Source: a virus (taxonomy: Duplodnaviria; Caudoviricetes). Taken from it: a stretch of 64,000 nt of DNA. The position numbers and the translations under genes are program-made. Under the pieces are notes generated by a model. The model was not told the DNA's origin, did not search any database, and worked only from the letters and a program-made list of their open reading frames with translations. Positions 1 to 64,000 of the stretch are shown here, piece after piece (positions within the stretch are counted from its first letter, which is position 1; every line of letters begins with the position of its first letter). Location: positions 227,103 to 291,102 of the IMG/VR virus record IMGVR_UViG_3300018430_000021. The stretch is one strand, 5' to 3'.

Positions 1-153
1 TTTATCGCGAGTCGTTACCCATGCGGTCGTGTGGTCATAATTGGACCAGTGTTCAAGCGTAAAAGTATAGTCATCGAACTCACACCAACGGGAACACTTC
101 TCCATGCGAGCTTTCATCTTCTTGTTGACTGACGCGTAGTGTGTATTATTCAT
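1..153 (-). CDS. hypothetical protein, 5' part only (runs off window)
   Basis: Open frame from ATG at 153 (MNNTHYASVNKKMKARMEKCSRW...) to the window edge. Confidence 0.6.
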   Translation of the reverse strand, partial: MNNTHYASVNKKMKARMEKCSRWCEFDDYTFTLEHWSNYDHTTAWVTTRDK

Positions 154-236
154 GTCCGGAAATCTATAATACAATAAATATAATAAAAATAAGGACCGTT
201 GTCAGCCCTTATTTTTAAATGTTTCTTTAAGATAAC

Positions 237-626
237 TTACTTAACGCCGAAAACCTGGTCCAAATCCGCCTTAAAGTCTTCTATGTTGTCACCGTCATAG
301 CTTGTATTGTTTGCGACAATCGTATAGACCGAACCGTCCGAACTGATACCGGAGAAAAGAATATTGACCATGATTTCATCGTCATATTCTCCCTTTTCGG
401 AAATTTCAAACATTGTAACATTCATATCGTAAGTATATAGATATGTCATTGGTTCCGGGTCAGTATTCTTTTCCCTTTTATGGAAACCATAATTATCAAG
501 TAACTTTTTAAGATAATTAATAAAATGTTCAGATTTTAACGGATGCCTGTTAACCTGCTCTTCAAGATAGTAGCCCGCATTATTCAAAACCTGCTTCGCC
601 TCAATTAAATCCATTTGAAACCTCAT
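237..626 (-). CDS. late-expressed hypothetical protein with N-terminal MDLxEAKxxLxxxGY/FxLxE motif
   Basis: TATAAATA upstream (633-640); N-terminus shared with 37499..38221; real start probably MDL at 614. Confidence 0.7.
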   Translation of the reverse strand: MRFQMDLIEAKQVLNNAGYYLEEQVNRHPLKSEHFINYLKKLLDNYGFHKREKNTDPEPMTYLYTYDMNVTMFEISEKGEYDDEIMVNILFSGISSDGSVYTIVANNTSYDGDNIEDFKADLDQVFGVK

Positions 627-632
627 TTTTAT

Positions 633-644
633 TATTTATAAATA
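633..644. promoter_or_regulatory. overlapping divergent T4-type late promoters (TATAAATA on both strands)
   Basis: tatttataaata between divergent genes; the same motif occurs at 3536-3543, 6117-6124, 38243-38250 and 63871-63878. Confidence 0.7.
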
Positions 645-658
645 AGTAAAGGTTAAAT

Positions 659-1345
659 ATGAGTGAAGTGAGAGAAGAATACACTGCAGAAAATTATCCA
701 AGTTTTGGCAAGAAGTATAATAACGAGAAGGCAATCATCTCGCTGACTTCTTGGCGTGCAAGAATCAACACGGTATCAAAGACGCTGTTCAGTCTATTGA
801 AGCAGTGTCCTGGTTTTCATATCGTCTTGGTATTGAGCGAAGAAGAATTTCCGAAAATGATGGATGAATTGCCTGAGAACTTGAAAGTATTTGCTGACAA
901 TGAACTTATTGAAATCTTGTGGGTGTATAAGAACTATAAGTCATTTAAGAAGGTACTTTTTACGATGGATAAGTACCGTGATGTTCCTATCATTTCAGCG
1001 GATGATGATTGTAATTATGTATGTAATTATGCTGAAGAATTATATCAAACTTATTTACATTATCCTAATAAATGTATTGCTTATAGAAAATCAAAATTTT
1101 CATTTTGTTTATGTGGCCCAGCTTCACTATATACGCCGTTTTTATTTGAAAAATTTATTTTAGAATTCAAAAAATTAAAATTAACAAATTATCAAGATGA
1201 CGGTTTTTTTGCAAATATATTAAAAGAATTAAATGAAAAACCTATTGCATTACACAATAAGTTTCCTTGTAATTTTCATGATGAAATTAAACCTTTAAAT
1301 GGGTCTTTATATAATAAAGAGTGGAAAAATTCACAAATGTATTAA
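659..1345 (+). CDS. putative glycosyltransferase (GT-A-like)
   Basis: ISLTSWxxRI...SFKK...IISADDD motifs; paralogue of 3556..4230. Confidence 0.7.
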   Translation: MSEVREEYTAENYPSFGKKYNNEKAIISLTSWRARINTVSKTLFSLLKQCPGFHIVLVLSEEEFPKMMDELPENLKVFADNELIEILWVYKNYKSFKKVLFTMDKYRDVPIISADDDCNYVCNYAEELYQTYLHYPNKCIAYRKSKFSFCLCGPASLYTPFLFEKFILEFKKLKLTNYQDDGFFANILKELNEKPIALHNKFPCNFHDEIKPLNGSLYNKEWKNSQMY

Positions 1346-2076
1346 ATACCAAATAATTCAGTAATTTGTGATTTATTTAATTTACTTTTTAAATTACTCC
1401 ACTGTGTTTTATTAGAATATGTTAAATGGTCATTTGTTCCTGTTTGATTATATATAAACATTCTATTAAATGAATTAATTATTATATTTTCATTTTGTAA
1501 ATTAAATTCTTCTTTTAATAATTGTACTATTTTTGTATGATTGTATTTATATGGATTTATTTGTAATTTATTCCAATTTATAAATAAACTAATCATAATT
1601 GATGTAGAACCTATCTTTCCGTAGGATGCATTAAATTCATATAGTTCATATTTTTTATTTATATCTTGTGTAAAACCTTTTTCAAAACCAATATAAAATA
1701 AATCTGTATTATAATTAATATTTTGTTTAATAATAGATACACAATCATTTCTTATACAATCATCATGGTCTATTCGACTTAATATTATTTTTTCTTTATT
1801 TAATTTTGATATATATTTTTCTAAATCTATAAAATTTATTATTTCTACATCAAATTTACATAATTTTTTTAACTCTAATATTTTATTTAATAAAAAATTA
1901 GAATTTTCATGTTTTAATAAAACTAACGTAAAATTTTTATCTGTTTGATTATTTAATGAAGGTATTAAAAAATTAATCATATTTTTATAACCGTCATTTA
2001 ATAAATTTTCATCAAAAATGTTTTTACTCAATTTTATACAATAAAACCTAACTAAAATTAAATGTTTTATTTCCAT
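1342..2076 (-). CDS. putative rhamnosyl/glycosyltransferase
   Basis: FLIPSLxNQTDKNF and RIDHDD motifs typical of putative rhamnosyltransferases. Confidence 0.6.
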   Translation of the reverse strand: MEIKHLILVRFYCIKLSKNIFDENLLNDGYKNMINFLIPSLNNQTDKNFTLVLLKHENSNFLLNKILELKKLCKFDVEIINFIDLEKYISKLNKEKIILSRIDHDDCIRNDCVSIIKQNINYNTDLFYIGFEKGFTQDINKKYELYEFNASYGKIGSTSIMISLFINWNKLQINPYKYNHTKIVQLLKEEFNLQNENIIINSFNRMFIYNQTGTNDHLTYSNKTQWSNLKSKLNKSQITELFGI

Positions 2077-2915
2077 AATTTTAATAATCCCTCAAATGTT
2101 TTAAAAAATCTACTATATTTGTAAATTGTTTTATATATTTTTGGTTTATTTTTATTAAATGTTTTATTTGCGGCAGATTTTCTTTCACGACATTTCATAA
2201 TCCATTCAATATTTGATTTATATTGAAAATGTGCAATAAATAAATCATCACATGCACATGGTGGATTTATCCAATCATCATATATTTTTTTACCATTTAT
2301 TAAATAACTTCCCACATTATTATTTGTACAATTATATGTTGGATTATGCCCGCCATTATGCGGCATTCCCCAATACCACGTTGCCGTTGTTTTTACAAAT
2401 GTTTTTACCCAACTATTATCTTGCCGCCATATAGGATATAATTGCTTACATACATAATCTGACCATCCTGTAGCATTTTCAATAAGTGATTTTGTTCGTT
2501 TCTCTGTATATTCTAATGGAAACATGTTTCGCCAGCCAATACTAAATTTTTTAATATCTGGCCATTTATCTTGTAATGTCAAAATCATTTCATTAACATT
2601 ATTATGAAATTTATCACCAATATATAAAAACTCGTCATCATCAATAGGTAAAACCCACCATGCGGAACTTTTATTGTTGATATACTTATTATATAATGTA
2701 TATTGGTTCGGCCAACCAGTTATAAGTTCATATGTAACTCTATCACCATAAGAGTCACAAACACTTTTAATATCTACCCAACTTTCATTATCAAAAATAT
2801 GACAACAATCAAAACCAATAATGTCTAAATGCCAATGTAACCAATCTTTAAAATCTTGAAGATTATAAGATTTAGTTAATAAAACTACTTCTGATAATTT
2901 ATTTTTGTTCACCAT
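2067..2915 (-). CDS. glycosyltransferase family 2/92-like
   Basis: WLxWH..GFD..IFDNES, PIDDDEF, HFQYKS motifs. Confidence 0.7.
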   Translation of the reverse strand: MVNKNKLSEVVLLTKSYNLQDFKDWLHWHLDIIGFDCCHIFDNESWVDIKSVCDSYGDRVTYELITGWPNQYTLYNKYINNKSSAWWVLPIDDDEFLYIGDKFHNNVNEMILTLQDKWPDIKKFSIGWRNMFPLEYTEKRTKSLIENATGWSDYVCKQLYPIWRQDNSWVKTFVKTTATWYWGMPHNGGHNPTYNCTNNNVGSYLINGKKIYDDWINPPCACDDLFIAHFQYKSNIEWIMKCRERKSAANKTFNKNKPKIYKTIYKYSRFFKTFEGLLKLWK

Positions 2916-3531
2916 TTTTAATAAATCCCATTATCTGTGTAAAATATTTATCTGCATACCATTCCGGAAATCGATTTCCTGCGCCCCTATAGCCTCCACC
3001 ACGACCATGTGGATCATAAATTACAAATATATTTTTATTATTTGTTTTTAAATTTTTATTATAAGTAATTACAACAAGTTTATATTTTAAATCTTCTTTT
3101 TCAATTTTCCAAAACGCCGCTTCATCATAATCCATATGTTCCCATTCAGTAATAAAAACCGGAGATTCTTTTTGGTCAAGCATACGTTTTAATCGTTCTT
3201 CATATTTTTGAACTATATATTCCCAAATTTTACAATATCTAACATCATGTCCAACAATATTTGGGATTTTATAGTTTTTATCAAATAAAAAATGAACATA
3301 TTCAAGCTTAATATTATTATCAATAGTTATAATAAATTGTTCTTGTCCTTTATTATATCTATGCGGTTCTTTTGAAAGTTCATAATTATTCCAATTAATA
3401 GTTTCCCAGTTTGTCATTAAATAATATAGGGAATTAAAATCTAAATTTATCCAGGTAAATGGATTTGCCCTACCTTGACCAGCTTTTTGTTCTATATAAT
3501 TAGATATGCAGCAATTACCGATTAAATTCAT
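2899..3531 (-). CDS. DUF1796/DUF1919-like polysaccharide-associated protein
   Basis: N-terminal IGNCC...NPFTW, internal HF, KYxxRLxR pattern. Confidence 0.4.
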   Translation of the reverse strand: MNLIGNCCISNYIEQKAGQGRANPFTWINLDFNSLYYLMTNWETINWNNYELSKEPHRYNKGQEQFIITIDNNIKLEYVHFLFDKNYKIPNIVGHDVRYCKIWEYIVQKYEERLKRMLDQKESPVFITEWEHMDYDEAAFWKIEKEDLKYKLVVITYNKNLKTNNKNIFVIYDPHGRGGGYRGAGNRFPEWYADKYFTQIMGFIKNGEQK

Positions 3532-3555
3532 ACTATATTTATATAAAAAGTGTTA

Positions 3556-4230
3556 CTAATAAGCAACTCTTTTCCAATATTCTTTATATATGCTGTCTTT
3601 AAATTTTCTATTCCTACAAAGACCGTTTCGTTCATCAACTTCTTTCATAGTTCCAGGCTGTGCATGAAGTCTAGTAAGAAAGATATATGGAATATTTCTT
3701 TTCTTAGCCAGTACACCGTAGAAAGCGTCGTCATGATTACATTCGATGATTTTAGGATCTTCCAAGTATTGTAATGCACCGTTGAAACAGTTTGGCGGAA
3801 ACAGAGTTCCGTGTCCTCCACCACCCCATGGAATTCCACCAACAACCTGATGATATTCGCTTATGATACAGTTCTTATTTTCAAGCCATTTATCGTAGAG
3901 TTCTTGTGCATAATTTCGGATATAGATACAACCGTCATCTGCAGAAATAATCGGAACATCTTTATACTTATGCATAGTGAAAAGAATTTTCTTGAATGCT
4001 CGATAATTCTTAGTGACCCAAAGAACTTCGATTATGTTTCTTTCAATCAAAATTTTAAGGTCATCAGGCAAACATGATTCATTTGGAAATTCTTCTGTAC
4101 TGAGAACAAGAACAATATGAAAACCAGGGCACTGTTGTAAAAGACTGAAAACGGTCCTTGCAACAGTTCCGATTCTATTTTTCCATGAAGTTAGACTTAT
4201 AATCGCTTTTTCGCCCTGATATTGTTTCAT
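3556..4230 (-). CDS. putative glycosyltransferase (paralogue of 659..1345)
   Basis: KAIISLTSWxxRI, CPGFHIVLVLS, DVPIISADD shared with 659..1345. Confidence 0.7.
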   Translation of the reverse strand: MKQYQGEKAIISLTSWKNRIGTVARTVFSLLQQCPGFHIVLVLSTEEFPNESCLPDDLKILIERNIIEVLWVTKNYRAFKKILFTMHKYKDVPIISADDGCIYIRNYAQELYDKWLENKNCIISEYHQVVGGIPWGGGGHGTLFPPNCFNGALQYLEDPKIIECNHDDAFYGVLAKKRNIPYIFLTRLHAQPGTMKEVDERNGLCRNRKFKDSIYKEYWKRVAY

Positions 4231-4231
4231 A

Positions 4232-5245
4232 TTAGTCCATTAAGCTCTTTGCGGCATTTTCCCAAGTAAATCTACGATGGTTAAACGTGGTGAAATAGTT
4301 ATCGTTCAATGCCTTTATACACATATTGGCCAGATAGTCGCTATACAGGTACATATCTTCAATCATTTCAGAATCATCGTAAAAATCAGAAGAAAGGAAG
4401 TTTACACCCTTACAGGTAGTACCCATACCGCCGAGACTGGTAGTAAGAATACAATTACCGGCTGCAGCATTTTCTACCGCACTGATACAGAATGTTTCCT
4501 TGAAAGCCAAACCATAAGCAGAAATACCGAGATTCGGATAACACCATATTTTAGCCTTCTTTTGTTCTTCGGCCAGTTCCGGCTTTGTAAGCCTACCAAG
4601 ATTTATGATACCTGGAGCGTCAATGTCATACTTATTATAACTGCAGATTTTCAATTCAAAATCAGTAACACTGTTTTTAATTTTAGGATAAACAAGCTTT
4701 ATGAAAAAATCAAGTCCACGTTCAAAGCGGCTACTCCAAACCATGGAATTCGTCTTCTTGGACATGTCAACATCCTTATAAAGATCCATATCGATTCCGT
4801 TAAGCGTTACCTTAACGAAATTACTAGCCTTGGGAATGTTATATTGCATTTCCATAAAGGTCTTATGCCAGTTGGACAATACGAAGATATGCTTTAACTT
4901 CCTAAAATCTACGGCTTCACCAGGATAATGGAACAAGCCCATATCATGCATCATTAAAGAAATATTCTTACTCTTTACCTTATTCATTCCCTTGATACCA
5001 CGGGAATAATAGAAGTAATCGAATTCCGTAGTCGCACAAATCTTATCGAAACTTTCTTTCTTCAAATAGTGAACATTTTTATAGTCATGTTCAGCAGGAG
5101 TATTCACAAACAGGAATACTTCATGACCTAAATCCGAGAATGCTTCTGAGATTTTATTAAGCCAAGTTTCAGAACCACCCAAGAATTTGGTATTTTCGTC
5201 TACACTAATATCGAGAACACAACCGTCAAAAATACCAATTTTCAT
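4232..5245 (-). CDS. glycosyltransferase family 4 (GT-B)
   Basis: GGSE, NGID, SSRFERGL, ETFCISAVE..AAG motifs. Confidence 0.8.
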   Translation of the reverse strand: MKIGIFDGCVLDISVDENTKFLGGSETWLNKISEAFSDLGHEVFLFVNTPAEHDYKNVHYLKKESFDKICATTEFDYFYYSRGIKGMNKVKSKNISLMMHDMGLFHYPGEAVDFRKLKHIFVLSNWHKTFMEMQYNIPKASNFVKVTLNGIDMDLYKDVDMSKKTNSMVWSSRFERGLDFFIKLVYPKIKNSVTDFELKICSYNKYDIDAPGIINLGRLTKPELAEEQKKAKIWCYPNLGISAYGLAFKETFCISAVENAAAGNCILTTSLGGMGTTCKGVNFLSSDFYDDSEMIEDMYLYSDYLANMCIKALNDNYFTTFNHRRFTWENAAKSLMD

Positions 5246-6091
5246 TTATACCTCTAAACCCAATCTTTCCTTTACGTAAGCGACTTTTTCTGGCGTCTTT
5301 TCATTAAGGTTGAAATACCATTCAATTCGTTTCAAAACCGGAGTTACATAATGAGCGGCGTCGGTTGGTTCCATACAGCGGCGGTCAATATATTCTTCGA
5401 GAGACTTTGTAATATAGTGACGAACATAGTTATTATCCGTACTTACCGGTTCTGCGGACCAACGACAGTCAGAAGGCATACCATTGCTTCTACGGCAGAT
5501 TCCGTTTTCGACATAGCATGTATGAACGTCAATCATAAGACGCTTGTCAGATACACGTAAAATGGACTTGACAAACATATTTTCAGAAATACCCTTTTCG
5601 ATTTCGTCACCGTTGTATTTGGCGAGCAATGGTGCTTGTTCCGGGAACCTTTCGAGTACGGGCTTGTCGTTGTAGAGCATGTTTTCGTTATCGCCATAGA
5701 CACGCCAATTAAGATGAATAACGTCGGTATCTGCGAATATATCCTGGGAAAGGTATTCGTCTACTTTCTTTCCGTCAAACCAGAGAAATTCGTCGAGATC
5801 GATAAAAGTAACCCAGTCAAAACCCACAGGCTTGATAACGTTATTATAAATGTTGTTATAGACACCTTTCTGCATTCCAGCGATCTTCAGTGCGTCATAA
5901 CCGCGAAGATTCCAGATTTTTACAGGATATTTTTTCATGAGCTCACCGGCCTTAGAGGCGAGCGAGTCATCATCCATATTGTCGTTATTTACCAAGAAAA
6001 TTTTTGTGAATCCGAGTTTGGTATGATAGTCAAGCCATTCCTCGACATATCTGGATTCCTTTTTAGCAAGAGCTACGATAGCTGTCTTCAT
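5246..6091 (-). CDS. glycosyltransferase family 2/92-like
   Basis: EWLDYH..LGF, FIDLDEF, HYITKSLEEY motifs. Confidence 0.8.
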   Translation of the reverse strand: MKTAIVALAKKESRYVEEWLDYHTKLGFTKIFLVNNDNMDDDSLASKAGELMKKYPVKIWNLRGYDALKIAGMQKGVYNNIYNNVIKPVGFDWVTFIDLDEFLWFDGKKVDEYLSQDIFADTDVIHLNWRVYGDNENMLYNDKPVLERFPEQAPLLAKYNGDEIEKGISENMFVKSILRVSDKRLMIDVHTCYVENGICRRSNGMPSDCRWSAEPVSTDNNYVRHYITKSLEEYIDRRCMEPTDAAHYVTPVLKRIEWYFNLNEKTPEKVAYVKERLGLEV

Positions 6092-9000
6092 TCAATCACC
6101 TTTTTAATTAACAATTTATTTATAAAATTATAAGTCAGGAAATCCAATAAAATAGATAGCTGTATTACGAAGTTCTTCAACATCCGACGTTTTTCTCATA
6201 TCATAGGTTTTCCCTTGATATGTTAACCTTGCGATACCGTCATGGAACCTGTCAGAAAAATTGTTCATGAGCTCACCGATTAGCTTAAAATTATGAATCA
6301 ACCTATTAAAGCTATTTGTTGATTGCATACTTACTCTATTATAATCGGCAGGCTTATAAGTTACCGGTTCTTTCATTCCTTCAATAAGAGTACACGAAAG
6401 TTCTATAGTAACTTCCTTATCGGGCTTATCGTCAAGCTCAGAATATATCGGACGTCTAAAAATGTTCGTTTCTTCAGACATAATTAGAAACCCCAAGCCG
6501 AACGTTCTTCTTCATCTCGTACTTTTTGACATTTTGGACACAAGTCACCGCCCCAGTCTTCCATAATCTTGTCGTAAACATAATTCACATGTTGTTTTTC
6601 TTCGTCTGTAAGATTATGATACCAATCATCACTTGTAATCGGTTCATGGATAACGGAAACGACTTGTTCTCCACAATATGTATTAAAATCACGGCAATCT
6701 CGTCTACCTGCAGCTTGAGTTGTCCAATGAATTTTACCGTCCGCCGTTCTGCATAACAATGGTTCTGTCATAATTAAACCTCCGTGATATTGAGTTCAAA
6801 ACCGCCTTCTTCACCGTCAGCATTGTCATCCCAAATACTATCATCACGAGAACTGTATTTAATATCCTTTTTATTCTGGATAGCGTCATTAATCCAATCC
6901 ATGAAGAACTTCTTGATGTCAAGTCCTGTAAATTTCTTATTTTCGTTTTCAATATAGCCTTCATCGTCAAAAGGATAATTATAATCCTTTCGAGTATCAG
7001 AAACTATATTCTGGAAATATTCATAGCATTTATTGAACGCCTTTTCAGGATCCGAACCATTATAGACGAGACGGTGTTCAATATCGAAATCATGCTGGTA
7101 GACATGATGAACTGAATATACAGTTCGTTTCTTATGTTTCTTTGCTTCCAGTTCTTCAATATAGTTCATGACTACGGTTGGAAGTTCAATCTTTGCTTTC
7201 TTTAAAATTTCTCTAAATTCTTCTGGTTTCATATTAAATCTCCGGATTATAGCTTTTTTCTATTTCATAATGTTCTGCGGCTTCTCTAAAAACACTCTTA
7301 AGAGCACATTTACAAAATAATAATATTGCATCAGTTTCAGCAGGTGATACTACCTTATAAACATTACCTCTTAACCAGCCAGATTGAACAATACCTTTTG
7401 TCTTATATTCTCCAGAATTGAGAACATGGTCCAATATCCATTTATCTGATTGAAAACCATGCTCGACATGAATTGCGTCTTTCATGGGTCTGCCATTTGG
7501 GTCAATGGTAGAAATCGTATAAAGCGACTTTTCTTTTGGATTTACCTCATACTTATTACCTTTTTCATTAACTACTGTCATGTTATGTTCAACTATAAAA
7601 TTGCATTCCATGACGTCATAATTATAGATAATCGTATGTCGAAATCCTGCACCCAAAGTTATCAATTTAGCATTATACTTATTTGCAGTTTTGACAATAA
7701 ATTCTGCCATTTCTTCTGGGCTATGTATCATTTCGTTCATATCATCATGCCTTATTATCCTTGTTTTTTATCGACTTTCATTATTTAGTCTTCCTCATCT
7801 TCAGTCTTATTTTTCTTGAAAATTCCGGCAATAGAATCAATAATCAGGTATACGAAAATCATACCGATAATTGTTAATCCCGGATTATTCTGACAGAAAT
7901 TTAAAAATACTTCCATTATTTAGTCTCCCGTGGGTCTTTCCACTTTTCGATTTCTTTAGTTTTCTTGTACTTTACCGTTTTTCCATACGACTTTCTTTGT
8001 TTTCTTTTCTGTCGGTGCCCATCTTATTTTAAGGCTTTCAATGGCGTCAGACATGTTAACATAGGAATCCGGCATTGCGAATTCCGATATATCATTCCAA
8101 CAGTAGTGCCACCACAAAAGCCATACCTGAGGGAAAAATTCTTTGTTGTCATAAGTTATGACTCGCTTAGTCATTTTTCTCATTAACCATTTCCACATAT
8201 TCATTTCCTTAAAAACCTGGTTCTTCAGCCGGGCAACGGAAAACCCTCAAGAAGCCGGCTACATGACCATTGGACCAATCTGGATAGTTAATAATAAGGT
8301 CATGATCTGTTGCCAGTTTATCAAGCAGGTCATTTACAAGTTCATCCCAATTTTCATAAAGAGCCTTAAAAGGACTATTCGTGTTATATAAATGTAAAAC
8401 AAACTTGCCTTCTGTATTTCTTACCTTGAATCGAGTAAGAATGCTTCTGACGTAATTTTCAACCTTATCGTAATTTATACCGGCATATTTCAAAACCGGT
8501 AAGTCAGTCGGTCTATAACCGTCGTTTTCTTCCCCAGTACCGATAATTGTATAAATATACTTTCCAGAATTTCTAACAGCTCTGCATTCGGGTTCAATCA
8601 TGTGCCATGCAACTTCTGTAAATAACTGTTCAACAGAACTGATACAAGGCATAGTACGTTGAACTTCTGCAATATTGCATACTACGTCACGGTCCTTAAT
8701 ATCCAAATTTTCAAGTGGCGGATTTTCAAGATTGACCGTAATTACTTCGACTTCATCCTTGATAAGCGGAGTTACAGGAATACAGTCTTCAGGAACTGCC
8801 TGACCCCAACAAGGTTTATAGGTTGTAATACCGAGGAACTGAATCATCGGTGCACCAGTTTCTAATGTAAATCTTTTAAAAGTTACGTATCTAGTAGCCA
8901 TAAAGTTTCCTTTATTTAATAAGTTCTATACTTTTATCATAACACCAAAGCCATTTCTTGCATCTCGAAACATAGCGAAACCATTTCATATCATGGGCAT

Positions 9001-12000
9001 ATATCATTTTCTTATCGTCAGTTATAAAAGCCCACTGAGCATCTTTTATAGTTTCTCTAGGAGAACGAACCAAAATACATTCATGTGATTTTGGCATTTC
9101 TTCGTCAAACGTTTTCCAAGTAAATTTGTATTCTTCTACTATCATTCTTCTAGCCTTTTACCACCCACTACCACAATATGTGCTTTTCAGAGCATTAATT
9201 CTATTATTATAATCTTCAGTGCTTTCACGCATATCATCGATTGCTTTTGTCACTTTATCCTTATCACCAGAATAAGTGTTGTGATACTCGTGACGTTTGC
9301 TGAACCAGCCAAGTGTGATAACTTCTCTGTCTATCTTGCAATCAATTTGATACTTATCAGCAACTTCGTACGCTGCTCGTGATAGACCATTAATTTCGTG
9401 TCCACTTGCTATTGTAAATGTTTCTCTGTAATCACTCATATTATACCTCTTAATCTAAAACGTTAAGACAGTTCTGAACATATCCATTTTCAAGAATAGC
9501 ATTAAAACGGTCTATATTCTTTTTCAGCATATCCCGGTCATATTCCTTATTGTTGATAACAAGAGTATACAACGGATATTTTTCTTCGCCTTTAAGCATA
9601 TCATGGGTAAGCTCTTTAAAGCTGGCAATTTCCATATTTCTTGACCAGGCTTCTGACGGTATTAACGAATGTTCTCCTCTTAACATAATACAGTCTGCAG
9701 TCCATGAAAAATGTTCTACGCATTCTTGATATTCATAAGATAGAAAATTTTTATTAAATGGATTAAAGAACCCGGGTTTTCTTCTGCGTAATCTTTTGCA
9801 CTTTTTATATCCACTATGAAGTGCATCTTTTTCAAAATGTAATTCACATTTACCCGGATAGAAATTCTTGGTATGACCATATTTCTTTTCATTTCTGAAA
9901 TAATAATATACCTTGACATAATAGGTCATATTATGTGTATTTTCCGGTAACATTAAATATTCAGAACAGCTCACCAGGATTCTCCATCTGTTGTTACTTG
10001 TGGGTAAAGTGTAACAATATTCGCTATATCATAATCTTTATATGACTTCTTAATTTTTTCGATGCCTTCTTCAATAGAATTACAGTCTACATGAACATGT
10101 ACTTCCTCATATACACCATTATCTACATCGAGGTTAACTATATAATTTTGAATCATTAGAAATTCCTTTCAAGGCATCTTTCCGCTGTTGCTTCTTCCGT
10201 TGTATAGAGATGAAGATCCTGAAGTAATGCTTCCGTAATTTCACTGAACTCATATTCATGTAAATGCTTAAGATTAGACCCAAGGCAATCAGGCTTATCA
10301 AGCTTTTCGAAAGTTACAAGACGTTTATTATAAGAATCCATGGTAGCGATATGTTCGCCATTCTTTTCAATATAATGCTGCTTGCATACAATACCACCGC
10401 GGCTGTTACAATAAGTCTGCGGGATTTCGTTAAATGTAAAACCATTGGCTTTCAATACTCTTTTAATCTTTGCAAACTGCATATTATACTCCTTTTAAAT
10501 CGTCTAATGCGTTATCCATATCATCCAAAGCTGCTTCAGCCGTAATAGCAGCCTCAAAAGTTTCTACTACTTTTTCAGCAATACAATCATAAGGAAACAC
10601 AGCACATAAGCTTTCCAGATGAATACCCCTATTTAACTTCTTACTGAAGACAATCGGTGAACGGTCGTTTTCGTCTTCACGAATTTCAATATCACCTTTG
10701 CCTTCCTTAACAATTGCTTCCATGAGTCTGGCTTCACAGTAAGGATCCAAAAAATTTGCTACATGTCGCATCATATAACCTCAATCTTAAAATTCAACAA
10801 GTTTGTAAATCTCTTACCGGTGGGCAAATTCAAGCATAATCCGTCGGCTTCAATATCAAGGTTATATAAGTCACAACCTTTTACGAGATTCCAAATAGTA
10901 TTACCGGATGGAGTATCTAACAGAGTAATTTCAACATCGTATGTATTATCGGCACATGGAACAATCTTAGTCACCTTACCGTAAATCTTATTAACGTCAA
11001 GTTCAAAATCGGGACCCAACGCAAATACAACAACAGACTGGCCACAATCCATCCGTTTTTCACGATATTCTTCAATAGCAAACAATACCGAGTCTTTTCT
11101 ATACTCTTGAAGGTTAGTAACATTACCGGATATGATGACTTTCTTGAATCCGCCGTTATCTTCGACATCCCAGATTTCGCGTTCACTCATTTGTGAACGA
11201 CCCATAGAATACTGGTCTTCTACTGTAGGTTCTTCTCTATATTCAATCATAATTACAACCCCGGAACTTCTATATCTTCAATTTCAAAATGAGTCGAAAT
11301 ACGTTCCATGATACACCAACTGCCTATTGTCGAATACGAATCTAACCAGTGACAACCATGTTCGTATCTTGTAAAATCATAATGATACATGGGTTCAGTT
11401 TCACACATCTTCGCGACTTCATCCAGCTTATCCTGAATACATTTTTCGGCTTCTTCTACTGTCTTAAAACCGCCTTGAATATGTGTACCTTTACGTTCGG
11501 CTTCATCTCGTGGACCATCACAACGTATATAGCTAACTTCTGCAGTTACGATGTATAGTTTCATGTACTAATTCCTTCAGTTCTTCTTTTTTCTTAGTTT
11601 CCATTTTTTCTCTATATCTGGGGCGTGTCATAAACGAATAAATCTTATCTATACCGGCCAGTTCGCCCCAGTAGCTACCTTTAAATCGTCGTTCGATAAT
11701 CTGGTAAAAAACACGCCCATCAAAACAGTTCAGTAAATCAATATGGTCTGTAAATTTTTGACGTTCTATACATTTTAAACCGTCATCCAGAAATTCCAGC
11801 TGGTAATATTTGCAATCGTTGTCAAATGTTATACGATACCGGTCAAATTCCAAGACTACGCCGAATATTGACCTGTAAACCTTATAGTCGATATAATATT
11901 CGACAAGGCGCTCGGCCATATGCATAATTAAACCGTTTATTTTATCACGATAATAGGCGTTCATATTATCCTTGTTTGTGTTTAAGCCAATTCTTCATAT

Positions 12001-14395
12001 AGTCTATATCTTTCGTAATCGTAATGTCTCGCCACTGGTCATAAACAGCATAACGACCATCTGGAAGTAAGGCTACAACGATAGAATGAATATCGTCGCC
12101 ATGGTTATAACAACAGATACCACAAGTACCGTTATCCTTGAAATGACATTCCGGTAAATAGCTCTTGCAAAGTTCTTTAAATTCATCAATCGACATATTC
12201 GATTTCCTCCAGTAAATATTGGTCAACAGCACTGCCACATCCGAATACATTATAACAAACAGTGGCTATTTTGCCGTTATTTAAAATTTCTTTCTTTGTT
12301 ACTTCATATCCGCCACATTCAAAATAACCAGCCTTTGGCCAAGAATCATACCAATCTTTAATTATTTTTTTAGCCTTGTCAATATCTTTAAATACTTTGA
12401 TATTTTCTGTATTTTTTATAGATACATCGCTTCCACCATTTGGGTTTCTCTTTGTGGCAGATGTATGATTCGTAACTAAATATAATTTTTTCATTATGCA
12501 ACCGTCGGCATGAAGGCCCAAAGTGCAATTTCTTTCATAGAATAATTGAAACTACCGCTATTAAAGAATACAGTACCGATATGGTTCTTAATCAAGGAAC
12601 CTATAAAGTATTCGCCATCGGTCGTCTTTACGAGAATCTTCTTATACAATCCGATAGTTTCTACATCTTCTGGAAGGAAATCACGGAATATCATTTCTTT
12701 CTTAATTTCTTTTCTCATAATTCAATTCCTTTAATTTTCTTGATGAGGTCTTCGCACTCGTCAATAATAGTTCTGTTCTTATTCTTAATGGCCAGGTTGT
12801 AAATACTCATAATATCATACGGATATTTTGGCGTCGGATAAATCTTGATAAAATTATCGTATTTATCCAGATAACAATAAAACGACGCACCTTTATGAGA
12901 TACTTCGATTTTATAAGTACCGTCTGCTTCTTCTGTTGAGTATAAGTATTTCATAGTTAATAATATAGTAAAAATAATAAAGGCTATTAGTCATTGAGAT
13001 GAATAATAGCCGATTTTTTAAGTATTTGTCAAATTATGATACACATTTAGGATTTCTTTCAAAAACTCTTCATCTGTATCATACGGACCGCAATCAGTCG
13101 CAAGATTAAGGCCTAATTCTGGAATAGTCAACTGTATCTTGTTGTCACGAATGAGGTCCAAGAACTGTTTGACAAACTCGTTCGTCGCGCTCAGCTTATC
13201 GTAAAGTTCTTGATTCTCGTAATACAATTTCCAATATTCTCGTTCAATCATAATCAGTAGTCCATGCTTGAAAATATTTCTTCGTTGACAAAACCCTGAA
13301 TCTGGTCTGTCAATGCATCGAGAGCATCTTTTTCGGTCTTGTTTGGATCATACGATATATAATGCTTCAAAATATCAGGAAGGTCATCAAGCTTATCCAC
13401 ATCATTGGAATTCAACATGAATATGGAAGCTACAACATTCGGTTTCTTATAAGCATCCAAATCTTTTGTAGCCAACATATGCACGAAATTCAAATTATTT
13501 TTAAAAGATACCCTACGTTTCATTTTTCAAGACCTTCATTGCTTCGTCATGATTATAGCCGGAATACATTTCCTTACCCATGTTGTCATAAATGAAAAGC
13601 TGACCAATCATGTTAATATCAACAGTATAATCGCCACACTGGAAACTATTGACATCAGTTTCACTGTCAATCGGTTCGCAAGTAATTTTTTTATGTTCTG
13701 CCTTTTGTAAAAAGAACTCCGTTGTCTTCTTCAGAATATAATCGTCAGCCAGAACTTCTGGATTAACAGTCTTTTGAGCAATCGACATGAGCTTATTCTT
13801 GGCCCAATCCAACGGTGCCGAACATTCAGGACAATAGTTGAGTTTAACGGCGCATTCTTCCCAGTCATTTCCAAAAAGCATTAACTGGTTATTTTCAATA
13901 ACGAGCTCACCACCCATGAAAATAGTATCAGGACCAATGTTCTTGCGATAATCAATACTATAACCAGAACAAAAGGCTCGATTATTCTTTCGTTCCGGAT
14001 CAAGAACCTTCAAATTTTCTCTATCTACAATACTGTGTAGCCATTCACAAAATTGACACATATAAATTTCTCCTTTAATAGTCTGTATCAAAAAGGACAT
14101 CACATCCGCAAATATCCTTCAATTTCTGTTTAATTAAATGATGTGCCTCAATTAGACCGCCTTCGGACGAAAATACATTCAATTCCTTGGCGGCAAGTTT
14201 CATATCGGCATTCACCTTATCGCAAATAGAAAAATCACAAGAAAATACACTGGCTACGGCACTGGTTTCACACCAGGGCTTAGTAGTGAACCGTGACCAT
14301 AGTTCCTTATCCTTGCAAATACTGATAATGACATGGAACACGGCATAGTTAGTCATTTGGATTCGATAATTTATTGTATCATTCTCCATCGCTTA

Positions 14396-14788
14396 TTATA
14401 CCTTAGTGAGTTTAACTGTACGGCGGAGCTTTACACTAGCTTCTTGGTCTAACTCGGCAATAGGTTGGATTTCAAGGTCGGCCGTAAATTCTTTAGTATG
14501 CTTACATTCTTGTAACTTATCATCAAAGAGGTCAATAAAAATCTTATACCTTAATGGCTCCTTTTGTCCGTCGAACAACTTGGAGACATAGAAATCTTCA
14601 AATTCATCAAAGGTAATATAAGATTCATTAAAAATTCGCTTTGCCCTTAACATCAATTCATGGTCGTACTTTTCATCCTTATATGACCAGAAACGAATTC
14701 TGAAAAGATAATTCTTCGCAATATTCGGCATATTAGCCAACTGACCAAAAACATTCATAGATTCATTCATATTTTTCCCTTTTAACAA
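14396..14788 (-). CDS. possible degenerate T4 gp19-like tail-tube paralogue
   Basis: Pattern NIAKNYLFRIRF...ITFDEFEDF...IxELD resembles tail-tube proteins; recognised by eye only. Confidence 0.3.
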   Translation of the reverse strand: MLKGKNMNESMNVFGQLANMPNIAKNYLFRIRFWSYKDEKYDHELMLRAKRIFNESYITFDEFEDFYVSKLFDGQKEPLRYKIFIDLFDDKLQECKHTKEFTADLEIQPIAELDQEASVKLRRTVKLTKV

Positions 14789-17341
14789 ATTTTAATATCA
14801 ACTTCCCAGTATGGACCTATATAGGACTTAAGAGCTTCCGTACTATCATAAGAAGTCCAGCTCATCGGACAAACAATTTTATCGCTAAAAATATTCGCCA
14901 AGAAACAATAGATAGCATCCATTTCATTCTTTACATGTCCGATATAATTAGCAGCCATAACAGCTGCAATTTCCAAAGCTATCTGATGTATAGTACCGAC
15001 TGTTACCAAATCGCCAGCATGTGCATTTACTACTTCAGTCATGAATTGCTTACGCAAATCCCAAACGCCCTTCATAATTTCAACTTCCATGTCACGCTCT
15101 ATCTGGGCCATCTGTACTGGCGTAAGATGCGACATGTCGTCCGGGCTTTCTAAAGTAAACTTAGCTTGTACCCTAGGTGTTAGAATCACAGGATAATTCT
15201 CCTTTTTGTACAGTAACTTTAAGGTCTACATGGTCGACCGAATTCGATAATATTACATGAATATACGGAGCAAACACAATGCCAGAATTACGATACATGT
15301 CATGGGTGGCAATAGCAACCATGTATAGCGGATTACTCATGTCATCCGTAATATCGGGTACCTTGATACGATACTTCTGACCTTTACCGATAAATGTTGA
15401 TACAAACAAAGTTGGCAAATTTTTAGTTTCTTCGTATGTGTAATACTGTCCAAACATAACTACAATATAAAAATTTTAACTCTTGCTATATGCACTTCCA
15501 GGAACTATTTTCCAGCTTTTTAATTCAAGATAAGCATAATCGCCGTTATAACCACAATTAGTTTCTAATCGGATTAAGTTATTTTGATTAACTTTATATT
15601 TTTTACAAAACTTGGATTCTAGCACATCGTAATCAATATACTCACCGTAAGAATCTTTACGTTTTAACGGACGGAAATAATGGAATGTTATTTTCGGATT
15701 ATCCGTTTTAATTGCTAGATGATAAGCAAAATCATCTTTTTCCATATTCAAAGATTCCTTTTTCTTAAGCAACAAAATATAACCAGTTTCCGGAGCATAA
15801 TCACGATAAGCCATTCCGTATATCCAAGATTCTGCATTATATTCTTTTGCTGCGATATTTACGAGTTCTTCAAAATCTCTGGAAAATAATTCATGTTTAC
15901 CGCAGCAATATCTTAACGGATCTCCATCTGTAGTAAAGAATATCAAAGTACCATTTACTGATGGACAATTAAATACAGAATGTACCATATTGAAACGTGG
16001 CAAGAATGTCTTGACGGTATCAGTAGTTTGCATTAACTTAACATCGTCTTTTATTGAACGATGGGTTACTTTAACCTTTGGCTGTTTTTTAACGACGACA
16101 TAAGTATCGCCTTCCAACATTAATTCTACAAAATTATCATGATATAATCGTTTTCTATCCATAATTACCTATCAATTACTAACATATCCTTTTTACCGCC
16201 AGCTATATCATAATGACAACCGTCTTCAGCCAGATAAAAAACTTTATCATTATAAAAATTTTCTTTATTGAGCGGACACTTTATAAAACCCTGATCATCA
16301 TCGATATAATTATAACACCAAACTTCGATGTCGCCGTGTTGGTCTTTTTGTTCATTCAAAAACTCAATAAGTTCGGAAATTTTCATATCAGGCCTTATTT
16401 AAACCTGTTCGTATGGAATACCATAAGGACTACGAATCGTTACGCCCTTAACTTCTTCCGTTTTATAGTTAATACAGTCTTTCGGATATTCATAGGCCGT
16501 TGCGGTTACAATATAAGAAGCCTTGCATTTCGGACATTCTCCAGTTCTACCGATAACATGTTCATATTCATTACCCATGGAACGCGTTTCGCATACCCAT
16601 GCGTCATGAATAAAACTGCCTGCCAATAATGTAAACGCATGATTACATTTATCGCATGTTACCTGAACATCTGCAATTACTTTAAATTTCATATTCACCT
16701 CTTATCAACCGAATGTTCTTTTATATAATCTTCCAATTCTTTCCAGCCAGATTCGTCAAGTTCTTCCAGTTTATTCTTAAAGCATTCTATGAATCTCATC
16801 GTGTACGACTCACTACACCAGGCATTATGCTTGAGTTTCCAATATCTTTCCTCTGACTTCTTTTTATAATCGTTCAAAAGAAACTTCAGACGTTTAATCC
16901 TGCGTTGATATACATCAATAAGAAGTCGAACATCCTCAATGTCGACTTCCTTTTTATCTCTATACTTAGTTGCAATATAATTCTTACTTATTTTCTTCAT
17001 CTATCTTATATGGACAATAAACCACACCAATATTGGACTGATTTATCTTAGCCTTGTATGAAAGTGTTACTGATGATAAAGATAGATTTTTATCGTCATA
17101 TAGTTTGACCGGACCAAGAGTTTCTGCTGGAATTTCTTCAGGTTTGACTTGATGTCCTTTATCACATTCAAGACATTCATATTGTGCCGGATATGAAAGT
17201 AATACGACTGGTGAAAACTCTTTTGCGGGTTTCCACTTATTACAGCGCCAGCAACGCTTATAAGGATTATCCATACTGTCTAATCCTTCATTTCCATACA
17301 GATTTTTCTTGTAAATACGTAAACCCTTATCTGCGAGTTCT

Positions 17342-17815
17342 TCATAGGGAAACGACGCCTTCATATCCTAGCTCCTTAAGTTTTTGAATGTCTTCATCTG
17401 TAAGTACAATCGGTTTTCCCGGATATTCTTCTACCTTGCCTATTATACAATAGGATAAAAACATAGAATATTCAGTTATCCAGTCTGCGACCAAATGCCT
17501 ATGACAAAAATCTTCTGGTTTTTCATAACACAGAAGTATAATCTTATCCGGCGATACCTTTGTCAATTCCAACAAATCACTTACAACAGTAGTAATACAA
17601 CGTTTGGCAAGAATCTGTTTCTGAAACTGCTCCTTGTAATATTCTACGTCGCCTTTGTGCTCGCCGTTCTTCCAATTGTTCAGAATATCCCAGTTAGGTG
17701 CAAGATCCTTATATTCAAGGCCCTTATACCAGTCTGGCGTCTTTAAAGCAATAGAAACCGGAACTAGTCCGGCTTTTTCATAGGTTTTTAACTTTGCAAA
17801 ATATCCAGTATACAT
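17342..17815 (-). CDS. DUF488 family protein
   Basis: MYTGYFA, LAP, LLCYEKPxDFCHRHLVA motif. Confidence 0.8.
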   Translation of the reverse strand: MYTGYFAKLKTYEKAGLVPVSIALKTPDWYKGLEYKDLAPNWDILNNWKNGEHKGDVEYYKEQFQKQILAKRCITTVVSDLLELTKVSPDKIILLCYEKPEDFCHRHLVADWITEYSMFLSYCIIGKVEEYPGKPIVLTDEDIQKLKELGYEGVVSL

Positions 17816-18501
17816 TAGACCTTCTTCATTAGGTCTTTTAACAAGACCGATTTTCCATTAAACGTATAATAAGAATCGTCAAAGCCTATCTTGTTCCATT
17901 CCATATATTCCTTCATGGGGAACTTCAGCCAGACGAAATCTTTATCTTCCTTATGAATATAACTTCGATATGCCTTACCGGAATTCAAAACATATTCCTG
18001 CGGAAACTTATAGGTGAAATACTGGTCTCTGAACTTTACGCCAGCCAGGAACTGGTTGACGCTTGACATGATAATATCCACGGCTGTCGGAACCTTCCAA
18101 TTCTTTATGTCTTCCTTGGTCTGCTGAATACGTCTCAGTTCGCGGGCTTCGTGTTCACGAATGTCAGAAATACGTTCCGGCCATCCAGATCTTTTATAGT
18201 CAATTTTACCATCTTTTGTTAGGTATACTTCTTCTCGTTTGAAGAATTTATTATGCCAGAAGTCATAGTCAAATGCTTCAAAGTCATAATCGTGTTCGTC
18301 TGGTCCTGTATAGACACAACCAGATAAAGGCCGAGAATACCTATGTCTCAACAGATAATCTTTGGCCTTATTGTAATCGCAATCATTATTGATAAATACC
18401 TGTTTACAGACCATCATTCCATGACCTGTATCTTGGTGCAACTGTCTGACAATTTCGTGTTTAATTTCCATTAGATTCTTCTGGTTTACGTTCTTCAACA
18501 A
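17815..18501 (-). CDS. protein with EF-Ts N-terminal (UBA-like) domain
   Basis: VRQLHQDTGHGMMVCKQVF..NDCDYNKAKDYL resembles EF-Ts VKELRxxTGAGMMDCKKAL..GDxxKAxxxL. Confidence 0.6.
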   Translation of the reverse strand: MLKNVNQKNLMEIKHEIVRQLHQDTGHGMMVCKQVFINNDCDYNKAKDYLLRHRYSRPLSGCVYTGPDEHDYDFEAFDYDFWHNKFFKREEVYLTKDGKIDYKRSGWPERISDIREHEARELRRIQQTKEDIKNWKVPTAVDIIMSSVNQFLAGVKFRDQYFTYKFPQEYVLNSGKAYRSYIHKEDKDFVWLKFPMKEYMEWNKIGFDDSYYTFNGKSVLLKDLMKKV

Positions 18502-21500
18502 ACAATTTCATGATGTCTTCGGAAATACCAAACAAAGGCTTGCCGTTTTCGTCAAAACGAACCAGGATAGAAATATTCTGGCCGTTAGGAAGCTTGAGCA
18601 TGGTCATAGCTGTAAACTTCATTTTAATAACTTCACTGCCATCAGAACCGGGTTTTTTATATTCACGGATTATCGGTTCTGGAAGCGCGAATATCGCCAT
18701 CTTATCTTCATTACCCTTGGCTTCTTCCGTGAGACGTTTCCAAGTTACGATGTTTTTACAAAAATTGTTTACTGCGAAATCGTTTTTACTGAAATCAATC
18801 ATAGTTTATTCCCAATCATTTAAATAGCGCCATTTTTTGACGCCTTTTGTATCACACGGCCATTTGTAATTCTCATCCTGTAAATCATAGGATTTCCACC
18901 AATCATCGTCGGTGTATTCTTCCCATGGAACCATATAAGCCTTACTTGTATGACCGTCTTCATGTTCAAATTCTATTTCAACGTCGCCCCAGTTACTACC
19001 TGGAACTTCATGATAGATTGTATCATAAATGTCATCCTGACTCCAATCCAGCCATTCTGACCATGTAGGTTCTTTATTGCCAGTCGAAGACATCTAAAAT
19101 CCAATCCTGTTCAGCCTTATCAAAGGCTTCTAAAGTTTCATCTGAATATTGGGCACGCGAACCGTTGCGTTCTGCGCGGTCGTAGGCCTTTTGTTTTTGC
19201 TCACCCTTATAGAACTGCGTATCATGCCAATAATGCCTGTCAGAGTGATGTCTGTGCAAAGAATAAGCACGCTGGCGGTCAGCCTCGGTCATACCGTACT
19301 GTTTTTCTAAATCATCCGAAAGTTGTCGCCATTTTTCCATATTGATAATACCATTAGAATCTTTAGATTTTTCCCAAAGGTTATCATGCTCTTTCATAAA
19401 ACGGAGGAGCTTCTTTTCATATCTGTCTTTTTGTCTGTTCTTCATAGTTCTTCCTCTACGAACCTCCACCAACCTGCATCATATACATGATGGTCACAAT
19501 CTACGTCGAAATCGTTGTCTTTTACTGGCTTCGCCCAATCCCAACAATTATGTTCCTTATCAAAGACAATTTTTGCGTTGACTATCTCATAAGGATCATC
19601 TTTATTCCAAGGATATAATTTAATATTGACCAGAATACACCAAGACTTATCCCATTGGTCTTGATTATCCCATGGGCTAGAATCTTTGAATGTATGCCAG
19701 TCAGTATCAAATTTCATGTTATTTATTTATAGCGTCGAGAAGCTTTTTATACTGCTTGTTCTTCTCTTCTAGTTCTTTCTTTTCTTTTGCACGTTCATCA
19801 CGAATAACAAGCCACTGTTCATAAGTAATTACCCAGCAGCCCGTGTCATGATTAACGGTAACGCCTTCATCCGTGAAGTTTTCCTTGAAAGTTTCGATAA
19901 TGAACTTCTTGTAATCGTCCTTTTCTGCATCTGCCGGAAGCATGCCGAGATACTTGTCGACTTCATTTACATACAAGTAAACCTCAGCATTACCGTCACG
20001 CTTAGGGTCAAGAATATCATTAAACATGAAGCCAGCATCCATATACTTAATGTACTTTTCAGCATTTGCTTCATACATCGAAATTCGTTCGTCAAAATTC
20101 TGCTTGGTCTTTACAACTGCATCGAAAAGTTCCTGAAGGGAATTATACATTGTACTCTGAAAATCCTTATCCAAGAAATAATCTTCGAAGTCACAATATG
20201 TAGAAAATCGCTGAATCTTGTATTCATCAACTTGTGAAATAAACTTAAACTTCTGCTTATTGTAGCAGATTTTAACCATAAATCCAAGCTTCTTATAATT
20301 CTCCGGCCAGATATTAGCAGTTTCAAAATGAAGATTATACTTTTCTTTCAGCTGTGCGTAGATTACTGGGTCAATAGCCTTGAATTCCTGTTCGAATCGT
20401 TCAAGCGAATGATTTATTGCAGACTTATGGTCCCAAAAAACCCACAAAAATTTTTCTTTTCCGGTAAGAAGATTTTTCATTACTTGTCTCCGTATTTTGC
20501 TTTTAATCTTTCGTATTCGGCACGTTCTTCCGCTTCTTTCTTTTCTTTCGCGAGTTGACGTTCTTTTTCCTTACGTTCACGTTGACGACGCGCTTGTTCT
20601 TTATATTTTTCGTCTTCTTCCTTAATATACTTGGTCAAGGCTTCGTCATCATAAAGGAATTCCTTTTTAAATTCAGTATAACCAATATAGTCACCATCTC
20701 TATCGGTATCGGAAGTACCAAAATCTACATAATCCGGCTTGCATTCGGTTTGACGAACATGCATATCATAGTTATCACGACCCCTGAAAAGCTGACCGCA
20801 AGACCAATCACAAAATCCCGGAACATTATGCTTTTTATAAAGTTCAGTATAAAGACGATTAAACACATGTTGTGCACGGTCTACGAGCTTATCGTAGTCT
20901 TCAAGTGTCTTATCAACATCATTTCTGTTTAGCATTTTTGGACTCCTTTTCCTGTTTTTCTTTAATTACATCATAAATGTCATGGGCTAATTCCATGAAA
21001 TCCCAATCAGCCATCGGAATCAATTCAAAATTAAACCCGTTTTCAGACGGAATACCAGACTTTTCAAAAAGTCCTTCCCAAAATTCTTCGCGTTCAGGAT
21101 AATCCGGAATATCCTCGCACCCGTCAGTACACTGGTTGGTGTACCAATATTCCGGCCAGTTAATCGGCTTAGTCCTTAAAAACTGGTTGGCATGCAATCC
21201 AGGAAAGAACTGAACGACAATAAAGTTTACGTCGTTTACCTGTCGGCAATAAATTATAGCATTAAAGCTCAAATCAAAACCAACTGCACGTTCTGCTGTT
21301 TCAGAACGTTTCTTTAACATCTTGCCGAATGAACGAATACGATTCCAGTCAGTCTTATAATCGCCTGTAGGACAAATATCCTTATTCATGTAATCATGTT
21401 CAGCAAATTCCTTAAGCAACCATTCATGGTATTTCTTCTTAAGGTCTACAAGTTCTGCAATACACTTGTTAAGGTCGTTAAAATCAGCATTCTTCTTAAA

Positions 21501-22709
21501 AAGATATGCATTAGGAATAACCATTGACATAATTACTCATCATCCTCTTCCAGAATTTCCTGTCTGGACTTTACCGGGTCAAAAATTGCCCAACGTTTCA
21601 CATTGAAGTACATGTAATCTTTCTTGACCTTAATCGGTGTTACAGCAAACGTAATTGAAATGGGATTTCCTTTTTCGTTTTTCATCTGCATGTTGAACAG
21701 TGTAATCCAGTTATCCGGCTTTATGTGATTGATAACGTCCGACCAATCGCTACGAAGCTTTACAGAAGTATCTTCGTATTTAATTCTGAACATATCACAC
21801 ATAAATATATTTTCAAACCAGGGTCCTTCGATACGGGGAACAAGACGAAGATTCTCGATTTCTACGTCATATTCCTGATCGGTCAAGTGATTCATTCGTA
21901 CAATCATTTAAACTTCTTTTCCTTTAAGAATATATCGATACACTTGTTGATACGCTTTCCGCCATCCTTATTCCAAATCATAGCGATTGTATTCTCCCAA
22001 TCGCCCTTCGGACGTTTACACTTTATGCGGAGCCATTCAACAAACTGGCCGTATTCATTTTCTTCAAGTCTATCAAACATTTTCTTTCTTCTTTGCGAGA
22101 ACTAAAACTGCCTTAGTAGCCAAAACGATTCCTGTCGGATTAGCGGAATAAACCTTTTCACCGTTTTTCATCAACGTACAACGCCACGGAGTAGTAGATT
22201 TATCGATTTCTATCCTATATTCCTTATCGATTTCGATAATATTATCTCCGTTACAGTTATGCGGAATCTTAGCTCTGTCCATGAGGTCACAGATATTGCT
22301 AAGGATTGTCTCATCAGAATATTTCATATAAGTACAATATAATAAAAAATAGGGGTTTTGTCAACCCCTTCATTTAATCTACTGATTTTACCTTTCCGGC
22401 CAGTAGCACACGATTTTCAGATTTGACAGCCAAGTCAACATAGCTTCGTAGAACTTCTCGGTAACGTCACCGTTTTCCATCAGAAATCCTTCACAGAATG
22501 ACGTAGCGGATTCGTAATAGTCATGTTCCGTATCATAGTATATGATATAGTCTTTAAGTCTCTTCGGACAGCCTTTCCAGTAATCCTTAAAAAGCGTGTC
22601 GTTATCAAAGCACATCATCTGCTGAAGCTTTGTTTCCTGAACTCGTTTTTCGACCGCCTGGTAACGTGGATCCACTACCAAATCGTCAATACCTTTCTTT
22701 GTACTCATA

Positions 22710-23162
22710 TTAATATCCTCTTGTATAAGATTGAATGATTCTATCGTGGCAGTCGACTACTGCCGCCTGGTCGATACTTGTGTCACTATCGATAAGCTTA
22801 TGCATTCCGGCTACTGCTGAAGCTTCGTCGTCGAAATACTTAACGGCATAGAACGGAGCACCGCCGTTATTTTTATTTTTCCCGCTATACTTCACATAGT
22901 ATTCGGAACGATTGATTTCCTTAGACTGAATCTTCTTCATTTCATCAAAAATCACCTGATAGATTGCCATCAGTGCGTTCTTATTCTGATATTCGTTAGA
23001 ATATTCAATCTTCTTCAGAATTTCTTCTTCACGGCGGGTATCTTCGACCATTGTCTTCAATGTTCTGACTTTTTCAGCTAATGAAAACCTGAAATCAAGC
23101 CAATGACAAAGATCCTTATCGATTGCGTTAATTAACTTTCGTGTTTCTTCAAGCTCTGTCAC
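22710..23162 (-). CDS. chorismate mutase (AroQ-type) domain protein
   Basis: LEETRKxINxIDxxL..L..RF.LA..V..LK....D..REEEIL motif. Confidence 0.7.
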   Translation of the reverse strand: MTELEETRKLINAIDKDLCHWLDFRFSLAEKVRTLKTMVEDTRREEEILKKIEYSNEYQNKNALMAIYQVIFDEMKKIQSKEINRSEYYVKYSGKNKNNGGAPFYAVKYFDDEASAVAGMHKLIDSDTSIDQAAVVDCHDRIIQSYTRGY

Positions 23163-23558
23163 GATTACACCTCATAATAAACATCTGCAAGTTCTTTACA
23201 TTCATCTTTATGTTCTAAATGATATTTTGACATTAAAGCCTTCATATACTTTACAGTTACATCCTTAGTCAAACCTTCACTGGCAAGTCTTTGTGTAGCC
23301 AGACAACGTTTAATCCGTTGTCTACTACAAGTATCAAGGTTATACATGGTCCGAACTTTACAAGCACGTTTATTTTGTTGACCGTTCGGATTAAAATATA
23401 CCGTATATTCCGGCAACCGTATCTTGACGCCTTCCAATGCAAGATTTACAAGTCGTTCTTTTGTTTCCTTGTAAAACTTTTCTGCCATATGCTTGGGCGT
23501 TTTACTTGTCCAATGCATTTCTTTCATACATTCGATAACGTCAGATATTGTAGCCATA

Positions 23559-24191
23559 TTACTTTCCCTTAAACATAGAAGTTAAATCAAGTTCAAAACA
23601 ATAACCGCCACGTTCATAGTTTCTATCATAGTTTTTAATTTCGCCAGTTTTAAAACCAGATTCAGTAAGAGCTTCCTTAGCTAATTCTGCCGTATGTCGA
23701 ATATCCCAGACCCCTTCTTTAGCTCTCCATCCGCCAGAATACAGATAGATTTTTATATCGCCACCTTCACGCCTAATTGTATTATGACAATCCTCTCTTC
23801 CGATCTGTTCAAATACGACGTCAAAATTCCTATTGCCGACACATGCATGAATCCAATCAGCCAATTCTTTACTATTGACAACCAAGTTTGCCGAAACAAG
23901 TTCTTCCGCTATAGCTTTAGCTTTACGCCGATCACCTTCTTCTTCATAAGCATGAGGATTTTTGGCTATTTCATCAACATGTTCCTGCCCTAAAGTCTTG
24001 AAATTATCAAAACTTAAATCAGACCAAGCATGAGTCTTTTTATATTCATCAATATTTTGTTCCATGTTAGAAAGGAAAACCTTTCGCCATGGATTTAACT
24101 TTTTCTTATTTTTCTCTTCAAGCTCAGGCGGTTTTTTTACAATATCTTTTTCTGGTGTAAGCCAGTTAATTGTGAATTCATCTTTCATCAT
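23559..24191 (-). CDS. hypothetical protein (paralogue of upstream frameshifted gene)
   Basis: Shares KDEFxINW, RRKAKAIAEE, LYSGGW and DLTSMFK with 24191..24852. Confidence 0.75.
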   Translation of the reverse strand: MMKDEFTINWLTPEKDIVKKPPELEEKNKKKLNPWRKVFLSNMEQNIDEYKKTHAWSDLSFDNFKTLGQEHVDEIAKNPHAYEEEGDRRKAKAIAEELVSANLVVNSKELADWIHACVGNRNFDVVFEQIGREDCHNTIRREGGDIKIYLYSGGWRAKEGVWDIRHTAELAKEALTESGFKTGEIKNYDRNYERGGYCFELDLTSMFKGK

Positions 24192-24852
24192 TACTTCGCC
24201 TTAAACATAGAAGTTAAATCGATTTTAAAAGAATACGAAGTTTTAGAATAGCAGTTGCCACTATGAGTTTCTACAGCAGATACCTTAAATCCGGCATTAA
24301 TCAAAGATTCCCTTGCATATTCTGCTACTCGCGGAATACTCCAAACACCATAATCAGAATTCCAACCACCAGAATACAAATGCATATCTACACCAAAAGT
24401 ATGTTGTTCGATATAATTATGATCACCTGTCCTGTCGGCTGCCATCAGTTTAACGTCGACATTGTATTTACCGATTTGTTCTTCAATAACGGCTTTAAGT
24501 TTTTCGCTATTGACTAACAGCCCAGCAGAAACAGATTCTTCTGCGATTGCCTTAGCCTTACGGCGTTCGCCTTCGTCATGTGCTTCACGGTCCTTACGTG
24601 CTTTTTCATCAACACGTTCCTGACCAATACTTTTAACATTGGCGAAGCTAAGACCAGAAACTGGCGTGTTCTTGGCGAGCCGTTCCTTTTCTTTCGCTTT
24701 GATTTCAGCATCACGCTTTTTCTGTTCTTCCTCTTCTTTTAATTTCTTCTTAATTTTTTCAGAAACCTTCTTTTCAACTGCTTCAGGTTCCTTGACGACA
24801 TCTTTTCTGGATTATTCATCCAATTGATTGCGAATTCGTCTTTTTTATTCAT
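24191..24852 (-). pseudogene. frameshifted tandem paralogue of 23559..24191
   Basis: MNKKDEFAINWMNNPEK is followed by a 1-nt frame change near 24803-24806; the other frame gives DVVKEPE...RRKAKAIAEE...DLTSMFKAK. Confidence 0.7.
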
Positions 24853-25757
24853 CGGTCACTTCTCGTAATGTAAAATTCCTTGGATTCCTTTTGAGCCTGA
24901 TTATATTCGTCAGCCCAAGCGTCAATATATTCATGCCATTTCTTTTCAGGAGAATTTGCCTTCTTCTGTTCGGCAATGAACTTTTCGTTTAGTTTCTTGT
25001 AATCCCTGTCGATATTCTTACACGGGAACGGACAATTATTACAACCACCGCAGTTAAAGAAACTATAACACCAAGCATTGTCATGGCAATAGGTCGGTGA
25101 TTCCTTCAGATAACGAATATACGTTGCAAGCTTTTCATTGTGGGTAATATCGAGATTCTGGAGGGCGGTGATAACTGAAGTATTCAACTCTTCCAAAGTT
25201 CCATTATTTTCCAAATGATAAACTCGATGTGTCGGAACATTGATTCCTGAAGTGGTAGAATTCAAATTTTCAAACGACTGACGGGCTTCAAGATTCTGCA
25301 TGTACATATCTGCATAGCCCGTTCTCTTGATAAGACGGTTATGACGAATATCAGCAGAAGCATGAATGATAACCATATCGAAGATATTGAGTCTTGCCCT
25401 TACTTTCTGAATATCCGTTGTAAGTGCGGCTTCGATGAAGATAACTTCCTTACTGTTCAAATACTTGTCGTCGACATTTTTTGTAAATTTGACAAGCAAA
25501 CGATTCATAAGTTCTTCGGAAAACAACGTAGGACTAGCAAAGACCATACGCATTTTCTTCAGGTCAATCTTATTGTATTCGTCAAGATAATCCTTGCCGA
25601 GACGAGAAACTATGAACTGATAGATTTCAGGATCTTCGTAAAGCTTCTTAACCTCGCTATCGCTGTCGATAACGATATAATGTTTCTTACGCAAAAGTTC
25701 AGAAACGGCAGACTTGCCTGAACCCATCATTCCTGTAATAAGAATAAATCTGGCCAT
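24849..25757 (-). CDS. coaE: dephospho-CoA kinase with C-terminal extension
   Basis: ITGMMGSGKS..S, IDSD, R..RL..R, NNGTLEEL motifs; adjacent to coaD. Confidence 0.8.
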   Translation of the reverse strand: MARFILITGMMGSGKSAVSELLRKKHYIVIDSDSEVKKLYEDPEIYQFIVSRLGKDYLDEYNKIDLKKMRMVFASPTLFSEELMNRLLVKFTKNVDDKYLNSKEVIFIEAALTTDIQKVRARLNIFDMVIIHASADIRHNRLIKRTGYADMYMQNLEARQSFENLNSTTSGINVPTHRVYHLENNGTLEELNTSVITALQNLDITHNEKLATYIRYLKESPTYCHDNAWCYSFFNCGGCNNCPFPCKNIDRDYKKLNEKFIAEQKKANSPEKKWHEYIDAWADEYNQAQKESKEFYITRSDR

Positions 25758-26291
25758 CTAAACTCCTTTGTATCTGTCGTAAATTTCCTTTACCGTATCA
25801 GGGAAAGTTCCCCAGCCGCTGAGAAAATAAAGATTAATGAGCTTTCCAGCAGTTCCGTACTTGACAAACTGTCTTACGCCACTAGAAGACATATGTTCAG
25901 AATGTGCCGGTGTCGTAAAGAATACGTACTGAAGCGATGCAGGACTTTCAGAAAGGCAATAGTTATATTCCATCTGAGTCTTTTCGAATTCAAGATCCGT
26001 TCCATTACGGAGTCCGCGAACAATATAACCAATATTGTTTTCAAAGCAAAAATCGACAAGAGCTTCTGGAGTATACTGAACAGAAACCTTGTCGGACCAA
26101 TCATAACCTGTAGTCATTTCCCTAATCCACTTCATACGGAGAATCGGATTAATAGGATATGACTTTTCAGGATTTTCTGCAATAAGAACAATAACTCTGT
26201 CAAATACCTGTGCGGCTTGACGAATTACATGAAGATGTCCCGGGTGAACGGGATTGAAAGAACCTGGATAAACAGCAATTTTTTCACTCAT
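25758..26291 (-). CDS. coaD: phosphopantetheine adenylyltransferase
   Basis: AVYPGSFNPVHPGH, IVRGLR...D.EFE, SSSGVR motifs. Confidence 0.9.
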   Translation of the reverse strand: MSEKIAVYPGSFNPVHPGHLHVIRQAAQVFDRVIVLIAENPEKSYPINPILRMKWIREMTTGYDWSDKVSVQYTPEALVDFCFENNIGYIVRGLRNGTDLEFEKTQMEYNYCLSESPASLQYVFFTTPAHSEHMSSSGVRQFVKYGTAGKLINLYFLSGWGTFPDTVKEIYDRYKGV

Positions 26292-27394
26292 GTTACATAA
26301 TATAACAAAAAATTTCTTTTTTGTAAATACTTATTGTAACACTTCACGGTCAATCTCTCCAAGGCCACTATATGTCGCATTTATCATATCAACTAATGCG
26401 CTGTTTCGAGAATAACCCAATAATGAATCTTCGTTTATATAATCTAGTTGAGGAGATACAACAGCTGTCGGAGATATATAACCGGTATGCGGATAATCCG
26501 GATAATTAGGTTGTGAACCACACCCACACCAGCCTTCGAACTTAGGAACATTTTTCCATGCTTCTTCGACTATGCTCGCCGAAGTACAATCGGAAAGATT
26601 ACTGAAGAACTCACATACTTCGTCACGTTTTTCTGGAACATAACTGGTTCCGAGTACATGATAACAGACCGGACAGACTTGAATTTTTGTAGTCTTAATC
26701 TTTTCACCGGTAAGGTCATTAACGAGCTGAAGATAATAATCTTCGCCTTCATTGACAATGAATAATTTAGTAGTTAAACCACGACCTTCGAAAAGATCGC
26801 GGTCACTATCTAATTCAAATTCTGAAGAATTTTCGCAATATTTACACATAATTTTTCCCTTATGCGTAAAATATAAAAAATTACAAATGATGTAAATTTT
26901 ATTTAGCGAAAAATATCCGACAATTATCGACGTTTCTTACCAATCAAGCTGTCATATTCGGCCATGATTTCATTCGGCGATTTTACACTTTGCAAGTCTT
27001 CCGGTTTCTTACGACCTTCATAATACACAACCTTATCGGAAGGTTTCTTGGTATCGTCGTTATAATGAATTTTCTTCTTGAATGCCGCAAGTAATTGCAT
27101 GGCTGTTTCATAACTAGGTAAAATCGTACCGAGATGTGGGTACAAATTTGGATATTTGTACGGTCTAAGCGCAATACCTACGTTATTACAAGTAGCGTAT
27201 TCTTCTGCATTGTACTTAATATCAGTCCAGTCAGTTGCTAAAAGCCAGCTTAAAAGCCAACAGCTAGTCTTTCTATATTGTGCGATATAAGACTTACGGC
27301 TTGCTTTATAATCCATCCGATGATATTTCATTTCACTCAAATAAGCTGGAGCCATGATTGTTTCGATAATTCTGAATTCGTATGCCATAATCAT

Positions 27395-27426
27395 AATATA
27401 GAAAAAGAGTTGACTTGTGTCAACCC
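27395..27426 (-). promoter_or_regulatory. repeated sigma70-type promoter overlapping a terminator-like hairpin (representative copy)
   Basis: Minus strand GGGTTGACACAAGTCAACTCTTTTTCTATATT: TTGACA-17-TATATT with a GTTGAC/GTCAAC hairpin and U-tract; many copies in the window. Confidence 0.75.
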
Positions 27427-28051
27427 TTTTTAGACATCATTAACCTAATACGTCAAAAACACTTTCTACGTTTCGTTTCTGTATTTCCAGATAGAGTTTT
27501 TTAAAGTCATCTTCGGTTTCGTATTTTGTGTTATTCCAAATAACATAACTACCCTTACATCCGATAGCGAGACAACCGTCAGTATTGTGCCCGCCATAAT
27601 TTACGGAAAACGATAACCAGAACTTATTACCGCCCTTTTTGTTTGGTTCATCGTCATCTCTAATAGGCCGCATCTTCAAAATGTCAATATAATGAATATG
27701 ACTGAACGGTTCATTACCGAGATAACTGTAATGTAAAGCGTTTTCCTTTTCGAACATTAGATATGTGGTTCTCCGCAGTTAAGTTCTTCATTGAACCAGT
27801 TATTTTGTTGATACCTTGTAGAACGAATACGCTGGATTTCCTTTTCGGTTTCATCCAGTTCTTTCCTCTGTTTACGAATCTTGTCAAGTTCCTGACATAG
27901 TTCAGTATCTGACATTTTTTCGTATTTAGACAGTTTATATTCGGCAAAGTATTTTTCTATGTCCATAACTTATAATATAGTAAAAAGCAATCTTTTTGTA
28001 AGCCCAAAAAGTATTGACAACATATAGGAAATTTTCTATATTAGTATTACT

Positions 28052-28414
28052 ATGATTAACAAGAATGTTCTAATTGATGGAATTCATATTCCAAATACAA
28101 ACAAGACCGCTACGGCGAATCTTGAATTTTTGGTAAATACCGTCAAGAAGTTGACGGATGTAAACAGTAAAAGCACTATCAGCGTCGGTCAATATAAGAG
28201 CGACAGATATTACGCCAAAGCTCTTGTAAATGAACGTTTCATGTTTACGTGCGGACTTGAACTCAAGGATTCTGATTATGGCTGTCAAATTACCAGAATC
28301 GGAAAAATCGGTTGGACTAAGGAAGACATCGTTCGAAAGCCTGTGTTCGGAATGCTTACGGACTATCTCGATACCTATATTTCCGTAGCTACACGAATCA
28401 AGTCGTACTTGTAG
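28052..28414 (+). CDS. hypothetical protein
   Basis: Preceded by TTGACA-17-TATATT; 120 aa ORF. Confidence 0.6.
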   Translation: MINKNVLIDGIHIPNTNKTATANLEFLVNTVKKLTDVNSKSTISVGQYKSDRYYAKALVNERFMFTCGLELKDSDYGCQITRIGKIGWTKEDIVRKPVFGMLTDYLDTYISVATRIKSYL

Positions 28415-28432
28415 CTTTAAAATTAATCATAG

Positions 28433-28517
28433 TGGCCAAGGTGGGATTCGAACCCACACGCCCTTTCGGACCGATGCTTCTAAGGCACCGTTGTCTCGCC
28501 AGTTCCATCACTCGGCC
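28433..28517 (-). tRNA. tRNA-Leu(TAG)
   Basis: Cloverleaf, loop CTTAGAA, long variable arm, A73. Confidence 0.9.
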
Positions 28518-28523
28518 ATTTAG

Positions 28524-28612
28524 TCTGCTGGGTGGGAATCGAACCCACAAGCCATTAAGGCGGAAGCATCTGAGTCTTCTGTGTCTACCATAAACTATTC
28601 CACCACCAGCGG
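28524..28612 (-). tRNA. tRNA-Leu(CAG), enlarged D-loop
   Basis: Loop CTCAGAT, long variable arm, TTCGA T-loop. Confidence 0.8.
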
Positions 28613-28622
28613 ATAATTGTAG

Positions 28623-28707
28623 CGGAAGCGGAAGGGCTCGAACCTTCAAGCAGATTTCTCCACGGCACTTTAGCAAAGTGCTGGCTTACCTATTAGCCTA
28701 CGCTTCC
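28623..28707 (-). tRNA. tRNA-Ser(GCT)
   Basis: Loop TTGCTAA, long variable arm, G73. Confidence 0.9.
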
Positions 28708-28716
28708 AAAATTTTA

Positions 28717-28798
28717 TCCTTAGGGTGGGACTCGAACCCACATGCCTTTCGGCCGCGGCTTTTGAGACCGCTGCGTATACCAATTCCGCCACCTAAGG
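28717..28798 (-). tRNA. tRNA-Leu(CAA)
   Basis: Loop CTCAAAA. Confidence 0.9.
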
Positions 28799-28801
28799 TT
28801 A

Positions 28802-28884
28802 TCGTCAGAGCGGGACTCGAACCCGTACGTCCTGAGGACACTGGCCTCTCATGCCAGCGCGTCTACCAATTCCGCCACCTGACG
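28802..28884 (-). tRNA. tRNA-Leu(GAG)
   Basis: Loop ATGAGAG. Confidence 0.9.
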
Positions 28885-28892
28885 TTAGTTTA

Positions 28893-28974
28893 TCGGTACG
28901 GGGAGACTCGCACTCCCAATCCCTTTCGGGCACGGACCTCTCAAGCCCGCATGTATACATTCCATCACATACCG
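28893..28974 (-). tRNA. tRNA-Leu(GAG), atypical T-loop
   Basis: Loop TTGAGAG; T-loop TGCGAGT. Confidence 0.8.
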
Positions 28975-28982
28975 TTATATTA

Positions 28983-29072
28983 TCGGTCTGAAGGGACTCG
29001 AACCCCCAATCCGTGCTTATCTCGGCCACCGGGTTTAAGCCGATGCTGTATTCCAATTCCAATCACAGACCG
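28983..29072 (-). tRNA. tRNA-Leu(TAA)
   Basis: Loop CTTAAAC. Confidence 0.9.
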
Positions 29073-29078
29073 CTATAG

Positions 29079-29151
29079 CAGGAGTACCAGGATTCGAACC
29101 CAGACCAGTGGACTTGGAAACCACTATGCTAGCCATTACAAACATACTCCT
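29079..29151 (-). tRNA. tRNA-Trp(CCA)
   Basis: Loop TTCCAAG, A1-U72, G73. Confidence 0.85.
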
Positions 29152-29188
29152 AAATAAAAAATTAAGGCTCCCATTGTGTGGGAACCTT
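29152..29188 (-). terminator. attenuator terminator of the Leu/Ser/Trp tRNA operon
   Basis: AAGGTTCCCA-CACAA-TGGGAGCCTT followed by AATTTTTTATTT, directly before tRNA-Trp. Confidence 0.8.
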
Positions 29189-29217
29189 ATAAACTTTCAT
29201 ACGATTAAAAAATCGAA

Positions 29218-29304
29218 CTACTTAGTTCCCACTAGACTACGACGCAATAACCAGCTGAGGAGCAGGCTACTGAGTAGGAGGAGTGTCAAACTAAGTGTCT
29301 TCAT
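29218..29304 (-). CDS. leader peptide MKTLSLTLLLLSSLLLSWLLRRSLVGTK
   Basis: RBS AAAGG; 12 Leu using all six codons, 5 Ser all AGY, 1 Trp; too short for the ORF track. Confidence 0.85.
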   Translation of the reverse strand: MKTLSLTLLLLSSLLLSWLLRRSLVGTK

Positions 29305-30281
29305 TTTTAAACCTTTTATATTATATATAAGAAATTTTTTGTTGTTTTTGTTTTTACGTTGTAAATATAGCAAATAATTTTTCTTTTGTAAACCCCTATG
29401 GGTAAATTTTTTTCTCGAGCGGAAGTTTCAGCTTATCGGAAATATCGTTATACATTAACGGCAATTCTTTTAATGTATGACTTTCAATCTCTCCGTCTAC
29501 AGCTTCAAGAAATTCATCAATAACGGGTTTAAGGTGATAAATTGTTACCGGCCAGTTACGGCCTTCACGATTCTGTCCCCATTCATGAAAAACTACATCT
29601 ATAGAAAACGTAGTAAAATACATCCAGTGATTAACCCCGAAACAAACCATTTGCGGGCACGGTTGGCCATAGCCATATTTCTTCTGGACATTTTTAATTG
29701 CATCGTAAAATTTTCGATTATCTGTAATACCTTTAATCTTATAGTTAATGGTATACTTATATTGCCAATCGAAAATATATTCAGGTTCATTATGCATCTG
29801 ATTCAACCTTTTTAGGTGTTCCCCATTTCTTATTCCATTCGGATTCAAGCATCTTGTCATCGTAATCGATATTTCCGTCTTCGTCGATACAATGTGTCGT
29901 ATAAGTAACCGTCACATCTCGACCTACATAGAATGTTCTTTCACAATGACTGCATTCAATCTTGTCTTCATCGGACAATTCCCAAGAATCCGTCTGGACC
30001 GCACCGCAATAAGGACAGACCGCCTCTTCGGTATTGGCATTAAAATAACTGATCGATTTATCTTCAAACTGCATCTGGTTTACCTTGACCTTCTGACATA
30101 AGTGCGGCATGATTTGCCGCATTATATTTTTTCAATGTTCTAAGATTAAAGATACACCCGTCTTCACCTTTTCGGTTAGTAGTGAATCTTTCATCATCGG
30201 TGTCCCATCCGAAAATGCCGCAAATCATGCATCCTTCTTCAGAGTCATAATCAGTAAACGGACATTTATTACAACGCATAA

Positions 30282-30824
30282 TTATTTCCTGGTAATAAAT
30301 TCGTTATATTCCTGTAAAGTTGACTTGCTGTCTGATTTTTCCGGCTCATCACCGATGAAATAATCAATAATATGTTTCGGAATCGTACAGACAAAAATAT
30401 TGCCGACCCATATAATAATTTTTAACGGCAATAAAATGAACATAGCACCTGAACAACAAATAATGCCATATGAATAAAACGTAAATAACAATAAATCTTT
30501 ACGGTCGTTAATTTTGATTTCGTTATAACTACAACCGTAGTTATAATAATTTGACATCTTAACAATCGACGATTCACCGTTTAACATAGCGATAAAGAAT
30601 GCAAAACCGAAACAGCATAATGCCGACCATGCATAAAGAGCCAGTTGTACAGTAAAATTATCCGACCACAGTTCTTTATATGCTACAAGATTACCGATAA
30701 CACTGCCTACCCAGCAAATCATGGAAAAAATAACTTTACCGAAGTAAGTGCTATTTTCATGGTTGTTTATGTATGAATATAGAACGTAAAGCTGCAGCTT
30801 CTTAATCATTGTTATCCTCGCCAA
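30282..30824 (-). CDS. multi-pass membrane protein (paralogue family with 33916, 34572, 40427, possibly 55210)
   Basis: Several hydrophobic helices, IPxxIxDYxxG, C-terminal LxEY/FNxFL. Confidence 0.65.
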   Translation of the reverse strand: MARITMIKKLQLYVLYSYINNHENSTYFGKVIFSMICWVGSVIGNLVAYKELWSDNFTVQLALYAWSALCCFGFAFFIAMLNGESSIVKMSNYYNYGCSYNEIKINDRKDLLLFTFYSYGIICCSGAMFILLPLKIIIWVGNIFVCTIPKHIIDYFIGDEPEKSDSKSTLQEYNEFITRK

Positions 30825-31357
30825 ATTTTACCCATGTCTTTTCATAAGCTTCGGGATGCTCAAGAATATAATCGAGATCCTCGTTTACAATATCCGGTAA
30901 TACCTTAAGATTCTTAAACTTATAGGTACCGCAATCACCGTCAAAGTTCGGTTCTTCTTCCAGAATCAAATCGAACATATTGTAATCGTCTACCGTGACG
31001 ATACTTCTACGGAACTGTTCATGAAGATGAGCATACAGTTTTGCAGCCGCAATCAGGTCTTCGCTTACGTACATTCCATAACGGGTCCACCACTGCGGTT
31101 CAATAGGATGTTGTCTTTTGTCGACGAATAAAATGATATAATGCATGTTAGAAATATAATAGTTTTTACAAGACTTGTCAACCCTTTTTAATAAATAAGA
31201 AAGGTTTACAAACGCGGTACGTAATGCCGCAGTACGGGTCAGAAAAATTCCGGAAAGGTTTTCCTCTTAAAAAACCCATAGCGACTGAACATGAAGTGCC
31301 ATATTGGTTGGCTATATTGGTCGAAATCTGACATCATTCTATTAAAAGGAAAACTAC

Positions 31358-32149
31358 ATGATTAAAAAAGACATAACAGCAAAAGAGGCCAATATTATCG
31401 GAGCCTGCTCAAAAAATATCCGACAATTCTGTAAGTACACAAAGATCCTCACCGAAGAGGGAACAAGTACATTCAAGCCCTACAAATTCCAAAAAGAATT
31501 ACTTGACAAGTGGATTTCGACCATGGAAGAAAAACAACACATGGGAAAACGAAACCATCTGGTAAAAACCGTAAGGCAATGCGGTATTACAACAGCTTTG
31601 GCTGTTTATGCCCTCTGGTATGCGATATTTAATCCGGATAAATGTATCGGTATTCTGGCACCAAAAGAAGCACAGTCATGTGAAATCTTGTACAGAATAA
31701 AAGACATCTATAATAATCTTCCGGATTTTTTAAAACCGAAAACATTAACAAATAACAAGCAAGTAATACGATTTGAAAACAAGACACAAATCTTCGCTTG
31801 TGCCGCACATTCAACAAGTATACGGGGAAAATCTGTCGATTTAATGATTATCGACGATTTCGCGCATATGAGTGACAATCTGGCAGAAGACTTTATGATG
31901 TGTGTATTTCCTACACAAGCATCTCGCGCATACGCCCAGATGATTATCGTATCTACACCAACAACTAAATCACACCCTTTTTATAAAATCTATGAAAAGG
32001 CATCCAATAAAATGAATTCATTTAATATTACCGATATTCCATGGAACTGCATCAAACGCAGAAACGCTGAATGGAAAAAGAGAATAATTCGCGAATGCGG
32101 TATAGACTTCTTCAATAGCGAATTTTCCGGTAAATTTAAAGAAGAATAA
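31358..32149 (+). CDS. T4 gp17-like terminase large subunit ATPase domain only (degenerate)
   Basis: PYKFQKE, RQCGITT (cf. RQxGKT), IRGKS, IIDDFAH (cf. DEFAF), IIVSTP; no nuclease domain. Confidence 0.75.
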   Translation: MIKKDITAKEANIIGACSKNIRQFCKYTKILTEEGTSTFKPYKFQKELLDKWISTMEEKQHMGKRNHLVKTVRQCGITTALAVYALWYAIFNPDKCIGILAPKEAQSCEILYRIKDIYNNLPDFLKPKTLTNNKQVIRFENKTQIFACAAHSTSIRGKSVDLMIIDDFAHMSDNLAEDFMMCVFPTQASRAYAQMIIVSTPTTKSHPFYKIYEKASNKMNSFNITDIPWNCIKRRNAEWKKRIIRECGIDFFNSEFSGKFKEE

Positions 32150-32175
32150 AAAGGCGGGCACAAAGCCCGCTATTT

Positions 32176-33912
32176 TTATAGCAACCGTTCTGTAGGCAAT
32201 CGGAGACGTTTGTAATAGTCCTTTGTTCTATCAATCTCTTTCTGTCGCTCACGGACAGCCTCTACGGCCATTGTACTGAATGTCTCGCCTAACTGGTTAG
32301 TCATGTCTTCGGTCAGCGTATCACTCACCGTATTGACGTTAACAGTACGTTTGGTAATACCGTCGTCGATAACTGCAATATATTCTATCTGGGCTTTCTT
32401 TTGTCGTTCAAGCTCGAGTCTGATACTGTCCAGACGGATAAGTTCCTTTCTGATACTATCCTTCTTATGGACATAGGCGAGAATACTGTCGCGAACGAAC
32501 TGCTTTCGTTTTTCAGCTTCCGCAGCCTTCAACGAATCGCGCTTTCCCTTTTCAGCCGCCCACATGGAATCAACCGCTGCCTTAATCTTCGGGTCGACTT
32601 CATAACGCTTATTGAAATCGGGACCGCTAAACGGATCCGAATGACGTGTTACGGTAACAGTTACATTGGCCTTGGTTGAAACCGGGTCATTCGCCTGACC
32701 GTATTCATAGAAAGCCTTACATGTTATAATCGTACACAGTAGAACAAAAATCCAAAGTGCAACACCGATTTTTTCATGATGCTTGTCGATGAATTTATAT
32801 CCGTAATTCGGTTTTCCATAGTTAGGAGGGTCTTCGAGAATGAACGGCTTAATCGGTTTTCCATAGTTAGGCAGGTTATTGTAGTTGGTTTTCATCATTT
32901 GTTTTCATCCTTTCAAATTTCGTATAATATTCTTTATTGTTATCAATTTCGTTCTGTCGGTCACGAACGGCATTCAACGACATTTCGGTAAACGACTCAC
33001 CCATAGCTTGCATTCCTTCAGGAGTAAGGGAATCTGCTACGGCATTAACCTTTACTTCTCGAGAAGTTACACCGTCATCAATAATCGCGATATATTCGGC
33101 TTTGACCTGCTGCTTCTTGACAAGCTCGGCATCCAGACTATCCTGCATTTTAATCGCAACGGCAATACTGTCGTGAATTTGGTTATACTTTACGATACTG
33201 TCCTGTACATACTTAATGCTATCGGCCTTTCGTTTTTCTTCTGCCGCACGTCGTTCGGCTTCTTTTGCGTCATTACAAGATACACTTTGAAGACAAAAGT
33301 TTGTAAAACTATTGTTTGGAGTTCCTACGAATTTTACAAAGAAAAGAGCAGTAGAAAGCATAGCAACGCACATGAAGAAAAGTCCTAGACACCCGCAGCC
33401 AAGATCTTCACTACAGTCGTCACAATTTCTAGCCTTATCGTTATAATAATCCTTCGAATAAGCACCGCCAACTTCGCTGGAATACGTTACATGCGGATGA
33501 TGTACTTGATTATCCATTAGTTTTCTTCCTCAAGAAAGTTAAGAGTGATAGGGGTCTGTTCTTTTCCTACGTCGATAAACTTTGCATTTCGCCAGTAATG
33601 GTCGTTATGATCGATTTCTCTCTGACGGGTCGCAATCATGTGATGTGTCGCTTCTTTAATCGCACGATTCACAAGTTCCGTGTCCTTATGGGTAATAGAA
33701 TCGGTAACAACCTTGGAAGCAACTACTCGGCGCGTAACACCGTCATTGATAACAGTATACATTTCGATAGTTACCGGCATTGAAAACTTCTTGTCTTCAA
33801 CGATTTCCTTCTGGAATGCAGGGCGATGCCAAATTTCACCGATGAAATAGAACGAACTGCAAGCACCCAAGAAAAGAATTACAACCAGATAATTTTTAAG
33901 CAGTCGTTCCAT
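32176..33912 (-). CDS. three tandem membrane-anchored paralogues (32176..32898, 32876..33517, 33517..33912)
   Basis: Single TM helix plus a shared C-terminal domain I(D/N)DG(I/V)TxR...DxxT...RQxEID...Y(Y/W). Confidence 0.75.
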
Positions 33913-33915
33913 ATA

Positions 33916-35150
33916 TTACCTTTCTACTCGTTTATAATGTGTTTTACCGTAAATTTTTTTAGTAGCATTTTCACCAAGAAGCTGATTGAATTCATTTGTT
34001 AAATCAGAATTTTGTTTTGCCTGCTTTGATTCTGCCTTTGGTTTCGGTTTTGTATTACCGAAAGCATAGTCAAGAATCTTATTCGGAATATCATAACTGA
34101 TGAACTTTAACAATATAATCGGCAAAATAACCCAACCCAACGGTGTACCGAAAATAAACATGATGTTATATAAAGTGTACAAGAATAACGATTTCTTCGC
34201 TACCGGAGGAAGATTTTCGTAATTATCGATTGAAGCATGAGCCATTACTTCGTCTTCTACACAGAAAATACCAATAAATCCAACCAAAGAAACAACAAGC
34301 GCACCAGTAAGGATCCTGGTCAAAAGAATACCGATACCAACATAATGGTCAGACGCATACAACCAAGCATTGACACCGGCGCTAATAAGCCACACGAAAA
34401 TATTAATTATCCAAAGAACAAACCAAAGGGTGTATTCATTTCCTGCACGGTATTCTTTGCTCAATGTCATTTGAAAGTTTTTAAGAATCATATTTCCTCT
34501 TGTGTATGGCTATAATATAATAAAAAATACCCATCTTGTCAATGGGTATTTTTATTTGCTTCCACGCGTAATTACTTATTCAAGAACGCATTATAATCAG
34601 AAAGAATGTTTGCCTTTACAGGTACTTCAGCTTCAGCCTTTACTTCTTTAACCATCTTTTTCTGTTCTTTTTCTTGCTTTCTTCCGAACAACAGATGAAC
34701 CAAATATTCAGGCAAAAAGATAAAGCTGAATTTACAGGTCAAACCGATTGCTACAAGCGTATACTTAAATACCAGATAAACATATGTTACCGGAGTAAGC
34801 ACAGATATGATAATCGTGTAAATAGAAGCCAAAGTAACTCTTTCATATTCTTTATCTGACAATTCACTATACTGTTTCTTGTGGTTACGACCTATATTAC
34901 TTAATGCATTTACATATAAACAGAAGAAAATAAGATGTACAATACAATATTTTACGACAAACGGCATGTGTTTTGCCAAAAATAATGTTTCACGACCATT
35001 GACATCACTGGCCCAATACGTAACGACACAAATAATGGTAGCAACAACAGTTAATGCTATACCAATCAACGCAAACCAATCAAATAATGACGGATCGCTT
35101 TTGCTTGCTTCTCGGTATACCTTCATTCTAAGAGAATCAAACCATGACAT
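33916..35150 (-). CDS. two multi-pass membrane paralogues (33916..34491, 34572..35150)
   Basis: Same family as 30282..30824. Confidence 0.65.
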
Positions 35151-35151
35151 T

Positions 35152-36729
35152 TTATTTTTGCTCCTTATTGTGGCTTATTACATTCTTATTCCAATAATTT
35201 GTATCAGCGTTAACTTCTCTCTGCCTTACATCAACCATTTTATAGGTTGCCTGTAACATGTTATCATTGACGGTCTTTATCATGTCGTGGGTAACAGAAT
35301 CAGCTGTCATTTTGGATTTCATAGTACGTTTTGTAACTCCATCTGAAACCGTTACATTCGCCTCGACTGTTACCTCGTGTTTGATTACCGGTTTTGTAGA
35401 CACAATCTGTTCAACCTTTATTTCTTCCTTCTTAGGCGGAACATAGTTATCCGGTTTTAAAAACCAAGAAGAAAGCCAAAGCATTAATGTGAAACCGCCA
35501 ATTACAGAACCAAGCCCCCAAACTACAGCTATAGCACCTTCAATAAAGCTATAATGTTCAAATTCATTATCCATAGCTTACTCCAGTGCGATAAAGTTAG
35601 TAGGCTTAATCTTGGAAACCTTATAGTAAGTCTTGGAAGTATCGATTTCAGTCTGACGGTCCTTAGCCATATTAGTAGCCATAGCAGTAATAGTCTTTGT
35701 CAGGTGCTTCATGTCGGATTCTCGGATAGTATCAAGCACGACATCTGTCTGAACCTTACGTGTTGTAACACCGTCTTCGATTACCGCAACAAGCTCAATC
35801 TGGACTCGTTTTTCTTTCGGCAATGTAGTTACAAGGCTATCTCGTCTGATGGCCGCCTGGGTCACAGAATCAGCCCTATGTTCCAAATCTACGGCATAGA
35901 TTGAGTCAGCCAGTGCCTTGACGTCAATGCTGTCCTTTGTACCGTCTTCGAAGACTGACATACTGTCAATAGCGGCCGCCAAAGCCTGTGCCCGAGAGTA
36001 AGGATTCTTGGTAACGGTAGTCTTTACAGCAGTGCTCTTAACCGGAGAATTTCGTTCATAAATCCATTCATGGAAACGACTTAATGCATTGGATCCGATA
36101 ACGGATGCAATAACGATACCGACGAACAGGATAAAGACCGCAGCTAGACGGAGAAGGTCCTTATGCTTACGATAGAAGGAAACCTTATTTTCCTTTTCAG
36201 CAGCCTTGATTTCAGGTTCAAATGCGATAGTCGGACGTTTTTCTTCAGGAATTTGACTAAAACGCTTCTTCCAGTCCTTATCACGCTTTTCTTCTTGCTT
36301 TCTGCGACGTTCGTCTTCGGTAATAGTCGGAGCGAGAAGGTTTTCATTTTCGATAGTAGAATAAACCGTAGTATGAATATACTGAATCGTATATCCTTCG
36401 AACGCGTTTGAAACCTTAAATCCGCTTTCGTCCACAGTAGTACTTGCACCGCCAACGGCGAACGTAATAGCGTCGCTTACGATAATAATGTGCTTATCGT
36501 CCTTGAACATATCCATATAATTGGAACACGTACCCGTACGAATACGAGCCGGAATAGCAGTCCAATCATATTCATAGATATTCTTATTACTCATAAGAAT
36601 AACAGGAGCGGTCTGCTTTTCATCATAGAAACCAAGAACATTGATACCTTCGAAAGTATCAATACCGGTTACAGTGTATGTCCATTTATACATTGCGTCA
36701 GTGGAATTAAGTTCCGCCTTGACCTTCAA
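35152..36729 (-). CDS. two more DGVT-domain paralogues (35152..35574, 35578..36729)
   Basis: SDGVTKR...RQREVN..YW and EDGVTTR...RQTEID..YY. Confidence 0.7.
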
Positions 36730-37498
36730 TGTCAGATATTTGTACTTTAAACAGCTCTTATTATCTACTATATTTTACCTTTATTCACAATATAGTAAAT
36801 TCCCTATTAGTTGTCAACCGTTTTTTCATCGCCATCAATGTAAAGTAAATGTAAGTCAAGGTCAAGTTCATGCTGAACCTTATATACATCTTCTGGAGTT
36901 TTTATATAATGACGTTTTCCATACCATTCCAGCCAGTTTTCACCAAACCATGGGTCACTATCCGGATGAGTATCGTCTTTAGTCAATCTCGGATAAACAA
37001 ATAAAGCGCTTGAACTATAACCGCAACTTAAATCTTTCTGAGGACCAAACGGTTTCTTCGTGGACCAGCACCAGTTATCACGATATGCTATACAGAAACC
37101 CGGAACATAGATTTCTTTATCTTTTAAGAACTTTTCTAAACTGTCTTTATCCGGGAATACCCAATCTTTAAATTTCGGATTTGCACTAGACAGTTCATAT
37201 TCTTTTAAACTGTATTCAATCGGGTGTACTGCATAAACTGGAAAATATGGCGCCATTACATGTAAATCATCCGGATCATCCAATGACAATTTCCAATTAA
37301 TCCCATACGTTTCTCTGCGTTCTTCATGCTTTGAATATATATCAAACGAATGGGCAAAATGTGCATGAACTACGATAGCCGGCATATCCGCAGTGTCTTT
37401 ACCGGTCTTTGACCATTTTTCAACTAAATCTAACATATCATAAAGATAGAAAAAAGACTGACTTGCGTCAGCCTTTTTAATGTAAATATTTGTTAATA

Positions 37499-38221
37499 TT
37501 AAAGATGTTCTGCCTTGGAATCCAACTTCTTCTGGGCGTCGTCACAATATTCCTTGTCTGTCTTATAACAGATAAGACCGCGAGGCATACCCTGCGGGAA
37601 ATTCTTGGACATAAACTTCGCATCATACCAGAAATACAAGTAAGCTGGAACAAATCCCTTATCCGGATTTGCGATAACGCAGTCATAACGCTGTTCCTTG
37701 GTCAAAGGAGTACCAGTCTTATTCAAGACCTTACAAATATCGAAACCGGCATCGTCTTCAGCCTGACCGTGAAGGTAGACCATATCACCGAGTGCCTTAT
37801 ACTTCTTGTAAGCATCATTAAACAATTCATCCGGAAGAACAACCAACTGACCCATATTGAGACGTTCGATAACGTTACCAAGCAAGTCAAGTTCAAAAGT
37901 TTCACGCTTCTGAATATTTCCGAGATTGGCCTGAATGTCATAAATCTTCTTAATCATGTCGTCAACATTTGTTGCGCGAGCGAGCGCGGTCCAAGTATTG
38001 GCGTTGCGAAGAAGGAAATCATCATCACCGAGCTTTTCAACAGTAACAATCAATCCGAGCGGATTGGCCTTGCTCTTAATCTTGAATTCCGCACCGGAAT
38101 CAATATACTGGGCAAGACGTTTCTTCATATCAGCCATCTGAGCCGGCGATGCATCGCCATAGGCTTCGACGAGCTTAAAACCATATTCTTCTAATAAATC
38201 TTTAGCTTCGTTTAAATCCAT
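37499..38221 (-). CDS. late-expressed hypothetical protein with MDLNEAKDLLEEYGFKLVE N-terminus
   Basis: TATAAATA at 38243-38250; N-terminal motif shared with 237..626. Confidence 0.7.
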   Translation of the reverse strand: MDLNEAKDLLEEYGFKLVEAYGDASPAQMADMKKRLAQYIDSGAEFKIKSKANPLGLIVTVEKLGDDDFLLRNANTWTALARATNVDDMIKKIYDIQANLGNIQKRETFELDLLGNVIERLNMGQLVVLPDELFNDAYKKYKALGDMVYLHGQAEDDAGFDICKVLNKTGTPLTKEQRYDCVIANPDKGFVPAYLYFWYDAKFMSKNFPQGMPRGLICYKTDKEYCDDAQKKLDSKAEHL

Positions 38222-38259
38222 AATAAAAATCTCCGTTTTTATTATTTATAACGGAGACT

Positions 38260-38976
38260 TTATTCTTTCCACCAATTCAAGGACATTTCGGCCTGTCTTT
38301 CGAGCATATCCATACCGTCAATGGCCCAGGAACAATGTTTATTTTTTTCGGCCTTTTCAACAAGTCTTCTGTCGGCATAGTTCAGGTCATAATAGATAAA
38401 CTTGCTCTTATTATTGAAATTAATGTCTATTCCGGCTTCAAACGGAATAGTATTGACAATAAGGTCAAAATCCTTGGCCTTGAATTCATCCAGACTCTTT
38501 TCGTCGATACCTTTTGGATTTCTTGCGAAAACAGTCATTTCATGGTGTGAAGTCGCAAAATCAGTAGCATCATGAAGCGCGGTAAGAATAGACGGAACTA
38601 CGCCGCCGTTTCCGAGAATAGCCATCTTATGAGGATAATCGAATTCCCAATCGTCATGGTTGTCTACATAATGCTGTAAAGAAATTCGGAATGCTTCACC
38701 ATCAAAGTTTTCACCGATAAAAGTATCATTCAGAATCTTTACGCAATTTACAGACTTAATCCTATCCGCATCCGGCATAAGACAATCTAAATATTTAACA
38801 ATATCCAATTTAAACGGTTTTGTGACATTAAAACCGTCGAGCTTGTCGGCTATTGCAAGTTCAAGACCCTGTTCCACATTGTTGACATCATAAATCTTGT
38901 ATTCGATGCCCCACTGGTCAAAAAGCTCTTTTGACTTGCTATATCCGATATTTTTTCCAATTAAACCAAATTTCAT
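38260..38976 (-). CDS. aroE: shikimate dehydrogenase
   Basis: FGLIGxxIxYSKS, GFNVTxPFK, SVNC, NxDG, ILGNGG, NTIP, YDLNY, DGxDMLxxQA. Confidence 0.9.
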   Translation of the reverse strand: MKFGLIGKNIGYSKSKELFDQWGIEYKIYDVNNVEQGLELAIADKLDGFNVTKPFKLDIVKYLDCLMPDADRIKSVNCVKILNDTFIGENFDGEAFRISLQHYVDNHDDWEFDYPHKMAILGNGGVVPSILTALHDATDFATSHHEMTVFARNPKGIDEKSLDEFKAKDFDLIVNTIPFEAGIDINFNNKSKFIYYDLNYADRRLVEKAEKNKHCSWAIDGMDMLERQAEMSLNWWKE

Positions 38977-38977
38977 A

Positions 38978-39508
38978 TTATGCCAAAAGTACGAGTGAAG
39001 CCAGTTCACGACATTTCTGTGGAATATCCTTTCGCTTTACGAGCATTTCACAGACATTCTGGTACATTCTCTTAAGTGCGTTTTCCTTAGGCATATCCCA
39101 GGAATTATAAACCATGTCAGCCAGCTTGATAAGAAGTGCATCCTTGCTGAGATTACAGAGCTTTTCGGTCATATACTCAGTCTTGCCGACTTCTTCGATA
39201 ATATGCTTGTTATTAGTCAATTCCAATACAAGTTCTGCTACGTCTTCGCTTCCGGAAATAACGGCGATTTCTTCATAAGACGTATCGGTATCTTCCAAAA
39301 GGTCATGACCGAATGCGGCATTAATCTGGTTAATCGTTCCACCATATTTCTTAACAAGCCAAGCTACACCACGAGGATGTACGAAATACGGCATTCCGCT
39401 GCCCTTACGTTCCTGATGGGCATGTCGACCCTTTGCGAAGTAATACATCGCACGGCATTCTACAGGAAAATCCTGAGATTTAGATTTCTTAAACATTGCG
39501 CTAAACAT
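38978..39508 (-). CDS. HD-domain small alarmone ((p)ppGpp) hydrolase, Mesh1/SpoT-like
   Basis: HxxQxRKxSGxPYxxHP, HDLLEDT, LIKLADxxxN. Confidence 0.85.
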   Translation of the reverse strand: MFSAMFKKSKSQDFPVECRAMYYFAKGRHAHQERKGSGMPYFVHPRGVAWLVKKYGGTINQINAAFGHDLLEDTDTSYEEIAVISGSEDVAELVLELTNNKHIIEEVGKTEYMTEKLCNLSKDALLIKLADMVYNSWDMPKENALKRMYQNVCEMLVKRKDIPQKCRELASLVLLA

Positions 39509-40260
39509 TATTCCTCCTCGGTTTCATGTTTCTTTACGGCAACACCAATATTAATAAATTTCTGTCCAATCGCATCTACAGCTTTTTCCCACTTTGCTTC
39601 TCGTTCAATACAGAAAAGTGCATAGTTACGTGTTTCTGCGTTTTCACGTAATTCTGTAGCAAGCTTAAGTGCACCTCTGGCCATCTGTAAACGAGTAGCC
39701 CACAAATCACGTTCAGCAAGAAGTTGACAATGATTTACAGACCAATAATCGGGAAGCACGCCTTCATCATATTGGGTTTCATATTCTCGAATCATAAAAT
39801 CTCCTTAAGCTATATAAAACAATATAAAAAAGAGTTGACGTTCTGTCAACCCCTTTTAATTAACCGGCAATCCAACCATACACTAGTATGATTACTACCG
39901 CGGCAATAAGCATAACCCACATTCCATGAGTAAACCCGCGGACATAGGCACTGATTTCTTTACTCTTCTCGTCTAACACTTTCACCTGCCGTAATCGGAG
40001 TAATTGTATACTTTTCGTTTTCGTCACGCCAGCGTTTCTTTAAACGCTTGAGATTGGTATCTTCTTCCTTTCGAATACCGGAAACCGTGTTTCCATTGGT
40101 AAACCAAACCAGATAATAATAAACCTTTTCGAATTTACGCTTAGGTTTCTTCTTAGGCTCGGAAAGACCCATAGATTCAGAAAGAGCGTTAGCCGCTTCT
40201 TCCAATACGCTCAACGGGCGTTTTACTTGATAACTTGCCATTTATTTTTCCTTTTATTTA

Positions 40261-40381
40261 AGACGGTACTGCGGTATCGAACCGCCAGGCAAACCACGCC
40301 AACGCCGGGTCGAACGGCTATCATTCCATGACTCAATCGGACTCGAACCGAATTTCAGCACCCTTTACTAAGCTACCGTCT
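40261..40381 (-). ncRNA. unknown ~120-nt RNA with three T-loop hairpins
   Basis: Terminal stem AGACGGTA/TACCGTCT encloses TCGG-TTCGAGT-CCGA, GCCG-TTCGACC-CGGC and GCGG-TTCGATA-CCGC; own promoter at 40389-40420. Confidence 0.75.
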
Positions 40382-43300
40382 AATACCTAATATAGAAAAA
40401 GAGTTGACTCTCGTCAACCCTTTTTATTACTTCAATATCGTATCGAACTGCGATGAAAGTTCCTTGCTTGACTTTTCCTTGACAGGATCCGGGAAAAGAC
40501 AATTAGAAATGCCGTCGATAATAATATTACATATACCAACAATAATCATAATTGGTAAAGCAACAACCATAATACCGCAAGACATCAAGTTAATAAACAA
40601 CAATATTGAAACCTTGAAAATATATCGTTTTTCTTCAGGAGACAGACTATCATATTTCGTTCTTTGAGAAAAGTTATACTTATTCTTGAATCCGAGACTG
40701 AGTAATGCCGTACTCCAGAATACAATATGTAAACTTGCCCATGGAATAGTAATATGATTAAAACCGTCAGACAATATCCAAATAAAACAAACAAGTACCC
40801 CTACAACTTCCGCAAGAACGAATAAAATATAAAGTCCTGCTGCAACTGTAAGATCAGATCCAGCATTACTCAAGCCGGAATCAAAGAAAAACTTCATTGT
40901 AAATTCTTGATACTTACGAAACATATTTACTCCTCGGGTTCAAGCGTACCACATGCATAACAACGTTCATGACAAACCGGACAGCTATAGGTATATTCAA
41001 ATTCATTCATACCTGTCTGAATATACTCACACTTATATTTCGGAACGTTAAATTCTGTTTCACATTTATTACATCGAAACTTAAGCTTTGTCGGCTGCTT
41101 GGTAATTTCAGCTTCGCCGACAACAGTTGTTGGTTTCTTTTCGACAGGTCCAAGACAGGTTATAGATTTGATGGCCACAAAATGCTTATACTTACTTTTT
41201 GCGAAATCAATAATTGCCTTGGTCAATGCATCGCCAAGCAGGCTTGATTCGAAAATTTCTTCAGCATAATTATCATCCCAGTCATCAAAACCCATATAAC
41301 CGTCATAGGTCTGATAATGAATGTTTATCTTATACCTTTGTTTCATATTACTTCTTCTTAGCCGCCTTCTTAGCTGCTTTCTTGGCTTCGCGTTCGGCCT
41401 GCTTTGCAGCCAACTTAGCTTCGCGTTCAGCTTCCTTCTTGGCCTTTTCGGCGAGCTTCGCTTCATACTTCTTGATAACCTGCAAACGGCCCTTGAGGGT
41501 AGAATGCTTACGCCTATCATCCATATCATACAGGTCACGCAATACGTCATGATAATCATCTGAATTATCCTGAGTATACTGTCTCAGTTCCAAGCCTGCA
41601 CGAAGAATATCAATAAACGCATTAAAATTCTTCGGGTCAAACTGCTCCATGATAAACTGCGTCTGCGGAGTAGTATAGAAATGCCTTGTATCTTCCTTGT
41701 TGGCACAGAAACGGTTAAAGCCGTAAGTGACTTCAAGCTTGTTCGCCTTCGCATGCTTCACGAAATGCCCAGGATTCGGACAGGACTTATACACATGCAA
41801 ATAAAACTGGTCTTCGCCTTTCTGGAGAATAATCGCATAGTCGTCACGAACCGGATTATAGTCGTTGCCGAGTCGCTTCATCGCTTCTTCACGAGATTCC
41901 TTCTTGCTTTCTTCAATAATTTCGAAACCGTATTCCTTAACGACATTTTTGATCGCATTGAATTCGTCTTCCGTAAAACGAATTTCGGTCGCATAGACCT
42001 TATTGTATGCACCGAAAACATCATAAATTTTCTGGTCACCGGTACCGTAAAGGTCCTGATAGAACGACTTTACCTTATCTTCGCGAAACATGGAAGGGTT
42101 AATCTTTACCGCTTCGTTAAGTTCGTTAAGACATTCCTTTGCGTAATCTTCTGTAATCAATGCGCCCATTATAAGCTCCTTTTTGTTTATAATATAGAAA
42201 ATGGATTGACTTTTGTCAACCCATAATGTTCCTATCTATTATAAGTGCTTTCCATTAAAAGATACATATTATAATTACCTATGTGCCATTTAATTTGTTT
42301 AATAATATTTTCTTCTGTGATTTTGACCTTATAACGACCTTTCGGATAATCATTAGTTAATTTCACGATTTCACCGGTTTTATCAAAATCGGCTGTCATA
42401 ATAGTTCCTAATAATATGGGTGTAAGGATAGAACACGAATCTTCATAATCCTCGAAATAACAACATGGATAAATACTACGACATATAGTTTTAAACGCTT
42501 CTCTATTCATTGATATAAAACCTATTAATTATGTGTAATCATTCATAACGCAGTTTGTATTATTATCCGGTGTATCAGTATCTAGCTTGTTACCGCCTTT
42601 AATACTACAACCACAACATCTTTGATAAACGGCGTTTTTAATAAGCGGCATATCTGCTTTCATCGGTACATAAAGACCATGTGCCTTATAGTTTTCTTTA
42701 CAGAATGTTTGTCTTTCCCACTTATGTAATATATCAAAATTATCGTAATTTTCAGAACTTTTGTCTCCCCAATGAGCACAAAATAGTTCAAGAGCGTCTC
42801 TTTCAGACGAGCAAATATAATGTTTAGGTGTAAAATCAAGACATTCGCTCACGCTAACGATATATTCTTTAGAATTAAATACATCAATAATATTTGTATG
42901 AATAAGCGGCGGTCCAATAAACGTATTAATAAGATACGGAAGATAAATCTCAAAATAAATTCGCGGACAATCGACAAACGGAACAGGATGTGACCTAAGA
43001 CCAATTCCTATATAGTCGTCACATACGTTTTCAAGATAAACACCGTCATTGTCATATCGGAATCCATTAAAATATCCAATATCCGGCGGATCGTTTACGA
43101 ATTTTCTACCAATACCTGCCCATCGGGTAGCGGTAGTTTCGATAACGTTCCTGACATATTTTTCGATAGCAATAGCCGACTGGCCTACCAGCTCTTCCGG
43201 AAATTTATTTTTACTCGGGTCTTTTAACCACAAGTAAGAATCAATAAAAAGCTTAAGAGCTTTAAACGGGTCGTTTTTATACTCAACCGTAAAATCTTCA

Positions 43301-43400
43301 AGCTTATCTATCTTCTTACACAAATGACGATTACGATTATATTTATTTTCCATTTGCATAATATAACAAAAGGGTAGACTTTCGTCAACCCTTTATTTAG

Positions 43401-43472
43401 TCCCAAGGCCGGAACTCGAATCCGAACAAACAGAATCACAATCTGCTGTGCTACCAATTACACCACCGCGGG
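43401..43472 (-). tRNA. tRNA-His(GTG) with A73
   Basis: Loop TTGTGAT; encoded -1/73 are T/A rather than G/C. Confidence 0.85.
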
Positions 43473-43487
43473 GATGAAAAATTTTAG

Positions 43488-43560
43488 AGCCCTATGCCGG
43501 GTTCGAACCGGCGCCACCTGCTTGGAAGGCAGAAATGCTAAGCCACTACACCAATAGGAC
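43488..43560 (-). tRNA. tRNA-Gly(TCC)
   Basis: Loop CTTCCAA, U73. Confidence 0.9.
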
Positions 43561-43569
43561 ATATTTTAG

Positions 43570-43643
43570 AGCCCTAGACGGAATTCGAATCCGTAAACCT
43601 TCTCCATGGCAAGGAGACATTCTACCAGTTGAACTACTAGGAC
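43570..43643 (-). tRNA. tRNA-Gly(GCC)
   Basis: Loop TTGCCAT, U73. Confidence 0.9.
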
Positions 43644-43650
43644 ATTTTAG

Positions 43651-43723
43651 AGCAATAGATGGGACTCGGACCCACAACCTATTCCATGGCAAGGAATCGC
43701 TCTACCAGTTGAGCTACTACTGC
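43651..43723 (-). tRNA. tRNA-Gly(GCC)
   Basis: Loop TTGCCAT, U73. Confidence 0.9.
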
Positions 43724-43867
43724 ATAAATGACAGCTTTACCAAAAAGGACTTTTCCGTTTTAACTGCCGAAGGTCTCTCAGTCATTTCTATGGCAGACTG
43801 ATTAGGGCCGCCGGTTTTCTTCTTCCCATCCCTCGTACGAAAGCCGGCAAACATCGGATGCATTTCG

Positions 43868-43940
43868 TGCCACTACCTGGACTCGAACCAGGACCCGCTG
43901 ATTAAGAGTCAGCTCGACTAGGCCATTATCATATAGAGGC
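43868..43940 (-). tRNA. tRNA-Lys(CTT)
   Basis: Loop CTCTTAA. Confidence 0.85.
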
Positions 43941-43952
43941 AAAAATTTTTAG

Positions 43953-44043
43953 TGGACTCGACGGGATTCGAACCCGTATGCGGTGGCTTCCTTGCGTACA
44001 GCCTCCTGGTAATCCGGTTATTCACTCTTTAGCCTACGTGCCC
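43953..44043 (-). ncRNA. tRNA-like RNA with Ala-type acceptor (G3:U70, A73) and no clear anticodon
   Basis: GGGCACG/CGAGTCC-A acceptor, normal T-arm, central arm capped by a GCAA tetraloop. Confidence 0.6.
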
Positions 44044-44053
44044 ATAATTTTCG

Positions 44054-44126
44054 TACCCCAGGAAGGACTCGAACCTTCAACCCACTGATTAAGAGTCAGC
44101 TGCGCTACCAATTGCGCCACTGAGGC
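44054..44126 (-). tRNA. tRNA-Lys(CTT)
   Basis: Loop CTCTTAA. Confidence 0.9.
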
Positions 44127-44253
44127 ATAAATGAAGGTTTTTGATTTTGTGCAGAAGCTACCTACAAACTCCAGGAACTCAATTATTTCAATTCGCCGAG
44201 CTGACGAATAACTACCCATGTTTTTGGTAGGTCAAAGTAGTCGCAGACCATAG

Positions 44254-44333
44254 TACATCAGACAGGGATCGAACCTGCATTTTCAGCTCCAGTTACGGTT
44301 ACAAGATTCGTAGTCTTGCTCGGCTACTGATGT
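44254..44333 (-). tRNA. D-armless tRNA-Arg(ACG)-like
   Basis: Perfect 7-bp acceptor, CAAGA-CTACGAA-TCTTG anticodon arm, T-arm; only 8 nt in place of the D-arm and a 23-nt variable region. Confidence 0.65.
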
Positions 44334-44341
44334 ATAATTCG

Positions 44342-44416
44342 CGGGATCGAAGGGACTTGAACCCTCAACTTTCAGATCGACAATCTGACGCTCTAACCAA
44401 ATTGAACTACGACCCC
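44342..44416 (-). tRNA. tRNA-Asp(GTC)
   Basis: Loop TTGTCGA, G73. Confidence 0.9.
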
Positions 44417-44419
44417 AAA

Positions 44420-45187
44420 TTATTCATATTTACCAATTAAATTTTTATTAGAACTAAAATGTCTTCTTTTTGTATTAGATTTAAAAATTGGTATATATTT
44501 TTTAAATCGCACATAAATTGCATTTTTTAAAACATGTAATTCATTTGCAAAATCTTCAAGTTTATAGTAATTTCCTGAATGATATTTGTCCCATAATTCC
44601 CTAGATAATTTCAAAGATTCATTATATCTTGTAATTGTAAATGTTGTTTTATGTTTTTTATGTTTTTTATGTTTTTTTACACCATATACAATTTTGTTTG
44701 ATTCACCATGAAAAAGGTTTCGACCTTCAATCCAGAAATCTTCTAATGGTTTTTCTTTAAACTTCTTAGATTCTCCAGTATTACGATTTGTATACCATTT
44801 AGTTCCAAACTGTGAATTTTTATTACCTTGTTGATTCTTACTTGTTATTTTACTTATCGTTTTTGCAAACTCCATGCGTAATGCTTCATATGCACGAGAA
44901 TTTATATAACGATGTTTTTCTTTAGTCGTTTGCCCTTGCATTCGCCAAAGTGCACATAACATTTTATTTCTTTCAATAGTTCCTTTATCATACATTTTAA
45001 CAAGTAACCAATGACAGATAAAATGTTCACGTGCAGTTAATCTAACAAGATTTTCATTATCGTTTGTACCTCCTAATGATTTTGGTTGAATATGATGTTT
45101 TTCATAATAACCTACATATCTGTTCCCATTTTCTGTTTCCCTTTTTGCTTTTTCAATTATCTTATAATATATAGCTTTATAATTCAT
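44420..45187 (-). CDS. free-standing HNH homing endonuclease inside the tRNA operon
   Basis: YEKHHIQPKSLGG..D..NLVRLTAREHFICHWLL; AT-rich. Confidence 0.85.
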   Translation of the reverse strand: MNYKAIYYKIIEKAKRETENGNRYVGYYEKHHIQPKSLGGTNDNENLVRLTAREHFICHWLLVKMYDKGTIERNKMLCALWRMQGQTTKEKHRYINSRAYEALRMEFAKTISKITSKNQQGNKNSQFGTKWYTNRNTGESKKFKEKPLEDFWIEGRNLFHGESNKIVYGVKKHKKHKKHKTTFTITRYNESLKLSRELWDKYHSGNYYKLEDFANELHVLKNAIYVRFKKYIPIFKSNTKRRHFSSNKNLIGKYE

Positions 45188-45245
45188 ATATTATATATAA
45201 TTTTTTCGTTTTCCGAACCTGTCAAATATAATTAGACAGACTTAG

Positions 45246-45316
45246 CGGTCTCAACGGGTCACGATCCCGTACCTCCAGCGTGACAAGCTGGTGTCCATCC
45301 ATTAAACGATGAGACC
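45246..45316 (-). tRNA. tRNA-Asp(GTC), atypical T-loop
   Basis: Loop TTGTCAC, G73; T-loop ATCGTGA. Confidence 0.8.
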
Positions 45317-45352
45317 AAAATAAAAAAGATTCCTGTGAGCGACACAGGAATC
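45317..45352 (-). terminator. attenuator terminator of the Asp/Arg/Lys/Gly/His tRNA operon
   Basis: GATTCCTGTG-TCGCT-CACAGGAATC followed by TTTTTTATTTT. Confidence 0.85.
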
Positions 45353-45378
45353 AATCTAAAACTTTTTACAGTTAAAAA

Positions 45379-45480
45379 CTAGATGACCCTGTGCTTGTGT
45401 CGATCCTTATCATGCTTACCGAAACCTCGTCCGTCGCGGCGAGTCTTGCAATCATGAGTGTCAACTACAAACTTAGTCAT
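45379..45480 (-). CDS. leader peptide MTKFVVDTHDCKTRRDGRGFGKHDKDRHKHRVI
   Basis: RBS AAAGGA; 5 Asp, 4 His, 5 Lys (all AAG), 5 Arg (4 CGN), 3 Gly. Confidence 0.85.
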   Translation of the reverse strand: MTKFVVDTHDCKTRRDGRGFGKHDKDRHKHRVI

Positions 45481-45530
45481 TTCGTTTTTCCTTTCTATTA
45501 TATATAAAAATTTTTTTCCTGTTTTCGCAA

Positions 45531-45657
45531 AATAAACAGCGAGCAGTAACTTGTGGAAATAAGAGTTGGACTCGAACCAACGATCTTTGCATTGCTGCAA
45601 CGCTCTAACCAACTGAGCTATCTCATTGATTATAGGAACCGCTTGTGCTGTTCTATT
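45531..45657 (-). ncRNA. anticodon-less tRNA-like RNA closed by the GCA-N6-GUUCCUAU module
   Basis: D- and T-arms intact; anticodon arm is TTGCA-GCAA-TGCAA; outer stem carries the module. Confidence 0.7.
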
Positions 45658-46906
45658 GTGTTTTAACGTTGTTAAATATAGTAAAGTTTTTTCCTTTTGT
45701 AAACCCTATTTTTAAAAAATTTTTTAAGTTCTGTATTTCCTAAAGTTTATTTAATGCTATTTCAGTATCAAGTCCCATTACACGAAGCCTAATCTTGGCC
45801 GGATCTTTCAACTTCAGGATGTCTTCGATTATATCCAAACTTTTTGCTATGAAAATTGGCATACACCAGATTTGAGACTTCGATTTATAATCTTCATACA
45901 GAATTAACTGCCAGATAACGTTATCAGATGCCAATCCCGTTGCATAAATCCCATCGTTAATGTTTTTCGGATATAAGTATAAATCTCCAGACTCATTAAT
46001 GATTCTCTGGAGAACTTCCATCTTGGCGAACGCACGTTTTACATTGTTTTTTGTCATAGCACCTTGTCCAGCATAATTTCCAGTTTCATATTTTCATATT
46101 TGGCCTTGAGACGGTCAAACGTTTTGCACTTGTGAATTTCTGGAATTAACTTTAACAATAAGTTCTTTTCTTCACTGTATTTAATTACCAAATCATTTCC
46201 AAGTTCATATTTATTGGTTACATCTTGAAACCGGATATAATCAGAGTAAACATGCATTTCAATATTATTAAACTTACGGAATGTAGCATAGTTATGACGA
46301 TAGTCAAGGGCAAAATTTTCCTTGGCCAATAACTTATCTACTTTTTCTTGAAAACGTGATAACATATTTTATAAAATAGAAAAAAGGTTGACTTTCGTCA
46401 ACCCTTTAATATTTCCAGGAATTAAATTTAGATTTTCTCATTTTCTTTTTTAAGTGCATTTCCGAGTTTTTCGATGTCATTGACAAATAGCTGAACAATT
46501 TCATCTACAGTTCCAAGTGGAACCATGCCATTATCAGATTTCAACTTGAATAGCTTATCTTTCAGCTCATCTGACACAAATTCGGTCCAGACGTGTTTTG
46601 GAAAATTTCCAATATTTTCTTCATTAGTTATATCTTCCAATACTTTGTTCATTATTTAATCTCTTTTACTTGAACCGTGGCATCTATTTCACCAAGAAAT
46701 AACTCATTCATTGATGCACTATAATATGACTTACTTTTTACACAGTAAGACATCTTACTCTTTGCTGAGCGTAAATCAGCAAAATGTGTAGCTTGGCTTA
46801 AATCAGTTACCCAACTAACATAACCCTTTTTAGAACCCCAATAATAGACTATACCATCAACAGTTCTACAAAGAATCCATGTTTTTAATTTCGCATTGAA
46901 CATTAC

Positions 46907-47365
46907 TTACCATCCATTGGAATGCTTTATTTGCTCATAACGGTCCACAACAGCACTCGTCACTGCTCTTTGTGTACGTTCATTTATACCGGATAGAGTC
47001 TTCGGTTCGACAATACTGTATTCTCTTGTAGTGTCATTATACCTAAGATTGAGACCCTTGAAAGTCAGGAACCAAGTATCGTTCGTAACCTCAACGTCGG
47101 CCATAGCAACAAGATCCGGGTCGTTAGAGGCCTCACAGAAGTCGAGACGTAAAACCTTGACCTTAATCTGGTCACTCATAGTTGCCTCCAACTTAGCCTT
47201 TGCTTTCTCGCCTTCCAGAGACGTACTGGTCCAGCCACCTTTGTCGTTCAAGTACATGACATTGACACCGGCTGTTGTACTGTTTGCAATACATGCTTCA
47301 AGGTCCTTGTCACCGATATATTCTTTTAACTCTGTGAGTTCATCAATTATTTTACTTATTTTCAT
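46907..47365 (-). CDS. protein with C-terminal SpoVG-like domain
   Basis: LVAMADV...LTFKGL.L......I..P...I.......V..AVV..Y pattern. Confidence 0.4.
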   Translation of the reverse strand: MKISKIIDELTELKEYIGDKDLEACIANSTTAGVNVMYLNDKGGWTSTSLEGEKAKAKLEATMSDQIKVKVLRLDFCEASNDPDLVAMADVEVTNDTWFLTFKGLNLRYNDTTREYSIVEPKTLSGINERTQRAVTSAVVDRYEQIKHSNGW

Positions 47366-49156
47366 AATGTATCTCCTTTAGAAGTTTCAACCATTTGTGC
47401 TCGCTTTATGCCAAGAAGCTCTCTATACATCTGAAGCTGGTTCAACTTAAGATTTCTGTTAATACAATCAGAAGAAAGGACATATTCTAGGTCCTTGATT
47501 TCATTCTCAAGCCAATGAATTTTCATTTCTTCTGTCTTCAATCTATTTGCATTCATGTCTAGGGTTTCTGTATCAGATTTCCCTTTTGTTAATTCATTCA
47601 AGTATATTTTTTTCATCATGTTATTTATCCTTATTATTGAAAATTCGTCATCATTAACCACCAAGCATCAAACATTCCAACGACTTTATGCTAGCCTTTT
47701 CAGCATCGGTAAGAGGTTCAAAGTCCTCGTTAAAGTACCGCACTGCGTCACGGATTTTATCCTTGATGTTATCCAGTGCTACTTTCCGTGGGTCAATCGG
47801 ACTTGCCGTCTTATAGCTGATGTCAAGTCGGTCTGACCTATCTACAAGAGACAGTTCTGTAATGTCCATGTCGCCGAAGTGAGACTCCATTGTGGTGAGT
47901 TCATCTATGATGTTTTTCTTGAGTTTACTGATTTGCATAATGTTTCTCCTTTGGAATTTTTACCCATTTACCTTTATGCTGGTCTTCCCAAGCATCCTCG
48001 CCAGCATCATAATCCTGCCATTTAAGACCTATATCTGCGGCTGCCTCTTTCATTTCTTGGATAAGGCTTTCCTGCTCTTCAAGTTTGTCGAGCACATCCT
48101 TACACATTTCACGAAGGTTAGTTTGAAATGTGAAATATTGCTCATTTTCGCGTTTCTTTATTTCAACACGAAGCCCGCGCTTGATGTCATATCTATATGC
48201 ATAAATTAATCCTTTAACGTAAAGTCAATAATTAAACACAAAGGAATAAATGAAAGTAATCCTGATATAATTGAAAGTATTATTAAGGTGACACTATTAA
48301 TTCCACTTCCATCTATTGGATTAATAACTCCGATAAAAGCCAGGAATGCAATTAGCCAATTAAATCCAGTCCATATTGAGCATAATATTATTGCAAATAC
48401 AGCCGTAAATGGATCAGTATGCTCTGGATTACCACCTGCTCTTCTGTGTATCATTCTTCCAGTAACATTCATCTGACCCGGAACCCATGAACCTATCATT
48501 CTACTTTACCTCCCTCAATAATGCTTCAACCCGTTCCTTTACATCAGTCCACTTATTAGATATAGCAAGATAGTCCTTATTTTTCTCAGTAGCCAAATCG
48601 TTATGGTGCTGTAATCTTGCCATAGCACCATAGTAATTTTCAGCATACGTAGCTATTTGTCTGGTTTTCCGTAGATTGTCCTGTTTCATATTCCGTAACT
48701 GTTCATCTTGATACCTTATTACTTGCTTGTACGCTTCAGTATCATGAAAAAGGGAATTAATTATATCATTCTGTTCATCTGTTTTCGATTTATCTAAATT
48801 ACTTTGTGCTTCTTTTGTATTCTCCATACAAAAAAGATAAGCAGTTTGTTCATGTATTTTAGCAAGTTTTTCAATACATATTTCACGAGGATATTCATGT
48901 TCTTGAATATCTAAAGCCACCGCCTGTATTTTTTCAAGCACTTCTCTAAACTCGTCAAATGATAAATTAAGCGATACGTTATCAAGCGGTTTCTTCATAT
49001 AACTCCTTTTATCTGATAGAGCTATCCTTATATACGGATAAACTCTTTTTAACATAATAATATAGCAAAAGGATTGACTTCTGTCAACCCTTTAATATTA
49101 TTTTCTGAAAATTAAACTGACTCAAATAAAAAATCAGTAACCAACTCATATTTTTC

Positions 49157-49765
49157 TTAATTTTTCTCAGAACGATCACGAATAGCGACAAAGAGGTCGT
49201 CACAGTCTTTTTGGAACTGGTCTAAATCAGTCGGAACGACTTTGCGGTTGAGCCATTCTTCCTTCGACTTAATGCCGTCGATATTGAAGAAAGTGTCTTC
49301 TTTTAGAGTCTTGGCGATGATTCGAGAGTGTGTGATGACGAGGAGGCCATAAGACTTTTTGAGTACTTCATCCTTAACAGAGTTGATGTAGTTAGCAACT
49401 GCGAGCTGGAGCTCTTCTCCCATGCCGAGCTCTACTTCATCGAGAACAATGAAGCGTTCTTCATGGTTAATAATCGACTTGAGCAAATGGACAGTGTTGT
49501 CTCCCGTAGAAGTCCATTCAGAGTCACGAAGGAAGTTGATTCCTATTGTGCTGCTGAGTCCAGCACGTGACATGAAGGACAGAGAGCTGACCAGACGTTC
49601 TGGGCTGTCTTTTCCGAGCTTCTTTTGAATTCGTGTCGGAAGAATCTTACGAATTACAGACTTTCCAGCGCCATTCGACCCAGTGAGAATGGTAAGTTTT
49701 CCAAGTTCGATTGAGTCAGCAATCTCAATCAGTCGGTCAATGTGCTTATTCCATTCTTTTTTCAT
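49157..49765 (-). CDS. ABC/AAA-type ATPase
   Basis: LTGSNGAGKS, STG, VLDEVE, ITHS; start at MKKEW because the longer ORF overlaps tRNAs. Confidence 0.75.
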   Translation of the reverse strand: MKKEWNKHIDRLIEIADSIELGKLTILTGSNGAGKSVIRKILPTRIQKKLGKDSPERLVSSLSFMSRAGLSSTIGINFLRDSEWTSTGDNTVHLLKSIINHEERFIVLDEVELGMGEELQLAVANYINSVKDEVLKKSYGLLVITHSRIIAKTLKEDTFFNIDGIKSKEEWLNRKVVPTDLDQFQKDCDDLFVAIRDRSEKN

Positions 49766-49829
49766 TGTTATTTTTCCTTTTTCTTTAAATATAAAAAAAG
49801 GATTGACTTTCGTCAACCCTTTAATATAG

Positions 49830-49904
49830 TGGAGGCGATTGGAATTGAACCAATCAAGAGAGGAACATTCTGTGCAAAAGTTGCGGAAAGTAACCTTTGC
49901 CCCC
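49830..49904 (-). ncRNA. mini tRNA-like RNA: Ala acceptor, T-arm and GCA-N6-GUUCCU module
   Basis: GGGGGCA/CGCCTCC-A (G3:U70); no D-arm or anticodon arm. Confidence 0.65.
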
Positions 49905-49909
49905 ATTAG

Positions 49910-49983
49910 TGGATCCAGTGGTATTCGAAACCACAACCTCCCGCTTGCAGGGCGGGTGCTCTGCCAAATTGAGCTATGAACCC
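49910..49983 (-). tRNA. tRNA-Ala(TGC), C33
   Basis: Loop CCTGCAA, G3:U70. Confidence 0.9.
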
Positions 49984-49990
49984 ATGTTAG

Positions 49991-50063
49991 TAGCGGCGTC
50001 GGGAATCGAACCCGAATGCCAGGATTGAAGGTCCCGTGAACTAAGCCGTTATTCTACGTCGCC
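49991..50063 (-). tRNA. tRNA-Glu(TTC), C33
   Basis: Loop CCTTCAA. Confidence 0.85.
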
Positions 50064-50073
50064 ATAATTTTAG

Positions 50074-50146
50074 TAGTCCTATACAGATTCGAACTGTAGT
50101 AACTTGGCTGAGAACCAAGTGGCCTTGACCGCTAGCCGATAGAACC
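50074..50146 (-). tRNA. tRNA-Glu(CTC)
   Basis: Loop TTCTCAG. Confidence 0.9.
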
Positions 50147-50153
50147 ATATTAG

Positions 50154-50228
50154 TGCCACCGACAGGGGTCGAACCTGTGACGCGAAGATCTTCGGTCTTC
50201 CGCTCTACCAAAACTGAGCTACAGTGGC
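50154..50228 (-). tRNA. tRNA-Phe(GAA), C33
   Basis: Loop CCGAAGA. Confidence 0.85.
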
Positions 50229-50240
50229 ATATATTTTTTA

Positions 50241-50315
50241 TGGACCGTAGGAGGCTCGAACTCCTGACCCCCAGAATGCAAATCTGGTGCTCTACCAAAA
50301 CTGAGCTAACAGCCC
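50241..50315 (-). tRNA. tRNA-Ala(TGC)
   Basis: Loop TTTGCAT, G3:U70. Confidence 0.9.
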
Positions 50316-50320
50316 GAAAA

Positions 50321-50448
50321 TAAAACTGACCTTACTCATCTCAACGCGTACTATTGACTTTCGGTAAGCGCATACGGGATTCGAACCCGTGACCAGCGGC
50401 CTTCACACCGCCTGTTCTACCGCCGAACAAAATGCGTTATCAGTTTTA
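50321..50448 (-). ncRNA. tRNA-like core (about 50366-50438, irregular anticodon loop) inside a longer closing stem
   Basis: D- and T-arms present; loop region TGTGAAGG; flanked by TAAAACTGA/TCAGTTTTA. Confidence 0.55.
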
Positions 50449-50449
50449 G

Positions 50450-50523
50450 TGGACACATATGGGATTCGAACCCATGACGTTTTCCCTGCCAGGGAAACAT
50501 TCTACCAACTGAATTAATGGCCC
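50450..50523 (-). tRNA. tRNA-Ala(GGC)
   Basis: Loop CTGGCAG; acceptor with a 1-nt bulge. Confidence 0.85.
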
Positions 50524-50534
50524 ATGATTTTTAG

Positions 50535-50608
50535 TAGCGCTGTCGGGACTCGAACCCGAATTTCCGACTTGAAAGGCCGGTGAACTGAACCAGTTATTCG
50601 ACAGCGCC
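50535..50608 (-). tRNA. tRNA-Glu(TTC)
   Basis: Loop CTTTCAA. Confidence 0.9.
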
Positions 50609-50617
50609 GAAATTTAG

Positions 50618-50691
50618 TGGACACATATGGGATTCGAACCCATGACGTTCTGCGTGCAAAGCAGACATTCTACCAACTGAATTAATGGCCC
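50618..50691 (-). tRNA. tRNA-Ala(TGC)
   Basis: Loop TTTGCAC; body identical to 50450..50523 apart from the anticodon arm. Confidence 0.85.
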
Positions 50692-50700
50692 AAATGTTAG

Positions 50701-50773
50701 TACTCCGTCCCGGATTCGAACCGGGGTTATCCGATAGAAAGTCGGATGGCTTAAACCGCTGGCCGAACGGAGC
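50701..50773 (-). tRNA. tRNA-Glu(TTC)
   Basis: Loop CTTTCTA. Confidence 0.9.
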
Positions 50774-50784
50774 ATATTTTGTAG

Positions 50785-50857
50785 TGCCAAGTTCCGGAGT
50801 CGAACCGGATTTCTGGGATTTTCAGTCCCGTCCATTCCCACGATTGGATGCCATGGC
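50785..50857 (-). tRNA. tRNA-Phe(GAA), divergent
   Basis: Loop CTGAAAA; imperfect acceptor and D arms. Confidence 0.65.
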
Positions 50858-50858
50858 A

Positions 50859-50893
50859 TAAAAGAAAAGTTCCTGTGCTTGTGCACAGGAACC
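50859..50893 (-). terminator. attenuator terminator of the Ala/Glu/Phe tRNA operon
   Basis: GTTCCTGTGC-ACAA-GCACAGGAAC followed by TTTTCTTTT. Confidence 0.85.
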
Positions 50894-50917
50894 GTTTTTA
50901 AAACTCTAATCGGTTAA

Positions 50918-51031
50918 CTACCTGATCCTATGCACTGTATTTGAATCAAATGCTTCAAACGCTGCAGCTGCAAATTCAGCTGCGGCACGTTCTGCTGCAA
51001 AAAATTCATGTTCAAATACGTTCATAGTCAT
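50918..51031 (-). CDS. leader peptide MTMNVFEHEFFAAERAAAEFAAAAFEAFDSNTVHRIR
   Basis: RBS AAAGGT; 10 Ala, 6 Phe and 5 Glu out of 37 residues. Confidence 0.88.
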   Translation of the reverse strand: MTMNVFEHEFFAAERAAAEFAAAAFEAFDSNTVHRIR

Positions 51032-51215
51032 TTTGTTACCTTTTGTTATTATATATAAAAATTTTTTTCCTGTTTTTGCAAAAGTTTGATTCGGCCAATG
51101 GACTCCATCCAAAGTTTTACGTCAGCTCTGCACCGAATCATCTGATGCATCAGTTATGTGTTAAATATAGTAAAAAGTTGTTGGTTTGTAAACCCCTTTT
51201 TAAAATATTTTTTCG

Positions 51216-51327
51216 TGGGGAAGGCAGGATTCGAACCTACGACACACGCCTTGGAATGGAAATAGGAACGTTATATGCATTTCTACGAAACGTAAATACC
51301 GTTGCTCTACCACTGAGCTACTTCCCC
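51216..51327 (-). ncRNA. tRNA scaffold with the module inserted in the anticodon arm
   Basis: Canonical acceptor, D- and T-arms; about 40 extra nt containing GCATATAACGTTCCTAT. Confidence 0.7.
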
Positions 51328-51332
51328 GAGTG

Positions 51333-51644
51333 GTTAACGCGAAATGTATGAACTCATCTAAAAAATAATGCTTTTGATAGGAACATTCTTTGCGTTAACG
51401 ATGTTAAATATAGTAAAAAGTTGTTGGTTTGTCAACCCCTTTTTTAAAATATTTTTAGCCGGCGAGACTGGATTCGAACCAATAACCCAAAGTACCCTTT
51501 AGATAGGAAGCATTGGTGCTGAAAGCGAATACTAAATCTTAAACTTTTGCTCTACCGATTGAGCTACTCGCCGAGATGTTAACGCGAAATGTATAAACTG
51601 ATCGAAAATAATGTTTTTTTGATAGGAACATTCTTTGCGTTAAC
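51333..51644 (-). repeat. two copies (51333-51399, 51578-51644) of a ~67-nt hairpin RNA carrying the module, each after its own promoter
   Basis: GTTAACGC...GCGTTAAC ends; GCAAAGAATGTTCCTAT in both. Confidence 0.8.
51459..51573 (-). ncRNA. tRNA-Pro-like scaffold with the module inserted in the anticodon loop
   Basis: CGGCGAG/CTCGCCG acceptor; AAAGT/ACTTT stem around an insert with GCACCAATGCTTCCTAT. Confidence 0.7.
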
Positions 51645-51684
51645 AGGGTTAAATATAGCAAATTGCTTTGTGTTTGTCAACCGC

Positions 51685-53022
51685 TTATTGTAACTTTTTT
51701 TCCTCCTTCAAGTTTTTTCTGGAACGTTCTTTTTGTTCTTCAAGTAACTTGTTGAAACCGTCAAGGTCAACGGTAAGGTTATGCTGTTCACAAAGCATTT
51801 GTGTCAAGTCGACAGGAAAACCATAAGTATCATAAAGCTTGAAAGAATCAAAACCAGACAATACATTTCCATCCATCTTGGAAACAATATTGTTAAACTG
51901 CTTGATTCCGCTATCAAGGTTCTTCAAGAATCTTGATTCTTCATTCTTGATAACTTCAGTTACGAATTCTTGTCTTTCCTTAATTTCCGGATATACGTCA
52001 CCCATTACGTCGATAACAACCGGAACGAGCTTATACATAAACGGTTCATTGATATTTAACATCTTGCAGAACAAAGAACCTCTGCGAAGAAGCCTTCTCA
52101 ATACATATCCGCTTCCCTTATTAGAAGGCTGAAGTCCGTCAGTAATAGAAAATACAAGAGAACGAATATGGTCACTGATAACCCTGTGAGGCGTGCCGGA
52201 TTCATCATTCTTATATTCTACACCGCTAAGTTCAACAATCTTATCAATAAGTGGTTTAAACAAGTCGGTTTCATAATTACCGTTTGTATTCTGAAGAATA
52301 GAACAAATACGTTCAAATCCCATACCGGTGTCGATATTCTTCGTAGTCAACGGAATAAGCGTTCCATCAGAAAGTCTTTCTTTCTCCATGAATACAATAT
52401 TCCAGATTTCTACGTAACGGTCATTTTCACCGTTTACACCAAGGATAGGATCCTTGAATGTTTCTTCTTGAGTATTCAAATCGCCACGGTCATAATGAAT
52501 TTCAGAACAGGGACCGCATGGACCAGTATCACCCATTTCCCAGAAGTTATCTTTTTCTCCGAATCTCATAATACGGTCATCAGGTAGATTGGAAACTTCC
52601 TTCCAGATTTTCCAACTTTCATCATCGGTCTTATAAACAGAAACAAACAATCTTTCCTTAGGTAACTTCCATACTTTCGTTAAAAGCTCCCAAGACCAAG
52701 AAATAGATTCCTTTTTATAATAGTCATTGAAAGACCAGTTTCCAAGCATTTCAAAGAACGTATGATGATAGTTATCACGACCGACAACATCGAGGTCATT
52801 ATGCTTTCCAGATACACGTAAGCATTTCTGGCTGTTACATACACGTTTTAATCCTTGCGGGTTTTGACCAAAAAAGATTGGTTTAAACTGGTTCATTCCG
52901 GAATTCGTGAATAACAACGTCGGATCGTTATTGGGAATAACGGAAGAAGACTTGATAAACTGATGATTTTTTGACATAAAGAAATCAATAAAACTTTTTC
53001 TAATTTCGCTCGAGGTAAGCAT
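51685..53022 (-). CDS. alaS: alanyl-tRNA synthetase, aminoacylation and tRNA-recognition domains only; contains no Ala
   Basis: DPTLLFTNSGMNQFK, HHTFFEMLGNWSF, GPCGPCSEI, IDTGMGFER, GYVLRRLLRR, FKLYDTYGFP; ends before the editing domain. Confidence 0.95.
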   Translation of the reverse strand: MLTSSEIRKSFIDFFMSKNHQFIKSSSVIPNNDPTLLFTNSGMNQFKPIFFGQNPQGLKRVCNSQKCLRVSGKHNDLDVVGRDNYHHTFFEMLGNWSFNDYYKKESISWSWELLTKVWKLPKERLFVSVYKTDDESWKIWKEVSNLPDDRIMRFGEKDNFWEMGDTGPCGPCSEIHYDRGDLNTQEETFKDPILGVNGENDRYVEIWNIVFMEKERLSDGTLIPLTTKNIDTGMGFERICSILQNTNGNYETDLFKPLIDKIVELSGVEYKNDESGTPHRVISDHIRSLVFSITDGLQPSNKGSGYVLRRLLRRGSLFCKMLNINEPFMYKLVPVVIDVMGDVYPEIKERQEFVTEVIKNEESRFLKNLDSGIKQFNNIVSKMDGNVLSGFDSFKLYDTYGFPVDLTQMLCEQHNLTVDLDGFNKLLEEQKERSRKNLKEEKKLQ

Positions 53023-53035
53023 TTTTATTCTCCTA

Positions 53036-53070
53036 TAAAAATTAAAAGGTTCCTGTTGTGCACAGGAACC
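53036..53070 (-). terminator. terminator in the alaS leader
   Basis: GGTTCCTGT-GCACA-ACAGGAACC followed by TTTTAATTTTT, just before the alaS RBS. Confidence 0.8.
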
Positions 53071-53105
53071 AAAGTTTAGTTAATGAATATACCCATACAC
53101 ATATA

Positions 53106-53165
53106 TTATGTCATAATATATGCGGCTGCTGCGAAAATGCGAGTATTTAATATATTCATCGTCAT
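53106..53165 (-). CDS. alaS leader peptide MTMNILNTRIFAAAAYIMT
   Basis: GCA GCA GCC GCA run; MTMN start shared with the Ala/Glu/Phe leader. Confidence 0.8.
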   Translation of the reverse strand: MTMNILNTRIFAAAAYIMT

Positions 53166-53628
53166 GTCTTAAATATATATAATTTTTCTATTTTTGTAAA
53201 TGCTTTTTATTCAGGATGTTTGATGTCTTCTATTTCTCGTACCATGTCTCTTTCCGGGCTTTCTGAATTTTCATCCAAATAACGACCAGTAAGAATCATA
53301 GTATCATGGTCGGTAAATTCAAGATTCGGTTTACCTTCGGCCATATTCTCATAGTCCTCAGTAACAAGGTCTCTCCAAGAAGTATAACCGATTTGGTCCC
53401 AATTCCTATCGAAGAATTGGACTGCATTAGTTCCAACTTCCTTGGCGACAACTGCACCGAACATTCCATCCTTTCGCATTATAGATAAACCAGAAATGAA
53501 TTTACCCTTTTTGGTGGCACAAGAATGCATAATCTTCAACGGCTTATTCTCAAAAACAATTCTAAGCATACCGAAAATATCAAGTGCCTTTACCGGATGT
53601 TCAACAGTTTTAATTTCTGGAAGTTCCA

Positions 53629-54162
53629 TTAGTATTCAAGCTCCTCTTTATATCCGGCTAAAAGTTTTGCACGGACTTCATCAAGAACCTTACCAAGGCG
53701 GTTTTCGCCTTTCCAGTTTGCCTCGTCATTAATCAACGGGTCAAATTCACCGAGACCGACACCCCAGATTTTGTCAACCGGACTAGCTTCGACGAATTTC
53801 TTACCTTCAAGGGCAGGATCCGTAATCTTGTCGAACAGAATCTTATTCTGACTATACTTACTCAAACATGCGTTGAGCATGATATTGTAAGAAATCTTAT
53901 TCCATTCGTCCTGATTAAAACCTTCGACCATACGGCCAAGCTTCTTGGCCTTATAGGAATCAGCTTCCTTGAAATTAAGAGCTTCAATTTCATTCAGCGT
54001 AGCCATATCGTTAAAACAATATGCCTTATGCCACATATAGCATTGTTCAGAACTGAAAAATTCATGAATCTGCCCGTCAAGACACTTGGTCTTCATCGGT
54101 GCCCAAGCGAAATTTGACGGCCAGTCGCCCCAAAATAAAATGTGCTTATCTGTAATTGTCAT
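53629..54162 (-). CDS. NADAR (YbiA-like) family protein
   Basis: SNF, SSEQCYMWHKA..F.D, KKLGR.V, EASP.DKIWG.G, GENRLG..L..VR. Confidence 0.9.
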   Translation of the reverse strand: MTITDKHILFWGDWPSNFAWAPMKTKCLDGQIHEFFSSEQCYMWHKAYCFNDMATLNEIEALNFKEADSYKAKKLGRMVEGFNQDEWNKISYNIMLNACLSKYSQNKILFDKITDPALEGKKFVEASPVDKIWGVGLGEFDPLINDEANWKGENRLGKVLDEVRAKLLAGYKEELEY

Positions 54163-56962
54163 ATTAAATAAACCAAATAATTGAAGATTTACCGGATTCT
54201 TTAAGTTCAATTTTGTCGTAAACTTTACGTATTCTTGTAATCTGCCAAAGGAATGCATCACATGTTTTGGCGTAATCATTTTCGTCAATTACATTAGTAA
54301 ATGGAATAGGCGTTTCCTCAGACAGCTTTACATCTGTAAATTTAGTTTCATCAAGCTTATAGTACCAGGCTGGCATTTTCTTCAGAAACTTATTAAATGT
54401 AAATTCAGAATCCTTATTATAAAGTTTACTATGCAAATACAAATGCAATTCGACCAAATCTTCAATAGAAAGAATGAAACCGGTATTATACTGTTTTTCG
54501 TTTGAAGCTTTTTCGATTATCTTGCATCCACGTTTCTTAAGGAACTTAACAGCTTCCTTTCTTAACATAATGCGGGTAAGCTTTACAATATAATGCTCGT
54601 TGGCCTTGTTTCCAATGACAGGAGAATCTTCCTTGAATAAAGCCATATCGTTGAGCTTTTCAAGTGAATTACAATATACTGTCATCGAAAGCTCGTCGTT
54701 ATACAACTTATCAATCAATGCAAGATAACGTTTAAGCTTTTTGTTTTCGACAATACTATAGAAATCACTACAGTAAATGCCAGAACCTTCTTCACGAACA
54801 TTATACATTCTTTGATAGACATAAAACGCCAAAGATTCACGTTGACATTCATAGGTGCTTACTATTCTTGATAGTTCATATTTTGACATTTGTCATCACC
54901 CTTTAAGACAATTTAATTCGAGAATATCTTTTAATGCAAATAAATGATTATTGAAAGTATCAATATTTTTTATTTTTAAAAGTTCTCGTATAGTTTTTTC
55001 GTTGCGTTTCATATTAATAACAGCGTACCAAATTGGTTCCTGTGTATCAGCAGTCTTAAGAACCCAAGTACGGGAATTTGGTACTTCTGTTACCGAAGGA
55101 TAGTGTAAATCTGGAGTATTATATGACAATGGATATAAAACATACTTTCCACCGTTTTCTACACGGCAGATAAGCTTATATGACAATTTACTCCAAATGT
55201 TCCAGGCCATTACTTAACTTCTGACTTTAAGAGTTCATCATAGCGCTCACGAATATCGGCGCTGAGTTCCTTGCGTCCTTCGACAGCAGAAGAATGAGAA
55301 GCCCAGAACGAAATGAGGATAAGCAGGGTAACGAACGGACCCATGCAGATACCCATAGCGGCGAGCAAAACATTAATAGCATTATCGAGCTTGACACGCT
55401 TAAAGATTACACATGCGTTAAAGATACCGCACAGAATCCAAAGAATTGTACTGATTTCCATATTAGTTTTCCTTTTCTGTATTGTTTAACTGTTCAGTTT
55501 CTTGAGTATCAACATATTGACACGTAATTCGATTAATCTTGACCTTAGACATAAAATATTCAGCCATGTCAAGAGTAAATTCTTCATAAACTTTCGGATT
55601 GTTATGACAGATAGATTCAAACAGTTCCTTATAGAGCTTCTGAATATCCTTTTCATAAACATATTCTACATTTGTAAGATACTTGATTGTCAGACCAACA
55701 GCGTCCTGCAATCTCATATCCGGAAAAGCATCATTAATGGATGAATAAATCTTAAACAACTTCTGGTGAACGTTGTCCAGTTCCTTATAGACCTTTTTGA
55801 GGTAATGCTTGAGAGTAAACTTATAATTTACTGGAATGCTCATTTTCTTTGTAAATACATAGCATTCATAAGTAAGTTCATAATAATTAATACTGAACTT
55901 TGCAACTAGCTGTTGGTCTACATAGCAATTAATGTACTGATATGGTGAATTGACACGTTCCTCAAAGGTAACGCGATCCTTACCGAAAACATCAGTACAA
56001 ATCTTTTTAAAGTATGTTGCATTAATTACGAACATTTTATCCCCTAGTCGTCAGCATCAAGCCAGCCTTTATGTTTCGCCACATCGTATGTAGCAGTAAT
56101 AATGGATTCAATAGTTTCATCATACTTGTCCTGAAGTAAAAACTTGATATGACTCAAAAACATCTTTTTCGCCTTATCGTCATTGTTCTTTGACTGTCTC
56201 AAGTTTTCTTCGAGAACTTCTTTAAAATATTGATACATCAATTACCACCTGATAATAAAATCGTCTGCAGGTTGCTTAAGATATTCATCTTTCTTAAATA
56301 GCTCATGACAAGCACCGCCGAGTTCTTCACCCAGCCACGATAACGCATTACAAAGATTTCGCCTTTCAACATCATTAAATTCAAGAGGCTCGCCAAGCTT
56401 AAGCTTCAAGTAAAGCTTATTCATATTCTTGCGATGCCAGCTTTCTTGTAAACTGTTCCATGCTTCGTCTGTCATAATACTACCTTAAACATAATATAGC
56501 AAACTATACTAAGTTCGTCAACCCTCTAATATGTCCAACGTCTGTTCAATCTTTTTATTCTGCTGTTCGATATAATACTTCTTAAGAAGCGCCATCATCT
56601 TTTCATATTCTGCGGTAAACATTTCCGGCCAGTTTTTAACATTGGTAGAAACATAAGTACATTCTTTCGATATGTTAGATAATATAAGTTTGTTTCTCAT
56701 ATCCAATCCGCCGATATGTGTAAACTTATATCCATGACGCGGAATATAACGAATCATTATATTCATGCCAGGAAGTCTAGTATTACGAAAGAATAACCCG
56801 CAAAAAATAGGATGTTCGATTACCCCGCTTACAACCGGACCGCCATAAATCTGGTCATTATAAAATCCATCTGTCTGATGCGGTATTCCACGTAAATCGA
56901 AAAAATCTTCAGCCATTTTCAGCTCAGAATTAAACGCATCTAACGCAGCCATACTATCGATT

Positions 56963-57700
56963 TTATCTCTCAAAAAGTCCATAGTTCTTCAACTCGTTCC
57001 AACGTGTAACAAGAAGCTCGCCATAGGTCTGGCTGCTCATATTATAGCTTCCGCAACTGAATGCGTCATTTACCTCGATAAGAGCGGTCTCACCGTTATC
57101 GAGAACACCTACGTCAAGGCAGTAAGCTTTAGGAGAATCCGTCCAGGCTTTCACCATGTCGTTCACTACTGACTTATCTACCATGACATTAGGATCGCCG
57201 AAATAATTGCAATAGTCCCTGGCCTCGCCGTTAATAACCGGAATACGATACTCAGTAACCCATTTTACCGGATCCGAGCAAATAATCCTGGTACTGTCAG
57301 AAGCACCGTCCGTAAGAAACCAATCATCCAATGAATTCAATACGAAACCGGTAAACTTCTTGAGCTTATCTTTCGGCTTGATAAATACAGATTTTGAAAG
57401 CTCGCCATTAAATGCCTTATCCTTCATATATCCAAGACTTCCTTCCCAGATACGGCGTTTCAGGTATTTCTGTAACGGCTCAGGATAATCGTCATGCTTA
57501 TAAAGAATCTTGCATTTCTTCATAGCATTGAACATGACAGGAATTTCACCGGCGATGAAATCAACGGCATAGAGATGAAACCGGTTCTGAAGAAAATGCT
57601 TCTTATAGAACGTGGTATATCTTCCCTCACCGAAATAATCGGCGAGTTTCTGCTCATCATGCCCGAGCTTTCCCTTATCATTTAATTGTAAGTAGTTCAT
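56963..57700 (-). CDS. ATP-grasp domain protein (DUF4343/R2K-like)
   Basis: DYPE.L..YL.R.I, FIKP...KKFTG, EYR, LDVG, LIEVND motifs. Confidence 0.75.
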   Translation of the reverse strand: MNYLQLNDKGKLGHDEQKLADYFGEGRYTTFYKKHFLQNRFHLYAVDFIAGEIPVMFNAMKKCKILYKHDDYPEPLQKYLKRRIWEGSLGYMKDKAFNGELSKSVFIKPKDKLKKFTGFVLNSLDDWFLTDGASDSTRIICSDPVKWVTEYRIPVINGEARDYCNYFGDPNVMVDKSVVNDMVKAWTDSPKAYCLDVGVLDNGETALIEVNDAFSCGSYNMSSQTYGELLVTRWNELKNYGLFER

Positions 57701-59413
57701 TCTGCTTTTACGTGTTTAAAACCTAAATTCATTGCTTCGGCGACAGTAATCTCGTCACCGTCCTTATAAGTCTTTCCAGTCTTTTCATTGGCTTCACCTG
57801 ATTTGAACGTAGAAGCCTGAACAGGATTTCCCGGATGGAAAGTATACATTACGTCACCGATACCTTCTTCAGGTCCGATAATCAGAATCGTGAAGTCAAC
57901 ATCCTGACGCTTATCCGTCTTGATACAAAGAGAAAGAAAACCTGTACTCTTCGGATCACGGAAATGGCAGACATCATCTGGGTTAAAATCGGAAAGGTTG
58001 AGCATTCCATGATGGCCATGAATATCTGTGGTAATCACTGCACTGCAACCAGGAGTAAGAACACCTGTAGAATCTATCCACGGTGACCAATTCGCGCTCA
58101 TCAGGGCCTTTTCTAAGTCTTCGACTGACGTGTAGTCGGTCGTGGAACCGAGGCCGTTAGAGAGCCTTTGCTTCAGACAAGAATTAAAGTAACCCGGAAG
58201 GGCATTCTTGGTCTTTTGGATTAAATCATAGATTTGCTTGTTAAAATAGTTCATACCTGAAATTTTTTCCATGCACTAGGGTTTTGTTCGATTCTCGCGA
58301 TAAGGTGACAAATAAATTCAGCCACTTCGTTATCGTGAGATGCCGGATAATTCAATATAACTGTTTTATCCGGATTCAACAGATGGATAAGCATATTGAT
58401 AGCTTCCTTATCGGATATTGTCGGCCAAAGATGCTTATCATTATCATGCAGACTTTTGAATTTTGCCATGTATTCCTTGGCGAGAGCTTTGTTCTTTTTT
58501 CGCATAGTCCACCAGTCAAGGAACCAAAAACCCAAACCAAGTCCGAGACAGAAACAAATTCCGATTACCACGACTCTGAGTAAAAACTCTACAGAAAGTA
58601 ACAACATTATTGGTTATCCTTATCTGCGTTCTTTTGCATTTCAACTTGGCTCTGGAACTGCGGGGACTTAGAAAGCATTTCTGCTTGCTTTGCAAGTTCG
58701 AGAAGATTTCCCATAAGAATATTCGAAATAATCTTTTCTTCAGCAGAGTCTGTATTATTATGAAGCAATTCAAGGCGTCGAGCCGTAGCTTTCAATTCAT
58801 CGATAGCAATCATTTTTATCCTAACAAGTTAAGTTTTTCAATCAGTGCAAGGCGAGCTTTTTCACGGATTTCCTGAAGTTGTATTTCGTCAAGAATTTTC
58901 GGATTTTCATTCTTTTCGCTGATAGTCATACGTTCCATAGAACAGATATGCTTTCCGTTTTCAGAAACGTCGATAGCCGTATAGCCGGACTGTTTCGGCA
59001 TATTCAAACGGATATTACAGTCAATAGATACTTCAATTTCGTACTTTACTGCGTCATCCTGATGATAGACATTCTTTACTTCCCTGATTTTTACAAGTCT
59101 GTAACCAGTATCACCTTCATAAGAATAACGGTCAGAGCCGTGGAGCTTTACCCACTTTCCTTCGTACTTATCCTTATACTTCTGGATAACCTTTTCGTAA
59201 TATTCTTTGTTTTCGAGTTCTTTGAGCTTGGCGTTGCACTGGTCAAGCAAGGCACGAATCTGCTTAGCGTTCATACCGCTGACGTCGATGACTTTGAGAT
59301 CAGTATTAATCTTATGCTTCATAGCGAGGACTTTGGTGTCCGTTGTTTTAATCTTATTCTTCATGCGCTAAATATAATAAAAAATACCCGTTTTGTAAAC
59401 GGGTATTTTTTCG

Positions 59414-59526
59414 TCGGAGAGGCACGGCTCGAACGTGCGACCTGCGGGTTATAAGCCATTAATAGGAACAACCTGTGCCATGAGCGGGTAGTAAAGTACG
59501 CTGCTCTACCACTGAGCTACTCTCCA
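59414..59526 (-). ncRNA. tRNA scaffold with the module inserted in the anticodon arm
   Basis: Canonical acceptor, D and T arms; insert with GCACAGGTTGTTCCTAT. Confidence 0.7.
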
Positions 59527-59736
59527 AAAGTAAACTTAAAAGTGTCCGATACGATTCACATATCTTTATCACGAACTACGACACGAAGCCCGGAGCGAAC
59601 ACGTTACAACTATTACGCTCATAGCCGGCCGCATTAACGCATCGGCGACGCCACACGCTCATATATAGTCATTTGCGCAAAACTATATACTTTTACGGTT
59701 GAAGACTCCGTATCGGCATGGATTCTTTTAAAAGTT

Positions 59737-59792
59737 GGCGGGAAGTAAAACCAATAAGAACAATGCATGTTAAAATAGGAACTTCCTGTGCC
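59737..59792 (-). ncRNA. free-standing GCA-N6-GUUCCUAU module hairpin
   Basis: GGC-ACA-GGAAGT-TCCTAT ... ACTTCC-C-GCC. Confidence 0.65.
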
Positions 59793-59897
59793 TAAAATCA
59801 AAGGGGCGCGACTCTAATGGCTCCAGCCCGAAATGAAACCCGTTTAGCTAATCCAGATTTCAAATGATGTTCGCCAAACATCTTCTCGCCAATTTTA

Positions 59898-59973
59898 TAG
59901 CGGGAGTTGGATTCGAACCAACGACCTTTGGATTATGAGCCCAACGAGCTAAACCGGACTGCTCTATCCCGCG
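59898..59973 (-). tRNA. initiator-type tRNA-Met(CAT)
   Basis: CGCGGGA start, 1:72 mismatch, loop CTCATAA. Confidence 0.9.
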
Positions 59974-60131
59974 TCAAAACTAAAAATATGGTAAGTGGCC
60001 GACACTGTTCAAGACACGCATTCAATTCCTCGTGCACTAGGCAGAACTCTGGAATTTACTTAATGTCAGCCTTAAGGCACACTTACCGTACCTACAGTCT
60101 TTTCTTTTAAGTAGAAAGAAAATATATGTAA

Positions 60132-60250
60132 AAATAAACTCAGTTGCTTTAAAGTAGAAGAACATGAAATAACTCGGCTGCTTTGAAGTAGAAGAGCTTT
60201 GAAATAACTCAGTTCTTTGAAGTAGAAGAACCTGAAATAACTCAGTTTTT
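60132..60250. repeat. about 3.5 tandem copies of a 33-35 nt unit (AAATAACTCAGTTGCTTTGAAGTAGAAGAACNTG)
   Basis: Head-to-tail repeats without spacers in a non-coding region. Confidence 0.85.
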
Positions 60251-60613
60251 TATGGAAACTTTGAAAAACCGTTTTCAAACACACTGCCGGAATCCCGATT
60301 CTCCACCGGCCATGACGTCTATCAACTGCACATTCTATCGGTCGACTTCTTATAGGGTACAAACTCCGTCATCTAGCATTTTATTGATCGTCTAGCTATA
60401 TCAAACTCACAAAATACTCTTCATGCCACGCTGCTACATGAATTCAGCGCTCACTAAACGTAGTATACATCGATTTCTCTATACAAGAGGTTTAGCTCAA
60501 CGCGTTGTCAGGCCAGGGCACTTACGCATTCCCGAGTGTTATCCCAGCTCTTCAGTCTTAATGATGGTGCGTCCGTCAAAAAGCACACGCGCTTAAGTAT
60601 ATTATATATAAAA

Positions 60614-60886
60614 AATTTCGTATGCTTACAGGCGTCCTAATTGCAAGGACCGATTAAGGAGCACAACAGGTGGTTAACCCAGAGTTTCTCTCCGCTCACT
60701 CTTATTTCAAGTGGCCTCACGTGGCATATTTTAGTAGAGCCAATACTACACCTCTGCGACCATCATTCTGGTATTCATCTAGTTCGCAGAGACAGATTCC
60801 TCATCCCAGAGTTTTCCCCATCTGGGTTAGCCCGTTAGCATGAAATCAAGAATGATGCAACACGGGTTCTACTCACATACGAAATT
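60614..60886 (-). ncRNA. unassigned ~270-nt structured RNA
   Basis: 11-bp terminal stem AATTTCGTATG/CATACGAAATT, nested stems, upstream promoter at about 60954-60985. Confidence 0.5.
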
Positions 60887-61912
60887 CATCTCTCTCCAAA
60901 AATTTCAATCTTCCGAGACACTCGGTGGTAGTCTCAATCATTTACGTTATATAATATAGTAAATGTTTTTGCGTTTGTCAACCCCTTTTTATAAAAAATT
61001 TTTATTTATCCGGGCTTATTTTTCAATATCAATAATTTGTTGTGCAGCAATTTCAGGTTCTATACCAGCATTATAGCAAGAATCAATTTCTTTTTCATAA
61101 CTTTCTGCATAAACATCATAATCAATCGATGTGCAATAGCCAAATCCTATACAGATTAAACCTTTAACTTTTTCAAAGTATACATCTCTATCCATTATTA
61201 TATTCCGGGGGGTTTTATTTTTACCAATGTTTATACGGTTCTTCGTCAAATCTTGGTCGTCCATTAGATACTTCAATCCCATGTTCATCCAAGAGCTTCA
61301 AAAGATGCTTGGCAAAGCGTAACTGCGAATTCATAAAGGCATAATCTGCATTTGCCCTATGCTCACGAGTATACTTTTCCATCTGGGAAATAAACGTAGG
61401 ATCCAATTCTTCGTAATAATCAATTTTCTTCGTAGCCATAATTTATTCCTTCGGCAAAGAATTTACCCACTGGTTAAAAGCGGCATAAGCCTGAGAATCT
61501 GCAAATACCTGCAAACTGTGCTTGAATTCATCACTATGCTTAACCGGAATATCTTCATTGAGCGTAGCGAGCGGCTTAACACGTTTACAATCAAGATTCT
61601 TGTTCAAACCGATTTCAATAGTCTTCTGACCCAAAAGCTTCGCAATTTCCATATTGGCACTATTATCAAAATCAAAAATAATACGAGTACCGGAATAGTG
61701 ACCGCTGTCGATTCGCATTCCGTCAAACAAACCGTTTAAACCGAGACCACAATTACGACGTGTTCCGAAATTGGGTACTTGCTGACGGTAATATTCCATA
61801 ACATCTTCAGATGTGATATGTTCTACTTGTTCGATTCGTACCATATTGTTATTCCTTTTTGTTTATATGCATAATATAGAAAAAGGGCTGACTTTCGTCA
61901 ACCCTTTTTATC

Positions 61913-61988
61913 TCTCCCCTCCTGGATTCGAACCAGGGTTATTTCTGCTTGTAGGGCAGACGCCATTAACCTGCTAGGCGAAGGAGAG
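61913..61988 (-). tRNA. tRNA-Val(TAC), C33
   Basis: Loop CCTACAA. Confidence 0.8.
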
Positions 61989-61992
61989 TTAA

Positions 61993-62051
61993 GGCGGGCA
62001 GTAGTTTTGCGATAATCCTAATTCATCTGTTAAATAGGAACTGCCGTTGCC
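61993..62051 (-). ncRNA. free-standing GCA-N6-GUUCCUAU module hairpin
   Basis: GGC-AAC-GGCAGT-TCCTAT ... ACTGCC-C-GCC. Confidence 0.65.
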
Positions 62052-62264
62052 TAAAATCTTTTTGACTATATCTTCATAGTCTCTTAATTGGCAGCCACTC
62101 TCGGACATTCAGGTGACCCATCAAGATCTTCAATTATCAGTCCTGATTTCTTACGCTTAGAGTAAGAACTCTACTATTTGGTGCCTTCCGACATATAGCG
62201 TAAATCAACATAACGTATATAGCTATATGAAACTCGTTTCCTAGCGATCTTGCTAAACTTTTAG

Positions 62265-62337
62265 TAGCGGGGGTCGGACTCGAACCGACGACTTCAAGGT
62301 TATGAGCCTTGCTTGCTAGCCACTGCATCACCCCGCG
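62265..62337 (-). tRNA. initiator-like tRNA-Met(CAT)
   Basis: CGCGGGG start, 1:72 mismatch, loop CTCATAA. Confidence 0.85.
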
Positions 62338-62480
62338 TCAATAAAACTCGAATGTACTGTTACTGGAGGTCTCTGATTATACCAGCTCTTCCCGCAGCTG
62401 ACATCCCGTTGCTGCACCCGGCTTAGCATTATAAAGAGTCTGCAGCTTCTAAATAACGCCTAACAGTATATTATTTATAG

Positions 62481-62553
62481 CGCTGGAAGAGAGAATCGAA
62501 CTCCCAACTGCCTGATTACAAATCAGGTCTTCTACCTATTGAAGTATTCCAGC
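62481..62553 (-). tRNA. tRNA-Thr(TGT)
   Basis: Loop TTTGTAA. Confidence 0.9.
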
Positions 62554-62857
62554 AAAAGGTGTAATTGTGCTTGTCAAGCTTGGTTCGATCTAGTTATCTG
62601 CAAGTAATCCCAATCGGGTGCTTTACATTAACCTGCAACCATCATGTCCCTTCGCTCCAATTACAAGAGCGTTACGTTATTAAAGCTTACGCCACGGGTA
62701 ACGAACCCCCTGCACTCATATTTATGGATTGCTCCACGCGTTGTGTTGGAACCCACGCTTCCGTTTTGACACCAGTGGAATATTCCTGGGGTTTTACTTT
62801 CGGTTAAAGCAAGTAAGTAACTTTGAGGATCACAATGCAATCGACCCACAGGTTGTA

Positions 62858-62933
62858 TCGGCGTACCTGGATTCGAACCAGGGAAACCTCTTGATCCCAA
62901 ATCAAGCGCTCTACCAGACTGAGCTACACACCG
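62858..62933 (-). tRNA. tRNA-Pro(TGG)
   Basis: Loop TTTGGGA, C1-G72, A73. Confidence 0.9.
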
Positions 62934-62985
62934 CAAGTTTTTAAGGTGGTTCCACCACCAGCTGACTACAGCTATAACGTTTTAG

Positions 62986-63058
62986 CTGTCCTTCCTGGAC
63001 TCAAACCAGGGACCAAGTGATTAACAGTCACCGACTCTACCTACTGAGCTAAAGGACA
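62986..63058 (-). tRNA. tRNA-Asn(GTT)
   Basis: Loop CTGTTAA, U1-A72, G73. Confidence 0.9.
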
Positions 63059-63140
63059 ATGTTTTAATCATTCATTTACGTCGTATAATATAGTAAATTA
63101 TGCTCCGTTTGTAAACCCCTTTAATTAAAAAAATTTTTAA

Positions 63141-63866
63141 TCAACTGAGTTTTTCTTTAATACTTTCCCAAGTTAAATTGTTTTTATCCAATATGATTAT
63201 TCGTATTCCATTCTGTTGTTGTACAATCGCAATCTTTTCAACATCAGTAATACCAAATTTTTTAGTTTTATTATTTATTAAATAATCATTTTTTGGATCT
63301 AGATATACATCATATTCAGGAAGGTAAAAATCAGGATAATAACGATGTTTTATACCTTTAGTATCTTCCCAAATAAAATATGTAGGTCTTTCCCATTTTA
63401 CTTGGTTTTCATCAAGCGTTTTTGCTACCTCAAATTCATATGTAGAATCAAGACTTGTTCCTTTATATTCTATAGTTTTTGAAGTATGCCAACCACCTAA
63501 ATGACGTTCAAATGCAATTTCTCTCAGTTTTTGTTTATGCTCTTCAGATTGCGGATGACTAAAAATTCGTTTTCCTTCATCAGTTCCTTTATAACGCTCT
63601 GAAAATGTTTCACCTTGTTTCCTTACGCGTTCATCACTATCTTTAGTTAATCCTTTATTCCAAGCATAACTACCCGGAGCTAATTTTCTTTTACCATTTT
63701 CATCTATAATATATTTTTGACTAGTTTTAATAGTATTTAAATCACATTCCTTTTTATGTTCATTTAAAAGACGTCTAGTCCTAAATATATTTTGACAAAA
63801 TGGGCAAATCCAATTATTATATGCATTTGCTTGTTCTCTAACAACTTTATATCTACAATTTTTCAT
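63141..63866 (-). CDS. putative homing endonuclease (Zn finger, NUMOD-like, PD-(D/E)xK/TnsA-like)
   Basis: CPFC..F...L..H, AWNKGLTK, DSTYE...LD...W.RP, YYPDFYLP...YLDPK; AT-rich and located between tRNAs. Confidence 0.7.
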   Translation of the reverse strand: MKNCRYKVVREQANAYNNWICPFCQNIFRTRRLLNEHKKECDLNTIKTSQKYIIDENGKRKLAPGSYAWNKGLTKDSDERVRKQGETFSERYKGTDEGKRIFSHPQSEEHKQKLREIAFERHLGGWHTSKTIEYKGTSLDSTYEFEVAKTLDENQVKWERPTYFIWEDTKGIKHRYYPDFYLPEYDVYLDPKNDYLINNKTKKFGITDVEKIAIVQQQNGIRIIILDKNNLTWESIKEKLS

Positions 63867-63908
63867 ATTGTATTTATATGAGTTGGTAGAGCAGTTGTTT
63901 ATTTTTTA

Positions 63909-63979
63909 CGCTTCCACCTGGACTCGAACCAAGAAATCCGGACTACTAAACCGGCATTTTACCATTGAATTATAGAAGC
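63909..63979 (-). tRNA. tRNA-Thr(AGT)
   Basis: CCGGT-TTAGTAG-TCCGG anticodon arm; full cloverleaf. Confidence 0.7.
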
Positions 63980-64000
63980 TAAAAATTTGGCGGGCCGTAA

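Follow-up and report, generated by a model that had tools for sequence, protein, structure and literature searches.

The phage DNA analysed here encodes an alanyl-tRNA synthetase (AlaRS) that contains no alanine. The window, a stretch of 64,000 nucleotides, is the final 64 kb of a linear IMG/VR record of 291,102 bp whose completeness is estimated at about 70%. We consider it quite probable that the gene, alaS, is part of a self-restarting alanine-charging module, in which a mini-AlaRS purged of Ala is gated by an attenuator and accompanied by a matching tRNA array. Synthesis of the Ala-free enzyme can probably go on when no charged alanine tRNA is left.

Loss of alanine from the alaS gene

The gene has the following position in the window.

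51685..53022, minus strand: alaS ORF, 445 aa plus stop, AlaRS by sequence tests

The original prediction held that the translation is free of alanine, and the count agrees with it, since the 445-aa ORF has 0 Ala residues and 0 in-frame GCN codons. From the other ORFs of the phage, 24.3 GCN codons are expected in alaS, and from the columns of its homologues 26.2 Ala are expected in the alaS region. Depletion was tested for 20 residues in 278 non-overlapping ORFs of the whole phage record. The Ala depletion of alaS ranks first among these 5,560 ORF-by-residue tests (P=1.4e-11), and alaS is the only ORF of the record that fully lacks a common residue. The other most residue-depleted ORFs were considered as candidate synthetases and rejected; they contain no synthetase domain and encode cadherin-like, chaperonin, and other proteins. 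Ala accounts for 4.7% of the residues in the other ORFs of the window and for 5.5% in the whole record. The neighbouring proteins had been said to use Ala in the ordinary way, and the genes near alaS indeed contain 3-6% Ala, so that a total lack of Ala-tRNA cannot be the normal condition.

Alternative causes of the loss would be chance, mutational bias, or avoidance of a GC-containing DNA motif. The genome is AT-rich (about 38% GC), which lowers the use of GCN codons generally. However, the P value given above was obtained against the phage's own proteins, and the loss is confined to a single codon phase. GC dinucleotides at codon positions 1-2 of alaS number 0 against 24.3 expected, whereas phase 2-3 has 11 (12.8 expected) and phase 3-1 has 14 (12.7 expected). 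Because GC dinucleotides are normal in both other phases, selection has acted on codons and not on DNA. In addition, invariant alanines are replaced and the Ala-free state is held across the synonymous divergence of the natural variants, as described below. The probability of these causes is negligible, and chance and DNA-level causes of the Ala loss are excluded.

The 90%-identity cluster of alaS has 54 members, from which 15 protein variants were examined. All 15 are Ala-free over the 445-residue core. In one of them (P0130) the stop codon is gone, and the frame runs on into four Ala in the downstream spacer. The nine distinct alaS coding sequences contain 0 Ala and differ with dS of 0.26-0.92 and dN/dS of 0.03-0.10. 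These values indicate strong purifying selection and an Ala-free state that is old. None of the 75 variant residue states is Ala, as against 4.5-6.8 expected from BLOSUM62-based calculations (P 0.001-0.009).

A shared absence of Ala in close cellular homologues would have undercut the idea of a purge, and it is not seen among those listed. Ala makes up 2.4-11.5% of the residues in the 119 best homologues that do not belong to the cluster of the phage itself. All 18 columns in which Ala is the majority residue are replaced in the phage AlaRS, by Ser in ten cases, by Val and Asn in two each, and by Thr, Leu, Gly, and Cys in one each. At position 41, where FTNAGM has become FTNSGM, the phage has Ser and 118 of 118 homologues have Ala. 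Ala is similarly prevalent at position 106 (118 of 119 homologues), position 110 (108 of 119), and position 283 (109 of 119). At these four positions, the Ala-to-Ser changes named in the original prediction concern conserved alanines. The motif DSFKLYDT does not belong with them; the enterobacterial enzyme has Ala opposite its Ser, but among the homologues Ala is in the minority in that column.

The closest cellular proteins to the phage AlaRS come from Fibrobacterota, with 57-61% identity, and the names of the samples that carry the phage resemble, in our own reading of these names, those of ruminant gut metagenomes. For both reasons a Fibrobacter-like host is likely. The alaS gene was probably acquired from a Fibrobacterota host. 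Two cellular AlaRS of 446 and 449 aa (P0083, P0069) were examined as natural mini forms and discarded, because an ORF for the editing domain lies just downstream on their long contigs; they are split bacterial genes.

Identity and expected activity of the enzyme

That the gene encodes an AlaRS, as originally proposed, is well supported by profile searches. The protein matches PF01411 at 1e-183 and TIGR00344 with 584.6 bits, above the cut-off of 457.05 of this curated equivalog model. It aligns end to end with the catalytic fragments of the E. coli and Aquifex aeolicus (A. aeolicus) enzymes (E 1e-142 to 1e-144), and its identity of about 50% to these solved fragments fixes the fold as that of AlaRS. 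The aminoacylation and tRNA-recognition domains are present, and the editing (tRNA_SAD) and C-Ala domains are absent. The missing editing domain had also been pointed out beforehand. The match to TIGR00344 covers model positions 1-432 of 847, and this end point makes the protein a "mini" form and not the canonical four-domain AlaRS. An AlaX-type or stand-alone editing domain (PF07973) was not found anywhere in the phage record.

Residues R69, W161, N208, V210, D231, and G233 of the phage protein align with R69, W170, N212, V214, D235, and G237 of the E. coli enzyme. We take the latter to be the residues of the AlaRS alanine/ATP pocket in the class II core; the list of pocket residues reportedly goes back to Guo and colleagues in 2009. 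Furthermore, PSNKG and LYDTYGFPVDLT of the phage align with PSNEN and LYDTYGFPVDLT of the enterobacterial enzyme. The G3:U70 base pair is read by a conserved Asn and a conserved Asp of AlaRS (PMC10036535), and both are kept in the phage enzyme. On this sequence evidence, alaS would encode a working mini-AlaRS, and we hold the explanation built on it to be probable as a whole. The N461 fragment of the E. coli enzyme binds tRNAAla poorly (PMC10036535), which suggests that the phage enzyme, devoid of the same domains, may be weak.

The protein might alternatively have a role other than charging, for instance as a decoy, sponge, or regulator that binds tRNAAla or alanine, and its lack of Ala would then have another cause. 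Bacterial AlaRS binds tRNA mainly through C-Ala (PMC10036535), and the absence of this domain can be read in this way. However, all of the checked catalytic and G3:U70-recognition residues are kept, the score lies above the alaS equivalog cut-off, and dN/dS is as low as 0.03-0.10. Activity in vivo is, moreover, known for a viral mini-AlaRS that shares this architecture (PMC10036535). We therefore find a non-charging role improbable.

Protection of the enzyme from its own errors is a further explanation. An AlaRS that cannot edit may load Ser or Gly onto tRNAAla, and a gene free of Ala codons would escape the resulting error-amplifying loop. Neither the protein nor the rest of the record contains an editing domain, and an invariant Ala beside the amino-acid pocket is Ser in the phage enzyme, both of which fit such a scheme. 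It leaves the Ala-codon leader and its terminator unexplained, however, and every other phage protein would still suffer the errors. The same purge is also found in the Asp, Asn, Arg, His, and Met synthetases of another phage, LR745206.1, which have no comparable mischarging problem. This explanation is unlikely as well, with a probability barely above that of the non-charging role.

Profile searches of the 291-kb record for nine other synthetase families gave no match, which leaves alaS as the sole synthetase found. Further synthetases may exist, since the record is only about 70% complete.

Leader regions and the tRNA array

The 184 bases upstream of alaS were analysed and contain the following elements.

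53172..53200, minus strand: promoter-like site of the alaS leader, TTTACA-17-TATATT (consensus scan, 10 of 12 matches)
53106..53165, minus strand: leader ORF of 19 codons plus stop, MTMNILNTRIFAAAAYIMT (read from the sequence)
53121..53132, minus strand: proposed sensor, four consecutive Ala codons GCA GCA GCC GCA (sequence and variants)
53059..53100, minus strand: proposed antiterminator, UGUGUAUGGG with CCUGUGCACA (co-transcriptional fold)
53038..53070, minus strand: intrinsic terminator with a 9-bp GC-rich stem, a 5-nt loop, and a T-tract (terminator scan)
53030..53034, minus strand: Shine-Dalgarno sequence AGGAG of alaS (sequence; invariant in the variants)

The layout of promoter, leader, terminator, and ribosome-binding site is kept in seven sequence variants, and the promoter-like site is conserved in the five variants that align that far upstream. 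The ATG of the leader ORF lies 6 nt after the -10 hexamer, and the mRNA is thus probably leaderless. As the leader has no Shine-Dalgarno sequence, its translation would depend on this presumed leaderless start. The run of Ala codons is kept with synonymous changes (GCA/GCC) in six of the seven variants and reads AASA in the remaining one, while the codons that flank or precede it show residue-changing differences. Synonymous change in the run, together with residue changes in the preceding codons, suggests that the codons and not the peptide are under selection.

The terminator hairpin has a predicted energy of -14.3 kcal/mol and shows one compensatory pair among the variants, U-A to C-G. The two off-state helices and the terminator each have one compensatory base-pair change, with 97.4% of the compared cells paired. 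The antiterminator is 98.6% paired in the seven variants and shows no covariation. Its CCUGUGCACA strand is part of the 5' arm and loop of the terminator. In the co-transcriptional model, the antiterminator forms (-12.5 kcal/mol) only with a ribosome on the Ala codons and with the 3' arm of the terminator not yet transcribed. Once the ribosome is at the leader stop codon, the antiterminator pairing (-2.4) gives way to the terminator (-14.3). In the absence of a ribosome, the antiterminator strand is tied up in a 1:2 hairpin and a long-range helix. When the entire leader is folded at equilibrium, the terminator is retained at every ribosome position and the antiterminator is lacking.

A permissive Rfam scan of positions 49800-53300 detected neither a T-box nor any other known regulatory RNA upstream of alaS. 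We read the region, with its promoter, leader, terminator, and ribosome-binding site, as a leader-peptide attenuator that would turn alaS on when Ala-tRNAAla is scarce. A ribosome stalled on the four Ala codons would keep the 1:2 hairpin open, the antiterminator could then form, and RNA polymerase would read into alaS. When Ala-tRNAAla is plentiful, the ribosome would reach the stop codon, and formation of the terminator would turn alaS off. This direction of regulation is an inference.

A gene that is induced when Ala codons are read slowly would have to encode an enzyme without Ala codons. The original prediction had proposed that the enzyme was purged of Ala so that it can be made when Ala-tRNAAla is absent. 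The leader and terminator, the loss in a single codon phase and its maintenance under strong purifying selection in the 15 variants, the Ala-bearing homologues, and the parallels in LR745206.1 all support this idea. Selection would have stripped every Ala codon from the alaS frame, mostly by Ala-to-Ser replacement, and the catch-22 would be gone. Production without Ala codons does not depend on the enzyme's own product, and the sole remaining feedback would be the negative one via the leader.

In the phage record, alaS is the only protein-coding gene found behind such a sensor. Searches of viral (IMG/VR) contigs with the single protein as query gave no match, and an alignment query gave 30 loci, nearly all of which are full-length host alaS genes at prophage borders with 7-10% Ala. 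A true viral mini-AlaRS of 456 aa was present on a 171-kb contig (L053). It has 12 Ala, like its neighbours, and no Ala leader was found at this gene. The combination of ordinary Ala content with a missing leader makes it a counter-example that is consistent with a purge linked to the leader.

The window contains 33 tRNA genes. Downstream of alaS are two promoters, each driving one tRNA that bears an insert, followed by a third promoter. A second leader and a tRNA array are located further on.

50918..51031, minus strand: second leader ORF of 37 codons with 11 Ala, 6 Glu, and 6 Phe (sequence)
50868..50893, minus strand: terminator of the second leader, nearly identical in sequence to the alaS terminator (terminator scan and sequence)
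49909..50773, minus strand: tRNA array in the order Glu, Ala, Glu, Ala, one odd, Ala, Phe, Glu, Glu, Ala (ARAGORN and Rfam)

The second leader and the alaS leader have the start MTMN in common. The second leader peptide is identical in three loci (L013-L015) and differs at two residues in a fourth (L016). In total, the array has four tRNA-Ala, four tRNA-Glu, one tRNA-Phe, and one odd tRNA. The tRNA-Ala genes at 49909 and 50241 carry G3:U70 and A73; in the remaining two, G3:U70 fits only with one bulged base. The tRNA-Ala of the array are likely to be substrates of the phage AlaRS. Placed behind a second, matching leader, the array of tRNA-Ala, tRNA-Glu, and tRNA-Phe could supply substrate tRNA at the same time as the enzyme.

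The shortage of Ala-tRNAAla that such a module would answer could have its origin in demand, in starvation, in host defence, or in a shutoff that the phage imposes on its host. The same bootstrap logic might be triggered by a lack of free alanine in the starved host or by mere demand while the phage burst is under way, instead of a block of alanylation by defence or phage. In this phage, similar codon-matched leaders precede tRNA sets for many other amino acids, an arrangement that resembles general supply on demand. On the other hand, an extra AlaRS would be of little help if free alanine is missing, and alaS as the sole synthetase found in the record points to something particular about alanine charging. 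This choice of trigger is a possibility that we entertain only tentatively. The use of Ala in the phage (5.5%) is not high and offers no reason for a shortage of alanine in particular.

A second huge phage and relation to known systems

The GenBank phage LR745206.1 (634,780 bp) is unrelated to the window phage. Its first match, a weak one, was an AlaRS-like ORF with 0 Ala, in which Ser takes the place of the invariant motif 1 Ala. The genome was then searched with profiles of other synthetase families, and the matches were named by NCBIfam. Of 14 synthetase-like genes, 13 are more depleted of the cognate residue than of any of the other 19, and nine of them contain exactly zero. The exception is a 285-aa GluRS/GluQRS-like paralogue. 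The cognate-residue counts are as follows.

IleRS: 0 Ile of 735
ValRS: 0 Val of 443
AspRS: 0 Asp of 433, with 62 Glu
AsnRS: 0 Asn of 392
ArgRS-like: 0 Arg of 392
MetRS: 0 Met in a 474-codon open frame
PheS-related ligase: 0 Phe of 359
HisRS-like: 0 His of 211
AlaRS-like: 0 Ala of 248
GlyRS-like: 1 Gly of 246
GlnRS: 1 Gln of 532
GluRS: 6 Glu of 492
LeuRS-like: 18 Leu of 422

ORFs upstream of many of these synthetases carry runs of the cognate residue (IIII, VVV, LLL, FFF, DD, and NN). Two relatives of the AspRS, 78% identical genes in other huge-phage contigs, have 0 Asp, and more distant relatives have 9-22. Relatives of the IleRS were not found in viral contigs. Recurrence of the pattern in LR745206.1 makes the Ala-free AlaRS one clear case of a wider design.

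As to the searches themselves, PF00750 missed the ArgRS-like gene, which surfaced through a weak PF00579 match and TIGR00456.

A broader interpretation, for which we would claim only a minor share of the probability, is that huge phages carry self-starting translation repair kits. Synthetases without their own amino acid, coupled to a sensor that stalls ribosomes, would restart codon families after a knockout of charged tRNA. Such a knockout might come from host defence, by a tRNA nuclease or a toxin against a synthetase or the tRNA 3' end, or from the phage's own shutoff of the host. If so, an undescribed attack directed at alanine tRNA would exist in rumen Fibrobacterota. A shortage of particular charged tRNAs is indicated as a real and recurring condition in phage-infected cells. 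Cognate-residue depletion would also give a means, from sequence only, of telling which phage synthetases are emergency enzymes. The missing residue names the substrate and allows a guess at specificity, as for the Phe-free ligase related to PheS. Synthetases free of their own amino acid may also provide natural templates for cell-free translation and for systems with a reduced amino-acid alphabet.

Leader-peptide attenuators control pheM-pheST as well as the trp, his, leu, and thr operons of E. coli. Like pheM-pheST, the phage synthetase gene is preceded by a short ORF with tandem cognate codons and then by an intrinsic terminator. In contrast to pheM-pheST, it is a phage gene, its leader mRNA is probably leaderless, and its product contains none of the residue that is sensed. 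A module of the same type would also gate tRNA genes in the phage. The three-state co-transcriptional switch predicted by the folding model for the alaS leader resembles the trp attenuator.

The domain boundaries of the phage AlaRS are those of the E. coli 461N fragment, of constructs 1-441 (PDB 3hxu), and of the A. aeolicus fragment 1riq. These are laboratory truncations, however, with normal Ala content in the aligned sequences. A natural enzyme with the same domain structure is the mini-AlaRS of Tupanvirus, which is active and specific for G3:U70 without an editing or C-Ala domain (Antika et al. 2023, PMC10036535). Tupanvirus is a eukaryotic virus, and its enzyme lacks the G3:U70-reading Asn and Asp, whereas the phage enzyme keeps both. 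Amino-acid composition is not mentioned in the Tupanvirus paper. According to the portion of Al-Shayeb et al. (2020, PMC7162821) drawn on here, huge phages can have as many as 15 synthetases along with many tRNAs, which resemble those of the host by descent but are distinct; that portion contains nothing on the composition or leader control of the synthetases. Our literature search found no paper on synthetases without their own amino acid and none on leader-gated phage synthetase or tRNA genes.

The closest parallel in composition is cognate bias (Alves and Savageau 2005; PMC4209129), by which biosynthetic enzymes contain little of the amino acid that they make. An example is tryptophan synthase, whose alpha subunit is free of Trp (PMC4209129). 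The catch-22 is the same in both cases, as a protein that restores the supply of an amino acid is poor in that amino acid, and the phage alaS shows the low cognate bias of Alves and Savageau with 0% of its cognate residue against 5.5% in the record. Unlike the biosynthetic enzymes, the phage protein is a tRNA synthetase, and the limiting species would be the charged tRNA and not the free amino acid. The loss is also total, concerns a common residue (26 expected, 0 found), and includes invariant positions. Selection can thus wholly remove a common amino acid from a conserved enzyme, even at positions that are invariant across cellular life, and thereby break a loop of translational dependency.

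A second leader and its tRNA array

Downstream of the Ala-free alanyl-tRNA synthetase gene alaS, two adjacent elements are found in the window:

50868-51031, (-), ORF of 37 codons followed by a terminator
49909-50773, (-), array of Glu, Ala and Phe tRNAs, shortly 3' of the ORF and terminator

Among the codons of the ORF, Ala accounts for 11, and Glu and Phe for 6 each. Its peptide is identical in the related loci L013-L015, and two residues are changed in L016. The ORF with its terminator looks like a leader attenuator controlling the tRNA genes. In one sublineage (L018-L020), the Ala/Glu/Phe leader and array are missing directly after alaS, and another tRNA block occupies this position. In L018, this block comprises the odd "ca" tRNA followed by Asp, Lys, Gly and His tRNAs, and L020 carries a longer mixed set.

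Two genes upstream of alaS lies the following gene:

53629-54288, (-), NADAR-domain protein gene (5e-34)

Its pairing with alaS is conserved in L013-L015, L017, L027 and L028. The alaS stop codon is lost in two natural variants, P0130 and P0128, giving extensions of 48 amino acids with four Ala and of 14 amino acids with no Ala, respectively.

Irregular tRNA genes near alaS

Several tRNA genes in this region depart from the usual form:

51459-51573, (-), tRNA-like gene with insert
51216-51327, (-), tRNA-like gene with insert
50366-50438, (-), odd tRNA for which ARAGORN gives only a two-base anticodon
50451-50523, (-), tRNA-Ala with irregular acceptor stem
50619-50691, (-), tRNA-Ala with the same irregular acceptor stem

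The two insert-bearing genes score 52-53 bits as tRNA in Rfam, and each is separately preceded by a TTGACA/TATATT promoter. The insert, approximately 40 nt, lies within or near the anticodon arm; ARAGORN detects the genes in intron mode only, as Cys aca and Val tac, and puts their inserts at 24 and 33 nt. Neither gene has G3:U70. The two tRNA-Ala genes, out of four, have pairs 3 and 4 mismatched as drawn by ARAGORN. In an alternative fold, a single bulged U in the 3' strand regains G3:U70 together with A73. When folded by hand, the odd tRNA has an anticodon loop of 8 nt, and its acceptor end is of the glycine type (G1-C72, C2-G71, G3-C70 and U73). It is also found in L013-L015. Another odd tRNA resembling it is located at 45554-45627 of the window.

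Comparison with synthetases of other phages

The 171-kb IMG/VR contig locus L053 encodes a phage mini-AlaRS:

L053:3001-4362, mini-AlaRS of 456 amino acids, without editing domain

Its Ala content is ordinary for the 27%-GC genome carrying it, and it has no Ala leader. AspRS relatives on IMG/VR huge-phage contigs (L089-L094) form a gradient, from no Asp at 78% identity (n=2) to 9-22 Asp at 39-69% identity.

In the 635-kb GenBank phage LR745206.1 (L067-L088), 13 of the 14 synthetase-like genes are more depleted in their cognate residue than in any other, and nine lack it entirely. ATG occurs nowhere in the MetRS open frame. Phe may be the substrate of the Phe-free "PheS-related mystery ligase SrmL". 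At L067:3975-4105, the first 44 codons of the Ala-free AlaRS-like frame, inside which motif 1 falls, contain no ATG, GTG or TTG. A 7-codon ORF with one GCA, MKRLDAF, overlaps this frame in a different frame and is followed by a hairpin. The AlaRS-like frame could be entered via a frameshift or an AUU start.

What the first reader, a model, noticed from the sequence alone, without database searches (positions are those of the whole stretch)
53036..53165. Poly-Ala leader peptide and terminator upstream of alaS
MTMNILNTRIFAAAAYIMT is followed by an inverted repeat over its stop codon (CATATATTATG-A-CATAATATATG) and then a terminator directly before the alaS RBS. This is pheST-like attenuation, coupling an Ala sensor to an Ala-free enzyme. 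I cannot identify the antiterminator pairing here, so the mechanism is less clear than in the tRNA operons.
Basis: partly seen in the sequence, partly recalled or inferred. Interest (0 to 1): 0.8.

Follow-up and report, generated by a model that had tools for sequence, protein, structure and literature searches.

The report
Alanine-sensing attenuator before phage alaS
A giant gut phage places its alanine-free alanine-charging enzyme behind a tiny test gene with four alanine codons and a transcription stop, so it probably makes the enzyme only when charged alanine tRNA runs short.

Summary
It comprises a 19-codon ORF (53165-53106, MTMNILNTRIFAAAAYIMT), a perfect 11+1+11 palindrome over its stop codon, and an intrinsic terminator (53070-53048 plus U tract). 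The terminator ends 2 nt before the AGGAGA ribosome site of a 445-aa AlaRS catalytic fragment with 0 alanines.

New findings:
- The ORF starts exactly 6 nt after the -10 of a promoter of the phage's own 77-member family. Ten long ORFs start at that same position, so the leader is probably leaderless.
- The leader is a shortened paralogue of the phage's Glu/Ala/Phe tRNA-operon leader. Start codons, the Phe-Ala4 codons and the terminator are kept; the rest is replaced.
In constrained folds it forms when a ribosome sits on the Ala codons and not when it sits on the stop.

Weak points: this pairing is modest (-10.1 kcal/mol, against about -18 in the tRNA-operon leaders), no orthologous leader DNA could be fetched, and there is no direct expression evidence.

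My reading is a pheST-type leader-peptide attenuator that senses Ala-tRNA(Ala), confidence about 0.65. Earlier notes of this scan already report codon-matched leaders before phage tRNA and synthetase genes, in this genome and on other DNA. I found no paper on it.

The parts
53172..53200 (-). Promoter TTTACA-17-TATATT of the phage's own promoter family. The predicted transcript start is at or next to the leader ATG.
   Evidence: One search lists it (10 of 12 matches). One search finds 77 TT[GT]ACA-N16-18-TATATT sites in the genome against 0-5 in 20 shuffles; this is one of them and shares the extended TATATTTAA.
53106..53165 (-). Leader ORF MTMNILNTRIFAAAAYIMT plus its stop codon, probably translated from a leaderless mRNA. 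The sensor codons GCA GCA GCC GCA lie at 53132-53121.
   Evidence: Searches give the sequence. In one search the ATG lies exactly 6 nt after the -10, as at 12 of 77 promoters, 10 of which open ORFs of 95-182 aa. In one search, GCN x4 occurs at only 5 sites in 291 kb. In one search, codons 10-15 match the Glu/Ala/Phe leader at 16 of 18 bases.
53083..53160 (-). The 1:2 structure (anti-antiterminator and possible pause hairpin). The inner hairpin is the 23-nt palindrome 53122-53100; the fold extends it by one pair at each end, to 53124-53098. The outer stem pairs about 53160-53149 with about 53094-53083.
   Evidence: One search gives the minimum-energy and centroid structure (z = -4.7). One search shows the perfect 11-bp-arm palindrome is non-random.
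53058..53100 (-). Candidate antiterminator. GUGUAUGGG (53100-53092) pairs with CCUGUGCAC (53066-53058), and AACUAA (about 53081-53076) pairs with UUGGUU (about 53072-53067). Together they sequester all 9 bases of the terminator's 5' arm.
   Evidence: In one search it is the minimum-energy structure (-10.1 kcal/mol) when bases up to 53118, 53109 or 53106 are masked and RNA polymerase has reached 53058; it is lost (-2.4 and -1.7) when the mask reaches 53094 or 53091. In one search, 3 of 2000 shuffles do as well on both energy and arm pairing.
53036..53070 (-). Intrinsic terminator: stem-loop GGTTCCTGTGCACAACAGGAACC followed by UUUUAAUUUUUA.
   Evidence: One search lists it. In one search the hairpin folds at -15.5 kcal/mol. 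In some searches it is 23 of 23 identical to the terminator of the tRNA-operon leaders in L001-L007.
51685..53034 (-). Ribosome site AGGAGA (53034-53029) and alaS (ATG 53022 to stop 51685): a 445-aa AlaRS catalytic fragment with no alanine.
   Evidence: Searches give the protein and its Pfam match. In one search it aligns over residues 2-443 to the crystallised catalytic fragments 1RIQ and 3HXU. Searches show 0 Ala here and in 14 other listed cluster members.

Best explanation
This is a ribosome-mediated (leader-peptide) transcription attenuator that makes alaS expression depend on slow decoding of alanine codons.

Inferred course of events:
1. Transcription starts from the phage promoter at 53200-53172, at or next to the A of the leader ATG.
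2. A 70S ribosome translates the leaderless 19-codon ORF.
3. If Ala-tRNA(Ala) is plentiful, the ribosome runs to UAA (53108-53106). There it covers most of GUGUAUGGG (53100-53092), so the terminator (53070-53048) folds and transcription stops 14 nt before the alaS start codon.
4. If no ribosome loads, the 1:2 hairpin holds the same bases and termination again follows.
5. If Ala-tRNA(Ala) is scarce, the ribosome stalls on GCA GCA GCC GCA and covers the 5' arm of the 1:2 hairpin. The freed 3' half pairs with the 5' arm of the terminator, and RNA polymerase reads on into alaS.
6. Because the AlaRS fragment contains no alanine, it can be made in exactly that condition.

Shown: the sequence anatomy, the promoter family and its spacing, the paralogy, the fold statistics and the Ala-free enzyme. 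Inferred: the transcript start, translation of the ORF, stalling, and switching in vivo.
For: - Anatomy and fold: (z = -4.7).
- Promoter: the only family-type promoter for alaS lies upstream of the terminator, and the terminator's U tract ends 2 nt before the ribosome site, so every alaS transcript must pass the terminator.
- Leaderless start: 12 of 77 family promoters have an ATG exactly 6 nt after the -10. Ten of these open ORFs of 95-182 aa, and the alaS leader is the eleventh. A further promoter has its ATG 7 nt after the -10; the 177-aa ORF it opens (25758-26291) matches PHROG and cytidylyltransferase profiles from residues 1-4.
- Switch: in constrained folds the antiterminator forms with the ribosome on the Ala codons and not on the stop. 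Three of 2000 shuffles are as good.
- Family resemblance: the four tRNA-operon leaders of the same genome have the same layout, with leader codons matched to the downstream tRNAs, an antiterminator strand at the ORF end and then a terminator.
- Paralogy with mosaic conservation against the Glu/Ala/Phe leader: codons 1-5 match at 12/15, codons 6-9 at 4/12, the Ile-Phe-Ala4 codons at 16/18, the middle at 21/46 and the terminator at 22/23 (23/23 against L001). By my reading of alignment A2, an in-frame 6-nt gap removes Glu-Arg and joins two Ala pairs.
- Codon match: the leader uses GCA three times and GCC once. The phage carries tRNA-Ala(UGC) three times and tRNA-Ala(GGC) once, about 1 kb downstream of the alaS stop.
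- Enzyme: 0 Ala in 445 residues here and in all 15 listed cluster variants (94-99.8% identity among the 14 of 445 aa). The 4 Ala of P0131 lie in its extra C-terminal 48 residues, as printed. Fibrobacter homologues have 31-35 Ala in the same span.
- RNA libraries: contigs from two RNA libraries bridge the leader and terminator (X16 at 52819-53342; X17 at 53000-53230).
Against: - The antiterminator is modest: 9 bp with 3 G-U pairs plus a 6-bp helper stem, at -10.1 kcal/mol. The terminator hairpin folds at -14.3 to -15.5, and the antiterminators of the four tRNA-operon leaders at about -18.
- In a broader framing that includes the Ala codons, 27 of 500 shuffles did as well.
- If pairing across a stalled ribosome is allowed, the outer stem (-12.0) competes with the antiterminator (-11.1) for ribosomes on Ala3 or Ala4.
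- Unlike the tRNA leaders, the stop codon lies 5 nt before the antiterminator strand rather than after or inside it. Occlusion by a terminating ribosome therefore rests on an assumed footprint of 12-15 nt.
- There is no Shine-Dalgarno sequence, and the transcript start is only predicted.
- The RNA contigs that cover the leader also run upstream of the predicted start (to 53230 and 53342). They may be DNA carry-over, and contigs cannot show RNA ends.
- No orthologous copy of this leader could be fetched, so there is no test of covariation or codon conservation across strains.
- The paralogue may be young, so retained features could partly reflect lack of time to decay.
Confidence: 0.65

Rival explanations
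1. The leader is a decaying duplicate of the Glu/Ala/Phe tRNA-operon leader. Only the terminator (and perhaps the promoter) still works, as a constitutive partial stop that keeps alaS expression low. The Ala codons and the ORF are relics and sense nothing.
For: The leader is clearly a shortened paralogue that has lost the 16-nt stretch carrying the Shine-Dalgarno sequence of the tRNA leaders. Its antiterminator is much weaker than theirs and sits after the stop codon. The alaS cassette is absent from the related loci L001-L007 and from the one whole record that could be searched, the 20.9-kb fragment G001 behind L001, so it may be recent.
Against: Conservation is mosaic rather than uniform. 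The start codons, the Phe-Ala4 codons and the terminator are kept (12/15, 16/18, 22-23/23), while codons 6-9 and the middle are replaced (4/12, 21/46). By my reading, the internal gap is in frame and removes the Glu codon. The lost ribosome site is replaced by an ATG at exactly the leaderless position used by 10 long ORFs. A new perfect 11-bp-arm hairpin has arisen over the stop codon. The two base differences in the antiterminator strand (GTGCATAGG to GTGTATGGG, my own comparison) both keep pairing as G-U.
Confidence: 0.2
2. The 23-bp palindrome is a DNA operator for a repressor, possibly AlaRS itself as recalled for E. coli alaS autoregulation. The terminator is then an independent, unregulated element.
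For: A perfect 11+1+11 palindrome lies 43 bp downstream of the predicted transcript start and is non-random. That E. coli AlaRS represses its own promoter through a palindromic site is recalled from my own knowledge; I read no paper on it here.
Against: The palindrome lies inside the transcribed leader and inside the ORF, well downstream of the promoter hexamers. It fits the 1:2 position of an attenuator. The phage enzyme is only the catalytic fragment. This reading gives the Ala codons no role and offers no way past the terminator.
Confidence: 0.05
3. Read-through of the terminator is controlled by a trans factor rather than by a translating ribosome. Candidates are a phage RNA-binding antiterminator protein or an uncharged tRNA, T-box-like.
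For: The terminators of three tRNA leaders and of the alaS leader share a G(G/A)TTCC core. This resembles the GUUCCUAU of a repeated RNA module described in an earlier, unchecked note of this scan.
Against: No Rfam family reaches its threshold in the leader. The best match is E = 0.17 at 22.8 bits against a gathering score of 49.9, and there is no T-box match. The codon-to-tRNA matching of all the leaders in this genome points to ribosome sensing.
Confidence: 0.07

Closest known systems
pheM-pheST leader-peptide attenuator of E. coli, and the predicted classical attenuators before trpS2 and leuS in Streptomyces (PMC1262725: abstract and passages read; details of pheST are recalled)
   Same: A short ORF carrying codons of the enzyme's own amino acid precedes an intrinsic terminator ahead of an aminoacyl-tRNA synthetase gene, with alternative antiterminator and terminator hairpins. 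Both sense the charged cognate tRNA.
   Different: This one senses alanine, and my searches found no Ala leader or alaS attenuator. It lies in a phage. The leader ORF is probably leaderless. The regulated enzyme is a truncated AlaRS purged of the sensed amino acid. The element derives from a tRNA-operon attenuator.
The phage's own Glu/Ala/Phe tRNA-operon leader (window 51031-50859) and its orthologues in L001-L007
   Same: It is a paralogue. It has the same MTMN start, the same Phe-Ala-Ala...Ala-Ala codon block, the same terminator sequence and a homologous antiterminator strand (GTGCATAGG against GTGTATGGG).
   Different: The tRNA leader has 37 codons and senses Ala, Glu and Phe. It has a 5' UTR with an AAAGG ribosome site. 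Its stop codon lies after the antiterminator strand, its antiterminator folds at -18.1 kcal/mol, and it controls tRNA genes rather than a protein gene.
trp operon attenuator (trpL) of E. coli (textbook knowledge, recalled)
   Same: Both have a four-region logic. The regulatory codons sit just before or in region 1, the stop codon sits between regions 1 and 2, the terminator is more stable than the antiterminator so the switch is kinetic, and termination also follows when no ribosome loads.
   Different: It regulates a synthetase rather than a biosynthetic operon. The leader mRNA has no 5' UTR. It is much more A/U-rich. There is no sequence relationship.
Polycysteine leaderless short ORFs of mycobacteria (bioRxiv 10.1101/834739; title and start of abstract seen in the listing)
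   Same: A leaderless short ORF with a run of codons for one amino acid acts as an amino-acid-responsive attenuator of downstream genes.
   Different: Those sense cysteine and control cysteine-metabolism operons in a cellular genome. I did not read that paper's mechanism.

Membership tests
Classical ribosome-mediated (leader-peptide) transcription attenuator | A short ORF in the 5' leader enriched in codons for the sensed amino acid | tested here: met
   The 19-codon ORF has four consecutive Ala codons. GCN x4 occurs at only 5 sites in 291 kb.
Classical ribosome-mediated (leader-peptide) transcription attenuator | An intrinsic terminator between the leader ORF and the regulated gene, downstream of the promoter | tested here: met
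   A 9-bp stem with 5 G-C pairs plus a U tract lies at 53070-53036. The promoter lies at 53200-53172.
Classical ribosome-mediated (leader-peptide) transcription attenuator | An antiterminator that is mutually exclusive with the terminator, and whose formation depends on where the ribosome sits | tested here: inconclusive
   A candidate is present and behaves as required in constrained folds; 3 of 2000 shuffles are as good. It is weak, however, at -10.1 kcal/mol. In another framing 27 of 500 shuffles did as well, and the outer stem can compete with it.
Classical ribosome-mediated (leader-peptide) transcription attenuator | The leader ORF is translated | not testable with these tools
   The only evidence is indirect. 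The ATG lies at the position used by leaderless genes. One gene with its ATG 7 nt after the -10 has its true N-terminus there, confirmed by profile matches.
Classical ribosome-mediated (leader-peptide) transcription attenuator | Read-through rises when the cognate charged tRNA is limiting | not testable with these tools
   RNA-library contigs bridge the terminator but show neither ends nor conditions.
T-box riboswitch | A match to the T-box covariance model, with specifier loop and T-box sequence | tested here: not met
   There is no T-box match at the gathering threshold, nor up to E = 10 in the leader.
Alanyl-tRNA synthetase (class II, tRNA-synt_2c), for the regulated gene | The aminoacylation and tRNA-recognition domain is present and complete | tested here: met
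   Pfam PF01411 matches at E = 1e-183 over residues 6-443. The protein aligns over residues 2-443 to the 1RIQ and 3HXU catalytic fragments at E about 1e-144.
Alanyl-tRNA synthetase (class II, tRNA-synt_2c), for the regulated gene | Editing domain and C-terminal domain of full-length bacterial AlaRS | tested here: not met
   The ORF ends at residue 445. The Pfam match covers profile positions 1-437 of 552 and no tRNA_SAD match is listed. Fibrobacter homologues are 878-881 aa long from the match start.

The most novel reading that the evidence does not exclude
The leader and the enzyme together form a rescue circuit that can start from zero. The sensor stops terminating when Ala-tRNA(Ala) disappears, and the enzyme it releases needs no Ala-tRNA(Ala) to be made. 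On this reading the phage built the circuit by duplicating and trimming its tRNA-operon attenuator. The reason would be that alanine charging regularly collapses in the infected Fibrobacter cell, through a host defence or the phage's own shut-off aimed at AlaRS or tRNA-Ala. That would point to a still unknown attack on alanine charging during infection.
Probability: 0.3. Interest if true: 0.85.

Novelty: new variant of a known kind. Interest (0 to 1): 0.68.

Why it matters
Leader-peptide attenuation of synthetase genes is known (pheST; predicted for trpS and leuS). An alanine sensor was not found in my searches, nor one in a phage, nor one that starts on a leaderless mRNA and is joined to an enzyme stripped of the sensed amino acid.

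If it works as read, the phage monitors charged tRNA-Ala directly and answers with an enzyme that can still be made when that tRNA is missing. This would be a compact, testable example of a translation rescue circuit. It would also hint that alanine charging is a contested point in phage-host conflict in the rumen.

The element also shows how an attenuator can be retargeted. A duplicated multivalent tRNA-operon leader was trimmed, by an in-frame deletion, to a single amino acid.

The promoter looks sigma-70-like and the element is only 165 bp long. It could therefore be tested directly in a purified transcription-translation system.

Tried and rejected
- Orthologues of the leader: none could be obtained.
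  - The search for related loci with P0001 in viral contigs found nothing.
  - The alignment A1 in metagenome contigs gave 597 pattern matches, none of them a relative.
  - A1 in genome contigs returned only cellular AlaRS genes, the best being two Fibrobacter MAGs at 67-68% identity.
  - The terminator 23-mer found 1 viral and 6 metagenome loci. All seven are tRNA-operon leaders, and none holds alaS or the upstream gene.
  - The record of L001 holds no alaS; the records of L002-L005 were not held.
  - A degenerate pattern for the FAAAAYIMT codons found nothing in viral contigs.
  - The tools warn that records very near the window's genome may be left out, so these blanks do not show absence.
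- Strain variation from laid contigs: no substitution is listed between 52921 and 53231 in four runs. However, 88 rows were hidden, so I draw no conclusion on conservation. The X17 contig at 53000-53230 shows 2 other letters and 1 gap in 231 nt, against 12 in 200 nt for the upstream gene. This is a weak hint only. A 1-nt deletion in the T run at 53022 shortens the spacer between the ribosome site and the ATG in 3 of 4 runs.
- Second promoter-like site (ATGACA-17-TATATT, 53114-53086): rejected as the working promoter. Its -35 departs from the family, and a transcript starting there would carry the terminator without the antiterminator strand.
- Ala codons as antiterminator: GCAGCAG can pair with CUGUGC. 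I rejected this as the main switch because a stalled ribosome would cover those bases.
- T-box or any other known RNA family: none found.
- Low-Ala proteins elsewhere: the 244-aa ORF with 1 Ala is a putative rhamnosyl transferase. It shows no link to this circuit.
- G3:U70 in the phage tRNA-Ala genes: by my reading of the printed ends it is clear in 2 of 4. The acceptor stems of the other two did not pair as printed, and I did not pursue this.
- Literature: the searches returned no paper on an alaS leader peptide, a phage synthetase attenuator or an alanine-free AlaRS. Supplements were closed and not consulted.
Full report
**Setting.** The window is the last 64 kb of a single-contig virus record of 291,102 bp with 38.7% G+C. 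ARAGORN finds 44 tRNA genes in the genome, 33 of them in the window. Genes in this part run on the minus strand. The nearest cellular relatives of its AlaRS are two Fibrobacter MAGs, from horse faeces and rumen, at 67-68% identity. Public runs that hold the stretch are faecal, bovine-gut and sheep-gut metagenomes. The element is therefore a giant phage of the herbivore gut, probably of Fibrobacter (inference).

**The observation.** Read on the minus strand, the finding is exactly as described.
- ATG at 53165 opens MTMNILNTRIFAAAAYIMT, which ends at TAA 53108-53106.
- The four Ala codons GCA GCA GCC GCA lie at 53132-53121.
- The palindrome CATATATTATG-A-CATAATATATG spans 53122-53100 and holds the stop codon in its 3' arm.
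- GGTTCCTGTGCACAACAGGAACC (53070-53048) plus TTTTAATTTTTA is the one strong terminator-like site on this strand in 51000-55000.
- AGGAGA (53034-53029) and the alaS ATG (53022) follow at once.

The 135-nt leader folds at -36.9 kcal/mol, against -21.0 +/- 3.4 for 200 shuffles (z = -4.7, none as good). Runs of four or more GCN triplets occur at 5 sites in the whole genome, and two of them are this leader and the Glu/Ala/Phe tRNA leader. Perfect inverted repeats with arms of 11 or more and loops of 5 or less gave 23 rows at about 16 sites, against 0-1 in block shuffles. By my reading of the rows, this is the only one that is not an A-run/T-run bidirectional terminator.

**The gene behind it.**
- The 445-aa product matches Pfam tRNA-synt_2c at E = 1e-183, covering profile positions 1-437 of 552.
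- It aligns over residues 2-443 with the crystallised catalytic fragments of Aquifex (1RIQ) and E. coli (3HXU) AlaRS. It is thus the aminoacylation plus tRNA-recognition fragment, without editing or C-terminal domains.
- It has no alanine, while 323 non-overlapping ORFs of the genome average 5.4% Ala. The binomial probability is 1.7e-11.
- Among the 120 best homologues returned, only one other protein (94% identical) is Ala-free.
- All 15 listed members of its 54-member cluster have 0 Ala in the 445 residues. The 14 members of 445 aa are 94-99.8% identical to each other.
- The Fibrobacter proteins run 878-881 aa from the match start and have 31-35 Ala in the first 445 residues.
- In 22 columns, at least 3 of 4 close homologues have Ala. 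The phage enzyme has mostly Ser there (10 of 22).

**The promoter and how the ORF can be translated.** The phage has a sharply defined promoter family, TT[GT]ACA-N16-18-TATATT. I count 77 sites, against 0-5 in 20 shuffles. The site at 53200-53172 belongs to it and shares the extended TATATTTAA.

The leader ATG has no Shine-Dalgarno sequence, which at first argued against translation. However, 12 of the 77 promoters have an ATG exactly 6 nt after the -10 hexamer. Ten of those open ORFs of 95-182 aa, one opens a 7-codon ORF followed by a normal ribosome site, and the twelfth is the alaS leader. For a further promoter with the ATG 7 nt after the -10, the 177-aa ORF (25758-26291) matches a PHROG profile from residue 1 and cytidylyltransferase profiles from residues 2-4. 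That ATG is therefore the real start. Leaderless genes are thus routine in this phage, and the leader ORF sits at their exact position. The transcript start itself is predicted, not measured.

**Family resemblance within the genome.** I found these leaders before consulting earlier notes. Each tRNA block of this genome lies behind a promoter, a short ORF and a terminator, and the ORF is rich in the amino acids of the tRNAs that follow:
- MTMNVFEHEFFAAERAAAEFAAAAFEAFDSNTVHRIR lies before Glu, Ala and Phe tRNAs.
- MKTLSLTLLLLSSLLLSWLLRRSLVGTK lies before Trp, Leu and Ser tRNAs.
- MTKFVVDTHDCKTRRDGRGFGKHDKDRHKHRVI lies before Asp, Lys, Gly and His tRNAs.
- A Tyr/Cys/Ser/Met-rich frame lies before Tyr, Cys, Met and Ser tRNAs.

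In all four, the last codons of the ORF are complementary to the 5' arm of the terminator. Folding from 8 codons before the stop through the terminator loop gives antiterminators of -18.1 to -19.0 kcal/mol. These take 6-10 of the 7-10 arm bases, and 0-2 of 500 shuffles do as well.

**The alaS leader is a paralogue of the Glu/Ala/Phe leader.** The terminator 23-mer occurs once more in the genome, in slightly altered form, in that leader. It occurs unaltered in the tRNA-operon leaders of seven related loci.

Alignment and segment counts show mosaic identity to the window's Glu/Ala/Phe leader:

| Segment | Bases matching |
|---|---|
| Codons 1-5 | 12 of 15 |
| Codons 6-9 | 4 of 12 |
| Ile-Phe-Ala4 codons | 16 of 18 |
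| 53120-53071 | 21 of 46 |
| Terminator | 22 of 23 (23 of 23 to L001) |

By my reading of the alignment, an in-frame 6-nt gap removes Glu-Arg and joins two Ala pairs, and the later Glu/Phe/Ala block is gone. What is kept is what an alanine sensor needs. What is lost is what would make it respond to Glu and Phe. The related loci L001-L007 carry no alaS (also for the one record held), and another ORF stands upstream in L004. The cassette is therefore specific to this lineage.

**The missing antiterminator.** GUGUAUGGG (53100-53092) can pair with CCUGUGCAC (53066-53058). It is the counterpart of GTGCATAGG in the paralogue, and the two differences both keep pairing as G-U (my own comparison).

I masked the RNA as covered by a ribosome whose A site is on Ala1 to Ala4, and ended the RNA at the terminator loop. 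The minimum-energy structure is then this pairing plus AACUAA:UUGGUU, at -10.1 kcal/mol, with all 9 arm bases taken. With the ribosome on the stop codon the pairing is lost (-2.4 and -1.7). With no ribosome the 1:2 structure forms instead (-22.6). In 2000 dinucleotide shuffles of the 38 nt before the terminator, 51 reached the energy, 57 reached the arm pairing and 3 reached both.

With the whole RNA present the terminator wins, so any switch must be kinetic, as is recalled for trp.

**Weak points.**
- The antiterminator is much weaker than in the four tRNA leaders.
- In a wider framing, 27 of 500 shuffles did as well.
- If pairing across the stalled ribosome is allowed, the outer stem (-12.0) competes with the antiterminator (-11.1) for ribosomes on Ala3 or Ala4. 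I consider such a stem sterically unlikely, and a second initiating ribosome would probably cover it, but this is inference.
- The stop codon lies 5 nt before the antiterminator strand, so occlusion depends on the assumed footprint.
- A second promoter-like site inside the hairpin would give a transcript that can only terminate. I take it as spurious.

**Other evidence.**
- No Rfam family, T-box included, reaches threshold.
- Contigs from two RNA libraries bridge the leader and terminator (X16 at 52819-53342; X17 at 53000-53230). Contigs cannot show RNA ends or strand, and DNA carry-over is possible.
- No substitution is listed between 52921 and 53231 in the four runs, but 88 rows were hidden, so I do not count this as conservation.
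- The leader uses GCA three times and GCC once. The tRNA block beginning about 1 kb downstream of the alaS stop holds tRNA-Ala(UGC) three times and tRNA-Ala(GGC) once.

**Comparison with what is known.**
- Classical attenuators before synthetase genes are described for pheST and predicted for trpS2 and leuS of Streptomyces (PMC1262725; abstract and four passages read).
- Leaderless short ORFs with a run of one codon act as attenuators in mycobacteria (10.1101/834739; listing and start of abstract only).
- Cognate bias, the depletion of an amino acid from the enzymes that make it, is described for biosynthetic pathways (PMC4209129; listing and start of abstract only).
- My searches found no paper on an alanine-codon leader, an alaS attenuator, an attenuated phage synthetase gene or an alanine-free AlaRS.

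**Earlier notes of this scan.** These are unchecked AI notes. They already describe the four tRNA-operon leaders and the Ala-free AlaRS of this genome, and similar leaders before tRNA and synthetase genes on other DNA. I reached the same reading of this genome from my own calls before opening them.

**Verdict.** I put 0.65 on a working Ala-tRNA(Ala)-sensing attenuator, about 0.2 on a relic with a plain terminator, and the rest on other controls. It is a new variant of a known kind. The interest lies in the pairing of a sensor with an enzyme freed of the sensed amino acid, and in what that implies about alanine charging during infection.

Noticed in passing
window 51031-50859, 29304-29152 and 45480-45317; genome 215310-215100 (11.8 kb before the window): Each tRNA block lies behind a promoter, a leader ORF rich in exactly the amino acids of the downstream tRNAs, and a terminator. 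The terminator's 5' arm is complementary to the last codons of the ORF. The antiterminators fold at -18 to -19 kcal/mol, and 0-2 of 500 shuffles do as well.
   Followed up: partly
genome 215310-215215 (outside the window): The Tyr/Cys/Ser/Met leader has an in-frame TAA after codon 8: MTHQLYTY*CSSICGCSTSSIYGMYIIKTGG*. I did not examine whether it is read through.
   Followed up: no
whole genome; for example window 59399, 31181, 27423 and 26327: The promoter family TT[GT]ACA-N16-18-TATATT has 77 sites. At 12 of them an ATG lies exactly 6 nt after the -10, and 10 of those open ORFs of 95-182 aa. Leaderless mRNAs therefore seem common in this phage.
   Followed up: partly
window 51459-51573, 51216-51327 and 59414-59526: Rfam tRNA matches of 112-115 nt mark tRNA genes interrupted by an insert of about 40 nt. 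At least the first two have their own promoter.
   Followed up: no
window 50451-50523 and 50619-50691: The acceptor stems of two of the four tRNA-Ala genes do not pair cleanly as ARAGORN prints them. The other two have a clear G3:U70.
   Followed up: no
window 53629-54288 (minus strand): The 219-aa ORF two genes upstream of alaS has a NADAR domain (Pfam PF08719, E = 5e-34).
   Followed up: no
L004 10770-10845: ARAGORN reports a tRNA with a four-base anticodon (ggaa) next to tRNA-Phe in a related phage's Glu/Ala/Phe block.
   Followed up: no
window 53022-53027: In 3 of the 4 laid runs, one T of the T run between the alaS ribosome site and the ATG is missing. This shortens the spacer from 7 to 6 nt.
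   Followed up: no
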